64,000 nucleotides of DNA from Chloroflexota bacterium (GTDB lineage Bacteria; Chloroflexota; UBA11872; VXOZ01): NCBI GenBank assembly GCA_965221905.1, contig OZ244922.1, forward strand, positions 2,496,001-2,560,000, in the 5' to 3' direction. A model generated the notes under the pieces. The model was not told the origin of the DNA and made no database searches. It was given only the letters and a program-made list of their open reading frames with translations. This document shows, piece by piece, positions 1 to 64,000 of the stretch; within the stretch, counting starts at the first letter, position 1, and every line of letters starts with the position of its first letter. A program made the translations under genes and the position numbers.

Positions 1-1197
1 ACCTTTATCCCGTGCACCTTGACCCGCATCCCCCTCGAGGGCTATCGCGAACACTGTTCGACGAAGACGGTGATCGGCAAACGCTACGCTGAGAATCCGA
101 TTGAGCTCGATATTCCAATCATGATTACGGGCATGAGTTGGGGCGCGCTTTCGTATAACGCAAAAGTAGCGCTGGCCAAAGGCGCGGCTGCCGTTGGCTC
201 CTCGAACACTACCGGCGACGGCGGCATGCTGGAGGCCGAACGTGAGAATAGCAAGACGTTGATCTATGAGGTCTTGCCCTCGCGCTACGGCGTCAGCATC
301 CACCACGCGCGGGCCGCCGACGCCATTGAGTTGACCATCGGCCAGGGGGCGAAGCCGGGCACCGGCGGTCTGCTGCTCGGCTCCAAGGTGTCGGACGTAA
401 TTGCCGCACAACGCGATCTGCCCGTGGGCGTGGATCAGCGCAGTCCGGCCCGCCATCCGGACTTCCTGGGACCCGACGATATGATCATCAAGGTCGAGGA
501 ACTGCGCGAAGCCACCGACTGGAAGGTGCCGATCTTCATTAAGATGGGCGCAACGCGGGTATTCGACGACGTACGCTTGGCGGCAAAAGCGGGTGCCGAT
601 GCGGTGGTTGTGGACGGCATGGAAGGCGGCACCGGCGCATCACCGGAAATGCTCCAGGAGCACACGGGCATTCCAACCCTGGCTGCGGTCTGCGAAGCGC
701 GTGCCGCTCTGGAAGACTTGGGGCTGTATGGCAAAGTGCAACTCATCATTGCCGGCGGAATCCGGCACGGTGTGGATGCAGCCAAAGCGCTCGCGCTTGG
801 CGCGGACGCCGTCTACATCGGCACGTCCGCCCTCATCGCGCTTAATTGTAACCGCTCGCTCTACGTGGAAGATTATGAAAAGCTAGGCACTAAGCCCGGC
901 TTCTGTCACCATTGCCATACCGGACGCTGCCCGGTGGGCATTACGACCCAAGACCCGGAACTCATGAAGCGCCTGCCGATTGATGAAGCTGCCGAACGGG
1001 TTTCCAGCTACCTGCGCGCGATGGTCTCGGAAATGCAGATGCTGGCCCGCGCCTGCGGCAAGGCCGACGTGCACGACCTCGACCCGGACGACCTCCGCGC
1101 TCTGACTTCGGAAGCGTCTATGATCTGCGGCATCCCGCTCGTCGGCACCAACCGCATCGTCGGCGGCGGCCCCGGCTGGGAAGATCGCGGGCACTAG
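1..1197 (+). CDS. mgsC: FMN-binding glutamate synthase family protein, N-methylglutamate synthase subunit C (MgsC/GlxD-like); 5' end lies outside the window
   Basis: GMSWGALS, GQGAKPGTGG, DGMEGGTGA, AGGIRHG and C-terminal CHHCHTGRCPVGITTQDP Fe-S motif. Frame is open from base 1. Clustered with sox/mgd genes and gmaS. Confidence 0.85.
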   Translation, partial: TFIPCTLTRIPLEGYREHCSTKTVIGKRYAENPIELDIPIMITGMSWGALSYNAKVALAKGAAAVGSSNTTGDGGMLEAERENSKTLIYEVLPSRYGVSIHHARAADAIELTIGQGAKPGTGGLLLGSKVSDVIAAQRDLPVGVDQRSPARHPDFLGPDDMIIKVEELREATDWKVPIFIKMGATRVFDDVRLAAKAGADAVVVDGMEGGTGASPEMLQEHTGIPTLAAVCEARAALEDLGLYGKVQLIIAGGIRHGVDAAKALALGADAVYIGTSALIALNCNRSLYVEDYEKLGTKPGFCHHCHTGRCPVGITTQDPELMKRLPIDEAAERVSSYLRAMVSEMQMLARACGKADVHDLDPDDLRALTSEASMICGIPLVGTNRIVGGGPGWEDRGH

Positions 1198-1234
1198 AAG
1201 AATGACATACGCCCCACGAGAGCCGGCAATGACG

Positions 1235-1257
1235 GTAGCGCAGGTTTGCAACCTGCG
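1235..1257 (+). repeat. GTAG-tagged REP-like palindrome, copy 1
   Basis: GTAG-CGCAGGTT-TGC-AACCTGCG perfect hairpin; near-identical copy at 17821-17843. Confidence 0.75.
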
Positions 1258-1333
1258 GGGCCGGTCGATGGCGCCACCGCAACCGCGCATAGTCAGACTA
1301 GAGTTGAAGAGTTAGGCAAGAAAGCCTGCACCT

Positions 1334-2632
1334 ATGGCTATCCGCCGTCTCAAAGTCTCCAACTTCCGCAGCTTCAACGAGCTTGACGTCGAACTCGGCG
1401 ACTTCAACGTGCTTATAGGCGCAAACGCATCAGGAAAGTCGAACTTTGTCGAGGTCTTCCGCTTTCTGAGAGACATCCGCAAGGAAGGCCTGCGCAACGC
1501 AGTAGCGCTGCAAGGCGGTAGCCGCTATGTCCAAAACCTTCGCATAGGTACGACAGAACCGCTAAGCATTGACATTACTGATTTACAAGATGTCGCATAC
1601 GTAGTGATTTCGACTCATGAAGAGGAGACACGGCATTTTGTTCGTGTCAATGAAATGAGCTATGGTTTCTCGCTTGACTCTCCAGCAAAGGGCCATGGCC
1701 CACATGCTGACAACTGGAGTATAAAACGTGATAGCATTGCGCGAGGCTTCTCCGTATATCCTAATCGGGCAAGAGACGACAATAGTGCCAATGCGAAAAA
1801 ATTGATTGGCACGTTAGAATTCTCGGCTTGGCGGGAGAAAGATGTCCTGAATCGGGCGTATCGCGGAGACTCCTCCCTCATCGAACTCCTAAACCAGAAA
1901 GAGGACGTTGGACACTTTGACTCGGACTTGTTTCCGAAGGATTCGTTGCTCTTAGAGTCCAGGTTATTTACTTATCTGCTCACGGGGAAATTGGGTCCGC
2001 CGTTTAGCACAATACGTGATCCAGGCATCTTCCGTACTGACGCAAGAGCATCCCGGCAGACCCAGACGGTGCGGGCATCTGCGGCACTCACCGAAAGCGC
2101 TTCGAATCTTGCGCCGGTTCTAGATCGAATCCTCTCCGATGGGAGTTCGCGCAAGACATTTCTAAACCTTGTCAGATACCTCTTGCCGTTTATCAATGAC
2201 ATAAGTGTTGAGAACCTAACAGATGAGTCTTCCTTGCTTTATGTGAAGGAGGCCTTCACGGATGAGACGCAACTCTACGCCGGTATGATGTCCGAAGGGA
2301 CAATCGCCGCTATCGCGCTCGTTGTTGCCCTCTACTTTGAGGAAAACTCTCTTCTGATATTTGAGGATCCTGACCGGGGCATGCATCCCAAACTCATGTC
2401 CCGCGTGGTGGATATGATGAAAGAGGTGTCCAAGGAGAAGCAAATCATCATCACGACACATCATCCTGAGATGGTGCGCTACGCCGGCGTCGATAACCTC
2501 CTATTCGTTTCTCGTGACAAGGATGGCTTCTCACAAATTTCGCGCCCGGCTGACAAAACAATGGTCAAGCAATTCCTTGCCAACGACATTGGCCTGGATC
2601 AGCTTTACGTTGATGACTTACTGGAAGTCTGA
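1334..2632 (+). CDS. ABC-type (AAA_15/AAA_21-like) ATPase, putative defence component
   Basis: N-terminal NFRSF, Walker A GANASGKS, signature MSEGT, Walker B/D-loop LLIFEDPDRGMHP, H-loop TTHHP. Visibly more AT-rich than its neighbours. Confidence 0.85.
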   Translation: MAIRRLKVSNFRSFNELDVELGDFNVLIGANASGKSNFVEVFRFLRDIRKEGLRNAVALQGGSRYVQNLRIGTTEPLSIDITDLQDVAYVVISTHEEETRHFVRVNEMSYGFSLDSPAKGHGPHADNWSIKRDSIARGFSVYPNRARDDNSANAKKLIGTLEFSAWREKDVLNRAYRGDSSLIELLNQKEDVGHFDSDLFPKDSLLLESRLFTYLLTGKLGPPFSTIRDPGIFRTDARASRQTQTVRASAALTESASNLAPVLDRILSDGSSRKTFLNLVRYLLPFINDISVENLTDESSLLYVKEAFTDETQLYAGMMSEGTIAAIALVVALYFEENSLLIFEDPDRGMHPKLMSRVVDMMKEVSKEKQIIITTHHPEMVRYAGVDNLLFVSRDKDGFSQISRPADKTMVKQFLANDIGLDQLYVDDLLEV

Positions 2633-2635
2633 GGA

Positions 2636-3175
2636 ATGCTCAAGATATTGTTCGTCTGGCTCGAGGGGCCTTCTGACGAACAGTTCTTTGAGGGTACTCT
2701 TGAACCGATTCTTAATAGCAGGTACGTATCGATACACAAGATTCCCTTTGCAGAACGGTCTACTATCTCCATAAACAAGAAGCTACGTGAGGTAGTGCGC
2801 TCCAATGTAATTCTGGATTACCTGTGGTGCGCGGATCTAGACCCAGACCAATACCCTTGTGTGACAGAAAAAAAGCGCGCAGAGATTTGCAGGCATCCGC
2901 TCTTGAAACCGGATAGAATTGCGGTAGTGTCACCTGAAATCGAAGCCTGGTACCTCGCCGGATTAGATAGTGAAGCATGTCAAGCGCTGGGCATACCGGA
3001 GTACCAAAACACTAATTCCATAACCAAAGAGAAGTTCAAGCAACTCTTGCCAAATGCGTACAGATCCGAAATTGACTTTAGAACAGAAGTCCTCAAGAGA
3101 TTCTCATTGGACATTGCAAAGAGAAAGAACGAATCGTTCGCGTATTTTTGCAAAAGACATCTCGAGGTAACATGA
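2636..3175 (+). CDS. TOPRIM-like (DUF4276/RloB/DUF4435-like) partner of the ATPase
   Basis: LEGPSDEQF (EGxxD), ADLD (DxD) and EIEAWYL motifs; starts 3 bp after the ATPase stop. Confidence 0.7.
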   Translation: MLKILFVWLEGPSDEQFFEGTLEPILNSRYVSIHKIPFAERSTISINKKLREVVRSNVILDYLWCADLDPDQYPCVTEKKRAEICRHPLLKPDRIAVVSPEIEAWYLAGLDSEACQALGIPEYQNTNSITKEKFKQLLPNAYRSEIDFRTEVLKRFSLDIAKRKNESFAYFCKRHLEVT

Positions 3176-3263
3176 GCGCAGCGATAGCACCATTGACACT
3201 TTGCTACTATCCGCCTTCATCCTCCGATGGCGGGCAATTTTGTAGCTAGTGCTCGGAGTTTGC

Positions 3264-3524
3264 ATGTCTTTCCTAATCCCATGTCCCAACTGCGGCAAGC
3301 GGAGCGTCTACGAGTTTCGCTTTGGCGGTGAGGTGAAATCGCGGCCGGAAGCGGGGTCGAGTGACGAGGCGTGGCTTGGCTACAGCTACGCGATCTCGAA
3401 CCGCAATCACTCTCAGAAGGAATGGTGGTTTCACACGTACGGCTGCCGCCAGTGGCTCTTTGCCGTACGCGATACGCTGACCAATGACGTGACTGAGACA
3501 AGCTTGCCCGAGGAGGCGTCGTGA
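3264..3524 (+). CDS. soxD: Sarcosine oxidase delta-like / N-methylglutamate dehydrogenase small subunit
   Basis: IPCPNCGKRSVYEFRFGGE and EWWFHTYGCRQW Zn-binding motifs; ATG 3264 follows GGAG. Confidence 0.88.
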   Translation: MSFLIPCPNCGKRSVYEFRFGGEVKSRPEAGSSDEAWLGYSYAISNRNHSQKEWWFHTYGCRQWLFAVRDTLTNDVTETSLPEEAS

Positions 3525-6295
3525 GCACGGATTCCGACGCCCGTCATTCCCGCGAAAGCGGGAATCCATCTTCGGCCCCCTCGGAGTGTAACGGGCAATC
3601 CGCCGTTACCTTCTCTTACAACGGCAAGCCCGTCGAAGCCCAAGCCAACGACACCGTGGCTTCGGCGCTCTACCGTTCGGGTCAGCGCATCTTCAGCCGC
3701 AGCTTCAAGTACCATCGCCCGCGCGGCCTGCTCTGTGCGGCGGGCAGATGTCCCAACTGCATGATGAACGTGGATGGCACGCCCAACGTGCGCGCCTGTA
3801 CCCAGCCGGTGCAAGAGGGTATGCAGGTCACCCACCAGAACGCCTACCCCTCCTTAGAAACCGATTTCATGGCTGTTGCCGAACGCTTTGCGTGGGCGAT
3901 GCCGGTGGGGTTCTATTACAAGACGTTTACGCATCCGTGGATGTGGCACCTTGCCGAGCCCTTGATCCGGCGGGCGGCCGGCCTTGGCAAGATCGACCGC
4001 GACCTTAAACCGAATCCGGACCACCCGTACGAGCACGTGTTCCAGCACACCACCACCGCCGTAGTCGGCGGCGGACCGCATGGGATACAAGCCGCCCTCG
4101 ACGCTGCAGAGCAGGGCGAGAAGGTCGTCCTGATCAACGACCAGCCGGCATTGGGCGGTCACCTGCGCTATTCAGAATCCAGCAGCGACGCCTCGAATGC
4201 AGCCTCGATGCCGGATTCCTCCTCACTTGAAAATTCTGGTGAAGACCATACCGCTCTAGTCCAGCGCGTGCTGGAGAACTCCAACATCACCGTCTTTGCC
4301 AATGCCACCTGTTTCGGTCTCTACGAGGGTAGTCTCCTGGGCATTGTCCATCGGACTCCGGATTCCACCGTCCCACAACGTCTCACGCAACTACGTACCG
4401 AGCGCATCGTCGTCGCCACCGGTGCTCATGAAATCCCGCTGCTATTCGAAAACAACGATCTACCCGGCGTTATGCTGAGCAGCGGCGCCCTGCGCCTCAT
4501 CGGACTTCACAGCGTCAAGCCGGGAGAACGCGCCGTCATCGTTGGTAGCCAAGAGTCCGCAGCGCCAATTGCAGAAACCCTAGAGTCCGCAGGCATTGAG
4601 ATTGTCAGCGTCGTTTCGCCAGATCAGGTCGTCAAAGCTATCGGTCGCAAGCATGTATCGGGTCTCCAGACGACCGATCAGCGGTTGGCATGCGATCTCG
4701 TCGTCATGTGTGGCGACTGGGTGCCGGACGCAGGATTAGTCGCACAAGCCGGCGGCAACGTTGAATGGGATGAGGAACGGGCCGTATTTGTCACGAGTGG
4801 GTTGCCGGATGGTGTTTCGGCAGTAGGAGCGGTGACCGGCGAATTGCTGCCTCCTGCCTCAGGCCTTTCCCAAGGAACCGAGTCGAACGCGAAGAAGGTC
4901 TTCGTTTGCCCCTGTGAGGACGTTTCGCTCCACGACCTGCGCACGGCAATCGACGAAGGCTTCGATCACATTGAAACGCTCAAGCGCTACACGACCACCA
5001 CCATGGGCCCGTGCCAGGGCAAGATGTGCCACCAGGCGGCCATCAGTATCTGCGCCCAGCAGACCGAGCAGACCATCCAAGAGACCGGCAGAACTATCTC
5101 GCGGCCACCGACCTCTCCCGTGCCGCTCGGAGCACTGGCCGGACCCCACATGCATCCGGTCAAACGCACACCGATGCACGTCAAACACGATGAGATCGGT
5201 TGCGTCTGGATGGACATGGGCGAATGGAAACGCCCGCTCTATTACGGCACGCCGGACAGCAAAAAAGATTCGGTGGAGCAAGAATACTGGGCGGTGCGGC
5301 AGCGCGTCGGCCTGATCGACTTGAGCACCCTCGGCAAGCTCGAAATCGTCGGCCGGGATGCCGGCAAGCTCCTAGACAAGGTGTACACAAATCGCTTCTC
5401 CGATCTGCGCGTGGGACGTGCGCGCTACGGCGTAATCTGCGATGAGACAGGCATTATCCTGGACGACGGTACCGTTTCCCGTCTCGCCGCAGACCACTAC
5501 TTCATTACCACCACCACCGGCAACATCGAGTTCGTGCACGAGTGGCTGGAATGGTGGCTTGCCGGTAGCGGTTGGTGCGTGCACATCACCAACGTCACGG
5601 GCGGCATGGGCGCGGTAAACGTGGCCGGTCCCAAAGCCCGTGAGACACTCGCCAAACTGACGGAACGAGACCTCAGCAACAAACGTTTCGGCTACATGCG
5701 CTGCCGCAAAGCCGACGTGGCGGGTGTGCCGAGCCTCATGCTGCGCATCGGCTTCGTGGGCGAGACCGGCTGGGAGATTCACTTTCCGGCGGAATTCGGC
5801 GAACACGTGTGGGACTCCATCATGGAAGCCGGTAAGGAGTTCGATATTCGGCCTTTTGGTGTTGAAACGCAACGGGTGCTCCGACTCGAAAAGAAGCACG
5901 TCATCGTAAGTGTGGATACCGATGCAACCAGCAATCCAATCGAATCGGACATGGCGTGGGTCGCCAAACTCGACAAGGACGATTTCATCGGCAAGGCGGC
6001 TATCAGCCGCGCCAAAGACCGCGCCCCCCGCGAGAAGCTTGTAGGTTTCGTCATGGATGAGGACATCTTGCCGCCGGATGGCGCTGTCATTATTGCGGAC
6101 GACCGGCCGGCGGGACGCATAACCAGCGTCCGTTACTCACCGGTAAATGAGAAGGTAATCGGCCTCGCCTGGGTAGCAGCCGATCTTGCAACCGCAGGCC
6201 AAGCCATCACGATGCGCGTCGACGGGCGTCCGGTTACTGCCAGTATTGTGGATGAACCCTTCTACGATCCCGCCCAGAAACGGCTGCGCCTGTAA
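3521..6295 (+). CDS. soxA: Sarcosine oxidase alpha-like / N-methylglutamate dehydrogenase large subunit
   Basis: SRSFKYHRPRG, CAAGRCPNC, LKRYTTTTMGPCQGK and a GcvT-like C-terminal half. GTG overlaps the soxD stop and follows GAGGAGG. Confidence 0.9.
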   Translation: MSTDSDARHSRESGNPSSAPSECNGQSAVTFSYNGKPVEAQANDTVASALYRSGQRIFSRSFKYHRPRGLLCAAGRCPNCMMNVDGTPNVRACTQPVQEGMQVTHQNAYPSLETDFMAVAERFAWAMPVGFYYKTFTHPWMWHLAEPLIRRAAGLGKIDRDLKPNPDHPYEHVFQHTTTAVVGGGPHGIQAALDAAEQGEKVVLINDQPALGGHLRYSESSSDASNAASMPDSSSLENSGEDHTALVQRVLENSNITVFANATCFGLYEGSLLGIVHRTPDSTVPQRLTQLRTERIVVATGAHEIPLLFENNDLPGVMLSSGALRLIGLHSVKPGERAVIVGSQESAAPIAETLESAGIEIVSVVSPDQVVKAIGRKHVSGLQTTDQRLACDLVVMCGDWVPDAGLVAQAGGNVEWDEERAVFVTSGLPDGVSAVGAVTGELLPPASGLSQGTESNAKKVFVCPCEDVSLHDLRTAIDEGFDHIETLKRYTTTTMGPCQGKMCHQAAISICAQQTEQTIQETGRTISRPPTSPVPLGALAGPHMHPVKRTPMHVKHDEIGCVWMDMGEWKRPLYYGTPDSKKDSVEQEYWAVRQRVGLIDLSTLGKLEIVGRDAGKLLDKVYTNRFSDLRVGRARYGVICDETGIILDDGTVSRLAADHYFITTTTGNIEFVHEWLEWWLAGSGWCVHITNVTGGMGAVNVAGPKARETLAKLTERDLSNKRFGYMRCRKADVAGVPSLMLRIGFVGETGWEIHFPAEFGEHVWDSIMEAGKEFDIRPFGVETQRVLRLEKKHVIVSVDTDATSNPIESDMAWVAKLDKDDFIGKAAISRAKDRAPREKLVGFVMDEDILPPDGAVIIADDRPAGRITSVRYSPVNEKVIGLAWVAADLATAGQAITMRVDGRPVTASIVDEPFYDPAQKRLRL
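3542..3568 (+). repeat. CGTC-tagged REP-like palindrome lying in frame within the soxA 5' end
   Basis: CGTC-ATTCCCGC-GAAA-GCGGGAAT-CCA; encodes RHSRESGNP. Confidence 0.75.
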
Positions 6296-6297
6296 TC

Positions 6298-7122
6298 ATG
6301 ACCATGAAAGCACCGCTTAGACAGTCCCCGCTCCATAACGTTTCCCACAAACTGGGCGCAACAATAGCTGCCTTCCAGGGCTGGCAAGTCCCTACAACCT
6401 TCAGCAACGCCCAGGCGGAATTGGAGGTGCTCAAAACGGGCGTGGGACTGGCCGACGTTAGCTGGCTCGGCAAACTGGAACTGAAAGGCCCGGAGGAGGA
6501 GCTGCAAGCGTTCGCTGTACCGGAGGGAGAGGTCTGGCATCTGGCCCGGGGACACCGTCTCATTACCTGTGACCCAGGTCAAGAAGTCGCTATCTCCGAG
6601 GCAATTGCGCACCGTATCGCACAGGTCGAGGCCGCCAATGCGGGCAACGCTCTGGATTCCCACGACGAATCGTCTGGCGACAATTCAAACGTTCGCCCTG
6701 AGCCTGTCGAAGGGCCGTCCGTTCATGGTTCGACAAGCTCACCGCGAACGGACACATCAGCGGCCCCCAACTATAAGGTGACTTCGTCGAGTGTGCCATG
6801 CCTCCATCTGGCCGACGTAACCTCCGTCTACACCGGATTGCTGCTTGCCGGACCCACCAGTCGTGACGTTCTGCAGAGACTGACAGCGCCCGAAATATCC
6901 GATACCGCACTAGCAAACGGCTCTAGCATCAGCGCCAGAGTAGCGGGAATCCACACGAGAGTATTGCGACGTGACTGCGATGAACTACTCGCATTCTGGC
7001 TGCTCGTCGGCACCGAATACGCCGAGTACGCATGGGATGTGATCATGCACGCCGGACGTCAGTTCGGCATAATGCCTGTAGGCAGCGAAGCAGTACACCG
7101 CGCGCGTAGAGGTGACCCGTGA
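6298..7122 (+). CDS. soxG: Sarcosine oxidase gamma-like / aminomethyltransferase-fold subunit with an internal insertion
   Basis: RQSPLH, LADVSWLGKLELKGP and EYAEYAWDVIMHAG GcvT-like motifs; operon position. Confidence 0.75.
   Translation: MTMKAPLRQSPLHNVSHKLGATIAAFQGWQVPTTFSNAQAELEVLKTGVGLADVSWLGKLELKGPEEELQAFAVPEGEVWHLARGHRLITCDPGQEVAISEAIAHRIAQVEAANAGNALDSHDESSGDNSNVRPEPVEGPSVHGSTSSPRTDTSAAPNYKVTSSSVPCLHLADVTSVYTGLLLAGPTSRDVLQRLTAPEISDTALANGSSISARVAGIHTRVLRRDCDELLAFWLLVGTEYAEYAWDVIMHAGRQFGIMPVGSEAVHRARRGDP
6690..6751 (+). repeat. Inverted pair of CGTTCG-type palindromic repeats lying in frame within soxG
   Basis: CGTTCGCCCTGAGCCTGTCGAAGGGC (6690-6715) is the exact reverse complement of 24726-24751; partner TGGTTCGACAAGCTCACCGCGAACGG at 6726-6751. 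Confidence 0.85.
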
Positions 7123-8384
7123 TCCAGTTGTTTCGTAAAGAGCGCATGTGGCACACGCATGAGCTTAAGCGGAGCTACGACGTCGTTATCATTGGTGCCG
7201 GCGTGCACGGACTTGCCACGGCATACTACTTAGGCAAAGACCACGGAATCACAAACGTGGCGGTGCTGGAAAAGCGGTATCTCGGCGCCGGCAACTCCGG
7301 TCGCAATACTGCCATCATCCGCGCCAATTACCGCACGCCGGAAGGAGTCCCCTTCTTTGCGCGCTCGTTGGAGCTCTATGAAGACCTATCTCGCGAACTC
7401 GCATGGAATCTGCTCTTCAACCAGTGCGGCCACTTGACACTGGCCCACACCGACTCTTCGGTTGACGGCTTGCGCGTGCGGGCCGAGACCAACCAGATCA
7501 TGGGCGTGGACAGCCGCGTCATCTATCCGGAAGAAATTCAGAAGCTTGTGCCCGCTCTTGACATGAGCGATCGTCCGCGCCTTCCTGTGCTGGCCGCACT
7601 CTATCATCCGCCGGGGGGCATCATCCGCCACGACGCGGTGATTTGGGGCTACGCCCGTGCCTGCGACCGCATGGGCATTGAGGTTCACCCTTTTACGGAA
7701 GCCACAGGAATCGGCATCAACGGCTCAACTGCGCACGATTATGCGAACGCGCCACAGGGCATCAACACGCCGGACGGCAAGATAACCACCGTGGAAACTA
7801 CCAACGGTACAATTGCCACCGGCACCGTAATAAACTGCGCCGCAGGTTGGGCAACGGTAGTTTCCCGGATGGCCGGTGTCGCACTGCCGATCGTGACCCA
7901 GCCCTTACAGGCCTGCGTCACGGAGCCGCTCAAGCCGTTTCTCGACAAGGTGATCGTCTCGGCAAATCTGCACGTATACGTCAGCCAAACTGACCGGGGT
8001 GACTTTGTCATGGGCGCTGAGGTAGACCCGCTTCAGTCCTATAGCATGTTGGGCACGCTCCCCACATTGGAACAGATGGCCACCTACACCCTGGAACTCT
8101 TTCCACAATTGCATAATGTAAGCGTATTGCGGCAGTGGGCCGGTATTTGCGATATGACTCCCGACTTTTCACCAATTATTGGAACGGTAGAGGGACTTGA
8201 AGGCTATCATCTCGACGTGGGTTGGGGCACCTACGGATTCAAAGCCGGCCCCGTGGCCGGAAAGTACCTTGCGGAACTCATCGCCACCGGCGAGACGCCG
8301 AGGCTTTTAGAGCCGTTTGCGCTGTCACGATTCCGCGATGAGACCCTGGTGGGAGAAAAAGCAGCAGCAGCAGTGTCACACTAG
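7119..8384 (+). CDS. soxB: Sarcosine oxidase beta-like / N-methylglutamate dehydrogenase FAD subunit
   Basis: GAGVHGLATAYYL, GNSGRNTAIIRANY, RHDAVIWGYAR, GWGTYGFKAGP and C-terminal AAAVSH. Confidence 0.9.
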   Translation: MIQLFRKERMWHTHELKRSYDVVIIGAGVHGLATAYYLGKDHGITNVAVLEKRYLGAGNSGRNTAIIRANYRTPEGVPFFARSLELYEDLSRELAWNLLFNQCGHLTLAHTDSSVDGLRVRAETNQIMGVDSRVIYPEEIQKLVPALDMSDRPRLPVLAALYHPPGGIIRHDAVIWGYARACDRMGIEVHPFTEATGIGINGSTAHDYANAPQGINTPDGKITTVETTNGTIATGTVINCAAGWATVVSRMAGVALPIVTQPLQACVTEPLKPFLDKVIVSANLHVYVSQTDRGDFVMGAEVDPLQSYSMLGTLPTLEQMATYTLELFPQLHNVSVLRQWAGICDMTPDFSPIIGTVEGLEGYHLDVGWGTYGFKAGPVAGKYLAELIATGETPRLLEPFALSRFRDETLVGEKAAAAVSH

Positions 8385-8404
8385 CAAGAGAGGGAGGAAC
8401 ACCC

Positions 8405-9739
8405 ATGACACTCGACCAAGTAAAGTCACTGGTTGCAGAGCGCGGCATCAAGTTTTTTCTCTGTTCATACGTGGAGATGAGCGGCGCGCCCAAGGCAAAA
8501 CTGATTCCCGCAACTCACGTGGAGGACATGGCGAACGGCAGCGCCGGTTTTGCCGGTTTTGCCGCAGGCGACATGGGCCAAAGTCCGCATGATCCCGATA
8601 TGCTATGCCATCCCGACTTTGATTCGCTCCTCATCCTTCCTTGGCGGCAGGACATTGCGTGGGTTTCGGGCAACATCCACGTAAACGATGAGCCGTGGCC
8701 ATACGGCCCGCGCACGATCCTGGAGCAGCAGTTGGCGAAAGCGGAGCAGGCTGGCTATCGCATGAACGTGGGCACGGAAGCCGAGTTCATGTTGCTCAAG
8801 CAAGACGAGCATGGCGGCTATGCGCCCTGGGACGCGCTCGACACCCTCGATAAGCCTTGCTACGACGTGCGCGCGCTCTACCGGAATCTCGACATCATCA
8901 CCACCCTGGTCGGCTACATGCAGGACTTGGGCTGGGAACCATATGCATCCGACCACGAAGACGCCACCTGCCAATTCGAGCTCAACTGGCTCTATTCCGA
9001 TGGGCTTACGACCGCCGATCGGCACACGTTCTTCCGCTGGATGGTCAAGACCGTCGCCGAGGAGAACGGTCTCACCGCCACGTTCATGCCCAAGCCGTTC
9101 CAAAACCTTACCGGCAATGGCGCCCACTGCCACGTGAGCCTTTGGGACACGGCCAACACCACCAACCTGTTCTTGGACGAAGACGATGAGAACGGTCTCT
9201 CCCAGCTTGCTTATTGGTTCACGGGCGGCGTCCTGCACCACGCCCGCGCGCTCACTGCAGTGACCTGTCCCATCGTCAATAGTTACAAACGCCTGATCCG
9301 GGGTCAGCCCCGCTCCGGCGCTACCTGGGCGCCTGTTTACGGCACCTACGGCGGCTCTAACCGCACCCAGATGATCCGCATTCCCGATCCGGGACGCATT
9401 GAGAACCGCATTGTGGACGGCGCTACCAATCCCTATCTCGCATACACGGTGCTGATGGCCGCCGGCCTCGACGGTATCGCCAACCAGATGGACCCCGGTG
9501 TGCGCAACGACGACAATCTCTACGAGCTATCGGAAGAAGAACTCCGCCGCCGCGGCATCACGTTCCTGCCCACCAGCCTCCCCGAGGCGCTGGACGAACT
9601 CGACAAGGACGACGTTCTCAAGGAAGCACTGGGACGCGAGTACGCCGACTACTTCATCGCAGTCAAGCGCGACGAATGGAACCGCTACCACCTGAGCGTG
9701 AGCCAATGGGAGCTGGATAACTATATCGGGATATTCTAG
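8405..9739 (+). CDS. gmaS: Gamma-glutamylmethylamide synthetase (type III glutamate-ammonia ligase, GlnT-like)
   Basis: GFAGFA, KPCYD, DHEDATCQFE, TFMPKPF and SGATWAP motifs; sits in the mgs/mgd cluster. Confidence 0.85.
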   Translation: MTLDQVKSLVAERGIKFFLCSYVEMSGAPKAKLIPATHVEDMANGSAGFAGFAAGDMGQSPHDPDMLCHPDFDSLLILPWRQDIAWVSGNIHVNDEPWPYGPRTILEQQLAKAEQAGYRMNVGTEAEFMLLKQDEHGGYAPWDALDTLDKPCYDVRALYRNLDIITTLVGYMQDLGWEPYASDHEDATCQFELNWLYSDGLTTADRHTFFRWMVKTVAEENGLTATFMPKPFQNLTGNGAHCHVSLWDTANTTNLFLDEDDENGLSQLAYWFTGGVLHHARALTAVTCPIVNSYKRLIRGQPRSGATWAPVYGTYGGSNRTQMIRIPDPGRIENRIVDGATNPYLAYTVLMAAGLDGIANQMDPGVRNDDNLYELSEEELRRRGITFLPTSLPEALDELDKDDVLKEALGREYADYFIAVKRDEWNRYHLSVSQWELDNYIGIF

Positions 9740-9823
9740 TTGGCCGTTTCAAAGGGCGGGGAAAGCAGGTGTGGGCGTAGTTAGGCCGGACGCCTGGTAG
9801 AAATATAGCCCTCGATCTCCCAA

Positions 9824-9860
9824 GCCGCACTCCGACGAACGCCGGAGTGCGGCAATTCTT
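9824..9860 (+). terminator. Hairpin, probable terminator after gmaS
   Basis: GCCGCACTCCG (9824-9834) / CGGAGTGCGGC (9843-9853), followed by AATTCTT. Confidence 0.55.
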
Positions 9861-9869
9861 GTGCCATTA

Positions 9870-9915
9870 TTGTATGACAAGTCAATTCCAATACGGTATA
9901 CTCTAGTCAATTCCA
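9870..9915 (+). promoter_or_regulatory. Putative sigma70 promoter with overlapping operator-like motifs
   Basis: ATGACA-17bp-TATACT; palindrome TTGTATGACAA 9870-9880; direct repeat AGTCAATTCCA at 9880 and 9905. Confidence 0.5.
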
Positions 9916-9962
9916 GACGCCTCATTCACACGTATAGCTGTCACTGAAGATTGGAGAATAGT

Positions 9963-11123
9963 ATGGCGCAATACCTTGACGCAGAATCCGGCATTACTTT
10001 GGACAACGAGTTCGAGTGTGCCAGCGCGCGGGAGTTCAGCAGAATTGGCCCCGGTCACTATGAAGTTCAGTTGCTCATAGAGAACTACAATCCTGCGTAC
10101 CCGGTGGTATGGGAGTACATGTTCTGCTTCCGGGTGCGGTCGCAGTCAGACCAAGCGCAAACGGTGACGTTTCGCGTCATGAAGGCGCGGGGCGGCATCA
10201 GCTATTTGGACGGACCGCACTTTACCAGGCGCAACGGTAACTGGGAACTCGTGCCCCGTTCCCAGACGCAGATGAGCAATGAGTACGTCGAGGTCACGCT
10301 CGACGTGGCGCCGGGCGACGAGTTTCTGCTGGGCAACCACCCATTCCCCACGCCGGGAGAGGTGGAGTCCACAATGCACGCCACTGCCGCGGCGTTGGAC
10401 AACTTCTCGGTACGCGAATACGGGCGCACGCCGGAAGACCGTTCGCTGCTGGCGCTGGAGAGCGAACCCCGCGACCAAACCGTCATCGTCTTCACCACTA
10501 TGCAGCCGGCCGAGCCGGGCGACGTGCCCATTCTCTTCCTCGCTCATTGGCTCAGCAGTGGTTCTGCCGAATCGGAGAGATTGCTGAACGACTACCAGTT
10601 CTGCCTGCTGCCCATGACAAACCCGGACGGGGCCGCTCACGGTCATTCCGTGACGAATGCTGCCGGGGAGGTGCCGCGCTGCCACTTCGAGGATGCCGCG
10701 TTAGGCAAGCCCGCGCCCTCCGAAGCCGCCGTCATTTGGCAGTATCACGCTGAGAAGAAACCCGCTGTGTTCATCGAGTTTCACATCCACTACCTCGTGC
10801 ACGCCCCGCATAAGCTCGTAGGCATCAACGTTAACGAGCCCTCTGACGAACGGGGTGTGGTTGCGCTGCCTGCAGCCACCGTTTTATGGGGCGAATTGCT
10901 CAAGCTAAACAGCCACTGGCGGGCGCGCCTCATCGAGGCTGAAAGCGATACCTTTCGCAATAGCCTCGATTCAACCCTGGCCCGCGACTTTGGCACTTTC
11001 GGTTATGTCTATCAGATCTATGCTCCCACCGTCGAGGCTGCCTGTGCCCATGCCGTGGACGTAGTGCGCGCCACCATGCAAGGTGTGGCCGCGGCTTCTG
11101 CCCTGACACTGCGCAACGCCTGA
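9963..11123 (+). CDS. M14 (Nna1/cytosolic carboxypeptidase-like) fold protein with altered catalytic residues
   Basis: N-terminal DNEFECAS beta-domain, YGRTPEDRSL, QPAE (for HxxE), PMTNPDG, IEFH. ATG 9963 follows GGAG. Confidence 0.75.
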   Translation: MAQYLDAESGITLDNEFECASAREFSRIGPGHYEVQLLIENYNPAYPVVWEYMFCFRVRSQSDQAQTVTFRVMKARGGISYLDGPHFTRRNGNWELVPRSQTQMSNEYVEVTLDVAPGDEFLLGNHPFPTPGEVESTMHATAAALDNFSVREYGRTPEDRSLLALESEPRDQTVIVFTTMQPAEPGDVPILFLAHWLSSGSAESERLLNDYQFCLLPMTNPDGAAHGHSVTNAAGEVPRCHFEDAALGKPAPSEAAVIWQYHAEKKPAVFIEFHIHYLVHAPHKLVGINVNEPSDERGVVALPAATVLWGELLKLNSHWRARLIEAESDTFRNSLDSTLARDFGTFGYVYQIYAPTVEAACAHAVDVVRATMQGVAAASALTLRNA

Positions 11124-11374
11124 TCCGGCATCATCGCTGCTGTCGCGCACGCGAGATTCTACTCTTTAGAAGATAGACAAAACGCTTTATTCGCTGTAAT
11201 CTACAGGCAGGCAGCGTGAAACATTAAAGTCAATGCGGGGGAGGCGGCAACCACGCAGCTTGTAGTTGGAATGTGCACGCCGAAATAGAGAGGAGGCCCG
11301 AACACACGCAGTTGGCCGTCATCCCTATGCGCAGTAGTGAGTGTGATACGACGGAGAAAGGACGAAAATTGACG

Positions 11375-12808
11375 ATGTATAAGAGTCATCTCACACGCAG
11401 GAGCGTCCTAGCCGGTATAGCCGGATCATTCAGCATTATGGCGGCAGCCGCGTGCGCACAAGGGGCCGCAACGCAGATGCCGGCAGAAGAGCCAAAGGCC
11501 GAGGCTGAGGAGCCTAAACTGGCCGAAAAAGCACCGGTAATGGAAACGGTCACGGTGCGCGCCGGTTGGATCTCCAATGACGCCTCGGTGATCGAGACCT
11601 TCTACGGCGATCTGCTTGTCGCCAGCTTCGAGGAGGCGCATCCGAACATCAAGGTGGACTGGGAAGGCGCGCCCGCCAGAGAACACCATGCCAAGCTCGC
11701 AACCCAGTTGGCGGCCAACGAAGCGCCGGACGTGTTCCATAGCGACGGCGTCCGCTACGCGCTCTTCCGTGACTCCGGCTACATCAATGATCTCGCGCCT
11801 TTCTTGCAGCGCGACGCCGGCACACTGCAAGGCGTAATCGGCCCCGAGTTCTTCCGCGATCCCGACGGCAGCACGTGGGGTATCTCCAGCAGCATCGGCG
11901 GCGTCGCCACGGCGTACAACACGGCGCATTTCGATAAGTTCGGTGTCAACCGGCTCCCCGAGGGCGGACTAAACTGGAACCCGACCGACGGCGGCCAATT
12001 CTTGGAGATAGCGCTAGAGCTCACCAAGCGCGGCAGCACCGAGGCGGACCCGGTCTGGGGATTCTTCAACAACAAGCAGATCACGGGCGACGTGTTGAGC
12101 TTGCTCGTGCAGAACGGCACGAATTTCCTCAGCGATGACTACCGCCGCTCGCGAATCCATGAGCCGGAGTTCATGGAAGTGGTGGAATTCCTGCACAACC
12201 TGGAATTCAAGTGGCAGGTCTCGCCCAATCCTGAAGATGTCGCGCTGTTGCGGGAGGCCATACCCGAAGGGCAAACCTACCACGCGCCCTTTGCTTTTCA
12301 GCGGACAGCCATGATGAATCTGCTCATGGGCCAGTCCGGCCGCTGGGGCGGCCCCGATCCGGAGAGCTTGCCGGTTGTGGCGGTGAAGTTCCTGAGCGGC
12401 CCCCAGAACGACAAGGTACCGAGCGGCGGGCGTGTGATGGAGCACTGGGGCAGCACGTCGAATCCTGACGAGGCATGGGACCTCATGCGCTTCTTCTTGA
12501 CCGATCTCGAGGTGAACATTGCGACGTTTACCGTGCTGAAGTCCGGCCTGCCGCCCAATACCACTTTCTGGGACGACGAACGCCTCTATGTTAAGTCCGG
12601 TCGGCCGCCGCGCGAAATCGAGGCCTACATGGCCACGCTGCGCGAGGGCAAGGGCTACTATTGGCAGGTGAATGGTGTCTGGAGTGCTTGGATTGGCGCG
12701 TACCGAACCGGCCAAAGAGCGATTTGGGCCGGCGAGGTCACGGTAGAGGAGGCTATGCAGCAAGCCAGCAAGGTGGCGCAGGCAGCACTGGACGAGTATT
12801 ACGGATAA
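11375..12808 (+). CDS. Tat-exported lipoprotein, ABC extracellular solute-binding protein (family 1-like), paralog 1
   Basis: TRRSVL twin-arginine motif, AAAC lipobox, E/K/A/P-rich linker, FEEAHPNIKV and APDVF. Confidence 0.85.
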   Translation: MYKSHLTRRSVLAGIAGSFSIMAAAACAQGAATQMPAEEPKAEAEEPKLAEKAPVMETVTVRAGWISNDASVIETFYGDLLVASFEEAHPNIKVDWEGAPAREHHAKLATQLAANEAPDVFHSDGVRYALFRDSGYINDLAPFLQRDAGTLQGVIGPEFFRDPDGSTWGISSSIGGVATAYNTAHFDKFGVNRLPEGGLNWNPTDGGQFLEIALELTKRGSTEADPVWGFFNNKQITGDVLSLLVQNGTNFLSDDYRRSRIHEPEFMEVVEFLHNLEFKWQVSPNPEDVALLREAIPEGQTYHAPFAFQRTAMMNLLMGQSGRWGGPDPESLPVVAVKFLSGPQNDKVPSGGRVMEHWGSTSNPDEAWDLMRFFLTDLEVNIATFTVLKSGLPPNTTFWDDERLYVKSGRPPREIEAYMATLREGKGYYWQVNGVWSAWIGAYRTGQRAIWAGEVTVEEAMQQASKVAQAALDEYYG

Positions 12809-12858
12809 ACAGATACCGTCCCGCCGCACATTTCCACTAGGAGAGACACGAGACACTG

Positions 12859-12900
12859 AACGCGCCGCTTCTCGTAACGAGAAGCGGCGCGTTTACCTTC
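12859..12900. terminator. Intrinsic terminator between convergent genes
   Basis: AACGCGCCGCTTCTCG-TAA-CGAGAAGCGGCGCGTT long perfect stem. Confidence 0.75.
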
Positions 12901-12931
12901 TTCGTGGCCATCTCCGTACATGACCGCGTTT

Positions 12932-13204
12932 CTATGGAAAAAACTTGATGACCACAATGATTAATCCGGCGGCGGCAAAGACCATCCTACCCAGCCGTAG
13001 CGTCATACGTTGCTTAAGAAGCTGCAACTCTGTCTGGAGTTCTGTTTTAAGAAGCTGGATCTCTGTATGGAAATAATGCTTCGTTACCAATCCGCTTGTC
13101 GCCTCTCCCAGCACCTCTACGAGGGCAACAGCGTGTGGTTCAGTAAACCCTGCGCCTTTGAGCAATTTTGCCGCCTTGAGTGTGTCGAACGGGGATACAG
13201 CCAT
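12932..13204 (-). CDS. DUF1640/CCDC90-like small coiled-coil membrane-anchored protein
   Basis: FDTLKAAKLLKGAGFTEPHA head, LVTK neck, coiled coil and C-terminal TM helix; ATG 13204 follows an AG-rich RBS. Confidence 0.75.
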   Translation of the reverse strand: MAVSPFDTLKAAKLLKGAGFTEPHAVALVEVLGEATSGLVTKHYFHTEIQLLKTELQTELQLLKQRMTLRLGRMVFAAAGLIIVVIKFFP

Positions 13205-13393
13205 GCCCTCTCTCCTTTTGCGGCGCCACCGCATAGCATCAGGCAAGACCACCATCTTGTACGCATCATATACGCTATCTGTTGTACATGTTTAGGGAGC
13301 GCTCTATAGCGGTGCGTTCACGAATAAACCTGCGTAGGCAGGTCACCGGGTCTCTCCGCAGCCTGCTTACGCTTAGCCTTCACTCATCTCGGG

Positions 13394-14791
13394 TTAGATC
13401 GGCGCCGCTACCCTTCCCGCCAAGCGGACGTCTGCCTGCAGGAACAGCGTACCGTCTTGCCGCTGTTGCGCAGAGAGTTGCCCCCGGGGATCGCAGACAA
13501 CCACTAAGCTTTCCTTGCCTTCCGGAATTCGGAAGCGCACGTCACAGACTGTCTGCTCGAGTCCAGTAATTATAGGCACGAGAGCGTGACCAATCTGCAC
13601 CCCGCCACCCTCATCGAGCGGTCCATCGAAGACCATTACCGCAACGTCGCGCGCATCTAACACACCCCGGTTCGCCAGCGTCACCTGCACGCGCCCAATG
13701 TCCCGGTTAAGTTCGGACACCTCGACCGCAGCAATTTCCAGGTCGCACTCTACCCGGTCAACAGCTACCGCTGCGTGCGCATCAATCAGGCCGTGACCGA
13801 GAAACGGATTCCATCCAGCGCCGCCGAACTGACGTGCTGTATTGCGCATCACCATCCGCACTTGCTCAGCCGTCAAACCGGGATGCCGCGACCAGATGAG
13901 CGCCGCGAGGCCGGATACGTGGGGGATCGCCATGCACCCGCCCGACCACTCCACGTAGCCGCCATGCGCGGTGGAAATCGTACTCAACACGCCGTACTCC
14001 TCTTGGGGGTGCACACCCAGCGCTGCCTTCATGACATATTCCTCTGCCAGCGGCAAGATGCGCCGGGAGGGATCATTGGCAAGGTCGTACCCGCGCCAGC
14101 CCGATGGTGCGGCGACCTCGGTCAGGTCGCCATAGTCGCTAAAGTCGGCCATACGCCCGCTCTTTTCGGCGGAGGCCACGTTGACCACGCCCGGACACAG
14201 CGCGGGATACTTAGCAACATTCTGCGCTTGATTGCCGCCGGTAGCGTTCACGATCAACACGTCATGCTGCTGCGCGTAGAGGCACGCCTCGAGCAGCGCC
14301 TCAGAGTCGGGCGGCGTCCAGGCACTATAGATCGTGGGCAGGCCGTGCTTGATGTTGTACATGTAGCCCACGTTGCTCAGGTTAATCACCCGCGCGCCGT
14401 TTTCCACGGCAAACCGGATGCCCCGCGCAATCTCAGCATCGTCATATGCATTCACCCGAACAGGGAGAATGCGACATTCCGGAGCAACGCCGGCAATGCC
14501 AATGCTGTTGTCCGCGCGTGCGGCAATTATGCCGGAGACGTGGGTGCCGTGGTCGGTGCAATCCTTGTGCTTGCGCGGCTGCGACGTGTCGTGAACGGTG
14601 TCGTCATCATCCCACAAGTCCCGGCCCGGTAGGAACTGCCCCTCAAGGTCCGGGTGCCCAACGTCAAAGCCCTTCTCGATAACGGCAACCACCACGTCGG
14701 GGCTGCCCCGTGTAACTTCCCACGCATCGGGAGCGTTTATGAGGTGCAGCCCCCATTGCTTTTCAAACAAGGGGTCATTCACTGGCATCAT
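13394..14791 (-). CDS. S8 subtilisin-fold protein with Glu-His-Cys triad and C-terminal CARDB/Ig-like domain
   Basis: NDPLFEKQWGL, VAVIEKG..HPDL, HGTHVSGIIAA, VINLS, TGGN and SGGCMAIPHVSG; no signal peptide or propeptide; ATG 14791 follows AAGGA. Confidence 0.85.
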   Translation of the reverse strand: MMPVNDPLFEKQWGLHLINAPDAWEVTRGSPDVVVAVIEKGFDVGHPDLEGQFLPGRDLWDDDDTVHDTSQPRKHKDCTDHGTHVSGIIAARADNSIGIAGVAPECRILPVRVNAYDDAEIARGIRFAVENGARVINLSNVGYMYNIKHGLPTIYSAWTPPDSEALLEACLYAQQHDVLIVNATGGNQAQNVAKYPALCPGVVNVASAEKSGRMADFSDYGDLTEVAAPSGWRGYDLANDPSRRILPLAEEYVMKAALGVHPQEEYGVLSTISTAHGGYVEWSGGCMAIPHVSGLAALIWSRHPGLTAEQVRMVMRNTARQFGGAGWNPFLGHGLIDAHAAVAVDRVECDLEIAAVEVSELNRDIGRVQVTLANRGVLDARDVAVMVFDGPLDEGGGVQIGHALVPIITGLEQTVCDVRFRIPEGKESLVVVCDPRGQLSAQQRQDGTLFLQADVRLAGRVAAPI

Positions 14792-14929
14792 GCTGGTATT
14801 CCTTTGTGCGTTACGCGCAGGACACTTCTGACCATGACAATTGTGACCCATACGAGCCCAAGTGTGCATTCACTATGAATTGCTTTAGGTAGTATGTCAA
14901 TCGGTGCGCTCAAGTCTCGAGCTCTCCAC

Positions 14930-14957
14930 TTGACGCCAACAGCCCGAATAGTACACT
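14930..14957 (+). promoter_or_regulatory. Putative sigma70 promoter of SBP paralog 2
   Basis: TTGACG-16bp-TACACT. Confidence 0.45.
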
Positions 14958-15125
14958 ATCGGTATGAGAAACAGAGTTCTGCAGAATGCCAATTCCGTAC
15001 GATACGAAAGGAGAGGCAACACAAACGACCCAGGCAGATCTGCACTCAACTCGGCACATCATTAGTGCTTTATGCGCTGAGGTGTTCTGAAAAACTGCAA
15101 ACAGAATGACATGAGAGGGTAAACA

Positions 15126-16568
15126 ATGCCATTTGCTCGAAGTCGCATGACGCGACGACATATGCTGGCGGGCACCGGCGGCGTGCTCGGCGCAATTGCG
15201 CTGGCGGCCTGCGGTCAAGCCATGCCGGCCGAGTCCGGCGAAATGCCGGAGAAGGCGGAAGAGACAACTAAAGCCGAAGAACCGGCGCCAGCGGAGAAGG
15301 TTACTGTATCGGTTAGGTGGATCTCCAACGACCTTACCTTGGTTGAGCCATTCTACGAGAATCTCGTTGTGGCGCGATTCTACGAGAACTACGACAACAT
15401 CGAGCTTGATTGGGTAGGCGACACTTACCGCGACACCATGAGCCAGCTCAATACACAGCTCGCCGCCGGTGACGCTCCCGATGTTTTCCACAACGATGGC
15501 GTCTTCTTCGCTCGCAACCGTGACGCGGGGTTCGCTCGGTCACTCACCGAATACACTAAGCGTGATGCCGGGCAGCTTGAGGGAATCCGTGGTCCGGAGT
15601 TTTTCAGCGACGAGAAGCAAGACGTCTACGGCGTCTGCATGGGCGTCGGTTGCTCGGCGTTTGCCTACAACACCGACATCTTTGACCGCATGGGCATCAA
15701 CCGTCTGCCCGCCGAGGGCATCGACTGGAATCCGGGCGACGGCGGCACGTTGCTGGAAATAGCGTCTGACATTACCGCAAAGGGTGAGACCGAAGATCCC
15801 AAAATCTGGGGATTCTTCAATAACAAGCAGATCACCTTTGACGTGCTGGGCATGTTGCTCCAGAACGGCACGAACTTCCTGACCGACGACTACCGCCGGT
15901 CACGCATACACGAGCCGGAATTCGTCGCGGTGATTCAGTTCCTGTGGGACTTGGAGTTCAAGTATCGGGTCTCGCCAAATCCCGATGATATTGCAGAATT
16001 CAATGCTAGCATTCCCGAAGGGTCCGGTTACCATGGACCTTTTGCCTGGCAACGGGCAGCCATGATGAATCTCGGCCTCGGCCAGTCCGGTTCCTGGGGT
16101 TCGCCGGAACCGGAAAAACTACCCATCGAAGCGGTGCAGTTCATCAACGGCCCGGCAAATAGCAAAGTGCCTGGCGGCGGACGTGTGGTAGAGATGTGGG
16201 GCAGCACCGAAGTGCCCGACGAAGCCTGGGAAGTGATGAAGTTCCCGCTGGTCGACCATGAGGTTCAGGTAGGGGTCTTCACAATCCTACGTGACGGCCT
16301 GCCGGCCAATACTAATACCTGGGATGACCCACGTCTGCTTGAGAAGAGCGGTCGACCGCCACGTGAGGTTGAAGCGTATATGGCGCCGCTTAGGGAAGGC
16401 CTCGGCCAGTACTGGCAGGTCAATGGCGTATGGCTGCAATGGATCCGCGCATTCCGCGGCCAGCAGTCCCGTGCGTGGGCGCAGGAAGTCACCGTCGAGG
16501 AAGCCATGCGTGAGGCGAGTAACCTAGCGCAAGCTCACCTGGACGAGTACTACGCCGACCAGAGCTAA
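15126..16568 (+). CDS. Tat-exported lipoprotein, ABC extracellular solute-binding protein, paralog 2
   Basis: TRRHML motif and LAAC lipobox; shares long identical blocks with 11375-12808 (WGFFNNKQIT, DDYRRSRIHEPEF, KSGRPPRE, YWQVNGVW). Confidence 0.85.
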   Translation: MPFARSRMTRRHMLAGTGGVLGAIALAACGQAMPAESGEMPEKAEETTKAEEPAPAEKVTVSVRWISNDLTLVEPFYENLVVARFYENYDNIELDWVGDTYRDTMSQLNTQLAAGDAPDVFHNDGVFFARNRDAGFARSLTEYTKRDAGQLEGIRGPEFFSDEKQDVYGVCMGVGCSAFAYNTDIFDRMGINRLPAEGIDWNPGDGGTLLEIASDITAKGETEDPKIWGFFNNKQITFDVLGMLLQNGTNFLTDDYRRSRIHEPEFVAVIQFLWDLEFKYRVSPNPDDIAEFNASIPEGSGYHGPFAWQRAAMMNLGLGQSGSWGSPEPEKLPIEAVQFINGPANSKVPGGGRVVEMWGSTEVPDEAWEVMKFPLVDHEVQVGVFTILRDGLPANTNTWDDPRLLEKSGRPPREVEAYMAPLREGLGQYWQVNGVWLQWIRAFRGQQSRAWAQEVTVEEAMREASNLAQAHLDEYYADQS

Positions 16569-16591
16569 GCTCCTAGCTAGTTTGCGGTTTG

Positions 16592-16626
16592 GACGAGGAG
16601 GGCATCGCATAGCCCTCCTCGTCTTG
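16592..16626 (+). terminator. Probable terminator hairpin
   Basis: GACGAGGAGGGC / GCCCTCCTCGTC 12-bp stem 24 bp after the stop. Confidence 0.65.
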
Positions 16627-16886
16627 CGTTCAGCGCCGGTCGCGACCTCGGTCTTCCGCTCCCTTGCGTGAGGGGGGATAGCGTGACAGAATTGCCTAAA
16701 TTGCCTATCTAGAGAGGCCTGTTGCACATTAGAAACGTATGGCAGCATACAGACGCTTGTGGAAATCTGCGCTATCCTAGAGGCAGAGATAGTAAGGCGT
16801 ACTGAACGGTGCAAGAACTGAAGGCAAATGGCCTGTCGAGTTTCAAGCCCTTTGAGTTTTCAAGTCATTTGTATGTTGCTTCAAAA

Positions 16887-16913
16887 TGTCATTCCGAGCG
16901 CAGCGAGGAATCT
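16887..16913 (+). repeat. (C/T)GTC-tagged REP-like element, intergenic
   Basis: TGTCATTCCGAGCGCAGCGAGGAATCT, same GTCATTCC...GGAATC frame as 3542-3568; decayed inverted partner near 16938-16962. Confidence 0.6.
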
Positions 16914-17077
16914 AAGAATGCACCTTCTGAACTCTAATGTCGCTTTGCTCCTCGGAACGCCAGGTCGGGCGGCATTGTTTTCATGACACGAACTGCGGTT
17001 CAGCCACCAAAGTAGTCCAAAGTTGATACTCTGGCCGCTTTTCAGTCCACTCGCTTCACTAGGAGGTTGCTAGCAGA

Positions 17078-17791
17078 ATGACGCCACTGTTCACTGCCCT
17101 TGTTGCTTTCGGCGCCGGCATTGCCTCTTTCCTCTCGCCGTGCGTGCTGCCGCTTGTACCCGCCTACATAGGGCACTTGGCAGGCACGAGCGTATCTGAA
17201 AAGCAAGATGCTCAGGCGACAATGCGCACCGTCGCCCACGCGGCCTTCTTCGTGCTCGGCTTCTCTACCATCTTCGTCTTGCTTTGGACTTTGATCGGCT
17301 TGGTGGGCTGGGCAATTCAGGGGTACACCTATTACTTGCGGTACGTCGGCGGGGTGATTCTGGTTGTCTTTGGACTGCACGTTGCCGGGGTGTTTCGCTT
17401 GCGCTGGCTCAATCAGGAGCGCCGCGTCTACGTAAATCGCAGCCGCCCGCGCAGTTTACTCACCTCCTGGCTCGTCGGCCTCACCTTTGCCGCAGGGTGG
17501 ACACCCTGCATTGGCCCCATCCTCGCCGGCATCATTGCCCTGGCGACAACCAGAGACACCGTCGGCCAGGGCTCGCTGCTGCTGGCGCTCTACTCCGCCG
17601 GACTTGGCATACCCTTCTTGCTCACCGCAATCGGACTCTCGCGCGCTGTACCGGTACTGCGCTGGATGAATCGCCACGGTCACACCGTAGAGTTAGTCAG
17701 CGGCAGCTTTCTGATTGTCGTCGGTGTCATGCTATTTACGAATACGTTCGCGCAACTCGCACGCTATTTCACTTGGGTACCGATTTTCTAA
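17078..17791 (+). CDS. ccdA: Cytochrome c biogenesis protein CcdA (DsbD transmembrane family)
   Basis: SFLSPCVLPLVPAY and FAAGWTPCIGPIL motifs; multiple TM helices. Confidence 0.92.
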   Translation: MTPLFTALVAFGAGIASFLSPCVLPLVPAYIGHLAGTSVSEKQDAQATMRTVAHAAFFVLGFSTIFVLLWTLIGLVGWAIQGYTYYLRYVGGVILVVFGLHVAGVFRLRWLNQERRVYVNRSRPRSLLTSWLVGLTFAAGWTPCIGPILAGIIALATTRDTVGQGSLLLALYSAGLGIPFLLTAIGLSRAVPVLRWMNRHGHTVELVSGSFLIVVGVMLFTNTFAQLARYFTWVPIF

Positions 17792-17820
17792 TGAAAATTG
17801 GACAGTGACCGCTCAGTCCG

Positions 17821-17843
17821 GTAGCGCAGGTTTGAAACCTGCG
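17821..17843 (+). repeat. GTAG-tagged REP-like palindrome, copy 2
   Basis: GTAG-CGCAGGTTT-G-AAACCTGCG; one mismatch to 1235-1257. Confidence 0.75.
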
Positions 17844-17888
17844 TTCTCAGATTCAGTCCAGTCGCAGAAGATGCCTTTCCCTCCAAAA

Positions 17889-17923
17889 CAAGAAAACGCG
17901 GGGCTCGACACCCCGCGTTCTTT
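17889..17923. terminator. Bidirectional terminator between ccdA and the molybdoenzyme gene
   Basis: AAGAAAACGCGGGG-loop-CCCCGCGTTCTTT. Confidence 0.7.
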
Positions 17924-17954
17924 CACGCATCCTATTGCTTCTCACGCGCCTGCT

Positions 17955-20738
17955 CTAAGGTATCCGATATACCTCCGCGGCCGGTTTCACCGGACGTGGG
18001 ATCCACAGCGGTCGGCGCAGCGCATTCGTACCCTCTGCCGGCCGCGTCTTCTTAATCCACTCGAGATAGACTTGGTGGGACTTATTCGTATCCACAAACA
18101 CATCGCCGTACTGGTCGTCGGCGCCTGCCGTTTCCACGCACACCTTTTGGTGCCAGCAGTGCATGCCGCTCACCGGATCCGGGTGGACTGGAAACGTAAG
18201 GTTCTGATGCACACCGGCATCCTTCCACCAGACGCGTTCAGAATCCGGATCGGTGCTCTTGAACGGCTCCACGCCCTGAAGTTGGCGCATAAACCACTGT
18301 CCGTCGCCGATGTTCTTCAGGTCCACAAGAGCCGTCGACCAGCGCTCGCCGCCGCTCTCCTTTGAGAGTCGCCAGCGTCCGAGATGATGCGAGCACGCCA
18401 CTATTCCGGGGCGGATACCTTCAGTGACCCACACTCGGATAACGAAGTACCCCACTTCAGTATTCACCTTTGCGAGGTCCCCGGTCTCAAAGCCAAGCCG
18501 CTCGGCGTCCTGCGGGTGCACCCATAGCGGGTTAGTATGCGAAATCTCATACAACCACTTGGCGTTGCCGGCCCGCGTGTGAATGAGCGTGGGCAGGCGG
18601 AACGTCGGCAGCAGGACGTATTCACCCTTGCCGTGGTCGATGTTCCCCCGATTTACGTGACTCTTGATGTAGGTCGGCACGGCGAATTCCGCCCACTTGA
18701 ACTCCCGCATCGTATCGGAGAAGAATTCAAGCTTCTTGGAAGGGGTGGCAAAGCCTTCAACTGCCTTGCCGTCGACTTCCACGCCGATTACTTCACCGTT
18801 CTTACGCACGTGATGTGTTACCGGGTCAACCTCAGCACCGTTAAGCTGCTCAGCGGATAAAGGATTCTCGTGCAACGCGTAGGTATCGCGCTTTACTTCG
18901 AACGCGCCGTACTTGCGCATAAACGCCAGCGGCGTGAGGTCTTCTTTCGACGCAGCTTCGGGCAGGCCGGGCACGCTATTCTCGAAAATCCACTGGTAGT
19001 ATTCGCTAATGGTAAGTTTCTCGCCGGGGCGGTAGGGCGATTCGAAGAATTCGCGCACACCCAAGCTGCCGTCCGGATCAATGCGCCAGGAAAGCTCGAT
19101 CCAAAACTCGTCCTCTTCCCATACCTCGCCAGGGTTTGCCTCGTACGTAAACTCTACGGCATCGCCGAGTTTCTCACGCGCAACCCGCAGCACCGGTTGG
19201 CGGAACGCGATCCAGGCGCCAGCCTGGGTCTCTTGGCTCATGAGATCGTGGCGCTCGGCGGCGTTGCCCATTGGCAACACGTAGTCCGCGAACCACGCCG
19301 TCTCGCTCCAAACCGGCGTGAGCGCGGCGTGCATCCCTATCTTCTCTTCGTCGCTGAGCATCTCAATCCACGAGGCCCCATCCGGATTCGTCCAGACCGG
19401 GTTGTAGACCCTCGTGAAATACGTATCCACCTTACCGCGTCCCTCTTTGAGAAAGTGCGGCAGCAGAATACTCATTTCGTGGTGTGCCAGCGGGTATTCC
19501 TTCGGCCACAGGAGTTCGCTCCACACCTTTTGCGGCGGCGGCTTGATATACGGTGCGGGCGCAAACTTATTCCAACTGTTAGGGGACGTGCCGCCGCGCG
19601 TGCCGATGCTTCCGGTCAGCACGCCGAGAAATGTTAGGCAGCGGGAGACCTGCCAGCCACCTTCGTTGCCGGAGGCCGCGCTGCGCCAGACATGGCTGGC
19701 AAAGGCTGTGCCCGCTGCGGCGATCTCGCGCGCCACCGCGACCATCTGGCTGGCGTCTACGCCACTCTCCTGCTCGGCAAATTCCGCTGTGTACGGGGCA
19801 TAGAATTCTTTGATGGCAGCGATAAAGTTTTCGAACGTTGCATCTACGTCAGGATGCTCAGTGCGCATGTACTCGTGCCAATTCAGCCACTTCTCCATGA
19901 AGTCGCTGTTGTAAAGGTCTTCCTTCAAGATGACGTTCGCCATGGCAAGCAGCATTGCTGCCTCAGAACCCGGCCACGACGAGAGCCAGTAGTCTGCCCG
20001 CGAGGCCGTGTTGGAGAGCCGCGTATCGATAACGCAAATCTTGGCGCCGGAGAGTTTGCCCTCGATGATGCGCTGAGCATGGGGGTTGAAATAGTGGCCG
20101 GTTTCCAGGTGGGCGCTGATCAGCAGCATGAACCGCGAGTTTGCATGGTCGGGCGAGGGTCGGTCGGCGCCTTGCCAAAGCGTGTATCCGAGGCGTGCGC
20201 CGGAGGAGCAAACGTTGGTATGGCTGTTGTGCCCATCCACACCCCATGCCTGGAGCACACGGTCCATATAGCCGTCGTGACCGGGGCGACCGACATGATA
20301 CATCACCTCAGTGCGCCGGTCCTCCTGCAACGCGCGTCGTATGCGCGCAGCCAGCGTATCAAGCACTTCGTCCCAGCTAGTGCGTTCCCACTCACCCGAG
20401 CCGCGAGCTCCGGTGCGTTTCATGGGGTAGAGAATGCGCTCCGGATCGTGCACTTGGTTGATGGTCGCCGGGCCCTTGGCACAATTCCGGCCGCGGCTTC
20501 CGGGATGTGCCGGATTGCCCTCGAACTTGCGGATGCGCATGTCTTCTTTATCGACATATGCCAGCAGTCCGCAAGCAGCCTCGCAGTTGAAGCACACCGT
20601 CGGGACCAACATGTAGTTCTTGGTGACCTTCTTGGGCCAGACGTCGGGATCGTACTCTGTCCAGTCATCCCATTGCTCAACCGGTGGGTAGTTTTTAAGT
20701 TGGCCTGACTCCGGAAACTGCGGATCGAAAACTGACAT
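17955..20738 (-). CDS. Molybdopterin (bis-PGD) oxidoreductase catalytic subunit, DMSO-reductase superfamily (Psr/Phs-like)
   Basis: CFNCEAAC...NCAKG 4Fe-4S motif, HTNVCSS putative Mo ligand, ADYVLP and C-terminal molydop-binding domain; no Tat signal. Confidence 0.88.
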   Translation of the reverse strand: MSVFDPQFPESGQLKNYPPVEQWDDWTEYDPDVWPKKVTKNYMLVPTVCFNCEAACGLLAYVDKEDMRIRKFEGNPAHPGSRGRNCAKGPATINQVHDPERILYPMKRTGARGSGEWERTSWDEVLDTLAARIRRALQEDRRTEVMYHVGRPGHDGYMDRVLQAWGVDGHNSHTNVCSSGARLGYTLWQGADRPSPDHANSRFMLLISAHLETGHYFNPHAQRIIEGKLSGAKICVIDTRLSNTASRADYWLSSWPGSEAAMLLAMANVILKEDLYNSDFMEKWLNWHEYMRTEHPDVDATFENFIAAIKEFYAPYTAEFAEQESGVDASQMVAVAREIAAAGTAFASHVWRSAASGNEGGWQVSRCLTFLGVLTGSIGTRGGTSPNSWNKFAPAPYIKPPPQKVWSELLWPKEYPLAHHEMSILLPHFLKEGRGKVDTYFTRVYNPVWTNPDGASWIEMLSDEEKIGMHAALTPVWSETAWFADYVLPMGNAAERHDLMSQETQAGAWIAFRQPVLRVAREKLGDAVEFTYEANPGEVWEEDEFWIELSWRIDPDGSLGVREFFESPYRPGEKLTISEYYQWIFENSVPGLPEAASKEDLTPLAFMRKYGAFEVKRDTYALHENPLSAEQLNGAEVDPVTHHVRKNGEVIGVEVDGKAVEGFATPSKKLEFFSDTMREFKWAEFAVPTYIKSHVNRGNIDHGKGEYVLLPTFRLPTLIHTRAGNAKWLYEISHTNPLWVHPQDAERLGFETGDLAKVNTEVGYFVIRVWVTEGIRPGIVACSHHLGRWRLSKESGGERWSTALVDLKNIGDGQWFMRQLQGVEPFKSTDPDSERVWWKDAGVHQNLTFPVHPDPVSGMHCWHQKVCVETAGADDQYGDVFVDTNKSHQVYLEWIKKTRPAEGTNALRRPLWIPRPVKPAAEVYRIP

Positions 20739-20757
20739 TGCGCAGTGGCTCCTCTCG

Positions 20758-22308
20758 CTAGCTCAGCGGCAGCGCTTGACCGGCCTTTACCCAAACATCT
20801 TCGAAAGCCAGCAGTCCCGCGAGCGCGCAAACACCGGCCGCAGCGGCCACGAGCTCATACCCGCCAATTGCATTCGCTAAGAGCAGTGCCACCGGCACTA
20901 TGTGCCCTACAAGAACTACACCGACCCAGAAGCGCTGCGAGTATTGACCGCGCAGGATCATTTGAGCGGCCTTGGATGCATCTCTCGTACCATGCGGCAG
21001 CCACAGCTCACCCACCAGGATGACGAAAAGATTGGCGACTAAACTCCAAAGAAGCACAGTATGTAGGAAACCTTCTGTCTGCTCCGTTGTTTCAACCACG
21101 AGCCCCAAAATCGCAAGGGACGCTGCACCCGCCATCGCGGCCTGCACCAGCAGGTGCACGGGCAATGCGGGGCTCAACCAGAGGTCGCGCGCTTTCGATT
21201 GGGCAAAGATAAAGCCCGTATAGATCGCGGCCAGAATAGCCAATACGCCGCCAGGCCACCAAAGCACCTGCATCAGACCGCCAGCACCGGCGAAAGCAGC
21301 AAGAATGCTAAGACCTACGATCACGCCGAAGAACAACAGAATAAACGTACCGATGGCAACCCATGAACGCAATTGTGGGCGAATGAGAATGGTATAGAAG
21401 CGGTCGGGACGCTGGAGGTCCCAAACCAATAAGCCGGCCGTAATCGCCAAGAAGATCAGAGCAATAATGGGGCCTCCCCACGCCAGGAGCGGGTTATCGG
21501 TTACCAGGCCCAACGCAAGACCCGCCGCGGGCAACAGGAATGCGCCAGCAGCAATAGACTTCGTCCAAATGTACGCGCTGACCTTCCAGCCCCAAGGCGA
21601 CGGATGCTCCACGTCGTACACCGTTGTCGCGGACTTGGCTACCAAGTCCTGCAATAGGTTGGTCTCTTCGATGGGGATGGCAGCGCCATTGCCATTAGCA
21701 TTCGGCATTTCATTCCAGATGCCGTAATCCTTGATCGGGGTCGAAGCCGACGGAGTTAGGGTGCTCTGGTCGGCATCGATATAGAAGAGTTTCGGTACCG
21801 TGCCTTTTTCCGGTTTACGCACTTGCACCGGCTCACGGGAAATAAGCTTTGTAATGTAGCTCGTGGGATCGTCCAAGTCTCCCGATACGATCGCCTGGGT
21901 CGGACAAACGACCTGGCACGATGGTTCCAATCCAACTTCCACGCGATGGGCGCAGAAGTTGCACTTTGCGGCAGTATGCGTATTGGGATCGATGTGCAGC
22001 GCATCATACGGACATGCCTGCAGGCACGCCTTACAGCCTATGCACTTCTCAGGGTCAAAATCCACGATGCCGTCGTCGCGCCGCCACAATGCCGTCACCG
22101 GACAAGACGGGATACAGGGAGCATCATCGCAGTGATTGCAGCGGAGTACTGTGAAGTGGCGGCGGTTATCGGGAAACTGGCCTGTCTCGACGTACTTCAC
22201 CCAGGTGCGGTAAACGCCCAACGGCACGTCATGCTCGGACTTGCACGCCACCGTGCACGCATGGCAACCGATGCACTTGCGATTATCAATGAGAAAGCCA
22301 AATCTCAT
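20758..22308 (-). CDS. Fused 4Fe-4S ferredoxin (NrfC/DmsB-like) + NrfD/PsrC membrane anchor
   Basis: CIGCHACTVAC, CNHCDDAPC, CIGCKACLQACP and CNFCAHR motifs followed by a multi-TM NrfD domain (WDLQRPDRF). Confidence 0.9.
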   Translation of the reverse strand: MRFGFLIDNRKCIGCHACTVACKSEHDVPLGVYRTWVKYVETGQFPDNRRHFTVLRCNHCDDAPCIPSCPVTALWRRDDGIVDFDPEKCIGCKACLQACPYDALHIDPNTHTAAKCNFCAHRVEVGLEPSCQVVCPTQAIVSGDLDDPTSYITKLISREPVQVRKPEKGTVPKLFYIDADQSTLTPSASTPIKDYGIWNEMPNANGNGAAIPIEETNLLQDLVAKSATTVYDVEHPSPWGWKVSAYIWTKSIAAGAFLLPAAGLALGLVTDNPLLAWGGPIIALIFLAITAGLLVWDLQRPDRFYTILIRPQLRSWVAIGTFILLFFGVIVGLSILAAFAGAGGLMQVLWWPGGVLAILAAIYTGFIFAQSKARDLWLSPALPVHLLVQAAMAGAASLAILGLVVETTEQTEGFLHTVLLWSLVANLFVILVGELWLPHGTRDASKAAQMILRGQYSQRFWVGVVLVGHIVPVALLLANAIGGYELVAAAAGVCALAGLLAFEDVWVKAGQALPLS

Positions 22309-22404
22309 AGCGGTTCCTGTGCTTGTAAGGGTGTTCTTCTGGTGCCCAATTATACAATAGTGTTCGCCGTGCTTCCACTTTTGACTGCCCGCTCGGAACG
22401 GCCA

Positions 22405-23457
22405 TTAATTCTGCCCATGTTCCCGGATCGCCTTCTCTACAGACGCACACCATGCCAATACCGATTCTATTTCATCATCTGTCAACTTCCGAGTAATCAG
22501 GCACTTCAAGTCTCTCTTGCCAGCAGGCTCAAATAGCCCCGTGCCTTTAGCCTGTTCAAGGAGACATTGGATGACATTTTCAGGCAAAGCATCTTTTGCA
22601 ACGATGCCTCCAGCGCCATGAAATGCTGTGTACAGCATCTGTCCAAACCAGACTTTACGCGAGGAACCGTAGCAAACTGGAATAAACGTCTCGTTCTGTA
22701 AGACACTTAGAGAGAAGCCTTTTTCTGACCATCGAATTTCCAGCGATCCTTGCTCAGCACTTGTGAGCATGTGGGAAAAGAGGTGCTTACCGTTTTGGTC
22801 GCAAGCGGCAAGAAACTCGTCCTTAGTAATCCTCCGCTTAGATCCTGCTGAAGCAGGGACCTTACCGGAGGTCTCTTTGTCAACGACAATACGGTGCGTC
22901 ATCAACCGGTTATCATTCGCACCCTGATAAAAGGTGAACTCTACGCACGTGACGTATAGACCTTTTCTGTTTAGGAAAGCTGCCGTCTGTGTGCTCCCAG
23001 GAGTAAAGTTCTGAGCGACAATCACAATGCGTTGATCCTTATTGAGGTGTACAGGTTCATCTCGACCGAGATCAAAGTGACTGCGGTGGCACTCAGCTAG
23101 AACGAGCGAACTGTACTTTCGGTAGCAGCGAAAGATTTTCTCCAACCGTTGAGTATCAAAACCCGCAACAGACGACACGTATTCCAATGACTGGGCAATC
23201 GCCTCGCGGGTTGCTGTGTCGCGCTTCAATTCCACTACAATCACGTTTCCTTGCCGATCCAAGCACAATAGGTCAATGTACCCGCCCAAGTCTGTAGGCA
23301 CCTGACGCCCAATTACGAGGAGACTGCCTCTCTCCAGAATGGCGTCAGGATTGGATTCTAGCCAGTCTTCTAGCACGATTTCCTCATGTTCGTCCTCAAA
23401 GCGAGTAAGTTCAAACTCGACAAACGTACCCGCCGGCTGTATGTGAAATTCTCTCAC
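22405..23457 (-). CDS. NucS/DUF91-like PD-(D/E)XK endonuclease-domain protein
   Basis: EIVLEDWLESNP, IGRQV and YIDLLCLDRQGNVIVVELKR; AT-richer than flanks. Confidence 0.7.
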   Translation of the reverse strand: MREFHIQPAGTFVEFELTRFEDEHEEIVLEDWLESNPDAILERGSLLVIGRQVPTDLGGYIDLLCLDRQGNVIVVELKRDTATREAIAQSLEYVSSVAGFDTQRLEKIFRCYRKYSSLVLAECHRSHFDLGRDEPVHLNKDQRIVIVAQNFTPGSTQTAAFLNRKGLYVTCVEFTFYQGANDNRLMTHRIVVDKETSGKVPASAGSKRRITKDEFLAACDQNGKHLFSHMLTSAEQGSLEIRWSEKGFSLSVLQNETFIPVCYGSSRKVWFGQMLYTAFHGAGGIVAKDALPENVIQCLLEQAKGTGLFEPAGKRDLKCLITRKLTDDEIESVLAWCASVEKAIREHGQN

Positions 23458-23521
23458 GCAATTCTACCTTCATCACAACAATGCAGATTTCTTGGCATCT
23501 CCAGCGCAATCGTAATGCTTC

Positions 23522-24544
23522 CTAAGAGAACTTGAAGTCGTCCAACTCGTCCCGGGGCGCGCGCTCCAGTAACTCAACCGTCGCTTGGGCCACTGTCATT
23601 CCGCCAAAGAGCACTTCATGTAATGTTTCGGTGATCGGCAATTCTACGTCTAGTTGCCCCGCCAAGCGCACGGCAGCACGCGTGGTCGGTACGCCCTCGG
23701 CCACGTTTTCCATAGACTCGAGAATTGCATCGAGCGACTTGCCCTGCGCTAATTGCTCGCCGACGTGGCGGTTTCGACTCTGCCGGCTGGCGCACGTCGC
23801 CATGAGATCGCCTAGCCCTGCCAATCCGGCGAACGTAAGCGGCTGCGCACCCATTGCCACGCCGAGGCGCGTCATTTCAGCAACGCCCCGTGTCAGCAAC
23901 GCCGCCTTTGCGTTGTCGCCAAGGCGCAAACCATCGCAGATGCCGGCCACAATCGCCATGACATTCTTGAGGGCTCCGCCCAGCTCGACGCCAAGTACGT
24001 CGGTGCTCGTGTAAATGCGAAAGCGCGGGAGCATCAAGAGCGACCGCGCCTGTCGTGTTAGGTCGGCATCGACGCCGGCAAGCACTGCGGCAGCGGGCTG
24101 ACCTCCGGCGATCTCGCGGGCAAGGTTGGGGCCGGAGAGCGCCAGCACGTGGCCGGGTACAAGAGTAGGCAACTCCTCCGCAATTAGCGCAGACATCGTC
24201 TTGCCCGCCTCGATATCAAGACCCTTAGTTGCGGATACCAGCATGTGGTCAACTGAAATGTCCGGCGCGATCCAACGAATATTCCGGCGCATCGCTTCTG
24301 AAGGAACTACCAGCAGGATAAGGGTACTCTCTTTTATCGCCTCCTGCGGATCACTAGTGATGTGGACGCCTGACGGAATGGGAATACCGGGCAAGAAACG
24401 CCTATTTTCACCCCACTGCCGCAACTGCGCGGCTTCGCCGTCGGTGCGCGCGAGCCAGCGGACGGGGCGATTCGCTTTGGCCAACTGCACAGCCAACGTG
24501 GTGCCCCACATGCCGGTGCCGACAATAGTGATCACGTCATTCAT
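23522..24544 (-). CDS. gpsA: NAD(P)H-dependent glycerol-3-phosphate dehydrogenase
   Basis: GTGMWGT, ATKGL, SGPNLARE, GGALKNV and GLGDLMATC...SRN. Confidence 0.95.
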   Translation of the reverse strand: MNDVITIVGTGMWGTTLAVQLAKANRPVRWLARTDGEAAQLRQWGENRRFLPGIPIPSGVHITSDPQEAIKESTLILLVVPSEAMRRNIRWIAPDISVDHMLVSATKGLDIEAGKTMSALIAEELPTLVPGHVLALSGPNLAREIAGGQPAAAVLAGVDADLTRQARSLLMLPRFRIYTSTDVLGVELGGALKNVMAIVAGICDGLRLGDNAKAALLTRGVAEMTRLGVAMGAQPLTFAGLAGLGDLMATCASRQSRNRHVGEQLAQGKSLDAILESMENVAEGVPTTRAAVRLAGQLDVELPITETLHEVLFGGMTVAQATVELLERAPRDELDDFKFS

Positions 24545-24685
24545 TCGCTGATTGGTGCTTGCATGGCTTGTGAAGACACTATATTCTTGTGCGCCTCAGG
24601 AGGATCGCTTTTAAGGTAGCGCAAGAAATCTCAGGCAACCTTGGACACTTTGCTCTTGGGCTTGCACAAAGGATCTCTGCACTCA

Positions 24686-24844
24686 CTAGAACTTGCCTCA
24701 TAAATACATCGCTCGGTGTAGACCTGCCCTTCGACAGGCTCAGGGCGAACGGATATGGCGAGAATCCGTTCGTGCTAAGTGCTGCGCGAAGCCCTTGTCG
24801 AAGCACAAATCGGCTATCGAACCGATTTATGAGATAGCTTCTAG
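24686..24844. mobile_element. MITE-like element with imperfect terminal inverted repeats, CTAG at both ends, carrying a REP pair
   Basis: Left end CTAGAACTTGCCTCATAAAT vs right end ATTTATGAGATAGCTTCTAG (16/20 match as inverted repeat); internal CGTTCG-type repeats at 24726-24752 and 24766-24806. Confidence 0.65.
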
Positions 24845-24910
24845 GGTAGCATGGGAACACCTCCCTGAGGTTACTCGTGCGCTGTTGCCCAACGCCATGC
24901 AGTGGAAGGC

Positions 24911-25867
24911 CTAGTAGCCCGCCTTCTTATCCACCACGTTCAAGAGCTGTTCGCCATCAAGGAATCGTTGGAGATTCTGTTGCAACAAGTCATAGAAGTT
25001 GTCATCGTTGTGCGGCGCGGTCCCCGACGTGTGTTGGGTAACAATCACGTTGGGCATGTCCCATAGCTCAGAATCTGGGGGCAGCGGCTCAGGGTCGGTC
25101 ACATCGAGACCGGCGCCCGCGATCCAGCCTTCCTTCAGTGCCTGCAGCAACGGCGCCGCCTGAATGATCCTGCCGCGACCGATGTTGTAAATATAGGCAG
25201 TGGACTTCATCACTTGGAGCTCCGTAGTCCCAATCATGCCTCTGGTCTCCGGCGTAAGCGGGCAGCACACCGCCACGTGGTCCGACCGCTGCAGGAGGTC
25301 GTGCAAGCCGTCCGGACCGATGAGTTCGTCGAGATACGATGGGGGCTCATTGGTGCGGCGGCGGAGTCCAATAACGCGCATGCCCAAATGGTGAGCCTTC
25401 CGGGCAAGTGCCGCGCCGATGCCGCCTACGCCAACCACACCAAGGGTTTGCCCTTCCAGACAGAAAGGATGAAATACAGGCGGACGCCACACGTGCTCGC
25501 GTTGCGCCGAAAATATCTGCCGAAAGTCCCGCGCAAAAGCCAACATCATGGCCAGCACATGCTCGGAAATCTGCGTCGCGTGTAGACTCTGCGCATTCGT
25601 CACGATCACGTCAGACGCAATCAGTTCCGGCGTCAGCAGCCGATCGACACCGGCGCCCGAATTTTGAATCCACTGCAAATTGCGGGCCTGAGGTAAGTGC
25701 TCCTGACGAAAGCCCCCCACAACAACGTGAGCATTCGGAATCGCCGCTGCGTATGCGGCGTCGTTGCTTGGCACTGCGAACTCAATCTGCGAGAATTTAT
25801 GCCGTAGTTGCTCAACTTGGTCTTCGCGTAAGCTCGAAGCAGACAAGACTACTGTTACTGCTGCCAT
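24911..25867 (-). CDS. D-2-hydroxyacid dehydrogenase family protein
   Basis: GAGVD, GVGGIG, PLTPETRGMI, NIGRG, GAGLDVTDPEPLP and TQHTSG. Confidence 0.9.
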   Translation of the reverse strand: MAAVTVVLSASSLREDQVEQLRHKFSQIEFAVPSNDAAYAAAIPNAHVVVGGFRQEHLPQARNLQWIQNSGAGVDRLLTPELIASDVIVTNAQSLHATQISEHVLAMMLAFARDFRQIFSAQREHVWRPPVFHPFCLEGQTLGVVGVGGIGAALARKAHHLGMRVIGLRRRTNEPPSYLDELIGPDGLHDLLQRSDHVAVCCPLTPETRGMIGTTELQVMKSTAYIYNIGRGRIIQAAPLLQALKEGWIAGAGLDVTDPEPLPPDSELWDMPNVIVTQHTSGTAPHNDDNFYDLLQQNLQRFLDGEQLLNVVDKKAGY

Positions 25868-25940
25868 AGATTGATTTTGATCCCATGCTCTCTGCGTACT
25901 GTGAGGAATGTAAAACCCAACTCATGATAACAGAGGACTC

Positions 25941-26975
25941 ATGATCAGGCTTAGTGACCTTGACTATGATTTGCCGCCGCACTATATCGCACAACACCCG
26001 TGCGAGCCGCGTGATGCCGCCCGCATGCTTGTCTACCAGCGGGGCACCGGAGAGATTCAGCATAGCCGCGTAGCGCGCCTGGCAGAGTTTCTGCAGCCTG
26101 GCGACTTATTGGTTGCCAACGACACGCGTGTAATTCCAGCGCGGCTCTTAGGGAGGCGCGAGTACACCGGCGGCAAGGTGGAGTTACTCTTGCTACGCGC
26201 TCAAGATTCGCTTCATTGGGAATCGTTGGTACGGCCTTCGCAGCGGCTCAAGCCCGGCGCCCGCGTAAACCTTGAAGGCCCGCACGGGGAAAGCCCGGAC
26301 GTGATTGAAATAGGAGAGAGACTCCCAAACGGCCAGAGGCTTGTACAATTTTACGATGATCCAAACGCCGTGCTCGAACGCCACGGCCAACTGCCGCTCC
26401 CGCCGTACATCCGTGTGCCGCTCGCGGACCCGGCACGTTACCAGACGACCTACGCCCGCGTGCATGGTTCTGCGGCCGCGCCTACCGCCGGTCTCCACTT
26501 CACCCCGCAGCTCGTCCGTGAACTTGAAGCCTACGGTGTGCGCTTTGCTTTCATCACGCTCCACATCGGCTTGGACACTTTTCAGCCCATCCGTGAAGCA
26601 GACCCCCTGCAACACCCTATCCATAGCGAGTATGTGGAGGTCCCGGCAGAAACGGCGCGCTTGGTGCAGGAGACTAAGGCGAACGGCAAGAGGGTTATAG
26701 CAGTCGGCACGACCAGCGTGCGCGCGCTAGAAAGCGCCGCCACTGCACGGGGAGAGATTCAGCCCTTCAGCGGCGAGACGCGACTCTACATCTACCCCGG
26801 CTATAGATTCCGCGTGGTAGACGGCATCATGACGAATTTCCACCTGCCTCGCTCAACGCTGCTGCTGCTCGTGGCTGCATTCACGGGATTGAACGAACTG
26901 AAGCGGATATACCGTACCGCGATCGGAGAGGACTATCGCTTCTACAGCTTCGGCGATTCCAGCCTACTGCTATGA
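25941..26975 (+). CDS. queA: S-adenosylmethionine:tRNA ribosyltransferase-isomerase
   Basis: NDTRVIPARL, PLPPYI, YQTTYA, AAPTAGLHFT, TNFHLPRSTL and YRFYSFGD. Confidence 0.97.
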   Translation: MIRLSDLDYDLPPHYIAQHPCEPRDAARMLVYQRGTGEIQHSRVARLAEFLQPGDLLVANDTRVIPARLLGRREYTGGKVELLLLRAQDSLHWESLVRPSQRLKPGARVNLEGPHGESPDVIEIGERLPNGQRLVQFYDDPNAVLERHGQLPLPPYIRVPLADPARYQTTYARVHGSAAAPTAGLHFTPQLVRELEAYGVRFAFITLHIGLDTFQPIREADPLQHPIHSEYVEVPAETARLVQETKANGKRVIAVGTTSVRALESAATARGEIQPFSGETRLYIYPGYRFRVVDGIMTNFHLPRSTLLLLVAAFTGLNELKRIYRTAIGEDYRFYSFGDSSLLL

Positions 26976-26981
26976 ATGCGA

Positions 26982-29177
26982 CTACGCGAGCTTTTCGATG
27001 GGGGCGAACGAGGCGGAAAGGCGCTTGACGCCAATATCCGGGAAGGCAATCGTCACTTCTTCATCAGTTTCAGTAATCTTGCTGCTCACCACCGTACCCT
27101 CACCAAAGACCGTGTGGCGCACGCGATCGCCATCGTGATACTTCCGTTCCTGCGAGGATTGCCCGCGTGGCGGGCGAGTGGTGGCTTGTGCGCCTTGCCA
27201 AACCGCCTCAAGCGGCGCTTGCGGCCGCATCATGGGCCCGGTCACGAGTTCCGGCGGTAATTCCGCAAGGAAGCGGGACGGCAGACGCGCGAGCGAATTG
27301 CCGGTGTAGCGGCGCGCGGCGTAGAGGAGGAAGAGCCGCTCCTTGGCCCGCGTCAGCGCCACATAGCAGAGTCGCCGTTCCTCCGCCATCTGTTCCGGAT
27401 CATCGTAGGAACGAATGTGCGGAAACAGCTCCTCCTCCATGCCGGTCACGAACACCGCCGGGAATTCCAGACCCTTGGCGTTGTGCATGGTCATGAGGGT
27501 AAGCCCCCCTTCCGCGTCCAACCGATCAACGTCGGCGGCGAGCGTCGCCTCGTGCAGAAACAGGCTCAAGCCCTGGGGAGGTTCAATATCGTCGAAGCGC
27601 GCAGCGGCGGCGGCCAACTCCTGCAGGTTTTCTTCTCGGTCCACCACCTCTTCGATGTTATCGCCCTTGCGGATATGCTCCAGGTAACCACAATCTCTGA
27701 TAATCATGTTTACGAGCGCGCTCAGCGGCAAACGCGCCATCTCCTGGCGAAACTTACTCAGCAAAATGCCTAAGTCCTCGAGCGCGGTGCGCGCCCGGGA
27801 CGTAACCGGCAAGGGGTCCGCAATGTTGCCTTCCGCGAGGTACAGTACCGCCTCGGCCGGTGACATGCCTTGCATCTCCGACCACATGGTGAGTGCGGCA
27901 AACGTCTTAGCGCCGATGCCGCGGGGCGGCACATTCGCCACCCGCGCAAAACTCACGGTATCACTGATGTTGTGAATTACCCGCAAGTAGGCGAGGGTGT
28001 CCTTGATTTCCCGTCTCAGATAGAACGCAACACCACCCACCAACTGATAGGGAATGCCGTAAGCGACCAATGCATCCTCCAAGGCCCGCGACTGCGCGTT
28101 TGTGCGATACATGACGACGCAGTCACTCAAGCTGAGACCCTCATTCTGCAATTGGCGCACGGCATTAACGACCAGTCGCGCCTCATCCTCCTCGTCGTGT
28201 GCCGGTAAGACGACCAGCGGCGCCCCGCTCCCTTGGTTCGTCCACAGTTTCTTTTCACGACGGCGGGGTAAGCGGCTGATGATGCTATACGCGGAATCCA
28301 AGATGTTCTGGGTGGAGCGATAGTTCTGCTCTAGCTTTACTACGGAAGCGTCAGGATACTCGCGCTCGAAGTTGAGGATGTTGCGAATGTCAGCGCCGCG
28401 CCAACTGTAGATACCTTGATCGTCGTCGCCGACGACGCAGATGTTGCGGTATTTGGACGCAAGCAAGCGAACTAATTCATATTGCGCGTGATTCGTGTCC
28501 TGGTACTCATCCACCATGATGTAACGGTAGCGATCTTGGTAGTGCTCCCGCACGTCCGAATGCTCCCGAAAGAGCTGCACCACGAACATGATGAGATCGT
28601 TGAAGTCCAGCGCATTGGCATCGCGCAGGGCTTTTTGGTAGCGCCGATAGGCCTTGGCTACAGCTTCTTCAAACGGCCCCTGTGCATGCTCGGCAAAGAC
28701 ATGGGGGGTAATGAGTTCGTCTTTGGCGCGGGAGATCGCATTCAAAACTGCCCGCGGGCTTAGACTCTTCTCGTTGATGCCGAGTGCCTTGAGCACGTTC
28801 TTGACTACAGTCAACTGGTCGGCATCATCGTAGATGGTGAAGCCCTCTTCCCAGCCGAGCCGCCGCAGTTCACGGCGCAAGATGCGCGAACAGAACGAAT
28901 GAAACGTGCTCAGCAGCACATTTTCACCGATCGGCCCGGTCAATTCCCGCACCCGATGCCGCATCTCCTGGGCAGCCTTATTCGTAAACGTAACGCCCAG
29001 TATCTGCCACGCCGGCACGCGCTTGGCAAGCATCAGGTAGGCAATCCGATGGACGATCACGCGCGTCTTGCCGGAACCGGCCCCAGCCAGAATCAATACC
29101 GGACCGGTCCCGGTCTCCACCGCTCGCCGCTGCGGTTCATTGAGATTTTCCAGCAAGGACTCAGGGTTTATGACCAC
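26982..29177 (-). CDS. pcrA: ATP-dependent DNA helicase PcrA/UvrD
   Basis: AGAGSGKT, VDEYQDTN, LEQNYRST, HNAKGLEF, EERRLCYVALTRAK and C-terminal Tudor-like domain. Confidence 0.95.
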   Translation of the reverse strand: MVINPESLLENLNEPQRRAVETGTGPVLILAGAGSGKTRVIVHRIAYLMLAKRVPAWQILGVTFTNKAAQEMRHRVRELTGPIGENVLLSTFHSFCSRILRRELRRLGWEEGFTIYDDADQLTVVKNVLKALGINEKSLSPRAVLNAISRAKDELITPHVFAEHAQGPFEEAVAKAYRRYQKALRDANALDFNDLIMFVVQLFREHSDVREHYQDRYRYIMVDEYQDTNHAQYELVRLLASKYRNICVVGDDDQGIYSWRGADIRNILNFEREYPDASVVKLEQNYRSTQNILDSAYSIISRLPRRREKKLWTNQGSGAPLVVLPAHDEEDEARLVVNAVRQLQNEGLSLSDCVVMYRTNAQSRALEDALVAYGIPYQLVGGVAFYLRREIKDTLAYLRVIHNISDTVSFARVANVPPRGIGAKTFAALTMWSEMQGMSPAEAVLYLAEGNIADPLPVTSRARTALEDLGILLSKFRQEMARLPLSALVNMIIRDCGYLEHIRKGDNIEEVVDREENLQELAAAAARFDDIEPPQGLSLFLHEATLAADVDRLDAEGGLTLMTMHNAKGLEFPAVFVTGMEEELFPHIRSYDDPEQMAEERRLCYVALTRAKERLFLLYAARRYTGNSLARLPSRFLAELPPELVTGPMMRPQAPLEAVWQGAQATTRPPRGQSSQERKYHDGDRVRHTVFGEGTVVSSKITETDEEVTIAFPDIGVKRLSASFAPIEKLA

Positions 29178-29499
29178 GAAGCGTTACCCGCATGCCAGTA
29201 GTGAGAAACAAGACCTCAGTGAGGAGTGGGATCGCACGCAGTCTTGAACTGGTTCCGCGCCGCCCTCAGAGCGATTGTAGCATCATCACTTCTCGTGTGC
29301 ATCATTGAAAACACCGTCATGTTAGAGGCGAAATACCTACTCTCACCCTGGGTTAATTCGCCTATGCATTGCCTTTCGTTCCTCAGCAAGCATTGATGAC
29401 CATTCGCTCACGGTTCTCTCTTTACACACAAAGAGCAGCTAAACCTCAGGCCCAACGGGTGATTCAGCTTCTTTTGTCCTCCCAAAGAACCATTAATCT

Positions 29500-29524
29500 A
29501 ATTCCTAGTAAAAATCTAGGAATT
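29500..29524. promoter_or_regulatory. Palindromic operator (Rrf2-family-like)
   Basis: AATTCCTAG-N7-CTAGGAATT perfect inverted repeat just upstream of a TTGACT -35 box. Confidence 0.55.
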
Positions 29525-29538
29525 TCTACCATATTCGC

Positions 29539-29593
29539 TTGACTAATGAAAAAAAGTTAGGGTACCCTAACTTAGACAATTAGGTATCCCTTT
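29539..29593 (+). promoter_or_regulatory. Promoter overlapped by DtxR/SirR/MntR-type metal box(es)
   Basis: TTGACT at 29539; perfect 20-bp palindrome AAGTTAGGGTACCCTAACTT 29554-29573; degenerate second box TTAGGTATCCCTTT 29580-29593; upstream of the iron ABC operon. Confidence 0.7.
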
Positions 29594-29744
29594 AGCGACG
29601 TTTTGCCGGTGGCCGTCTGCTTATCCAGCGGCGCGGTGAGTGCGCTTTCGCAGAGACCTGGTTGGTCAAATGTGTGCTCAAAGGCCTTGAAGCGCTCGAC
29701 ACGGTAAATACGCAAAGTAAGTGGCACGAAAAGGAGCCATTGTT

Positions 29745-30794
29745 GTGTACGTGAATCGTCGTACCCTTCTTAAGGCCTCGCTGTCGTTGCTCCCCGTAGC
29801 AATCGGGGCGGCATGCGGCAGGGCCGATGTTACTACGAGTGAGACGGCAAGCACCTCTGAGACTGAGCCTACCCTCCTCACGGTCTATTCCGGCAGGAAC
29901 GAAAACCTCGTCGGGCCGCTGTTGGAACAGTTTGGGAAAGATACCGGCATCGCTATTCAGGTAAAGTTTGGCGGCACTGCTGAAATCGCAGCAACTATTC
30001 TCGAAGAGGGCGCGAATAGCCCCGCAGACGTCTTTTACGCCCAGGATGCAGGTGCGCTGGGTGCGCTGCAGGCGGAAAACCGCCTGGCGGCGCTGCCGGA
30101 CGCAATTCTCAACGCAGTGGAGCCGCGTTTTCGCTCTCCGCAGGGCCAATGGGTCGGTACGTCAGGCCGAGCTCGCGTAGTGGTCTACAACACGGAGAGC
30201 GTAAAGCCTGAGGATCTACCCCCGTCGATCTTGGACTTTACCGATCCAATATGGAAGGGACGCATTGGCTGGGCGCCGACGAACGGCTCGTTCCAGGCGT
30301 TCGTCACCGCCATGCGCGTGACGCTTGGGGATGATCGGACCCGAGCGTGGTTGGAAGGCATCAAGGCAAACGAGCCGAAGGTGTACCCCAAGAACACGCC
30401 CACGGTCCAAGCCGCCGTGGATGGAGAGATTGCCGTCGGTTTCGTCAACCACTACTACCTTTTCCGCATTCGCGCAGAGCAGGGCAATGTGCCGGCCGAG
30501 AACTACTTCCCGCCCAACGGCGACCTGGGCGCCCTGATTAATGTGGCCGGAGCCGGCGTGATTGCGGGAACGAAGAACCAAGCGGCTGCAGAGCAGTTTA
30601 TTGCGTATCTGCTATCGCAGCAGGCGCAAGAGTACTTCGCCACAGAGACGTATGAGTATCCGCTGGCGCATGGCGTAGCCGCCCATTCGGACCTGCCGCC
30701 CCTCGCCGCGATCCAGACGCCGGACATCGACCTCAGCGACCTCGCCGACCTGCGCGGCACTCTACAACTCTTACAAGAGGTAGAACTGATCTAA
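29745..30794 (+). CDS. fbpA: Fe3+ ABC transporter substrate-binding lipoprotein (FbpA/FutA-like), Tat signal
   Basis: NRRTLLK, GAAC lipobox, LTVYSGR, SPADVF, APTNGSFQAF and VNHYY; GTG start after AAGGAG (29751 is an alternative). Confidence 0.88.
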   Translation: MYVNRRTLLKASLSLLPVAIGAACGRADVTTSETASTSETEPTLLTVYSGRNENLVGPLLEQFGKDTGIAIQVKFGGTAEIAATILEEGANSPADVFYAQDAGALGALQAENRLAALPDAILNAVEPRFRSPQGQWVGTSGRARVVVYNTESVKPEDLPPSILDFTDPIWKGRIGWAPTNGSFQAFVTAMRVTLGDDRTRAWLEGIKANEPKVYPKNTPTVQAAVDGEIAVGFVNHYYLFRIRAEQGNVPAENYFPPNGDLGALINVAGAGVIAGTKNQAAAEQFIAYLLSQQAQEYFATETYEYPLAHGVAAHSDLPPLAAIQTPDIDLSDLADLRGTLQLLQEVELI

Positions 30795-30827
30795 TTCCTG
30801 AAAGAGCCTAAGGCGACTTCGTCGAAG

Positions 30828-32441
30828 ATGGCAATTCCTGTAGCGCTACGCGAGACAATTCAAGGCGGCCGGCGGACGTATCAGTCCGCCGGCCCGCCTT
30901 TGCCTCTCCTTCTGACGAGCGGCGTCGTTGCAATCGGAATCTTACTGCCCCTCGCCTATTTGATCATGCGAGCCGCCGGCGCAGGGGATGAAATCTGGCG
31001 GCTCCTACTGCGTCCGCGCTCCGCTGTCATTCTCTTCAATAGCATAGCTCTCGCTTCCGCCGTAACCCTCAGCACCATTGCAATCGCCGTTCCCCTGGCT
31101 TGGCTCGTCGTACGCAGCGATTTGCCCTTGCGGCGGCTCTGGACCAGCCTGCTAGTCGTTCCTCTCGCCGTGCCCAGCTACGTCGGTGGATTCGTGCTCA
31201 TCGGGGCACTGGGGCCGCGCGGCATGCTGCAACGCATACTCGCGCCCTTGGGCGTTGAACGTCTGCCGGAGATCTACGGCTTTCCCGGAGCCTGGCTTGC
31301 GTTAACTCTTTTTACCTACCCCTACGTATTCCTCGTTGTGCGCGCCGCCTTAGGGGGCATGGACCGCACGTTGGAAGAAGCCTCCCGCAGTCTCGGACAG
31401 AGCAGTTGGCTTACATTCTGGAAGATAACCTTCCCGCAGCTCCGTCCCGCGATGGCAGCAGGCGGGCTGCTTGTTGCCCTCTATACTCTCAGTGACTTTG
31501 GCGCGGTGTCGCTCCTGCAGTTCGACTCATTCACGCGCGTAATCTACGTCCATTATCAAGGCTCTTTCGACCGGCACCTCGCTGCCGGTCTCGCACTCGT
31601 GCTTGTGTTTATAACGCTGCTCATTCTCGTTCTCGAGCACTGGAGCCGGGGACGCGCCTACTACCAAAGCGGCGCCCGCACCGGGATGCGGCCACTGCCC
31701 CGGATGGCTCTAGGGAAGTGGCGGATACCGGCCATAGCGCTCTGCAGCATCGTTGCCTTATTCGCTCTCGTCCTGCCCGCGCTCACCGTTGGCTATTGGC
31801 TGCTCCGTAGCGTTTCGTACACAGCAAGTCTCAGTGCGCTGCCCGGCTTGGCGTGGAATACGCTATGGGTCTCCGCGGCGACCGGAATTGCTGCCGTTGT
31901 CCTTGCCGTGCCGGTGGCATACCTGACGGTCAGATTTCCCAGCCGCCCCATTCGCCTCTTCGAGTACGCCATCTATTTGGGTTACGGCCTGCCGGGCATT
32001 GTTATCGCGCTATCACTCGTCTTCTTCGGAGCGAACGTAGCGCCAATAATCTACCAGACCTTCTTTCTCCTGATAGCCGCCTATTTGATCCGATTCTTAC
32101 CGCAAGCCTATGGCAATGCGCGGACATCGTTGTTGCAGGTGAACCCCTCGCTCGAAGAAGCCTCACGGAGTCTCGGCCACTCCTGGCATGCCACACTCCG
32201 CGCGATTACGTTGCCCTTAGTGCGGGGCGGAGCTACCGCGGGCGGCATTCTGGTCTTCGTTACCACCCTCAAAGAGCTACCAATAACCCTCTTGCTGGGC
32301 CCGATCGGCTTCAAGACACTCGCTACTGAAATCTGGTCCACAACCGCGGAAGGATTCTTCGCTCAGTCTGCGCCTGTGATCTTGGTGCTGCTGGGTATTT
32401 CGCTGCTGCCGACGTTGCTCTTTGCCGTTAAGGAACCGTAA
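30828..32441 (+). CDS. fbpB: Fe3+ ABC transporter permease (two EAA loops)
   Basis: LEEASRSLG twice, PSYVG and SDFGAV; many TM helices. Confidence 0.9.
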   Translation: MAIPVALRETIQGGRRTYQSAGPPLPLLLTSGVVAIGILLPLAYLIMRAAGAGDEIWRLLLRPRSAVILFNSIALASAVTLSTIAIAVPLAWLVVRSDLPLRRLWTSLLVVPLAVPSYVGGFVLIGALGPRGMLQRILAPLGVERLPEIYGFPGAWLALTLFTYPYVFLVVRAALGGMDRTLEEASRSLGQSSWLTFWKITFPQLRPAMAAGGLLVALYTLSDFGAVSLLQFDSFTRVIYVHYQGSFDRHLAAGLALVLVFITLLILVLEHWSRGRAYYQSGARTGMRPLPRMALGKWRIPAIALCSIVALFALVLPALTVGYWLLRSVSYTASLSALPGLAWNTLWVSAATGIAAVVLAVPVAYLTVRFPSRPIRLFEYAIYLGYGLPGIVIALSLVFFGANVAPIIYQTFFLLIAAYLIRFLPQAYGNARTSLLQVNPSLEEASRSLGHSWHATLRAITLPLVRGGATAGGILVFVTTLKELPITLLLGPIGFKTLATEIWSTTAEGFFAQSAPVILVLLGISLLPTLLFAVKEP

Positions 32442-32454
32442 AATAGATGCTGAC

Positions 32455-33504
32455 ATGAGTATTAGCCTCTTCGCCATCCGCTGCCACAACGTCACTAAAC
32501 GATTCGGCTCCGTACTGGCAGTTAACCAGGTAGACCTAACTGTTGCACCCGGTGAATTCCTCAGCCTCCTGGGGCCAAGCGGTTGCGGCAAAACAACCAT
32601 GCTCCGCCTAATCGCCGGGTTTGAGGTGCCGGATACCGGCACGATTGAAATCGGCGACCTTTGCGTCGTTGGCCCCAAGCGGTGGATACAACCGGAACGG
32701 CGGCGCGTGGGCATGGTCTTCCAGGACTATGCGCTCTTTCCACACATGACTGTGGCGGAAAACGTGGCCTACGGCGTGCGCAAGTGGCCCGATCAACGCG
32801 AACGAGTTGGCAAAGCCCTGCGGCTGGTCGGTTTGGATAGCCTTCGCGAGCGGATGCCTAACGAGCTTTCCGGCGGACAGCAGCAGCGTGTGGCACTCGC
32901 TCGCGCACTGGCCCCGGAACCCGACGTGATCCTCATGGACGAACCGTTCTCAAATCTGGACGTGGCCCTGCGCGCGCGCATCCGCGCCGAGACACGTGAG
33001 ATCCTCGCCCGAGCCGGAGCAACTGTGATCTTTGTAACTCACGATCAAGAAGAGGCGCTCAGCCTCGCCGATCGGGTTGCCGTTATGTGGGACGGACAGA
33101 TTGCCCAGGTGGGCGAACCGGAAGAGCTCTACCGCAACCCCACTTCTCGGGAAGTGGCCCAGTTCGTAGGTGGCGCGAATTTCCTCTTTGCGCACGCCGC
33201 CAACGGCCATGCGCAGTGTGCGCTCGGCCGATTTCCGCTCAACGGCACGGCCCATAGCGGAGACCTTGATCTCATGTTCCGTCCCGAGGATATTGCATTG
33301 ACGGTTGCGTCGGACGGTGCCTCGCGCGTCGTCGATTCCACTTTCTACGGCCACGATAGCACGGTGACAATTCGCCTGGAAACCGGCGAAAACATTCAGG
33401 TGCGGCTTCTCGGCGCGCCGCTAACCCCAGGGACGCGCGTCGACTGCCGGGTCACGGCTGAACCGCGCACCTTCCTGCGGCTACCGCAAGCTGCAACTTC
33501 GTAG
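32455..33504 (+). CDS. fbpC: Fe3+ ABC transporter ATP-binding protein with TOBE domain
   Basis: GPSGCGKT, LSGGQQQRVALAR, MDEPFSNLD and VTHDQEEA. Confidence 0.9.
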   Translation: MSISLFAIRCHNVTKRFGSVLAVNQVDLTVAPGEFLSLLGPSGCGKTTMLRLIAGFEVPDTGTIEIGDLCVVGPKRWIQPERRRVGMVFQDYALFPHMTVAENVAYGVRKWPDQRERVGKALRLVGLDSLRERMPNELSGGQQQRVALARALAPEPDVILMDEPFSNLDVALRARIRAETREILARAGATVIFVTHDQEEALSLADRVAVMWDGQIAQVGEPEELYRNPTSREVAQFVGGANFLFAHAANGHAQCALGRFPLNGTAHSGDLDLMFRPEDIALTVASDGASRVVDSTFYGHDSTVTIRLETGENIQVRLLGAPLTPGTRVDCRVTAEPRTFLRLPQAATS

Positions 33505-33576
33505 TTCTGCGGGACACGGTATAGTTATTGCAACCGAGCACTCACTCAGTGTTAGCCAGGAAACCCCTACCGGCTC

Positions 33577-34734
33577 ATGCCAACTCTTGATTGCACTACG
33601 GCGCGCAATGAGATTTCGCTGCTTCAAGACTGTGTCTACCTCAATACCGGTACGGAAGGGCTGCTAGCGGAACCGGTCCTTGCCGACTACCAAGCCGCAA
33701 TTGCACGACAGGAGCGCCAGGGCCACGTGGCCCTGGAATGGCGCTACACCCAATCCGAACGCGCACGCGAGGCAGTTGCGAGAGTTCTGCACACTCATCC
33801 CGCTACCATTGCCTTCACCCGCAACGCCACTGACAGCCACAACATCGTGCTCCACGGCCTGCCTTGGCAACCCGGCGACGAACTCCTGATTTCCGATCAG
33901 GAGCATCCGGCGCTGACCCATCCCGCGGCTTATTTGCAGAACCGCGGTGGGCCAACCGTGCGGGTGTTTGCCATCGACGCCGATCCGCAGAGCACAATGC
34001 AGAACATCCGTGCCGCCTTGGGTCCCAAGACTCGGCTGATTGCCTTCAGCCAGGTGAGTTGCGAAAGCGGCATTCGGCTGCCGGCCAAGGAAATCTGTCA
34101 GATTGCCCACGAGCATGGCGCCTGGGCGCTTGTGGACGGCGCGCAATCGCTGGGCGCAATTCCCGTGGACGTGACAGATATGAACTGCGATTTCTTCGTC
34201 AGCAACGGGCACAAATGGCTGTGCGGCCCAAAGGGAACGGGCATCCTATACGTACGCCTCGACCGGCTAGAATCCCTTGCCATAAGAGCGGTTGGCGCGG
34301 GCACCTTCGAGGATTTTAACTGGAGCGGAGAGGACTTTCGCCTTCGCCTCAAGCCGGACGCCCGCCGCTTCGAATTCGGCACGCGCAATCAAGCCGCGCT
34401 TGCCGGACTCCATGCCGCTATCGCTTGGCTTGAAGAGCTTGGTTTCTCCAACGTTTTCTCACGCATTAGGGACTTAGCCCAACAAGCCCACCGAATACTC
34501 GCGGAGAGTCCCGGTGTCGAGGTGCTGACTCCGCGATCTGTTGACGAATCGGCGGGGATCGTGACTTTCCTACTGAATGGGAAGCAACCGTCTGAAGTTT
34601 CGCAGGCGCTATGGCAACAAGGGATCATCACGCGCCACACGACAACTCCACCGGGAGTGCGAGCCTCAGCCGCCTACTTCAACAACGAGCAGGACTTCGA
34701 GCGGCTGGCAGCGGCGCTGGGCTCCATCGTGTGA
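33577..34734 (+). CDS. Class V PLP-dependent enzyme (cystine C-S lyase / CefD / EgtE-like)
   Basis: YLNTG, QEHP, VDGAQS, GHKWLCGPKGTG and RFEFGT; lacks the SufS/IscS catalytic Cys loop. Confidence 0.8.
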   Translation: MPTLDCTTARNEISLLQDCVYLNTGTEGLLAEPVLADYQAAIARQERQGHVALEWRYTQSERAREAVARVLHTHPATIAFTRNATDSHNIVLHGLPWQPGDELLISDQEHPALTHPAAYLQNRGGPTVRVFAIDADPQSTMQNIRAALGPKTRLIAFSQVSCESGIRLPAKEICQIAHEHGAWALVDGAQSLGAIPVDVTDMNCDFFVSNGHKWLCGPKGTGILYVRLDRLESLAIRAVGAGTFEDFNWSGEDFRLRLKPDARRFEFGTRNQAALAGLHAAIAWLEELGFSNVFSRIRDLAQQAHRILAESPGVEVLTPRSVDESAGIVTFLLNGKQPSEVSQALWQQGIITRHTTTPPGVRASAAYFNNEQDFERLAAALGSIV

Positions 34735-34884
34735 GAGAATGCACAGTGGGTTTTGTGGGGACAGTGCAAACTGTCGCAGTCCCGTGTTCGCCAAGTCTTT
34801 TCTGGATCGAATGCCTGGGAAGTCTTTGACTAAGAGCATGACCTATTCGCCTGCATTCTCAACGAGAGGTTCATTCTGCAGCCA

Positions 34885-36078
34885 ATGACGAAGAGCCGGC
34901 GCCAACTCCGCATCCTGGTAACCGGCGGTGGATCCGGCGGCCACGTGACGCCCGCGCTCGCCACGATAGAAGCAATTGAGGCCCTTGCCGAACAAGACGG
35001 CGCCTGGAAACCTACGTTCCTTTACGTAGGCAGCCATGGCGGAATAGAGCGCAAGCTGGCAAGTGACGCCGGACTTCCCTTCACCGCAATTTCCACCGGC
35101 AAGCTCCGCCGCTCGCATCGATTGCTGGGACACTTTTCTTGGCAAAACATTCTCGACGCGCTGCGACTGCCTTGGGGCGTGCTGCAGGCGCTGATCACCG
35201 TCATGCGCTTCCGACCTCACGTTGTCTTGAGTACCGGGGGTTTCGTGTGCGTGCCGCCCGTAATCGCAGCCTGGCTGCTGCGCGTTCCCGTGATCACCCA
35301 TGAACAGACGGTGCAAATGGGTCTGGCAAACCGCATCGCATCGCGCTTTGCAAGGCACATCGCCTTAACTTACGAATCTGCGGGGAGTTACCTGCCGTCG
35401 CGCCTGCAAGCTAAGACCTTCGTAACCGGTAACCCGGTGCGCCCTATCATCTTCAACGGCAGTCCCGCGACGGCACTCTCTCTTGCCGGATTCGCGGGTG
35501 ATGACACTTTGCCGACTCTGTATGTCACCGGCGGCGCGCAAGGCGCACAACACATCAATCGTGCCGTTGAAGAGGCGTTGCCCGATCTGCTCACTATGTG
35601 CCGCGTCGTTCATCAGTGTGGAAGCCAGCAAGCGGGAGAGATAAGCGAGGGCGAACGCCTGCGGCAGGTCCGCGGCGCGCTGCCCGGCCACCTGCAGGCG
35701 CGCTACTACGTGGTGGATTTCGTCGCAGACGAGATTGGACACATCTATGCGCTTGCGGACGCCGTTGTAAGCCGCTCAGGTGCGGGCACTTTGGCGGAAC
35801 TCTTTGCGCTCGGCAAGCCGGCGATCCTCATCCCCTTGGTACCAACCGGCGGCGACGAACAGCGGCGTAATGCGCAGCTTGCCCAAAAAGCGGGTGCAGC
35901 GCAGATTATCGAACAGGCCGACCTCTCCGGTCAAGTCTTGTTTAAAGCAGTATCCGGGCTACTTTCCGATTGGGAGCTGCAAGAGTCCATGTCACGCGCC
36001 GCCAAGAACCTCGCTCGGCCCGATGCCGCGCGCCTTTTGGCAGAATCAGTCATTGCATTGGCAGACCGGACCGGCTGA
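34885..36078 (+). CDS. murG: Undecaprenyl-PP-MurNAc-pentapeptide GlcNAc transferase MurG
   Basis: TGGGSGGHVTPA, TGKLRR, HEQT, TGNPVR, TGGAQGA, SRSGAGT and EQRRNA. Confidence 0.88.
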   Translation: MTKSRRQLRILVTGGGSGGHVTPALATIEAIEALAEQDGAWKPTFLYVGSHGGIERKLASDAGLPFTAISTGKLRRSHRLLGHFSWQNILDALRLPWGVLQALITVMRFRPHVVLSTGGFVCVPPVIAAWLLRVPVITHEQTVQMGLANRIASRFARHIALTYESAGSYLPSRLQAKTFVTGNPVRPIIFNGSPATALSLAGFAGDDTLPTLYVTGGAQGAQHINRAVEEALPDLLTMCRVVHQCGSQQAGEISEGERLRQVRGALPGHLQARYYVVDFVADEIGHIYALADAVVSRSGAGTLAELFALGKPAILIPLVPTGGDEQRRNAQLAQKAGAAQIIEQADLSGQVLFKAVSGLLSDWELQESMSRAAKNLARPDAARLLAESVIALADRTG

Positions 36079-36095
36079 CGGTCGACACGCTCCCG

Positions 36096-36653
36096 TCACG
36101 CGTCATCTACTGCATAGACGCTGAACATCGAATCGCCATGTTGACGCCTGCGCAAGAGATGCAGCCTACCCAACCGCTCTTCGGGCAGCTTCTTCTTCCA
36201 GTGTCCGACTACGACAATCGTCCGGCTCTGAATCGCACACGATTCGGCAAGCGCCGGCAGCCAGTCTTCATGGTCCACGGTGTGGTAGGGCGGGTCTGCC
36301 AAGATTAGGTCGTAAGGCTCCTTCAAACGGTTAAGCACGCCCGGCACACGCGCCTGGATCACACGTGCTCGCTCGCGCAATGACGCCGTGCGCAAGTTCT
36401 CACGAATTGCCCTGCAAGACGCCGGTAGCGCGTCAACGAAGTCGCACCACTCGGCTCCACGGCTCAAGGCTTCAATTCCCAGCGCACCGGTGCCTGCAAA
36501 GAGCTCCAGCACTCGTCCGTCTTCACCTCTTTCACCAAGCGAATTGAAGATAGCGTGTTTGACCTTGTCTAATGTCGGTCGCACCTGCGCCGTCTTTGGC
36601 ACACGTAGCCGCCTTCCGGCGGCACTCCCGCTGATAATGCGCATGTTCATCAT
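36096..36653 (-). CDS. rsmD: 16S rRNA m2G966 methyltransferase
   Basis: MRIISG, RPTLDKVK, LFAGTGALGIEALSRGA and DPPY; the start may be 36644. Confidence 0.93.
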   Translation of the reverse strand: MMNMRIISGSAAGRRLRVPKTAQVRPTLDKVKHAIFNSLGERGEDGRVLELFAGTGALGIEALSRGAEWCDFVDALPASCRAIRENLRTASLRERARVIQARVPGVLNRLKEPYDLILADPPYHTVDHEDWLPALAESCAIQSRTIVVVGHWKKKLPEERLGRLHLLRRRQHGDSMFSVYAVDDA

Positions 36654-36796
36654 TCAAACTCGCTGGTTTTGTGCGGTTCTATCAACTTAGACATGAGACA
36701 AGTCACTTAGAGACAGGCTGCTTCAACCGGATATTCCGTGGTGCGCAAATGAGGCCAACTAACTCGATTACACCCATTGCCTACACAGCAATGCTC

Positions 36797-37474
36797 TCAA
36801 ATCGAGATGTGCGGGTAATTTCTATAGAGCAGATCGGTTTGCACACACACCCGGTAGAAGTAGCGGTCCGCTTGAGCGATAAAGTCGTCAGCGCGGATTC
36901 GCTGCTCAGCCAGCCACGCCTCATTGGGGTGGCAGCGCTGGTTGCAGAGCGCTTTGGCCGTGATCGTCTTGCGTTTTCCTGTAAAGAGATCCATTGCGTC
37001 CGCTACCGGTATTTCAACCAAAGCTGTCACCTCGGCCGGATTTGGCGTGAAAGCGGTGAGCGGCAGGTTGGTCCGATGCAGGAAGACATACAGCACCTCA
37101 TAGTCGCGCACACCGGGCTCGACATCGCTCGCAGCCTGGCGTACCCCTAGCGGCAAGAGATCGTCCATAGAGAGTTCGAGGCCGATCTCCTCTTGGGATT
37201 CCCGCAAGGCATCTTCCACCGACTCCCCGGCAGCCAGGTGACCTCCCACGGTCGCATCCAGTTTTCCCGGTGACGTGTCCTTCGCCTCCGACCGCCGCTG
37301 GAATATCATGTAAGGCGTGCCGTCTTCATACTGCCCCACGACCCAGCAGTGCAGCGCCCGATGCCAGTCACCGTCCCGATGCACGTCCGCGCGGCGCTTA
37401 CGCAGGCCCAGCGGACGCCCTAACGAATCGCAGACATCGAACAGTTCGTCCGGATCGGAAAACGAGTCTCTCAT
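36797..37474 (-). CDS. NUDIX hydrolase (Idi-like subgroup)
   Basis: VHRDGDWHR, QRRSEAKD and GGHLAAGESVEDALRESQEEIGL Nudix box. Confidence 0.85.
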   Translation of the reverse strand: MRDSFSDPDELFDVCDSLGRPLGLRKRRADVHRDGDWHRALHCWVVGQYEDGTPYMIFQRRSEAKDTSPGKLDATVGGHLAAGESVEDALRESQEEIGLELSMDDLLPLGVRQAASDVEPGVRDYEVLYVFLHRTNLPLTAFTPNPAEVTALVEIPVADAMDLFTGKRKTITAKALCNQRCHPNEAWLAEQRIRADDFIAQADRYFYRVCVQTDLLYRNYPHISI

Positions 37475-39909
37475 GAGAGTTCACTCTCCACCCGCCAGAA
37501 TTTGGCGACTCGCTTGGCAAGACCGACGTGCTGAGGTTCTTCTAACGTGGGATCGGTTTCAAAGAGCTTCTTTGCCTCGTTCCGAGCAAGTTCCAAAGTT
37601 GAAAGGTCTGAGAGCTGTGCAACTTTGAGCGCCGGGAGCCCTGCTTGGCGCGTGCCGAAGAATTCCCCCGGCCCGCGCAGCGCCAAGTCCTTTTCCGCAA
37701 GCGCAAAGCCGTCGCGTTCCTCCTCCAGAATGCGTAGCCGTTCGTTCTCCGCCGCCTGCGCAGAGTCCGAGAGGAGCAGGCAGTACGATTGGTGCTCGCC
37801 GCGTCCCACGCGGCCGCGAAACTGGTGAAGCTGAGCAAGACCGAACCGCTCGGCGCTCTCAATCATCATTACCGATGCATTCGGCACGTCAATGCCGACC
37901 TCCACTACCGGCGTGCTCACCAGAATGTCGGTTTCACCTGCCGCGAACGCCCGCATTACTTTCTCTTTCTGCCTGCTGGTCAGCCGTCCATGGAGCAAGT
38001 CCACTTTAAGTTGCGGGAACACCTCTTTCCGCAAGCGGTCGAACTCGCTCTTGGCGGCGCGTACCTCCAATGTCTCAGACTCTTCAATGAGGGGAAAGAT
38101 GATAAAGGCTTGGCGGCCCTGCGCAATCTGCTTGGCGACGAATTCGTATGCCGGAGTGCGTTTCTCTGCCGGCACCCAGCGGGTCCTAATCGGTAAGCGA
38201 CCCGAAGGCATCTCGCGTATCACGGATACGTCCAAGTCACCGTAGAGCGTTAGTGCCAGCGACCGCGGAATGGGCGTCGCCGTCATCACCAGCACATGGG
38301 GATTGCGTCCTTTGCGTCGCAGCACAGCTCGTTGCCGCACGCCGAACCGGTGCTGCTCGTCCACTACCGCCAGGCCCAGATCGGCAAATACCACGTCATC
38401 CTGGATTACGGCGTGCGTGCCCACCAAGAGGTGGAGGGTTCCCACTTCCAGGTCGGCCAAGATAGCCCGTCGCTCACTCTTTCGCGTGCTGCCCGTCAGC
38501 AAAGCGCTACGCACCGCGAATGGATCGAGAAATCTCTTGAACGTGCGGATATGCTGCTCTGCCAGCACCTCAGTCGGCGCCATGATGACTGTTTGCAGGC
38601 CGTGCTTGGCCATCTGCAACGCCACTGCCGCGGCAACAACAGTCTTGCCCGCACCCACGTCTCCCTGCAACAGCCGGTTCATCGCCACCGGTTTGCTCAC
38701 GTCGGCAAGAATCTCCGTTAGCGCCTGTTGTTGGTCGCGCGTTAGCGCAAAGGGGAGCGATTCGAGAAATGATTGCGTTGTCTCAGGGCTGACGTCAACC
38801 GGAATCCCGGGCTGATCGAGCTGCCACTCGCGGCGACGCAGCAGCGTGCCGAGCTGGATGAAGAAGAATTCGTCGAAAGCAAGGCGATGGACTGCGCGAT
38901 GGTGCTGCTCTTCACTGCTGGGAAAGTGCATCTGATTGAGCGCTTCTTGCACGCCCATCAGATTGTTGCGCTCCAGTATGTGCGTTGGCACCACATCCTT
39001 GACCGCGTGCAGCGCCATGTCAAGCGCAGATCGCACCCAACGACGCATCCATTTGGCGGAAAGTTTGGCAGTCAAGGGATAGACCGGCACCAAGCGTCCC
39101 ACGTGCAAACCTTGCTCGGGGCTTTCAGCAAACTCATACTCCGGCGAGCGCAACTCCAACCCATTACGGCTGATCTCCACATTGCCTGCCACCACAATGC
39201 GCCGCTTATCTGTTAGGCTGCGCTGCAAGTACGGTTGGTTGAACCAGACGGCCTTGATGTAGCCCGTTTTGTCCGCCAAGGCAGCTTCGGTGATTACCAT
39301 GCGGCCCTGGGTAACCCGCCGATTCTCCACCTGCATCACGTTGACCACAATCGTGGCCTCTTCACCGGGCTTGAGATCTGCAATAGTCTTGATGCGGCTG
39401 CGGTCGATGTGTCGGTGCGGGAAGTGCTGGATGAGATCGCCCAATGTTGAGAGGCCGAGCTTCTCCAGACGTTTGGCGTCTTCCGCCTTCAACATCGGCA
39501 CAATTGCAAGAGGTGAATCAAGATCGGCTTTGGGCCGTGAGGCGACTTGCTTACGGGGTCGCGGACTACTTACGGAGTCCTTTGCAGGGGATGTGCTCGG
39601 CTTTCGTGGTGGCGGATTGCCAGGCCCAGTAGAATTGGGCACTGTTTGGCCGTTGAGAATCTGCAGGGCGCTCTGTACGCGCGTTCTCCGGTCCGCCGGT
39701 TCGATCGAGTGATAGTTCTCAAGCACTTGCCTGATAGCGATGAGACTCTGAGACTGCTTGGCGGATTCCGGCCCGCTCTCTGCTTGCCAGTTTGCCAAGA
39801 ACTGCTCCAGGCCTCCAATCACCGTGCCATCGTCATACCCCCGGCGTACCTCTTGTTCAAGAATACGGTGCAGGATCTCGCTGCGGTCGCGCGGTTCGGG
39901 GCTGGGCAT
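37471..39909 (-). CDS. recG: ATP-dependent DNA helicase RecG with N-terminal extension
   Basis: LQGDVGAGKT, DEQHRFGV, MTATPIPRSL, QLHQFRGRVGRG and RGPGEFFGTRQAG. Confidence 0.97.
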   Translation of the reverse strand: MPSPEPRDRSEILHRILEQEVRRGYDDGTVIGGLEQFLANWQAESGPESAKQSQSLIAIRQVLENYHSIEPADRRTRVQSALQILNGQTVPNSTGPGNPPPRKPSTSPAKDSVSSPRPRKQVASRPKADLDSPLAIVPMLKAEDAKRLEKLGLSTLGDLIQHFPHRHIDRSRIKTIADLKPGEEATIVVNVMQVENRRVTQGRMVITEAALADKTGYIKAVWFNQPYLQRSLTDKRRIVVAGNVEISRNGLELRSPEYEFAESPEQGLHVGRLVPVYPLTAKLSAKWMRRWVRSALDMALHAVKDVVPTHILERNNLMGVQEALNQMHFPSSEEQHHRAVHRLAFDEFFFIQLGTLLRRREWQLDQPGIPVDVSPETTQSFLESLPFALTRDQQQALTEILADVSKPVAMNRLLQGDVGAGKTVVAAAVALQMAKHGLQTVIMAPTEVLAEQHIRTFKRFLDPFAVRSALLTGSTRKSERRAILADLEVGTLHLLVGTHAVIQDDVVFADLGLAVVDEQHRFGVRQRAVLRRKGRNPHVLVMTATPIPRSLALTLYGDLDVSVIREMPSGRLPIRTRWVPAEKRTPAYEFVAKQIAQGRQAFIIFPLIEESETLEVRAAKSEFDRLRKEVFPQLKVDLLHGRLTSRQKEKVMRAFAAGETDILVSTPVVEVGIDVPNASVMMIESAERFGLAQLHQFRGRVGRGEHQSYCLLLSDSAQAAENERLRILEEERDGFALAEKDLALRGPGEFFGTRQAGLPALKVAQLSDLSTLELARNEAKKLFETDPTLEEPQHVGLAKRVAKFWRVESELS

Positions 39910-39915
39910 GGCACC

Positions 39916-41613
39916 TCATTCAAGGGTAAGCAGGTATGGGTAGTGCGGCTGGCCGCCGTGGATGACCTCGACCTCAAGTGATCGATATTGCGCTTGAATC
40001 CGGTCGGCGAGCCCGCGTGCCTCGTCTTCAGTCACATCGGCGCCGTAGTAGAAAGTAAGTAGCTCAGAAGTTTGCGGCCCCATGCGCTCTATGGCGGCGA
40101 GCAACGCGGCAAAGAGATCGTCACTTGCAGCAGAAACCTGGTTTCCTGCGAGTGCAAGCCACTGTCCTTGGAGCACATTTACGCCATCCACCGTTGCATT
40201 GCGGGTGGCCAATGTCACAGCCCCGTACTGCGTGCTCTCTGCCGCGTCTCTCATCGCACTTTCGTTTTCATCGGGGCCAACGCCCTCTTGATACGCAAAT
40301 AGCACGGCGATGCCCTGCGCCATCGAATACGTTGGCAGCACGTGAACGACGCACTCCGCCAGGTCCCGTGTCTGCTCCGCCGACAGAATGACGTTCTTAT
40401 CGTTTGGAAGCACAAAGACGTGGCGCGCATTGGCAGCCGCAAGCGCCTCGTAAATTTCCTGGGTGCTGGGATTCATAGTCGGGCCGCCACTTACCACAGT
40501 TGCACCCATTTGCCGGTAAATCTCAGCGAGACCCTCGCCATCCGCCACGGCGACGACGCACTGTTCTCGGGTCTCAGTTGGCGCAGTTTCGATTGGCGGA
40601 GCAGGCAAATCCTCACCGATCCCGGGCAGGTCTCCGTCGGCTAGTGCGGACTGCATCCGTTCGTACTGGTCGTCCATGTTGAAGATCTCAATGCGGTGAA
40701 GATTGCCCGCACCGCGTGCGAGATCGAGTACACCTCCTGGATTCTCCGTGTGCAGATGAACCCGCACCAAGTCTTCGTCGCCGACTACGACAACGGACGT
40801 ACCTCGCTCGGCAACGGCTTGGCGAATATCCATGACGTCGAGTTCCGTGCCGCTCACCAAGAAACCTGTGCAGTATCCGTAGAGCGTTTCCGTAACCACC
40901 GCGATCTCAGGAAGTAATGCCCGTTCACCGGTCGGCAGTTCCACCTGCTCCACTGACTCGCCTGTCACGTAGCGCCGTGCGCCTTCCAAGAGCAGCCACA
41001 ACGCCTGACCGCCGGCATCCACCACCCCGGCATCGCGCAGCACGTCGAGCAGTTGGGGTGTGCGGGCTACAGACCGTTCCGCCGCAGCCACCGCAGTAGC
41101 AAGCACGTCCGACATTTCGGCATCCCGTGGAGACGCTTCGCAAGCGTACGATTCGCAAGCTTCGGCCGTGTCGCGCGCCACCGTCAGCATCGTGCCTTCC
41201 TGCGGCTCTTGCAAAGCGGCATAGGCGGAGTCGGACGCAGATCGCAGCGCCTGCACGATGTCGGATACCGCGATCTCAGCGGAGCCCTCGAGCACATCCG
41301 CAACTCCGCGCAAGCACTGCGAGAAGATCACGCCCGAATTGCCTCGCGCTCCCATCAACGCGCCGCGATAGACCGCTTGGGCGACCTCGCCTGCGTGCGT
41401 GCTTTGCGCTTGCCTGCCAGCCTGCAACGCGGCTTCCAAGGTGAGCAGCATGTTCGTACCGGTGTCGCCGTCCGGCACCGGGAAGACGTTAAGGCGGTTG
41501 ATCTCCTCCTTGTTGGCCGCAAGGAGATGGTAACCGTACTCCAAAGCCCCGATCAGGCTTTGCCCGTCACAGCCTGCCGTGGTTCCTTCTTGCACTTCCG
41601 GTCCGGCCTGCAT
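39916..41613 (-). CDS. fakA: DAK2-domain fatty acid kinase subunit A (YloV/FakA)
   Basis: LNVFPVPDGDTGTNM, GARGNSGVI, VVDAGG, TMNPST and GGQPHYPY; start is approximate. Confidence 0.9.
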   Translation of the reverse strand: MQAGPEVQEGTTAGCDGQSLIGALEYGYHLLAANKEEINRLNVFPVPDGDTGTNMLLTLEAALQAGRQAQSTHAGEVAQAVYRGALMGARGNSGVIFSQCLRGVADVLEGSAEIAVSDIVQALRSASDSAYAALQEPQEGTMLTVARDTAEACESYACEASPRDAEMSDVLATAVAAAERSVARTPQLLDVLRDAGVVDAGGQALWLLLEGARRYVTGESVEQVELPTGERALLPEIAVVTETLYGYCTGFLVSGTELDVMDIRQAVAERGTSVVVVGDEDLVRVHLHTENPGGVLDLARGAGNLHRIEIFNMDDQYERMQSALADGDLPGIGEDLPAPPIETAPTETREQCVVAVADGEGLAEIYRQMGATVVSGGPTMNPSTQEIYEALAAANARHVFVLPNDKNVILSAEQTRDLAECVVHVLPTYSMAQGIAVLFAYQEGVGPDENESAMRDAAESTQYGAVTLATRNATVDGVNVLQGQWLALAGNQVSAASDDLFAALLAAIERMGPQTSELLTFYYGADVTEDEARGLADRIQAQYRSLEVEVIHGGQPHYPYLLTLE

Positions 41614-41909
41614 ATTATCCACAGGAATTACATACCTTGCTTTGCACCGCAGAGCCAATCGGCTCCGTCTCGATGATTTGGGGTTTCCTGCTGCCGATCC
41701 CCGCCTGCTTCCTGCTCACGTTTGAGACAACTCACTTGTGCGACTGAAGCAAAACATCAGGAAGTCCGGCGTCACCCACCAGCCGGCAGGATTGAGCACA
41801 TTGCCTACTCTATGCTAACATTGACCCTTGGTGACAAGCTCATCATAGCGATAGATTGAACACAGGGTCAACATTGGCACTCGTGACCCGCTTAATTGAG
41901 GACTAGCTC

Positions 41910-42122
41910 ATGGCTATTTGTGATGTGTGTGGCAAAGGCGCGCAAGTGGGCCACAATATTCAGCATCAGGCTTCCGGCAAGTGGCGCTATCGTGCGCCGA
42001 AGACGCGCAAAGTGTGGAAAGCGAACGTGCAGAAAGTGCGTCTGCTTATTGAAGGCCAGCTAAAGAGAGTAAATATCTGCACCCGCTGCCTCCGCACCCA
42101 GGCGAAGTCAACTGCGGTCTAG
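41910..42122 (+). CDS. rpmB: 50S ribosomal protein L28
   Basis: CDVCGK...WKANVQ...CTRCLR; divergent from DAK2; GAGG RBS. Confidence 0.95.
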   Translation: MAICDVCGKGAQVGHNIQHQASGKWRYRAPKTRKVWKANVQKVRLLIEGQLKRVNICTRCLRTQAKSTAV

Positions 42123-42164
42123 TCTCGATCAAGCGCAGATGTCCTTTTGCACCTAGAAGCGAAT

Positions 42165-42200
42165 GAGGAGAAGGTCAGTACGACCCTCTCCTCGTCTGTT
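42165..42200 (+). terminator. Probable terminator after rpmB
   Basis: GAGGAGAAGGTC / GACCCTCTCCTC stem. Confidence 0.55.
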
Positions 42201-42372
42201 GCTGTAGTATTATTGCAAACATCGGCGGGAAACACTCCAAGCACTCTCCACACCCATGGAAGTGCTGACGAGGATTTCCATCTCGTGCTCACCGGCAAAC
42301 ACCCCAAGACGCCGGTTGCCATTCCCACGCACCCTCGTTAACTTACAGGCTGTGTAGAATTTGGCTCGCGAG

Positions 42373-43563
42373 CTACCTGACTCTGCCCTCTACAAAGTTG
42401 CCTACGATATCGTCATATACTTCATCAGGCGGTTGAAAGAAATCAAAGAGCAAAAATAGAGGTTCGGCCAGTTCCCTTACTCTGTCAACTAACGTGGACC
42501 TAATTTCGGACAAGGGCACGCTGATAGCACTTTCAGCATCATCCTCTCTCGTAGAATACCTGCCTAGCAACCCCGAGTCTCTTGCAGGGTTGGCCGCACG
42601 CATCACTCTATCCTTCAAGCCTCCGTGGGAAATCCCAATATTCACCTCAACACTTCCTGTGACACCTAATTCCTCGTATAGCTGGGCACAGTAGAGAAGG
42701 GCCTCAGTGATTCTAATGATCCGCGTGTCGGCAAAAATGCTTCCAGGTTTTCTTGAATCCTCAAATAGGCTCTTGAGAAGATAGAAATCACCGTTCTTTC
42801 TCAGGTACCAATAGTCGTATGTTAGGTAGTTGTAATTGCCTTCATTATTGACAACTGCCCGAGTAGCGATGCCATCTTTTCTTGGTTGAGGCTTCCACTC
42901 ACTCTTCGTAAGCACAATTCCGATTGGCCAGCCAAAAGTAGGCACCTGAGATGAATTTGCAGCTTCAAGTAGCACCTTATGGGGGAAGTCTGGTTTTGGC
43001 CCAGACAGAGCAAAGCGAATTTCCATGAATCCTGATAGGCCAGTTGACTCCAAACCATCTTTTGCCTGTCTGCGTTGCTGCGAGAGCCAGTCTATGTCCC
43101 AGGGAAATGGAGGAGTCGGAACAGACGAGGGTGAAGTCGCTTGGCGTTGGCGAATTTTTGCTTCGAGCTGAGAGCGATAGCCGGATAAGTCTCCGGGATC
43201 CCAGAAGAGGATGTCATAGCCCGATAAGTCGAAGTGTATCTTTGGCCCGCCCTGCTGATAGTTTGGACTATCAGGGTTATGGTCCTCACGAGCCGTAAGT
43301 ACCAGGGCATGATATTTGTCCACGCCCATTGCATAGCCAATTTCAAGATAGCAATTGGGCCGTTCATTGGTCAGGTCTGCGACGATGATCTCTGCGTTCT
43401 CAATGAACGAAACAATCTCGCTCTTGAGCAAACCTCCCTGATTGTGCCTGTCTACGCGCTTTGGATCCAAACCCCGAGCCTTCAATGCAGGCACAATAAC
43501 CTGCTCGCAAACTCTATCCAATTCAGGATTCCCAATCTGCATGATGATAAAGGCTTGGCTTAC
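42373..43563 (-). CDS. Nucleoside 2-deoxyribosyltransferase/TIR-like N-terminal domain protein; expected start codon reads GTA
   Basis: (V)SQAFIIMQIG...RVD...IIVADLTNERPNCYLEIGYA...IHFDLSGY. GGAGG lies 6 nt before GTA at 43563; the first in-frame ATG is 43542. AT-richer than flanks. Confidence 0.7.
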   Translation of the reverse strand, partial: VSQAFIIMQIGNPELDRVCEQVIVPALKARGLDPKRVDRHNQGGLLKSEIVSFIENAEIIVADLTNERPNCYLEIGYAMGVDKYHALVLTAREDHNPDSPNYQQGGPKIHFDLSGYDILFWDPGDLSGYRSQLEAKIRQRQATSPSSVPTPPFPWDIDWLSQQRRQAKDGLESTGLSGFMEIRFALSGPKPDFPHKVLLEAANSSQVPTFGWPIGIVLTKSEWKPQPRKDGIATRAVVNNEGNYNYLTYDYWYLRKNGDFYLLKSLFEDSRKPGSIFADTRIIRITEALLYCAQLYEELGVTGSVEVNIGISHGGLKDRVMRAANPARDSGLLGRYSTREDDAESAISVPLSEIRSTLVDRVRELAEPLFLLFDFFQPPDEVYDDIVGNFVEGRVR

Positions 43564-43593
43564 GGTAACCCTCCACTAGTGTTTCAGTTGGAA

Positions 43594-43893
43594 CTAGGGA
43601 AACACCTGCGACAGCGTAAAGAGCACGCCAACAGCAGCAGTGACTATCAAACCTAATTTGATGGTCATTCCTTGCTCAAGAATCTTGAGTTCTTTCTTTA
43701 GATCATCCTTGGTGACGAACTGCTGAAGGTCATCCCTTGTCGCAAGTCGTTGTAAGTCATTCTTTGTTGCGAATTTCTGCGCATTGTCACTGACAACACC
43801 CTCGACAAGCAACGCCAGCCTGGCAGCTTGCTTAGGGTTGAAGTCTCCATCTGCAAGGAACTCTCGCAGTGCATCGGATTCATGAACGGCCAA
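43594..43893 (-). CDS. DUF1640/CCDC90-like coiled-coil membrane protein with three 9-aa repeats
   Basis: GDFNPKQAARL head, FATKNDLQR-LATRDDLQQ-FVTKDDLKK and C-terminal TM helix; TTG start after GGAG. Confidence 0.7.
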   Translation of the reverse strand: MAVHESDALREFLADGDFNPKQAARLALLVEGVVSDNAQKFATKNDLQRLATRDDLQQFVTKDDLKKELKILEQGMTIKLGLIVTAAVGVLFTLSQVFP

Positions 43894-44007
43894 TGGTGTC
43901 TCCCCAAATCTCTTTGCGTGCCTCAATTGTCGCCAAGACACCAGCAGTTGCTTCAATCACAGTATAACAATTCAGGGTGGGAGCTTCCATCAATTTAGCT
44001 GATACTC

Positions 44008-44478
44008 TCAAACTGATGCGTTGTCCTCAGTGCATTTCGCCACATCACGTTCGTAGATCGTGCCGAGCACGCCGTTTATGAAGCGAGGCGAATTATCGGA
44101 GGCGTAGATCTTGGCCAGTTCCACCGCTTCGTTAATGACGACTTTCGGTGGAATCTCGGGGAGGAAGAGCAATTCGTAGAGGGCGAGACGCATGATGGCC
44201 TTATCGACACTTGCCATCTGGCCCATAGGCCACATTGACGCGGCATGCCGAATCTTTTCGTCGATCAAGGCCAGGTGGGTGCAAACACCGTTCACGATCT
44301 CATGCAAGAGATCGTGGGCATCAGCCTTGATCTCGGCCATACGGGCGACTTGGTCCAGCACGACTTCCAGTGAACCATCGGACATGTCAAGCGCAAAGAG
44401 CGCCTGCACAGCAGCGACGCGCGCGTAGCGGCGAGGGTGAATGCGTTTTGCAGACGCCTTGGCAACACTGGGCGTCAT
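44008..44478 (-). CDS. nusB: Transcription antitermination factor NusB
   Basis: RRYARVAAVQALF, VDKAIMRLA, INEAVELAKIY and FINGVLG. Confidence 0.96.
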   Translation of the reverse strand: MTPSVAKASAKRIHPRRYARVAAVQALFALDMSDGSLEVVLDQVARMAEIKADAHDLLHEIVNGVCTHLALIDEKIRHAASMWPMGQMASVDKAIMRLALYELLFLPEIPPKVVINEAVELAKIYASDNSPRFINGVLGTIYERDVAKCTEDNASV

Positions 44479-44600
44479 TCGTCATACCTCATTCTTGCAC
44501 CGCTCAGCCATCACCCACCAGAGCGTGAGGTCGAAGCGGCCGCACCTCAGTCGCTTGCTCTTAAAGTGCCGGCCGACTTAAGAAGTCCTCTACGCAACGA

Positions 44601-45935
44601 TCAGACGATATTGAGCAAGTTCGCGTCAAAGCTGCCTTCCCGGAAGCTCTGCGTCCGAAGGATTTTCCGGTGAAAGTCGAGGTTCGTCTCTACCCCGTCG
44701 ATCACACACTCATCCAGAGCCCGCAGCATGCGCTCAATGGCCCCAGAGCGGCCCGGAGCCCAAGCGATGACTTTGGCAATCAGGGAGTCATAGTGGGGTG
44801 GGATTTCGTATCCGCTATAGAGGTGGGAATCCACGCGAATGCCCGGGCCGCCCGGCGCGAGGAAATTCGTTACCTCGCCGCTCTCCGGTCTAAAGTCATG
44901 CTCAGGGTCTTCAGCGGTTATGCGGCATTCAATCGCGTGGCCGCGGAATGCCACATCACTCTGATTGAAAGCAAGCGACTCGCCCGCTGCAATCCGAATC
45001 TGCTCTTGCACTATATCAATGCCTGTCGTGTCCTCCGAAACAGTGTGCTCCACCTGCAGTCGGCAGTTAATCTCCATGAAGTAATAGTTCAGCGCAGAAT
45101 CCACCAAGAATTCTACGGTGCCTGCGGACGTATACCCAATTGCATTGACGCCTTGCAGGGCAGCCGCGCCGATAGACTCCCGGGCCGCGGGATCAAGCAC
45201 CGGCGACGGTGATTCCTCGATGAGTTTTTGGTAGCGGCGCTGTATAGTGCAATCGCGTTCGCCGAGTTGAATCGCATTGCCTTCGCGGTCACGGAGGATT
45301 TGAACCTCGATATGACGCGCCGGCGAGATGTACTTTTCCACGTACAGCCGCGGATTGCCAAAGGACGCCTGCGCTTCCGCCTGGGCCACCGAAAATGCGA
45401 CCACCATCTCTTCCTCATCGCCTACAAATCGAATGCCGCGTCCTCCCCCACCGCCCGCGGCTTTCAAGACCACTGGGTATTCGATCGAATCAGCCACTTC
45501 CAAGGCATCCGCCACATTCCTAACCGGGGAATCCTTTCCCGGTATTACAGGCAAACCCGCCTTGCGCATCTCAGCTTTTGCGTTGGTCTTGTCTCCCATG
45601 GCATGAATCACGTCCGAGCTGGGACCGACAAAGGTGATGCCGTACTTTTCACAAATTTCGGCAAAGTAGGTATCTTCGGACAGGAATCCAATCCCGGGGT
45701 GAATCGCCTCCGCACCTGTAATGTAGGCCGCGCTGATGATATTCGGCACGTTAAGATAGGACTTGCTCGCGGGAGCGGGACCGATGCAGACTGCTTCATC
45801 GGCCATGTGCACGGGCAATGAATCTCGGTCCGCCTCGGAATAAGCGACAACCGTAGCAATTCCCAATTCGCGACAGGCCCGAATGATTCGCAGCGCTGTA
45901 TCGCCGCGATTGGCAATCAGGATTTTTTGAAACAC
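44601..45935 (-). CDS. accC: Acetyl-CoA carboxylase biotin carboxylase subunit
   Basis: KILIANRG, GGGGRGIR, ERDCTIQRRYQKL, RLQVEH and PPHYDSLIAK. Confidence 0.93.
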   Translation of the reverse strand: MFQKILIANRGDTALRIIRACRELGIATVVAYSEADRDSLPVHMADEAVCIGPAPASKSYLNVPNIISAAYITGAEAIHPGIGFLSEDTYFAEICEKYGITFVGPSSDVIHAMGDKTNAKAEMRKAGLPVIPGKDSPVRNVADALEVADSIEYPVVLKAAGGGGGRGIRFVGDEEEMVVAFSVAQAEAQASFGNPRLYVEKYISPARHIEVQILRDREGNAIQLGERDCTIQRRYQKLIEESPSPVLDPAARESIGAAALQGVNAIGYTSAGTVEFLVDSALNYYFMEINCRLQVEHTVSEDTTGIDIVQEQIRIAAGESLAFNQSDVAFRGHAIECRITAEDPEHDFRPESGEVTNFLAPGGPGIRVDSHLYSGYEIPPHYDSLIAKVIAWAPGRSGAIERMLRALDECVIDGVETNLDFHRKILRTQSFREGSFDANLLNIV

Positions 45936-46079
45936 CGCATTCTACCTAGATCTGACAAGGCGTTCGTCACGCAGCGAGTCCTGCGCGCCGGCTGACTACC
46001 GGGAGAAGGAGAACAGTTGGAATATATCGCAAATACTCTATTGAAACTGCCAGGGCAGCTTCCGCGTATGATGCTCCCA

Positions 46080-46820
46080 CTAGTACATCATAATGCCGCC
46101 GTCGACAATAAGGATCTGACCGGTAATGTACGATGCATCCTCGGATGCCAGGAACGCCACCGCAGCGGCAAGCTCTTTGGGTTCGCCGTAGCGTCCAAGG
46201 GGAATGATCTTGAGAATAGTCTCGACCATATCCGGTGGAATAGAGTCCGCCATTGGACCGCCGAAGTATCCCGGTGCAACGCAATTAGCGGTCACGTTTC
46301 GCGTTGCCACCTCGCGTGCGAGCGAGCGGGTAAAGCCCCACAGCCCTGCTTTGGAGGCGGAGTAGTTCGCCTGACCCGGGGCACCCAAGAACCCGGCGAT
46401 AGAAGAGACATTGATGATGCGCCCATAGCGGGCGCGCAACATGCTGCGCACAACTGCCTTGCTGCAGAGGAACGCCGACTTTAGGTTTGTATCCATCACG
46501 GCATCCCAGTCTGCCTCAGACATACGCACGAATAGCGTGTCTCGCGTGATGCCGGCGTTGTTGACGAGGATGTCGATCTTCTCGTGCTCTTTGTGGATAG
46601 ATTGCACCATTTCTTCGATTTCGGCGGGATTGGTCACGTCGGCCCGGATTGCGCTGGCGCTGCCACCTTGTGCACTAATGTCCGCAACCACGCGCTCGGC
46701 CGCCTCGGCACCGCTGTGATAGTGCACAACGACGTGGGCTCCCTGGCTACCCAGTCGGGCGCAAATGGCCGCACCCAAGTATCCCGACCCGCCGGTAACG
46801 AGCGCAACCTGCCCTTTCAT
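46080..46820 (-). CDS. fabG: 3-oxoacyl-ACP reductase
   Basis: TGGSGYLG, NNAGITRD and GQANYSASKAG. Confidence 0.92.
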   Translation of the reverse strand: MKGQVALVTGGSGYLGAAICARLGSQGAHVVVHYHSGAEAAERVVADISAQGGSASAIRADVTNPAEIEEMVQSIHKEHEKIDILVNNAGITRDTLFVRMSEADWDAVMDTNLKSAFLCSKAVVRSMLRARYGRIINVSSIAGFLGAPGQANYSASKAGLWGFTRSLAREVATRNVTANCVAPGYFGGPMADSIPPDMVETILKIIPLGRYGEPKELAAAVAFLASEDASYITGQILIVDGGIMMY

Positions 46821-46977
46821 AGTTCATCCTTCACGAAGGTACACTGCCGTTCGCCAGCTCATCTTGAGACGACCGCCTCACACAAGCTCTAGCATACAAC
46901 GCTAATTGTTTATAGAACATGAGAGCCATCCACCGGCGAAAGATGATCTCAGAGACGGCGGCATAGCTCCCACGAGC

Positions 46978-47958
46978 CTAAGCGACTAGGCCGGCTTTGG
47001 TTACTCGCCGTACCGCTTGCTGGGAGTCGACCGCGACCGCCGTTGTACCGGTTGCAACACTCCCGATCATGCGCGTGAGAACTGCGCCCGGACCAAACTC
47101 AAGAACGGGACCAAGATTTCTGCGCAGAAGAATGTCGATTGTCGCTGCCCAACGTACGGGAGACGTAAGTTGCACAGTTAACTCGTGGCGCAATTCGTCC
47201 ACAGTCGTTACGATATTGGCCGTTGCGTTCGCCACAATTGGTATTTTCGGCGGCATGATTGGGGCCGCCGCCACCACAGCTTTCCACTCTTCCTGCACGG
47301 AGGCCATCGCACCGGTATGAAATGCGCCGCTCACCTTTAAAGGGATCACGCGCCGGGCCCCGTGCTCCTTGAGCAGCGCGACGGCTCTGTCCAACGCAGA
47401 ATTGTCACCTGCGATGACTACCTGCTGGGGCGTATTGAAAGTAGCGATACTTACGACGCTGGCCGAATCCGTGCTTCGCGCCCGCGCGCAAAGCTGCATG
47501 ACCACTTGCGGCGAGACGCCAATGACCGCCGCCATTCCCCCGTGGCAATCCGCCACGGCCCGCTGCATGAGCTCACCGCGCGCCTGCACCAAGCGCAACC
47601 CATCCTCCAAGGTAAGCGCCTCCGCAGCGTACAGTGCCGTAAGCTCGCCAATACTATGACCGGCAACGAGCGCCGGTTGTAGCGCATCCGGCAGGCCCGA
47701 TACGGTCTCCGCACCGCACGCCTCCAGATAGGCTGCCAGGCACGCGGCGCTGGCCGTGAATATGGCGGGTTGTGCGTTGAATGTTTCGGTGAGCGTGTCG
47801 GCTGGGCCTTCAAAGCTGAGGGCAGTCAATTCCATGCCGAGAATTGCGTCTGCAGTGGAATATACACGCTTCGCAGCGGCAGAGTGCTCTGCTACGTCCG
47901 CGCCCATTCCCACTCGCTGGACGCCCTGACCCGGAAAGATGAACGCTCTATTTCCCAT
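46978..47958 (-). CDS. fabD: Malonyl-CoA:ACP transacylase
   Basis: FPGQG, QPAI, GHSIGE, SGAFHT and QLTSPVRW. Confidence 0.94.
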   Translation of the reverse strand: MGNRAFIFPGQGVQRVGMGADVAEHSAAAKRVYSTADAILGMELTALSFEGPADTLTETFNAQPAIFTASAACLAAYLEACGAETVSGLPDALQPALVAGHSIGELTALYAAEALTLEDGLRLVQARGELMQRAVADCHGGMAAVIGVSPQVVMQLCARARSTDSASVVSIATFNTPQQVVIAGDNSALDRAVALLKEHGARRVIPLKVSGAFHTGAMASVQEEWKAVVAAAPIMPPKIPIVANATANIVTTVDELRHELTVQLTSPVRWAATIDILLRRNLGPVLEFGPGAVLTRMIGSVATGTTAVAVDSQQAVRRVTKAGLVA

Positions 47959-48366
47959 TACACCGCTACCTAATCCAACCAGGTGGCACAGCAAGGCACG
48001 CCAACCTTGAATAGCGCCCACTCAGTCGAGTGTGATTACGTGATTCTTGTGTGTAGTACCGCAATTGCCCCGTCGGACTCATGCCACAGATCGACACGGC
48101 TTCGTCTCTCTGAGCGAACGCAAGATGAATCTGTCCGTGTTCTTTCTACAATACCAATTGCAGAACAGTGCAGCTACTCACTGCCGGCCTAATCCGGTTA
48201 GGACGCGTCCACTCGAATTGCCGGCTATGCCAAAGGGAGAACAAGCTGAAGTTAGAGGGAGCAAGCAAATGGGTAGGAGTATCCCCGCACTAAGTGATTG
48301 CACTTGCTTGCGCAAGGTGGAGGCCTGCGCATGTATCGCAAGAGCCGGCAATCTTGGCAGACTTCC

Positions 48367-48558
48367 CTACGAGCTAGGGGTCTCGACTTCCAGCACTTCT
48401 TGGCCGCGATAGTAACCGCAAAACGAGCATACAGTATGCGACGGCACCGGCTGACGGCAGCGCGGACATGCTACCAAGTGCACGCTTAGATTATGCAAGT
48501 GCGCGCGTCGTTTGCCTTGTCGAGAACGAGAAATCTTCTTCTTCGGTTGTGCGCCCAT
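48367..48558 (-). CDS. rpmF: 50S ribosomal protein L32
   Basis: AQPKKKISRSRQGKRR and CPRC...HTVCSFCGYY. Confidence 0.96.
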   Translation of the reverse strand: MGAQPKKKISRSRQGKRRAHLHNLSVHLVACPRCRQPVPSHTVCSFCGYYRGQEVLEVETPSS

Positions 48559-48588
48559 CGTCACCTCATATCTCTTATGTCTATGTAA

Positions 48589-49143
48589 CTATGCCGATCG
48601 GTTCTGCCCCATCTGCTGCAGCATTTCTTGAATTGGCGCCATCCGAATATCCACTACGCTCTCATCACAATTGCATAGAAGGCTATTACGGTCGGCACCG
48701 CACTCGGGACATATACCCAAGCACTCCGATTGGCACCGCGGCATGAGTGGTTGGCTAATTTCAATATGCTGCCGAACGGCTTCGCCGAGATCGAACCGAT
48801 CGACGTTTTCAATGAGAAACTCTGAGTCGATGTCGTCGTATTCTAAACGAATTGCCTTCCCGGTAGCTAGATCGAAGAGTGGATAGTAAATCTCATCAAA
48901 GTTTACGTGCACTTCCTGACCATACGTTTCTAAGCACCGACAACACGTTAGTTCAATTGTTGTATATAAATCGCTTCTAACAACAATGCCTTTTCCGGCA
49001 CGGCATAACTCAATAACGCCCTTAACCGGACCAACGAGGGAAATCTCTTCCCAACCTGAATAGGAACCATCGATTTCAAGCCGACGGGACGTACCTGAAG
49101 CTTCTTGCAGCAACCCCGCCACGTTTATGGTAAGGCGATCCAT
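48589..49143 (-). CDS. DUF177/YceD family protein
   Basis: CCRCL and CQSECLGICPECG; directly upstream of rpmF. Confidence 0.9.
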   Translation of the reverse strand: MDRLTINVAGLLQEASGTSRRLEIDGSYSGWEEISLVGPVKGVIELCRAGKGIVVRSDLYTTIELTCCRCLETYGQEVHVNFDEIYYPLFDLATGKAIRLEYDDIDSEFLIENVDRFDLGEAVRQHIEISQPLMPRCQSECLGICPECGADRNSLLCNCDESVVDIRMAPIQEMLQQMGQNRSA

Positions 49144-49151
49144 ATCTAATT

Positions 49152-49658
49152 TTACTCTACTCGTTCCTGTGAAGCACGTTCGCCTCGCGACCGGGCCGAA
49201 GGAACGTCTTCCGGTTCAGTGTCTGCCATTGCTTCCAGGAAGATTTGCACACGCTCATGCAGTTGCTCCAGCCGCGTACGTAAGTCGGTGAGTGAACGGA
49301 CCGCATATGCATCAGATTCCCGTTGAATCTCGCCTGCTTGCTCTTCGGCTTCATCTAGAACGCGGCGTGCATTGTCTTCTGCTGCCCGTACCAACCCATG
49401 TTCGGAGAGAATTTCCTCTGCTTGTTCGTGTGCGATTGCCACAATGCGTTCCGCCTCTAAGCGTGCCTGCTCGGGGATACGGCTGCGCTCCTGCAGCATG
49501 CGCCGCGCCTGTCGCACTTCATCGGGAACCGACATGCGCATTTGAGCGATGACATCGAGGCACTCCTGTTCGTCCAGCATGATCTTATTGACAAAGGGGA
49601 CCCGCTGGCCTGTATTGACGAGCGCTTCTAGTCTTTCAATAAGAGCAAATATGTCCAT
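49152..49658 (-). CDS. Conserved coiled-coil protein typically found between coaD and DUF177
   Basis: LIERLEALV...VPF...PDEVRQA...DAYA pattern and gene position. Confidence 0.75.
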   Translation of the reverse strand: MDIFALIERLEALVNTGQRVPFVNKIMLDEQECLDVIAQMRMSVPDEVRQARRMLQERSRIPEQARLEAERIVAIAHEQAEEILSEHGLVRAAEDNARRVLDEAEEQAGEIQRESDAYAVRSLTDLRTRLEQLHERVQIFLEAMADTEPEDVPSARSRGERASQERVE

Positions 49659-49742
49659 CCCAGCTTCCCCCTTTTCTCATCCACCCATCTCATGCAATTA
49701 CCGCAGACTGTGCCACTCTAGCTGAAGGCACGTGGCGGGTAT

Positions 49743-50222
49743 TCATGCAGTTTGTACTTCACGCAGACGGGCCGCAACTACCTCAGGCACGAATGAGTCA
49801 ACATTGCCACCGAGCTTCGCTACCTCTTTGACGAGACTCGCACTCAAGAACGAGTATTTAACCGACGTCATGAGGCAAACGACTTCTAAGTCAGGCCGCA
49901 GTTGCTGATACATTGCAGCAAGCTGAAACTCGTACTCAAAGTCCGTTACCGCCCGCAAGCCGCGCACCAACACTTGCGCTCCCAGTTCTTGCGCACATTC
50001 CACTGTTAAGTTAGCAAAGCTCCTGACCTCAACGTTCGGCCACTGCTTCACGGCAGTCGTCAACATTCGCACGCGGTCTTCCATTGAGAAGAGCACGTCT
50101 TTCTTAGGATTGGCATAGACTCCTACGAAAAGAATATCGAAGAGTCGAGACGCTCTTGCAATAATGTCCATATGTCCGTTTGTAACTGGATCAAAGCTTC
50201 CAGGATAGAGCGCCGTACGCAC
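49743..50222 (-). CDS. coaD: Phosphopantetheine adenylyltransferase
   Basis: YPGSFDPVTNGH and RGLRAVTDFEYE; GTG start after GAAGGA. Confidence 0.96.
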   Translation of the reverse strand: MRTALYPGSFDPVTNGHMDIIARASRLFDILFVGVYANPKKDVLFSMEDRVRMLTTAVKQWPNVEVRSFANLTVECAQELGAQVLVRGLRAVTDFEYEFQLAAMYQQLRPDLEVVCLMTSVKYSFLSASLVKEVAKLGGNVDSFVPEVVAARLREVQTA

Positions 50223-50493
50223 GGTTCCTTCTTGCCCTTCGCGTACTACATGACGAACAACATTATATAGCAATCACGTTTTAACGTCATCGCTATATAC
50301 TTATGTGCGGGCACCTCATACCAGCGCCACGGTGAACTGCCGAGCACACTTTCCCTGCGGTATTCTACCAACGACTGACGCGCAGTACAACTTTTCCACA
50401 GTCTCGGACTATTTCATATTCTCAAACTCATTCCCTGGCTCGTCTTCGATTGCACGGCCTACTACTATCTGTTATTCTATTCCTAGATTTGCT

Positions 50494-51192
<699 letters not shown>

Positions 51193-52140
51193 ATGCCTCT
51201 GAAACGCAAAGACCTTCTCGATCTCGATGACTTTTCATCAGAAGAAATCATGCTTCTGCTGGAAACCACGTCCGCCATGACGGAAGTCCTCTCCCGTCCG
51301 ATACGGCGCGTTCCCGCCCTGCGCGGCAAGACGATTGTCAACATGTTCTATGAGGCCAGCACGCGCACCCGCTCGTCTTTTGAATTGGCGGCGAAGAATC
51401 TCTCCGCAGACTTGGTAAACGTGTCCGCGAGCCAGAGCAGTGTCGATAAAGGCGAATCGCTTGTTGACACCATGCGCACACTGCAGGCGTTGGGCGCTGA
51501 CATGATAGTCATGCGGCACTGGGAAGCCGGCGCGCCCTATCTCGCCGCATCCTGGTTAAGTGCTTCAGTAATCAATGCCGGCGATGGCTGGCACGCGCAC
51601 CCCAGCCAAGCTCTGCTCGATCTGTATACGGTGCAGGAACGGATCGGTTCGATCGCCGGGCTGAAACTCGTGATCGTGGGGGACATACTGCATAGTCGCG
51701 TAGCACGCTCAAACCTTTGGGGCTTTGGAAAGCTGGGCGCCCACGTGGTGCTCTGCGGACCTCCAACCCTCTTGTCACCGGACATCTTGGGCATTACCGG
51801 CAACATGCCATGGGTCTCTGTCTCCTATGACCTCGATGAAGCGATTGTGGACGCTGACGTTGTGATGATGCTGCGCTTGCAGCGCGAACGCATGGCAAAC
51901 GGGCTGCTACCCTCCCTGCGGGAATACAGTGCCCGTTATGGATTGACACGCCAGCGCATGCGGCGTGCCCGCCCAAACGCCCTCATAATGCATCCCGGTC
52001 CCATGAACCAGGGAGTAGAAATCTCGCCTGATCTCGCCTATGGTGAGCAGGCGGTCATCGAGGAGCAGGTTACCAACGGTGTCGCGGTACGGATGGCAAT
52101 CTTCTATTTGCTCGCAGGCACAGCGGAGCGGCTGACATGA
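51193..52140 (+). CDS. pyrB: Aspartate carbamoyltransferase
   Basis: EASTRTRSSFE, NAGDGWHAHPSQALLD, RLQRER and MHPGP. Confidence 0.97.
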   Translation: MPLKRKDLLDLDDFSSEEIMLLLETTSAMTEVLSRPIRRVPALRGKTIVNMFYEASTRTRSSFELAAKNLSADLVNVSASQSSVDKGESLVDTMRTLQALGADMIVMRHWEAGAPYLAASWLSASVINAGDGWHAHPSQALLDLYTVQERIGSIAGLKLVIVGDILHSRVARSNLWGFGKLGAHVVLCGPPTLLSPDILGITGNMPWVSVSYDLDEAIVDADVVMMLRLQRERMANGLLPSLREYSARYGLTRQRMRRARPNALIMHPGPMNQGVEISPDLAYGEQAVIEEQVTNGVAVRMAIFYLLAGTAERLT

Positions 52141-53474
52141 AGGACAATTGGTTGATCCGAGGAGCGCGCGTAATCGACCCGGCAAACAATCTCGATGCGG
52201 CAGCGGACGTGCTGATTCAGGCCGGCAAGATTGCATGCATCGGTGAGACGCCAACGATTGACAACATTCCCACCATTGAGGCTAGCGGGCTAGTCCTTAC
52301 GCCCGGCTTCGTAGACCTGCATTGCCATCTCCGTGAACCGGGCTTTGAGTATAAAGAGACTATTGCAACCGGCACGCGCGCTGCCGTTCGCGGCGGCTTT
52401 ACTACGGTATGCAGCATGGCAAATACCGATCCGGTGGTTGACACTCCTGCAACTGTGGCATTCATCTTGCAGCGTGCGCGGGAAGCCGCAGCCGCACGGG
52501 TCTATCCCCTGGCCGCCGTCACGCAGGGCTTTGGCGGCACGCAGCTTGTGGAAATGGCAGCACTGGCAGAGGCGGGCGCCGTCGCCTTCTCCGACGACGG
52601 TTTGCCGATAGCCGATGCCCGCATGATGCGTCATGCCCTGGAATACAGCCTCCTCGTCGACAAGCCCATTGTCAATCACTGCGAAGACCCCTCTCTCGCC
52701 CATGGGGGAGTGATGCACGAAGGATTGACCTCACTGCGCTTGGGTCTGCGTGGGATGCCGGCGGAAGCCGAAGAAACGATGGTAGCGCGGGATGCTCTGT
52801 TGGCACGGCGTACTGGCGCACACGTTCACATTGCGCACGTCTCTACGCAAGGCAGTGTGGAGATCATCCGCGCGGCCAAGCAGAGAGGCATTCGCATCAC
52901 TGCAGAAGTTACGCCCCATCACCTCACGCTGACGGATTCGCTGGTGGCCGGACCCCGGCAGCCCCAGGAAAGAGCGCAACTCGCATACGATACGAACGCA
53001 AAAGTAAATCCGCCGCTCCGCACCAGTGCTGACATCGATGCCTTGATCGAGGGGTTGAACGACGGTACGATCGACGCCATTGCCACCGACCACGCGCCGC
53101 ACAGCACTACCGATAAGCTCTGTGAGTACAGTGAAGCGGCCTCCGGCATCTCGTGCCTTGAGACAGCCTTTTCGCTGGTCTATCAGTTGGTGCAAGAGGG
53201 GCGTGTTTCGCTGCAATCGCTCGTAAGCAAACTCACCATAGAGCCATCGCGAGTCTTTGGGCTGTCGACGGGAACGCTGACTGTAGGAGCACCGGCAGAC
53301 ATCGCGGTGCTCGACCTCCACGATACGTGGACTGTTGATCCGGATACGTTCGCTTCCAAGGGCAAGAACACGCCAATTGCCGGTGCCACGCTGCCGGGGA
53401 GAGTGGCAATGACATTCGTTGACGGAAGGCTCGTAAATACGGAAGAGCCCTATAGTCAAAGAGGTGCTGAATAG
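52137..53474 (+). CDS. pyrC: Dihydroorotase
   Basis: DLHCHLREPG, EVTPHHL, KVNPPLR and ATDHAPH. Confidence 0.95.
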   Translation: MKDNWLIRGARVIDPANNLDAAADVLIQAGKIACIGETPTIDNIPTIEASGLVLTPGFVDLHCHLREPGFEYKETIATGTRAAVRGGFTTVCSMANTDPVVDTPATVAFILQRAREAAAARVYPLAAVTQGFGGTQLVEMAALAEAGAVAFSDDGLPIADARMMRHALEYSLLVDKPIVNHCEDPSLAHGGVMHEGLTSLRLGLRGMPAEAEETMVARDALLARRTGAHVHIAHVSTQGSVEIIRAAKQRGIRITAEVTPHHLTLTDSLVAGPRQPQERAQLAYDTNAKVNPPLRTSADIDALIEGLNDGTIDAIATDHAPHSTTDKLCEYSEAASGISCLETAFSLVYQLVQEGRVSLQSLVSKLTIEPSRVFGLSTGTLTVGAPADIAVLDLHDTWTVDPDTFASKGKNTPIAGATLPGRVAMTFVDGRLVNTEEPYSQRGAE

Positions 53475-53476
53475 AC

Positions 53477-54682
53477 GTGCCGGAAACAGCTACACACCCC
53501 CACGCCCTGCTCGCCCTGGAAGACGGCAAGGTTTTCTTTGGCCGTGCGTTTGGTTCGCGCATCGACGCGGCTGGCGAGCTTTGCTTCAACACCAGCATGA
53601 CCGGCTACCAGGAGATCTGCACCGATCCATCCTACCGCGGGCAGATTGTCACCCTGACGTACCCGCTCATCAACAACTACGGCATCACTCCGGTCGACAT
53701 GGAATCGGTACATCCATGGCTTTCCGGGCTCGTGGTGCGTGAACTCTGTTCGCATCCCAGCAACTGGCGCGCCACGAGCGAACTGGATGAATTCCTTGCA
53801 AACAACAACATACCGGGAATTTACGGCCTGGACACGCGCGCCATTACCCAACACTTGCGCACGTTCGGCTTCAAGAGAGCCACGCTTACGGTCGTGCCGC
53901 CCGATGAATTGCCGGAGGAGGCCCAGGACTCATTCTTGTGGCTGAGCGGCCGTACCCCCGGCATCGAAGCATATGTGCAGGAGTGCATTGCTCGCGCCCA
54001 GCACATTACGCCGCTGTCAAACCACGACGTGGTGGGTGAGGTCTCAGTAAATACCGGTTCATACGCGGCCCATGCACCTTGGGAACCGTGGCCGCTACCC
54101 CAACAGCACGCCGCCCAAAAACGACTCATCCTCATCGACACCGGCGCCAAGCACAACATTGCGCATTCGCTCACCAGTCGGGGCGCGGAGGTCACTTGGA
54201 TGCCGTACGGCGCCTCATATGAAGAGATTCGAGACCTGGCGCCGGATGGGATCGTAGTCTGCAATGGACCGGGGGATCCGGATGTCGGCGCGGTCGCGGC
54301 GACCGTCGCAACCACGGCAAAACTCATGCAACGCTATCCCATGCTGGGCATCTGCCTGGGACATCAGATCATGGCGCTCGCTGCCGGCGCACAGACGAGC
54401 CGCCTCAAGTTTGGGCACCGCGGCGCCAACCACCCGGTGCAAGACCTGGCCAGCGGCAAGGTGCACATTACCACGCAAAACCATGGATTTCAGGTTGATG
54501 CGCGCAGCATACCGTCAAAGAGCGGCTTCCACGTGAGTCACAGCAGTCTCAATGACGGTTCGGTTGAAGGACTCCGCCACCAGGACTTACCGGTATTCAG
54601 CGTTCAGTACCATCCCGAGGCCTGCCCCGGCCCACAGGACAACCAATACATCTTTGACGAATTTCTGAAGCTCATTCCATGA
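53477..54682 (+). CDS. carA: Carbamoyl-phosphate synthase small subunit
   Basis: [23 protein letters not shown] and [10 protein letters not shown]. Confidence 0.97.
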
Positions 54683-57600
54683 CGAACAAACCATCTAAGG
54701 TCCTCATTGTCGGATCGGGCCCGATAATTATCGGCCAGGCCGCTGAGTTTGACTACGCCGGAACGCAAGCGTGCAAAGCCATGCGCGAAGAAGGCGTGAC
54801 CTCTATCCTCGTCAACTCCAATCCCGCCACCATCATGACGGATGAGGAAATCGCCGACGTCGTCTACATCGAACCGCTCACGGTACCTGTCATCGAGCGC
54901 ATCATTGCGCATGAGCGGCCGGACGGACTCATTCCTACCCTCGGCGGGCAGACCGGCTTGAATTTGGCTGTAGCCCTCGCCGAAGCGGGTGTGCTCGCAA
55001 AGTACGATGTTCGGCTGCTGGGTACGCCTCTTTCAGCGATACAGAAGGCGGAAGACCGCGAACTCTTTCGGCAAACCATGAATCAGATAGGCGAACCAAT
55101 CCCCGCCAGCAGGACTGTCCACTCGGTGGAAGATGCGGAAGCGTTCGCGGAAACCATCGGACTGCCGGTCGTCATTCGGCCCGCCTATACCCTCGGCGGT
55201 ACCGGCGGCGGCATCGCACACACGCCGGCTGAGGTGCGCACGGTGGTAGCGAGCGGCCTCTCCGCTAGTCCCATCAATCAGGTACTCGTGGAAGAGTACT
55301 TACTCGGCTGGAAAGAGATCGAGTATGAAGTCATGCGCGATAGCGCCGACAACTGCATCACCGTGTGCAACATGGAAAACATCGACCCCATGGGCGTGCA
55401 TACCGGAGATTCAATCGTGGTCGCTCCCAGCCAGACTCTCAGCGATCGTGAGTACCAGATGCTCCGCACCGCGTCTCTCAACATCATTCGGTCGCTGGGC
55501 ATCGAAGGCGGCTGCAACGTGCAGTTGGCGTTAGACCCCCATTCATTTGCCTATCGCGTCATAGAAGTTAATCCCCGGGTTAGTCGCTCTTCCGCTCTGG
55601 CCTCGAAAGCGACCGGCTACCCGATAGCGCGCATGGCAGCCAAGATCGCCATCGGTCGCACCCTCGACGAATTGCCGAATCCCATCACGAAGAGAACTAC
55701 GGCCGCCTTCGAGCCGGCCTTGGACTATGTCGTAGTGAAAATCCCACGCTGGCCGTTCGATAAGTTTCCTTCGGGCGACCGCGTGCTGGGTACGCAGATG
55801 AAGTCCACCGGTGAAGTAATGGCGATTGACCGCTCATTGGAAGCAGCTCTGCAGAAGGCGGTGCGGGGACTTGAAATCGGTGATCGCAGCCTGATGTGGG
55901 AAGATGAGCAGTGGCAAAAAGACCCTTCAGCCGTCTGGCTGCACATAACCGTGGCCAGTGATCTCCGACTGTGGGCTGTCATGAGCGCGCTCCGGCGGGG
56001 GACTAGCGTTAAGGAAATCTCGCGCCGCTCCCATATCGACCCGTTCTTTGTAGAAAAGCTCGCAGCCATTCGCGACATGGAGCAGCGCCTCCTCGCTGAA
56101 TCGCTGACACCCGGATTGCTTTGGGAAGCAAAGCGCTTGGGGTTCGACGATTCCCAGATCGGCACCTTGGCCGACGTGCTCCCCACCCGCGTACGCGAAA
56201 TGCGCAAGCAGTGGGGCATCGTGCCGGTATACAAGATGGTGGACACCTGCGCCGCCGAATTCGAAGCACAGACGCCGTATTTCTACAGCACGTACGAACT
56301 CGAGAATGATGCGCCTTCCTTGACCGCGGAACGAGCTGCCGTGGTTGGGTCCGGGCCGATCCGCATCGGCCAGGGCATCGAGTTCGACTATTGCTCCGTG
56401 CATGCGGCGTGGGCACTCGCTAGTGCAGGTGTGCAAAGCATTATGATTAATAGCAATCCGGAGACTGTGTCCACGGACTTCGACACCTCCGATAGACTCT
56501 ACTTTGAGCCGCTCGATATCGAAAGTGTCCTGAACGTTCTCGATAACGAGGGCGTACCGCCCACCATCGTGCAGTTTGGCGGTCAGACCGCCATCAACCT
56601 TGCCGAACCACTCACCCTAGAAAACGTCTCACTCGCGGGAAGCGGCGTCTCCGCGATTGATCTCGCCGAAGACCGACGAAAGTTCGAGGCATTCTTGGAT
56701 CGGCTCGGCATTCCCCAACCGCCCGGTGCGACCGTGACAAACGTAGATGATGCTCTCTCCATCGCTTCGAATGTCGGCTACCCTGTGCTCGTGCGACCTT
56801 CATACGTTCTTGGCGGTCGGGCGATGGAAATCGTGAATACACCGGAAGACCTCAAGACGTACGTGGCAACTGCCGTACAGCTCTCTACGCGCCATCCCGT
56901 GCTGGTTGACAAGTATCTCCAGGGCAAGGAAGTAGAAGTCGATGCTATATGTGATGGGAAGGAAGTGCTCATTCCCGGCATCATGGAGCACATCGAGCGT
57001 GCAGGCGTACACTCCGGCGATAGTTTTGCGGTCTACCCGCCCCGCGACCTGCACGAGCGGATCGAACAGACTATCGTGGACTACACGACGCGCATCTGCC
57101 TGGAGTTAGGAGTATTGGGTCTGGTCAACATCCAATTCGTGATCTTTCAAGATGAAATCTTTGTGCTGGAGGTAAACCCGCGGTCAAGCCGCACGGTGCC
57201 GTTCTTAAGTAAAGTGACGGCCGTGCCAATGGTGCGCCTCGCAACGTTGACCATGCTTGGAAAGTCGCTCGCTGAAATGGGCTACGCTGGCGGTCTATGG
57301 CCGAAGCAACCACTCGTCGCGGTGAAAGCTCCGGTCTTCAGCATGGCGAAACTGCGCGGTGTGGAAACGTCAGTCGGGCCGGAGATGAAGTCTACCGGCG
57401 AGGTTATGGGAGTGGACGTAACGTTCGAGGCAGCGCTCTATAAGGCTATGGTAGCTTCGGGACTCAGCGTCCCTGCGGGCGGCACGTTCCTGCTCTCCAT
57501 TGCCGACGCCGACAAGGACGCCATCCGTCCTATCGTGCGCCAGCTTGCTGCCGCGGGGTTCAAGTTCATGGCTACCGAGGGCACTGCCGCCATGTTGGAG

Positions 57601-57879
57601 TCTATGGGCGTTCCTGTGCGCATGATCAGCAAGCGCCTGCAAGGCACCCTCAACGTGGTTTCCGTGATCCAAGACGGCGATGTGCAAGCCGTCATCAACT
57701 CCCTCACCGGCGGCCGATCCGTCCTGCAAGACGGTTTCTACATCCGCCGCGCGGCAGTTGAGCGCCAGATTCCCTGTCTTACATCCCTTGATACTTCCCG
57801 CGCCCTGGCCACCGCGCTTTCGTTGCAACAGGATGCGTATCAAGTGCGGCCCTTGTGGGCGTACCGCGATCAGCGCTGA
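54679..57879 (+). CDS. carB: Carbamoyl-phosphate synthase large subunit
   Basis: [17 protein letters not shown], duplicated ATP-grasp domains and C-terminal MGS domain. Confidence 0.98.
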
Positions 57880-57904
57880 GCGGAGCGTTAGGAATACGAT
57901 AGCC

Positions 57905-58723
57905 ATGAGCGTCGTCCAAGAGCAGGCAACGATTATCTCTAACGAGCCCGTGGCTGACGGGCTTTACATTCTCCGGCTGCATTCACCGCAAATTGCGGCC
58001 CAGTGCCGGCCCGCGCAATTCGTACACATGCGCTGCGGCGATGGCATAGACCCGCTGTTGCTCCGCCCATTTAGCATGTTGACCGCCGACCGCGAAGCGG
58101 GGACGCTCGACATCCTCTATCAGGTGGTGGGACGGGGCACGGATATCCTAGTGAACCGGCGGGCCGGAGAAGAGATCTTGCAGCTTGGGCCGCTGGGAAA
58201 GACCTTCACAACTCCCTCCAATCCATCCAATCTCCTGATGGTAGGCGGCGGTATCGGCATTGCCCCGCTGGTCTACTTAGCGGAAACGATGATTCCGAAA
58301 GGATACACGGTTACGTTGCTGGCGGGCGCCCGCACGGCCGCACGCCACCTACCTGCCGAACGTGTGCCTCCCGAAGTGGAGTATGTGCTGGCAACCGACG
58401 ACGGTTCGGCAGGCTATCACGGGCCGGTGACTAATCTGATTGCCGAATACTATCTGTGGAGCGACGCCATCTACGTCTGCGGCCCGTGGCCGATGCTCAC
58501 CGCCATAGACGCTGCCTACCAGGCCGGAACCTGGGGCTGGCACAGCAAGAAACCGATTCAGGTCTCCCTGGAGAACCAGATGGGTTGCGCGATGGGTGTC
58601 TGCCTCGGCTGCGTTGTTACCACGCCGCAAGGCTACCAACGCGTCTGCCGCGACGGACCGGTATTCGCATTGGGAGAACTGCACCAAGAATTCGCTTCCC
58701 GCTCCGCACAGAGTGTCTTGTAG
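57905..58723 (+). CDS. pyrK: Dihydroorotate dehydrogenase electron transfer subunit
   Basis: LRPFS, VGGGIGIAPL, CGPWPML and MGCAMGVCLGC...RVCRDGPVF; ATG 57905 follows AGGA. Confidence 0.92.
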   Translation: MSVVQEQATIISNEPVADGLYILRLHSPQIAAQCRPAQFVHMRCGDGIDPLLLRPFSMLTADREAGTLDILYQVVGRGTDILVNRRAGEEILQLGPLGKTFTTPSNPSNLLMVGGGIGIAPLVYLAETMIPKGYTVTLLAGARTAARHLPAERVPPEVEYVLATDDGSAGYHGPVTNLIAEYYLWSDAIYVCGPWPMLTAIDAAYQAGTWGWHSKKPIQVSLENQMGCAMGVCLGCVVTTPQGYQRVCRDGPVFALGELHQEFASRSAQSVL

Positions 58724-59019
58724 GCCGAAAACGTAGCATTTAGGCTTCTTGCCACAGTGTTCGCAGTGCATCACACACTCATATGACACTGCGGCGATCA
58801 TCTTATGTCAATAATGAAACGCCACTACTCCCGGAACCACAAGTGCCATACTCGCTTGTCGCCAACCCAAGAGCTGACTACCTTCAAACAGCCGCCGTGG
58901 ACGTGCGTAGAGCGATTGCGCCCCAAATCGGAACTCTCTGCTACAAGCATCGCTAGCGTGGTTCTACCCAAGGCCGGCAAGCTCGCGGGAGCGGCACTGT
59001 CGGACCCCGTGGCAAGAAA

Positions 59020-60123
59020 CTACGGCGAGAACTTCAAGCAAACCGGTGTCGGCACAGTGGCTACGTGTCCGGTGGGCTCAAGCTCTCCGGTTTCAAGGAC
59101 TATGCGGAACGTGACGATAGTGTCAGTATCCTGATTTGCCGCGAGCAAGAAGGTACCCGTGGGATCGATCACAAAATTGCGCGGCGCCTCGCCCAGCGTA
59201 GATTGATGCCCAACCAGAGTGAGTGTGCCATCTGCTTCGTCAATGCCATAGATGACAATGCTGTCGTGCCCGCGATTCGAGCCGTACACGAACTTTCCTG
59301 AGGGGTGAACGTGTATGTCGGCAGTGTGGCTGGTTTCCCCAAAGTCCGGCGGCAACGTAGGAATAGTCTGCAACTCTTCCAAGACGCCCCGACTTAGGTC
59401 GTAGGCAAAGACCGTAACCGTGTTGCCGATCTCATTGATGACATAGACAACGCGGCCGTTGGGATGGAAGTCAAGATGGCGGGGCCCGGCGCCGGGATGC
59501 ACGGTAGCAAAGGCCGGGTCATTTGGCGGCAATTTCCCATGTTCGAGATCAAGCCGGTAGACAAGCACCTGATCGAGACCGAGATCGCACGCCAGCGCGT
59601 ACTTGTTAGCGGGATCGGGCGTGAAGGAATGACCGTGCGGCTCTCCTTGACGATCCGGGTTAACGCTGGACCCTTCATGCTGCGCCCAGTCCGTCGGAGG
59701 ACCCAAGCTCCCGTCTTCCGCAATCGGCAGCATGGCCACGCTGCCACCCAGATAGTTTGCGGTGATCACATATCGGCCCGTCTGCTCCACGCTCACGTGA
59801 CAGGGCCCTGGCCCCTGCGACGGCTGCCGGTTGAGAAATGTAAGTGCGCCCGTAGTCCGGTCCACCGCAAATGCGCTCACTGTCCCGCCGGCACGCCCGT
59901 CTATTTCCGGAACCGCATTCACCGCATAGAGGAATGGACGCTCCGGGTGCAAGGTGAGGAATGACGGATTCGGCACGTCGGGGACTGTGTGCACCAACTC
60001 CACGGCGCCGGTAGTCATTTCCATCCGGCAAACGTAGATTCCCTCTGCCCCGCCGCCGTGATCGTCAACGCCGGTAAACGTTCCTACATAGATGAATCTG
60101 GTATCCACAGACTGTGCATTCAT
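59020..60123 (-). CDS. pgl: 6-phosphogluconolactonase-family beta-propeller lactonase
   Basis: YVGTFT, NPSFL, ANYLGG, GPRH, SNRGHDSI and PRNF. Confidence 0.88.
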   Translation of the reverse strand: MNAQSVDTRFIYVGTFTGVDDHGGGAEGIYVCRMEMTTGAVELVHTVPDVPNPSFLTLHPERPFLYAVNAVPEIDGRAGGTVSAFAVDRTTGALTFLNRQPSQGPGPCHVSVEQTGRYVITANYLGGSVAMLPIAEDGSLGPPTDWAQHEGSSVNPDRQGEPHGHSFTPDPANKYALACDLGLDQVLVYRLDLEHGKLPPNDPAFATVHPGAGPRHLDFHPNGRVVYVINEIGNTVTVFAYDLSRGVLEELQTIPTLPPDFGETSHTADIHVHPSGKFVYGSNRGHDSIVIYGIDEADGTLTLVGHQSTLGEAPRNFVIDPTGTFLLAANQDTDTIVTFRIVLETGELEPTGHVATVPTPVCLKFSP

Positions 60124-60238
60124 CAAGGCCACCTCGTTCTGTATTCAGTGATTGCTATTACTCTTACCTAATTGTTAGCCTAACGTTTCACACAACGCAG
60201 GCGCAAAGGATGCAAGGCCGTTTAGGCACTCCATTGGA

Positions 60239-61150
60239 CTACGCTCGCAAGATAGCCTGAAGGGCGCCCGCAACAGTGGGGTAGCGGAATTCGAAACCGG
60301 CATCCGACAATTGCACAGGCAGTGCCCGCTGACCGTGCAGAACTATGTCCGCCATTTCGCCCATGGCAAGGCGAAGGGCCCAGGGTGGCACGCGGAATAG
60401 CGCAGGTCTCCCTAGCGTCTGTCCGATCGTGCCGGCAAATGCGGCAAACTGCACCGGATTGGGCGCGCACACGTTCACGGGCCCCGAGACATGGTCATGT
60501 GTTATGAGGAATTCGATCGCCCGTACCGTGTCTTCGATATGTATCCAGGGCACCCACTGCTTACCCGTGCCCAAGGCGCCGCCCGCGAAGAGGCGAAATG
60601 GCAGAACCACGCGCGGCAACATGCCGCCATCTTTACTCAGGGAGACACCCATGCGTAACAACACGCGCCGGGTTGCGTCATTCTCGACTGGCGCTGAAGC
60701 GTGCTCCCACTCTTGAGACACGTCGGCGAGAAAATCGGTGCCCGGTCCATGTTGTTCGTCCACCTCCTCGTCGTCGGTATTCCCGTAGTAGCCCACTGCG
60801 GACGCCTGCAGGAGCACGGCCGGCTTCTGCGATGCAGCGTGGATGGCGGCTACGACCCCGTTGGTAGACTGTATCCGGCTATCACGCAGTTTTCGTTTCT
60901 GCGCATACGTCCAGCGCCTACTTGCGATGCTCTCCCCGGCGAGGTTTACTACAGCGTGCGCACCGTCTGCCAATTCCGCCCAACCTTCGCTGCTGCTGCC
61001 GTCCCAATATGCAGCGTCTGCGCCTTCAGGCAGCCCCGCAACCTGGTACGGACGCCGGCTCAAGACCACAACCGCATATCCCTTCGCGCAAAGATGGTGG
61101 GTCAGAGCGCGACCGATCAGTCCGCTACCACCGGCGATGATTACTCGCAT
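60239..61150 (-). CDS. TIGR01777 family NAD-dependent epimerase/oxidoreductase
   Basis: AGGSGLIG, VNLAGESI, SRIQST, SAVGYYG and GTGKQWVPWIH. Confidence 0.9.
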   Translation of the reverse strand: MRVIIAGGSGLIGRALTHHLCAKGYAVVVLSRRPYQVAGLPEGADAAYWDGSSSEGWAELADGAHAVVNLAGESIASRRWTYAQKRKLRDSRIQSTNGVVAAIHAASQKPAVLLQASAVGYYGNTDDEEVDEQHGPGTDFLADVSQEWEHASAPVENDATRRVLLRMGVSLSKDGGMLPRVVLPFRLFAGGALGTGKQWVPWIHIEDTVRAIEFLITHDHVSGPVNVCAPNPVQFAAFAGTIGQTLGRPALFRVPPWALRLAMGEMADIVLHGQRALPVQLSDAGFEFRYPTVAGALQAILRA

Positions 61151-61226
61151 TTGGCTCCCTCCGCCTTTTGTCTTACCCACGTGCTAGCTATTTTAATCAA
61201 GGGCTTTTCTTCCCGCCGTTAGTGGC

Positions 61227-62207
61227 ATGCAAGCACCTACCTCATTGAGGAGAGTACCCAAATTTGCTATAATACATAAAGTGAAAGACCAGCGCACACT
61301 CAGGCCAATTGAAGCCCTGGCCGAATCCGGTTCCCTACTCAATCGGCGTATCTGGCTCATCTTGCTGCCGATCGGGTTAGACTTGCTCATCTGGTTGGCG
61401 CCGCGCGTCATTCTCGGGGAAGAGCTATTTCCGTTGGCAGAAGGATCAACCTCTGCTTTCGATGAGGGAACAGACACAGAAGACCTTACCATCTTCTCGC
61501 TTCTTCGGCAGTCAAACCTACTCTCGCTCGTTATAGGAGTTTGGGTACCCTCGCTAGGGGTTTCCGCATCGGGCGACGAGACGGGCGCAATTGTAGTCCT
61601 AAAGTCGCTCCCGCAGCTCCTGATGGCATTGGCGTTGCTACTCCCATTGAGCTTCATTGTGGGTAGCACCTACCTGGCGCTGATTGCATCAGAAATGCAG
61701 CAGCGCACGTCTACGTGGGAGGTCCTTGTTCCCCGAGTCTTGCGGTTGGCCATGCGGCTCGGAGGGCTTGTCGGCATAATGCTCGTGGTAACTGTGGTTC
61801 CATTCGCCATTGCAAGTTTGTTCTTATCGATTGTTCCTCTACTCGGATTCTTGTTGTTCTTACTAGCATTGATATTGTTGATGTGGGTTGCGTTCTATGC
61901 CTTCTTCATAGTGGATAGTCTAGCGCTTGTGCGCCAGAGTTTGCCCAAGGTAATCCGGCTAACGCTGGACCTCATTCACAGCAACCCATGGCCTGCTGTC
62001 GGTTTCTTCTCCCTTTACTGGCTTATAGTAATCGGCACCAGCCTCATATGGAGCGTACTGCTTGACTTGGAGATTCTGAATGTTGGCATTGGAAGAATTA
62101 TCGCATCTATTGGCAACGCTTATGTTGGCACATGGGTGACGATTGCTATGTTCATGTACGTTTGGAACCGTTTACTCATTCACCAAGAGGATACCACCGC
62201 CGCTTAG
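61227..62207 (+). CDS. Multi-pass membrane protein of unknown function
   Basis: Long ORF with several hydrophobic helices (LLPIGLDLLIWLAPR and others); the start may be GTG 61281. Confidence 0.7.
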   Translation: MQAPTSLRRVPKFAIIHKVKDQRTLRPIEALAESGSLLNRRIWLILLPIGLDLLIWLAPRVILGEELFPLAEGSTSAFDEGTDTEDLTIFSLLRQSNLLSLVIGVWVPSLGVSASGDETGAIVVLKSLPQLLMALALLLPLSFIVGSTYLALIASEMQQRTSTWEVLVPRVLRLAMRLGGLVGIMLVVTVVPFAIASLFLSIVPLLGFLLFLLALILLMWVAFYAFFIVDSLALVRQSLPKVIRLTLDLIHSNPWPAVGFFSLYWLIVIGTSLIWSVLLDLEILNVGIGRIIASIGNAYVGTWVTIAMFMYVWNRLLIHQEDTTAA

Positions 62208-62240
62208 CAGTCTAAACCGCCTTTTCAAGAAGGGAACTAT

Positions 62241-64000
62241 ATGGCCAAGACAACTATACAAGACGACAGCAACGCTGCAACTATAGTTGCCGAAGCAGAA
62301 TCGACCGCTGCAGCCTTGAATGACTATACCGCTGCCGACATCCAGGTTCTCGAGGGTCTGGAGCCTGTGCGAACCCGTCCCGGCATGTTCATCGGCAGTA
62401 CAGACGTGCGAGGGCTCCACCATCTTGTGTTCGAGGTTGTGGATAACAGTGTGGATGAAGCGCTCGCCGGCCTTTGTGACCGCATCGTCGTAACCATTCA
62501 TGAGGATTGCAGCGTTACTATCGAAGACAATGGCCGCGGGATTCCGGTTGACGTGCACGAAAAGACCGGTGTATCTGCCTTGGAGACCGTGCTCACGCGG
62601 CTGCACGCCGGCGGCAAGTTTGGCGGCAAGAGCTACAAAGTCTCCGGCGGCCTCCACGGTGTCGGCGTTTCTATTGTCAATGCACTATCGATAAAACTCG
62701 TCGCCACCATTTATCAAGCGCCTTACGTCTACCAACAAGAGTACCGCAGCGGCGCGCCCCTCGGCAAAGTAGAGCGGATCGGCAAGTCTGATCGAAATGG
62801 TACCACTATCCACTTTCTCCCTGATTCCACGATCATGGAGACGCTTGACTATGAGTTCAATACGCTGGCACAGCGTTTCCGTGAGATCGCCTATCTCTGT
62901 CCCGCCCTTCGTATCGAGTTCCGCGATGAACGGACTGCTCGCGAACTAACGTTCTACTTTGAGAGCGGGATCCGCGCCTTTGTTCATCAAATGAATCGGC
63001 GCAAGACGATCATCAATAACGAGGGGATATTCTTTGCTGGGGAAGCAGACTCGCTGCAGCTCGAAGCGGCGCTGCAGTACACCCAGAGTTTTGACGAACG
63101 CATCTATGCCTTTGCAAATACTATCAACAACGTGGACGGCGGCACGCACCTGACCGGGTTCCGCTCAGCTCTGACCCGCACATTGAACGACTACGCCCGC
63201 AAGCAGAACCTCATCAAGGAGAAAGATCTCTCCCTCACCGGCGACGACGTGCGCACCGGACTGACTGCGGTTATCAGTGTGCGGCTCACTAACCCGCAAT
63301 TTGAGGGGCAGACCAAGGCCAAACTCGGCAATTCCGAAGTGCGGCGCTTTGTAGAAACGACTGTCAATCAGAAACTCGGCCAATATCTGGAAGAACATCC
63401 CAGCGAAGGCAAGTCCATCATTGAAAAGTGCCTGAATGCAGCCCGCGGGCGCATAGCAGCGCAGAAGGCCCGGGACATGGTGGCACGCAAAGGCTACCTG
63501 GATGTCTCCACACTGCCGGGCAAACTTGCGGACTGCACGGAACGAAGTATGGAAAACGCCGAAATCTTTGTCGTGGAGGGCGATTCTGCCGGCGGCAACG
63601 CTAAGCAGGGGCGTGAACGGCGCTTCCAGGCAATCCTCCCGCTGCGAGGCAAGATCCTCAATGCGGAGCGCACCAGCCTTGACCGTATGCTCTCAAATGC
63701 CGAGATTCGCGCGCTGGTGACAGCACTGGGCACGAACATTGGCGAGACCTTCGATATCACCAAACTGCGGTACGGCAAAGTCATCATCATGACGGACGCC
63801 GACGTTGACGGCGCCCATATCCGCACGCTTCTTCTCACGTTCTTCTTCCGGTACATGCGCGAGATTATTACGAATCAGCGGCTCTATGTTGCCCAAGCCC
63901 CGCTCTATCGCGTGGCCCGCAATCGTGATGTTCACTACGCCTGGGACGACTCCGAACGCGACAGTATTCTCAAGCAGTTTAATCGAACCAACGTCGCAGT
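62241..64000 (+). CDS. gyrB: DNA gyrase subunit B (type IIA topoisomerase B), 3' end outside the window
   Basis: Manual translation: IQVLEGLEPVRTRPGMFIG, EVVDNSVDE, LHAGGKF, GGLHGVG, VEGDSAGG, PLRGKILN and MTDADVDGAHIRTLL. Absent from the ORF track because no stop falls in the window. Confidence 0.92.
   Translation, partial: MAKTTIQDDSNAATIVAEAESTAAALNDYTAADIQVLEGLEPVRTRPGMFIGSTDVRGLHHLVFEVVDNSVDEALAGLCDRIVVTIHEDCSVTIEDNGRGIPVDVHEKTGVSALETVLTRLHAGGKFGGKSYKVSGGLHGVGVSIVNALSIKLVATIYQAPYVYQQEYRSGAPLGKVERIGKSDRNGTTIHFLPDSTIMETLDYEFNTLAQRFREIAYLCPALRIEFRDERTARELTFYFESGIRAFVHQMNRRKTIINNEGIFFAGEADSLQLEAALQYTQSFDERIYAFANTINNVDGGTHLTGFRSALTRTLNDYARKQNLIKEKDLSLTGDDVRTGLTAVISVRLTNPQFEGQTKAKLGNSEVRRFVETTVNQKLGQYLEEHPSEGKSIIEKCLNAARGRIAAQKARDMVARKGYLDVSTLPGKLADCTERSMENAEIFVVEGDSAGGNAKQGRERRFQAILPLRGKILNAERTSLDRMLSNAEIRALVTALGTNIGETFDITKLRYGKVIIMTDADVDGAHIRTLLLTFFFRYMREIITNQRLYVAQAPLYRVARNRDVHYAWDDSERDSILKQFNRTNVA

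Follow-up and report, generated by a model that had tools for sequence, protein, structure and literature searches.

The stretch of DNA analysed here (the window, 64,000 nucleotides) carries on its minus strand a gene for a subtilase homolog whose active-site positions read Glu-His-Asn-Cys (Table 1). The gene is alone on its strand and is flanked by two solute-binding-protein genes. Its open reading frame is intact and extends over 13394..14869 (491 aa); homologs start at the inner Met at 14791 (MMPVNDPLF), and the upstream extension to 14869 is probably untranslated. A promoter-like site lies just upstream of this extension, in a region where the consensus scan returned 3 sites against 1.3 expected, and on this consensus match the ATG at 14869 would fall at or before the transcript start. 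The NDP motif begins four residues after the N-terminus of the protein, and no hydrophobic stretch, and with it no signal peptide or propeptide, was found across the 26 codons upstream of the 14791 start. The gene thus has the form given in the original prediction, with an intact frame that opens on a mature-type NDP motif without signal peptide or propeptide. In public annotation, these proteins are named 'S8 family serine peptidase'.

Table 1. Features of the subtilase homolog and its upstream region, in window coordinates
Feature	Position	Strand	Remark
Coding sequence, Glu-His-Asn-Cys subtilase homolog	13394..14791	(-)	465 aa + stop
Catalytic S8 (subtilisin-fold) domain	13757..14791	(-)	residues 1-345; Pfam, AF2, Foldseek
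C-terminal beta-sandwich	13397..13756	(-)	residues 346-465; seven strands, AF2 models
Glu39 codon GAG	14675..14677	(-)	position of catalytic Asp32 (BPN' numbering); faces thermitase IVDTG Asp
His81 codon	14549..14551	(-)	catalytic His, His64 equivalent; faces thermitase HGTH
Asn187 codon	14231..14233	(-)	oxyanion-hole Asn, Asn155 equivalent; faces thermitase AAAGN
Cys286 codon TGC	13934..13936	(-)	nucleophile Ser221 position; faces thermitase GTSMA Ser
Remodelled nucleophile helix start Gly285-Cys-Met-Ala-Ile-Pro290	13922..13939	(-)	220-225 in BPN' numbering
Clade-specific insertion 1, ~141-160 (YMYNIKHGLP..WTPP)	14312..14371	(-)	gap in canonical A1 rows
Clade-specific insertion 2, ~231-268 (GWRGYDL..ILPL..EEYG)	13988..14101	(-)	gap in canonical A1 rows
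Shine-Dalgarno-like AGGA	14800..14803	(-)	sequence reading; 8 nt 5' of ATG at 14791
Promoter-like TTGACA-17-CATAGT	14872..14900	(-)	consensus match only, 10/12

The Pfam profile Peptidase_S8 (PF00082) matches the protein with 164.7 bits (cutoff 21.8, E 3.9e-48), over positions 3-288 of the 288 in the profile and over residues 58-360 as numbered on the 491-aa form. The closest solved structure is that of thermitase (phmmer against the PDB, E 7e-33). When the two are aligned with HMMER (1tec/1thm), VAVIEKG pairs with IAIVDTG, DHGTHVSG with GHGTHCAG, ATGGN with AAAGN and the nucleophile motif SGGCMAIPHVSG with SGTSMATPHVAG. Glu39 and Cys286 are found in the places of the Asp and the Ser, so that the protein departs from the Asp-His-Ser triad of MEROPS family S8. 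The alignment and the Pfam match bear out what had been read from the DNA, namely a Glu-His-Cys triad on an S8 fold that keeps the oxyanion Asn, and the codon positions given for it are correct. Several known groups were considered and rejected: the type VII secretion mycosin model TIGR03921 reached 213 bits against an NCBIfam cutoff of 278.75, with the match in two stretches, and dentilisin PrtP, PatA/PatG, EprS and QhpE scored far under their NCBIfam cutoffs. A sedolisin (S53) assignment is contradicted by the retained His81 and Asn187 and by the Cys at the nucleophile position, and no S53 family was among the Pfam matches.

The AF2 model (pLDDT 87.8, pTM 0.91) confidently predicts a subtilisin fold. 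Its top Foldseek matches are subtilisins and thermitase (E ~1e-22, target-normalised TM 0.84-0.89), at ~28-31% identity to the subtilisins. Glu39 is placed at the end of strand 34-39, His81 in helix 76-90, Asn187 after strand 179-183 and Cys286 at the start of helix 285-302. These are the canonical topological positions, and all four lie in high-confidence segments, the mean pLDDT of the respective 10-residue blocks being 96, 96, 80 and 92. The model differs from canonical subtilases around the cleft. Insertion 1 lies beside the segment that forms the rim of the S1 pocket and is modelled with a pLDDT of 57-60, and insertion 2 includes a short helix (251-258); neither aligns to thermitase. The cleft strand equivalent to 97-104 is ~5 residues shorter than the canonical one (A1 columns 601-625). 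Both insertions are near the cleft and, as far as a model of low to moderate confidence in these parts can indicate, could occlude it.

The C-terminal domain had been described as CARDB-like. The beta-sandwich itself is confirmed by the seven modelled strands and is common to the whole signal-less lineage described below; the paralogs from the same genome match the window protein up to residue 420. The CARDB label was not supported: a Pfam search with the C-terminal 120 aa retrieved neither CARDB (PF07705) nor any other family even at E<=10, and the best Foldseek matches were FnIII-like domains of GH3 glucosidases and ASF1 (TMq ~0.5), which are generic Ig/FnIII-like folds. Feature similarity to CARDB in the atlas was 0.79, under the level that is counted as more than a lead. 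As modelled, the domain is a generic beta-sandwich.

Glu, His, Asn and Cys co-occur in all 32 full-length clade proteins (31 single-stretch rows and P0029, which is split in two stretches) among the 266 proteins compared, from 93% down to 38% identity. In alignment A2, Cys occupies the nucleophile position in 30 of 30 rows and Glu the acid position in 29, the exception being P0034 with Asp, and His81 and Asn187 are invariant in both A1 and A2. All 249 Ser-bearing S8 domains of the same comparison are canonical in the other positions too, with Asp as the acid in every domain where the match extends over that site. The closest homologs of the window protein carry neither the Asp and Ser of ordinary subtilases nor random residues at the two exchanged positions. 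The gene belongs to the core of its genus, being present in 10 of 10 other genomes and syntenic in L001-L004. Among 19 genes, Glu is encoded by GAG in 13 and GAA in 6 and Cys by TGC in 18 and TGT in 1, and each of the E, H, N and C sites occurs with both synonymous codons. For 10 pairs formed by 5 orthologs, NG86 dN/dS was 0.061-0.104 (0.043-0.096 in the catalytic part, 0.086-0.162 in the C-terminal part), similar to the 0.014-0.125 of five flanking genes, all of these values being approximate as dS of ~1.0-1.3 is near saturation. The two chemically conservative swaps had been read from the DNA as selected rather than acquired by decay, and a conserved clade under purifying selection had been proposed as a check; conservation, selection, homolog residues and predicted fold all agree with that reading. 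The oxyanion Asn admits no exception, a constraint to be anticipated only in a protein that still catalyses a reaction.

The unusual triad might also come from an error of sequencing or assembly, or the gene might be an ordinary serine subtilase in decay, but only the a priori rarity of the triad speaks for this. The frame is intact, and the same residues recur in independent assemblies, in all 10 of the 10 congeneric genomes and in other phyla. DNA run X1, which may be the source sample, covers the entire stretch with 0 differences. Run X3, from a separate study, yielded identical pieces including 14264-14749, where the Glu codon is covered and the Cys codon lies outside the cover. Given the dN/dS values in addition, we regard this explanation as ruled out, with a practically negligible chance of being correct.

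The same genome encodes two further paralogs that belong to a second family (family 2), in which the set is Asp-His-Asn-Cys and which comprises 46 loci from many phyla. Of 97 family-2 rows, 88 retain Cys, His and Asn; the remainder consists mostly of fragments. In the family-2 alignment A3, extra invariant His residues occur near the acid motif (H53, H72, H151), and these are not conserved in the E/C family of the window protein. As the intermediates P0034 and P0126 likewise combine Cys with an ordinary Asp, Glu is not required for Cys. Together, the E/C family, the D/C family 2 and P0034/P0126 constitute a signal-less, Cys-bearing S8 lineage with three hallmarks that the window protein shares, i.e. 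no signal peptide, the nucleophile motif GGC(M/Q)A and the C-terminal beta-sandwich; P0027 departs from this in having a twin-arginine-like leader.

The relationships within this lineage were addressed with two trees, both 'quick' searches with SH-aLRT support only. The first contained 60 of the 266 proteins (16 E/C, 2 D/C, 2 odd and the first 40 of 146 length/coverage-filtered canonical proteins) and retained the C-terminal columns for the non-canonical rows. The second was restricted to catalytic-domain columns and contained 62 rows (14 E/C, 2 D/C, 2 odd, 14 of the 97 family-2 and 30 canonical rows). The E/C rows were monophyletic in both (SH-aLRT 94 with 16 and with 14 rows) and fell on the non-canonical side of a branch with support of 100 in the first and 99 in the second tree. 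In the catalytic-domain tree, however, the E/C family, family 2, P0034/P0126, the Ser-bearing P0133 and the odd P0170 emerge from an unresolved polytomy that demands at least 2 Cys/Ser changes. The order of events can therefore not be told and a single origin of the Cys is not supported. A metagenome scan with broad patterns returned loci of which the best 80 were 27-36% identical, the range of ordinary S8 genes here; none was used as a clade member, and the scan is no measure of clade abundance.

The residues beside the nucleophile co-vary with it. Of 249 Ser domains, 239 have Thr at position 220, whereas Gly stands there in 34 of the 37 Cys domains and in all 26 sampled family-2 rows. Pro prevails at position 225 of the Ser domains (230 of 249), but it occurs in only 23 of the 37 Cys domains, the other 14 having Gly or Ala, and in none of the 26 family-2 rows (Gly 21, Ser 3, Ala 2); within the clade, Gly or Ala is found in 13 of 30 rows of A2. 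A Cys nucleophile thus goes along with Thr220Gly and with a Pro225 relaxed to Gly/Ala. The window protein has the Gly at 220 and retains the Pro at 225 as Pro290. According to the review PMC9126251, the engineered ligase subtiligase combines Ser221-to-Cys with P225A, which eases the crowding by the sulfur, and Gly is the sole other residue tolerated at 225. By this comparison, the window protein has the Cys of a subtiligase-like site (Cys286) without the accompanying Pro225-to-Ala/Gly exchange.

Across relatives, the neighbourhoods of the gene are heterogeneous and contain catabolic genes (solute-binding proteins, M24-like, CE4, Gfo/Idh/MocA). An M24-like protein is encoded next to the gene at the G390 locus, and family 2 has CE4 deacetylase or URO-D-like partners. 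A downstream 107-aa ORF (12932-13255) was rejected as a conserved same-strand partner, being missing from four syntenic relatives. The radical SAM gene beside the L005 member resembled a peptide maturase but reaches 413 bits (cutoff 349) as an anaerobic sulfatase maturase, so the idea of a RiPP pathway was dropped. Metatranscriptome libraries from two studies hold contigs of close relatives (~85-99% identical) that cover 13573-14854. Such contigs show presence rather than prove transcription and are no more than a faint indication of expression.

In our assessment the protein is probably a functional cytoplasmic enzyme and belongs to a natural 'thiol-subtilase' lineage. We infer the catalytic role of Cys286 and, likewise, the type of reaction and the substrate. 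Cys286 would act as the nucleophile and His81 as the general base, with Glu39 as the acid that orients His81 and Asn187 contributing the oxyanion hole. The resulting thioacyl-enzyme intermediate might be resolved by water, as in a peptidase, amidase or esterase, or by an amine in an acyl transfer. The best reading of the setting in which such a thiol hydrolase or acyl-transferase would work is that of nutrient-catabolic gene islands. The neighbourhoods faintly suggest a breakdown of imported peptide-like or N-acylated (glyco)conjugates rather than general proteolysis. With heterogeneous neighbourhoods and a gene that stands alone on its strand, any physiological role we can name is a guess.

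A special case of an active thiol enzyme would be a natural peptide ligase, transpeptidase or acyl-transferase in which the thioacyl intermediate is resolved mainly by an amine. The combination of Cys221 with Gly/Ala225 that occurs in these 14 Cys domains and in 23 of the 26 sampled family-2 rows is the solution engineered into subtiligase, and a cytoplasmic location spares the thiol from oxidation. Against this, the window protein retains Pro225, its neighbours are catabolic, no precursor-peptide, ATP-grasp or RiPP-type partner genes were found nearby, and the radical SAM gene beside the L005 member scores as a sulfatase maturase. We consider a predominant ligase function unlikely. Slightly less likely still is a pseudo-protease devoid of catalysis, which would keep the subtilisin fold for binding or as a scaffold and the four residues for structure or ligand binding only. 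Precedents for the loss of catalysis exist within S8, as PMC7200643 describes CspA and CspC as pseudoproteases. Engineered thiolsubtilisin is a very poor amidase, and a Cys in a subtilisin fold is therefore no guarantee of peptidase activity; moreover, the cleft is remodelled here. Pseudoenzymes usually drift at their catalytic sites, however, whereas here the Cys, His and Asn never vary and Glu hardly does over 38-93% identity, the first three also persist across family 2, and the compensating changes at 220 and 225 are explicable only by a reactive sulfur next to them.

Cys, His and Glu are also common metal ligands, and together with the extra invariant His residues of family 2 they might indicate a metal-binding or redox-sensing site without a nucleophile-base-acid relay. 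In the subtilisin geometry, His stands between the other two residues with both ring nitrogens engaged, which bars the three from chelating one ion without rearrangement. A metal or redox site would also leave the invariant oxyanion Asn unexplained, and the window protein's own family does not conserve the extra His residues. This reading appears very improbable. An active cytoplasmic enzyme with Cys286 as nucleophile remains the interpretation that we favour.

Known systems share single aspects of this protein. Thiolsubtilisin and subtiligase have in common with it the subtilisin fold, the Cys at the nucleophile position and the retained His and oxyanion Asn, and many of its natural relatives share the Gly/Ala of subtiligase at 225, where the window protein differs. 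Those two enzymes are engineered, whereas the window protein occurs in nature, where purifying selection has conserved it, and has Glu for Asp and Gly for Thr220. It is ~28-31% identical to subtilisins, lacks a signal peptide and prodomain and has two insertions and an additional C-terminal beta-sandwich. Thermitase (1thm/1tec), AK.1 protease and fervidolysin are clear homologs of the same fold; relative to such canonical S8 enzymes the window protein has Glu-His-Cys instead of Asp-His-Ser, is cytoplasmic and has a shortened 97-104 cleft strand. Intracellular subtilisins such as 7xr8 ('major intracellular serine protease', PDB match with E 2.8e-22) are likewise cytoplasmic S8 proteins without signal peptide or classical prodomain, but they keep Asp-His-Ser and have neither the beta-sandwich nor the two insertions.

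A Glu-His-Ser subset of prokaryotic subtilases was reportedly described by Siezen, Renckens and Boekhorst in Proteins in 2007; it would share the natural Asp-to-Glu swap, though with the Ser nucleophile kept. Sedolisins (S53, Ser-Glu-Asp) are a precedent for an altered catalytic set on the subtilisin fold. They keep Ser and exchange His for Glu and the oxyanion Asn for Asp, whereas the window protein keeps His and Asn and exchanges the nucleophile. The picornain 3C proteases, which process viral polyproteins, have a chymotrypsin fold with a Cys-His-Glu or Cys-His-Asp triad. They show that a serine-protease fold can be fully active after a Ser-to-Cys and, in some, an Asp-to-Glu change, but belong to clan PA instead of SB and have an unrelated, non-homologous fold. 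Our literature search, with most subscription journals and MEROPS outside its range, found no natural subtilase with a Cys nucleophile, by which absence from print is not established.

Subtilisin is a textbook serine protease. Among enzyme chemists its Ser-to-Cys variant counts as a classic, and engineered peptide ligases are built on it. With the replacement conserved throughout a family, the 'thiol-subtilisin' obtained by chemists through mutation appears to have a natural counterpart. More speculatively, the Cys-His-Glu family and the larger Cys-His-Asp family may have founded a catalytic type that is new to the subtilisin fold, some members of which would be native cytoplasmic ligases or transacylases acting on imported peptide- or glyco-conjugates. 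This last step draws on the coincidence of evolution's Gly220 and Gly/Ala225 with the second-shell changes made by engineers, and we hold the whole proposal only tentatively, as one that may well fail. If it were true, clan SB would become a mixed-nucleophile clan, as clan PA already is, and a ready-made natural scaffold for ligase biocatalysis would be at hand. A conserved lineage in nature that uses Cys as nucleophile would extend the catalytic types of a fold that has been studied very thoroughly and would constitute an evolutionary experiment in which the site of a Ser protease was re-tuned for sulfur (Thr220Gly, Pro225Gly/Ala, Asp32Glu). It would also flag a systematic error in the annotation of these proteins as serine peptidases and would provide natural starting points for the engineering of ligases or transacylases.

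Although the homology of the window protein to the S8 subtilases is shown by sequence and fold features, the Asp-His-Ser triad that defines this family is absent. The protein covers the full Pfam Peptidase_S8 profile (E 3.9e-48), and its NCBIfam matches were all sub-threshold, the best (mycosin) scoring 213 bits where 278.75 is required. Residue equivalences were read from the HMMER alignment to thermitase and from a multiple alignment with canonical S8 proteins. Glu39 (VAVIEKG) is aligned with the catalytic Asp, His81 (DHGTHVSG) with the catalytic His, Asn187 (ATGGN) with the oxyanion Asn and Cys286 (SGGCMAIPHVSG) with the nucleophile Ser. The observation behind the original prediction, an apparent natural thiol-subtilisin with Glu-His-Cys, is real, and the codons had been placed correctly (Glu, 14677-14675; Cys, 13936-13934). 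The minus-strand open frame extends from 14869 down to 13394 (491 aa), but all homologs start at an inner Met-Met-Pro-Val-Asn-Asp-Pro (14791). Since AGGA lies 8 nt 5' of this inner ATG and a promoter-like TTGACA-17-CATAGT (14900-14872; consensus match only) would put the ATG at 14869 at or before the transcript start, we take the product to be 465 aa. As had been proposed, it has neither a signal peptide nor a prodomain, and the mature-type NDP motif begins at residue 5.

An AlphaFold2 model obtained with 30 clade sequences as input reached a pLDDT of 87.8 and a pTM of 0.91, with mean pLDDT values of 96, 96, 80 and 92 for the blocks holding Glu39, His81, Asn187 and Cys286. In the model Glu39 closes a central strand, His81 lies within one active-site helix, Cys286 opens the other and Asn187 follows strand 179-183; all four are thus at their canonical topological places in the structure of subtilisin BPN'. 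The top Foldseek matches in the PDB are subtilisins and thermitase (E ~1e-22, target-normalized TM 0.84-0.89). Compared with canonical S8 proteins, the cleft strand at the position of residues 97-104 is ~5 residues shorter, and there are two insertions (~residues 141-160 and 231-268), both modeled at lower confidence. Residues 346-465 form a seven-strand beta-sandwich both in the whole-protein model and in a separate one (pLDDT 79.5). Because no Pfam family matches this domain and its Foldseek matches are generic (FnIII-like domains of GH3 glucosidases, and ASF1; TMq ~0.5), its earlier description as CARDB-like reduces to an Ig-like sandwich.

Relatives found by a word-indexed search of 5.8 billion proteins form a tight group (P0002-P0032 and P0034; ~93% query cover, identity from 93% down to 38%). 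P0122, P0123, P0126 and some fragments joined them when 1.84 billion representatives at 50% identity were scanned in full with HMMER. The four catalytic columns were read in all 266 proteins collected by then. Glu-His-Asn-Cys occurs in 31 single-stretch rows and in the split P0029; Asp occupies the acid site in all 249 Ser-nucleophile domain rows, wherever the site is covered. The Glu/Cys (E/C) rows form one clade in both quick maximum-likelihood trees (SH-aLRT 94), and the branch that splits it from the canonical proteins has support of 100 and 99. In the 30-row clade alignment Cys286, His81 and Asn187 are each found in 30/30 rows and Glu39 in 29/30. Possible evolutionary intermediates are P0034 and P0126 (both D-H-N-C), P0133, which is D-H-N-S, lacks a signal peptide and shares the C-terminal domain, and the odd P0170, which has Glu, His, a second Glu where the oxyanion Asn is lost, and a Cys shifted by one residue. 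The metagenomic P0027 is the sole clade member with an N-terminal leader; this is twin-arginine-like (SRRQFLLASGTAAGAF), and the protein may be exported already folded.

The two swaps had been read as selected rather than as decay, and the check proposed was whether Glu and Cys co-occur in a conserved clade under purifying selection. This reading holds, given the conserved E-H-N-C clade, the low dN/dS and the use of both synonymous codons at each of the four sites. Among the window gene and four syntenic orthologs dN/dS was 0.061-0.104 (10 pairs, Nei-Gojobori), values that are approximate because dS is ~1.0-1.3; five flanking genes gave similarly approximate ratios of 0.014-0.125. Codon use was read in 19 genes, a set that counts the window's genome twice (window and L228) and in which genomes with G numbers may repeat the syntenic relatives L001-L004. 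Sequencing error is ruled out by independent assemblies and two DNA runs, of which X1, possibly the source sample, contains the whole stretch with 0 differences and X3, from another study, contains identical pieces that leave the Cys codon uncovered.

Outside the window, the same 3.52-Mb genome encodes two more S8 homologs (453 and 446 aa). Both are signal-less, have the C-terminal domain in common with the window protein and carry Asp-His-Asn-Cys (motifs VAVID, DHG/GHH, DNRG and GGCMA). Each adjoins an M24/creatinase-like gene, one of them in the same-strand order SBP - S8 - M24. The family to which these two belong (family 2) comprises 95 protein-collection clusters (90% identity) and 46 loci in the species-genome collection. 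D-H-N-C is present in 88 of 97 rows, seven are fragments missing a column, and the real exceptions are two: P0270 with Ala at the nucleophile and P0341 with Pro at the His. Among the taxa mentioned in the record titles of the 46 loci are Chloroflexota, Armatimonadota, Planctomycetota, Verrucomicrobiota, Gemmatimonadota, Kiritimatiellaeota, Lentisphaerales, Spirochaetales, Clostridia, Latescibacteria, Zipacnadia, one Bathyarchaeota bin and one Paceibacterota bin, and the source annotation of several members is 'S8 family serine peptidase'. In the family-2 alignment, further His residues are invariant around the acid motif (P0267 numbering: H53, H72 and H151; HPDHxGHLW...HGWDF); the E/C family does not have them, and they may bind a metal. 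The range of the E/C family is narrow. All 10 other genomes sampled from the window's genus have it, as does one of eight from a second family, whereas the remaining 382 Chloroflexota genomes in the sample gave no match at E<=1e-60; a Zipacnadia MAG and a Phycisphaerae MAG each contain a single locus. In a tree of catalytic-domain columns only, family 2 (support 100), the E/C family (94), P0034/P0126 (100), P0133 and P0170 form a polytomy opposite the canonical proteins, with a minimum of two Cys/Ser changes, so that the tree does not tell a single from multiple origins of the Cys.

The window gene is flanked by two paralogous SBP_bac_1 solute-binding-protein genes and stands alone on its own strand between them. 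In its vicinity are a type III glutamine synthetase, an M14-like gene, and a GCV_T gene with a DAO oxidoreductase; four relatives show the same synteny. A 107-aa ORF, probably a strain-specific insertion, occupies a 586-nt gap that is ~160 nt long and ORF-free in these relatives. Its C-terminus is hydrophobic and its CCDC90-like/DUF1640-type match is weak (E 3.8e-4, under cutoff). Divergence of 13394-16568 from the relative L004 is mosaic, with 98% identity (dS 0.17) in the solute-binding-protein gene at 15126-16568 and 86% (dS 1.0) in the adjoining S8 gene, which suggests a recombination breakpoint between the two. The window's M14-like family is also found directly upstream of family-2 Cys-S8 genes at two loci (L110, L120).

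Features of the window and S8 paralogs elsewhere in its genome (G000)
Feature	Position	Strand	Remark
Type III glutamine synthetase	8405-9739	+	TIGR03105, 601 bits vs cutoff 469.6
M14-like gene	9951-11123		adjoins type III glutamine synthetase
SBP_bac_1 gene, one flank	11273-12808		
107-aa ORF	12932-13255	-	absent in four syntenic relatives
Glu-His-Asn-Cys S8 homolog	13394-14791	-	465 aa, homolog start at inner Met
SBP_bac_1 gene, other flank	15126-16568		
DsbD-type transmembrane gene	17078-17791		
Molybdopterin oxidoreductase (927 aa) and adjoining fused 4Fe-4S/NrfD-type membrane subunit (516 aa)	17955-22308	-	
S8 paralog, Asp-His-Asn-Cys	G000:C1:3293229-3294311 (L082 1279-2640)	-	own-genome search
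S8 paralog, Asp-His-Asn-Cys	G000:C1:2820863-2821933 (L083 910-2250)	-	own-genome search

Directly upstream of the E/C member of another genome, G390, lies an M24/creatinase-like gene on the same strand, and close by are genes for an ABC importer and a CE4 deacetylase, together with isochorismatase-like genes and one of the Amidohydro_2 type. The Zipacnadia member is downstream of an anaerobic sulfatase maturase, with GH123-like and Gfo/Idh/MocA genes near, and a GHL6 gene follows the Phycisphaerae member. At family-2 loci (L094-L139) a Gfo/Idh/MocA gene is often 5' of Cys-S8, with DUF3604, DegT and AraC genes near. Clustering the neighbors of 41 loci (37 family-2, 4 E/C) gave CE4 polysaccharide-deacetylase-like genes at 15 loci, Gfo/Idh/MocA at 14 (one being the E/C locus L005), DUF3604 at 12, URO-D/MtaA-like at 10, DegT aminotransferase at 8, AraC regulator at 7 and M24-like at 6, all Chloroflexota. 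The same-strand gene immediately 3' of Cys-S8 is CE4 in 12/15 CE4 loci and URO-D-like in 9/10 URO-D loci. The family-2 gene order is conserved across many phyla and looks like an undescribed catabolic operon. Neither a protease-specific partner nor an inhibitor or a precursor peptide turned up among the neighbors examined at the window, E/C and family-2 loci. The neighborhoods hint at a common theme, which might be the breakdown, in the cytoplasm, of compounds taken up by the cell, possibly glycoconjugates that are N-acylated or carry peptides. Contigs of close relatives are present in metatranscriptomes from two studies, a hint rather than proof that these are expressed.

In evolutionary logic, the nearest likeness of the window protein is to the picornain 3C proteases, in which the fold of a serine protease has turned Cys-His-Glu. 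Siezen and colleagues reportedly described a Glu-His-Ser subset among subtilases in 2007; a natural Cys-nucleophile subtilase was not found in a full-text literature search of incomplete coverage, with MEROPS outside its scope. In its nucleophile, the protein would be closest to thiolsubtilisin and subtiligase. Positions around the Cys are given in subtilisin BPN' numbering, anchored on the GTSMAxPH motif. Position 220 is Thr in 239/249 Ser domains and Gly in 34/37 Cys domains from the first data set and 26/26 family-2 rows. Position 225 is Pro in 230/249 Ser domains; the same 37 Cys domains have Pro 23, Gly 8 and Ala 6, and the family-2 rows (n=26) Pro 0, Gly 21, Ser 3 and Ala 2. According to the review PMC9126251, thiolsubtilisin is the Ser221-to-Cys product, with a thioester intermediate resistant to hydrolysis; a second mutation, P225A, eases the steric crowding that Ser221-to-Cys causes, and the two together made subtiligase ~100-fold faster. 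The natural Cys homologs thus repeat the engineers' solution, which is hard to explain without a reactive sulfur. The window protein keeps Pro225 and has Gly220, and Gly220 together with the longer Glu may be an alternative re-spacing of the catalytic relay. Overall, we judge it fairly likely that the window protein is an active Cys-dependent enzyme. This is a conserved multi-phylum lineage of Cys-bearing subtilisin homologs, not one odd gene, whose second-shell changes mirror engineered subtiligase.
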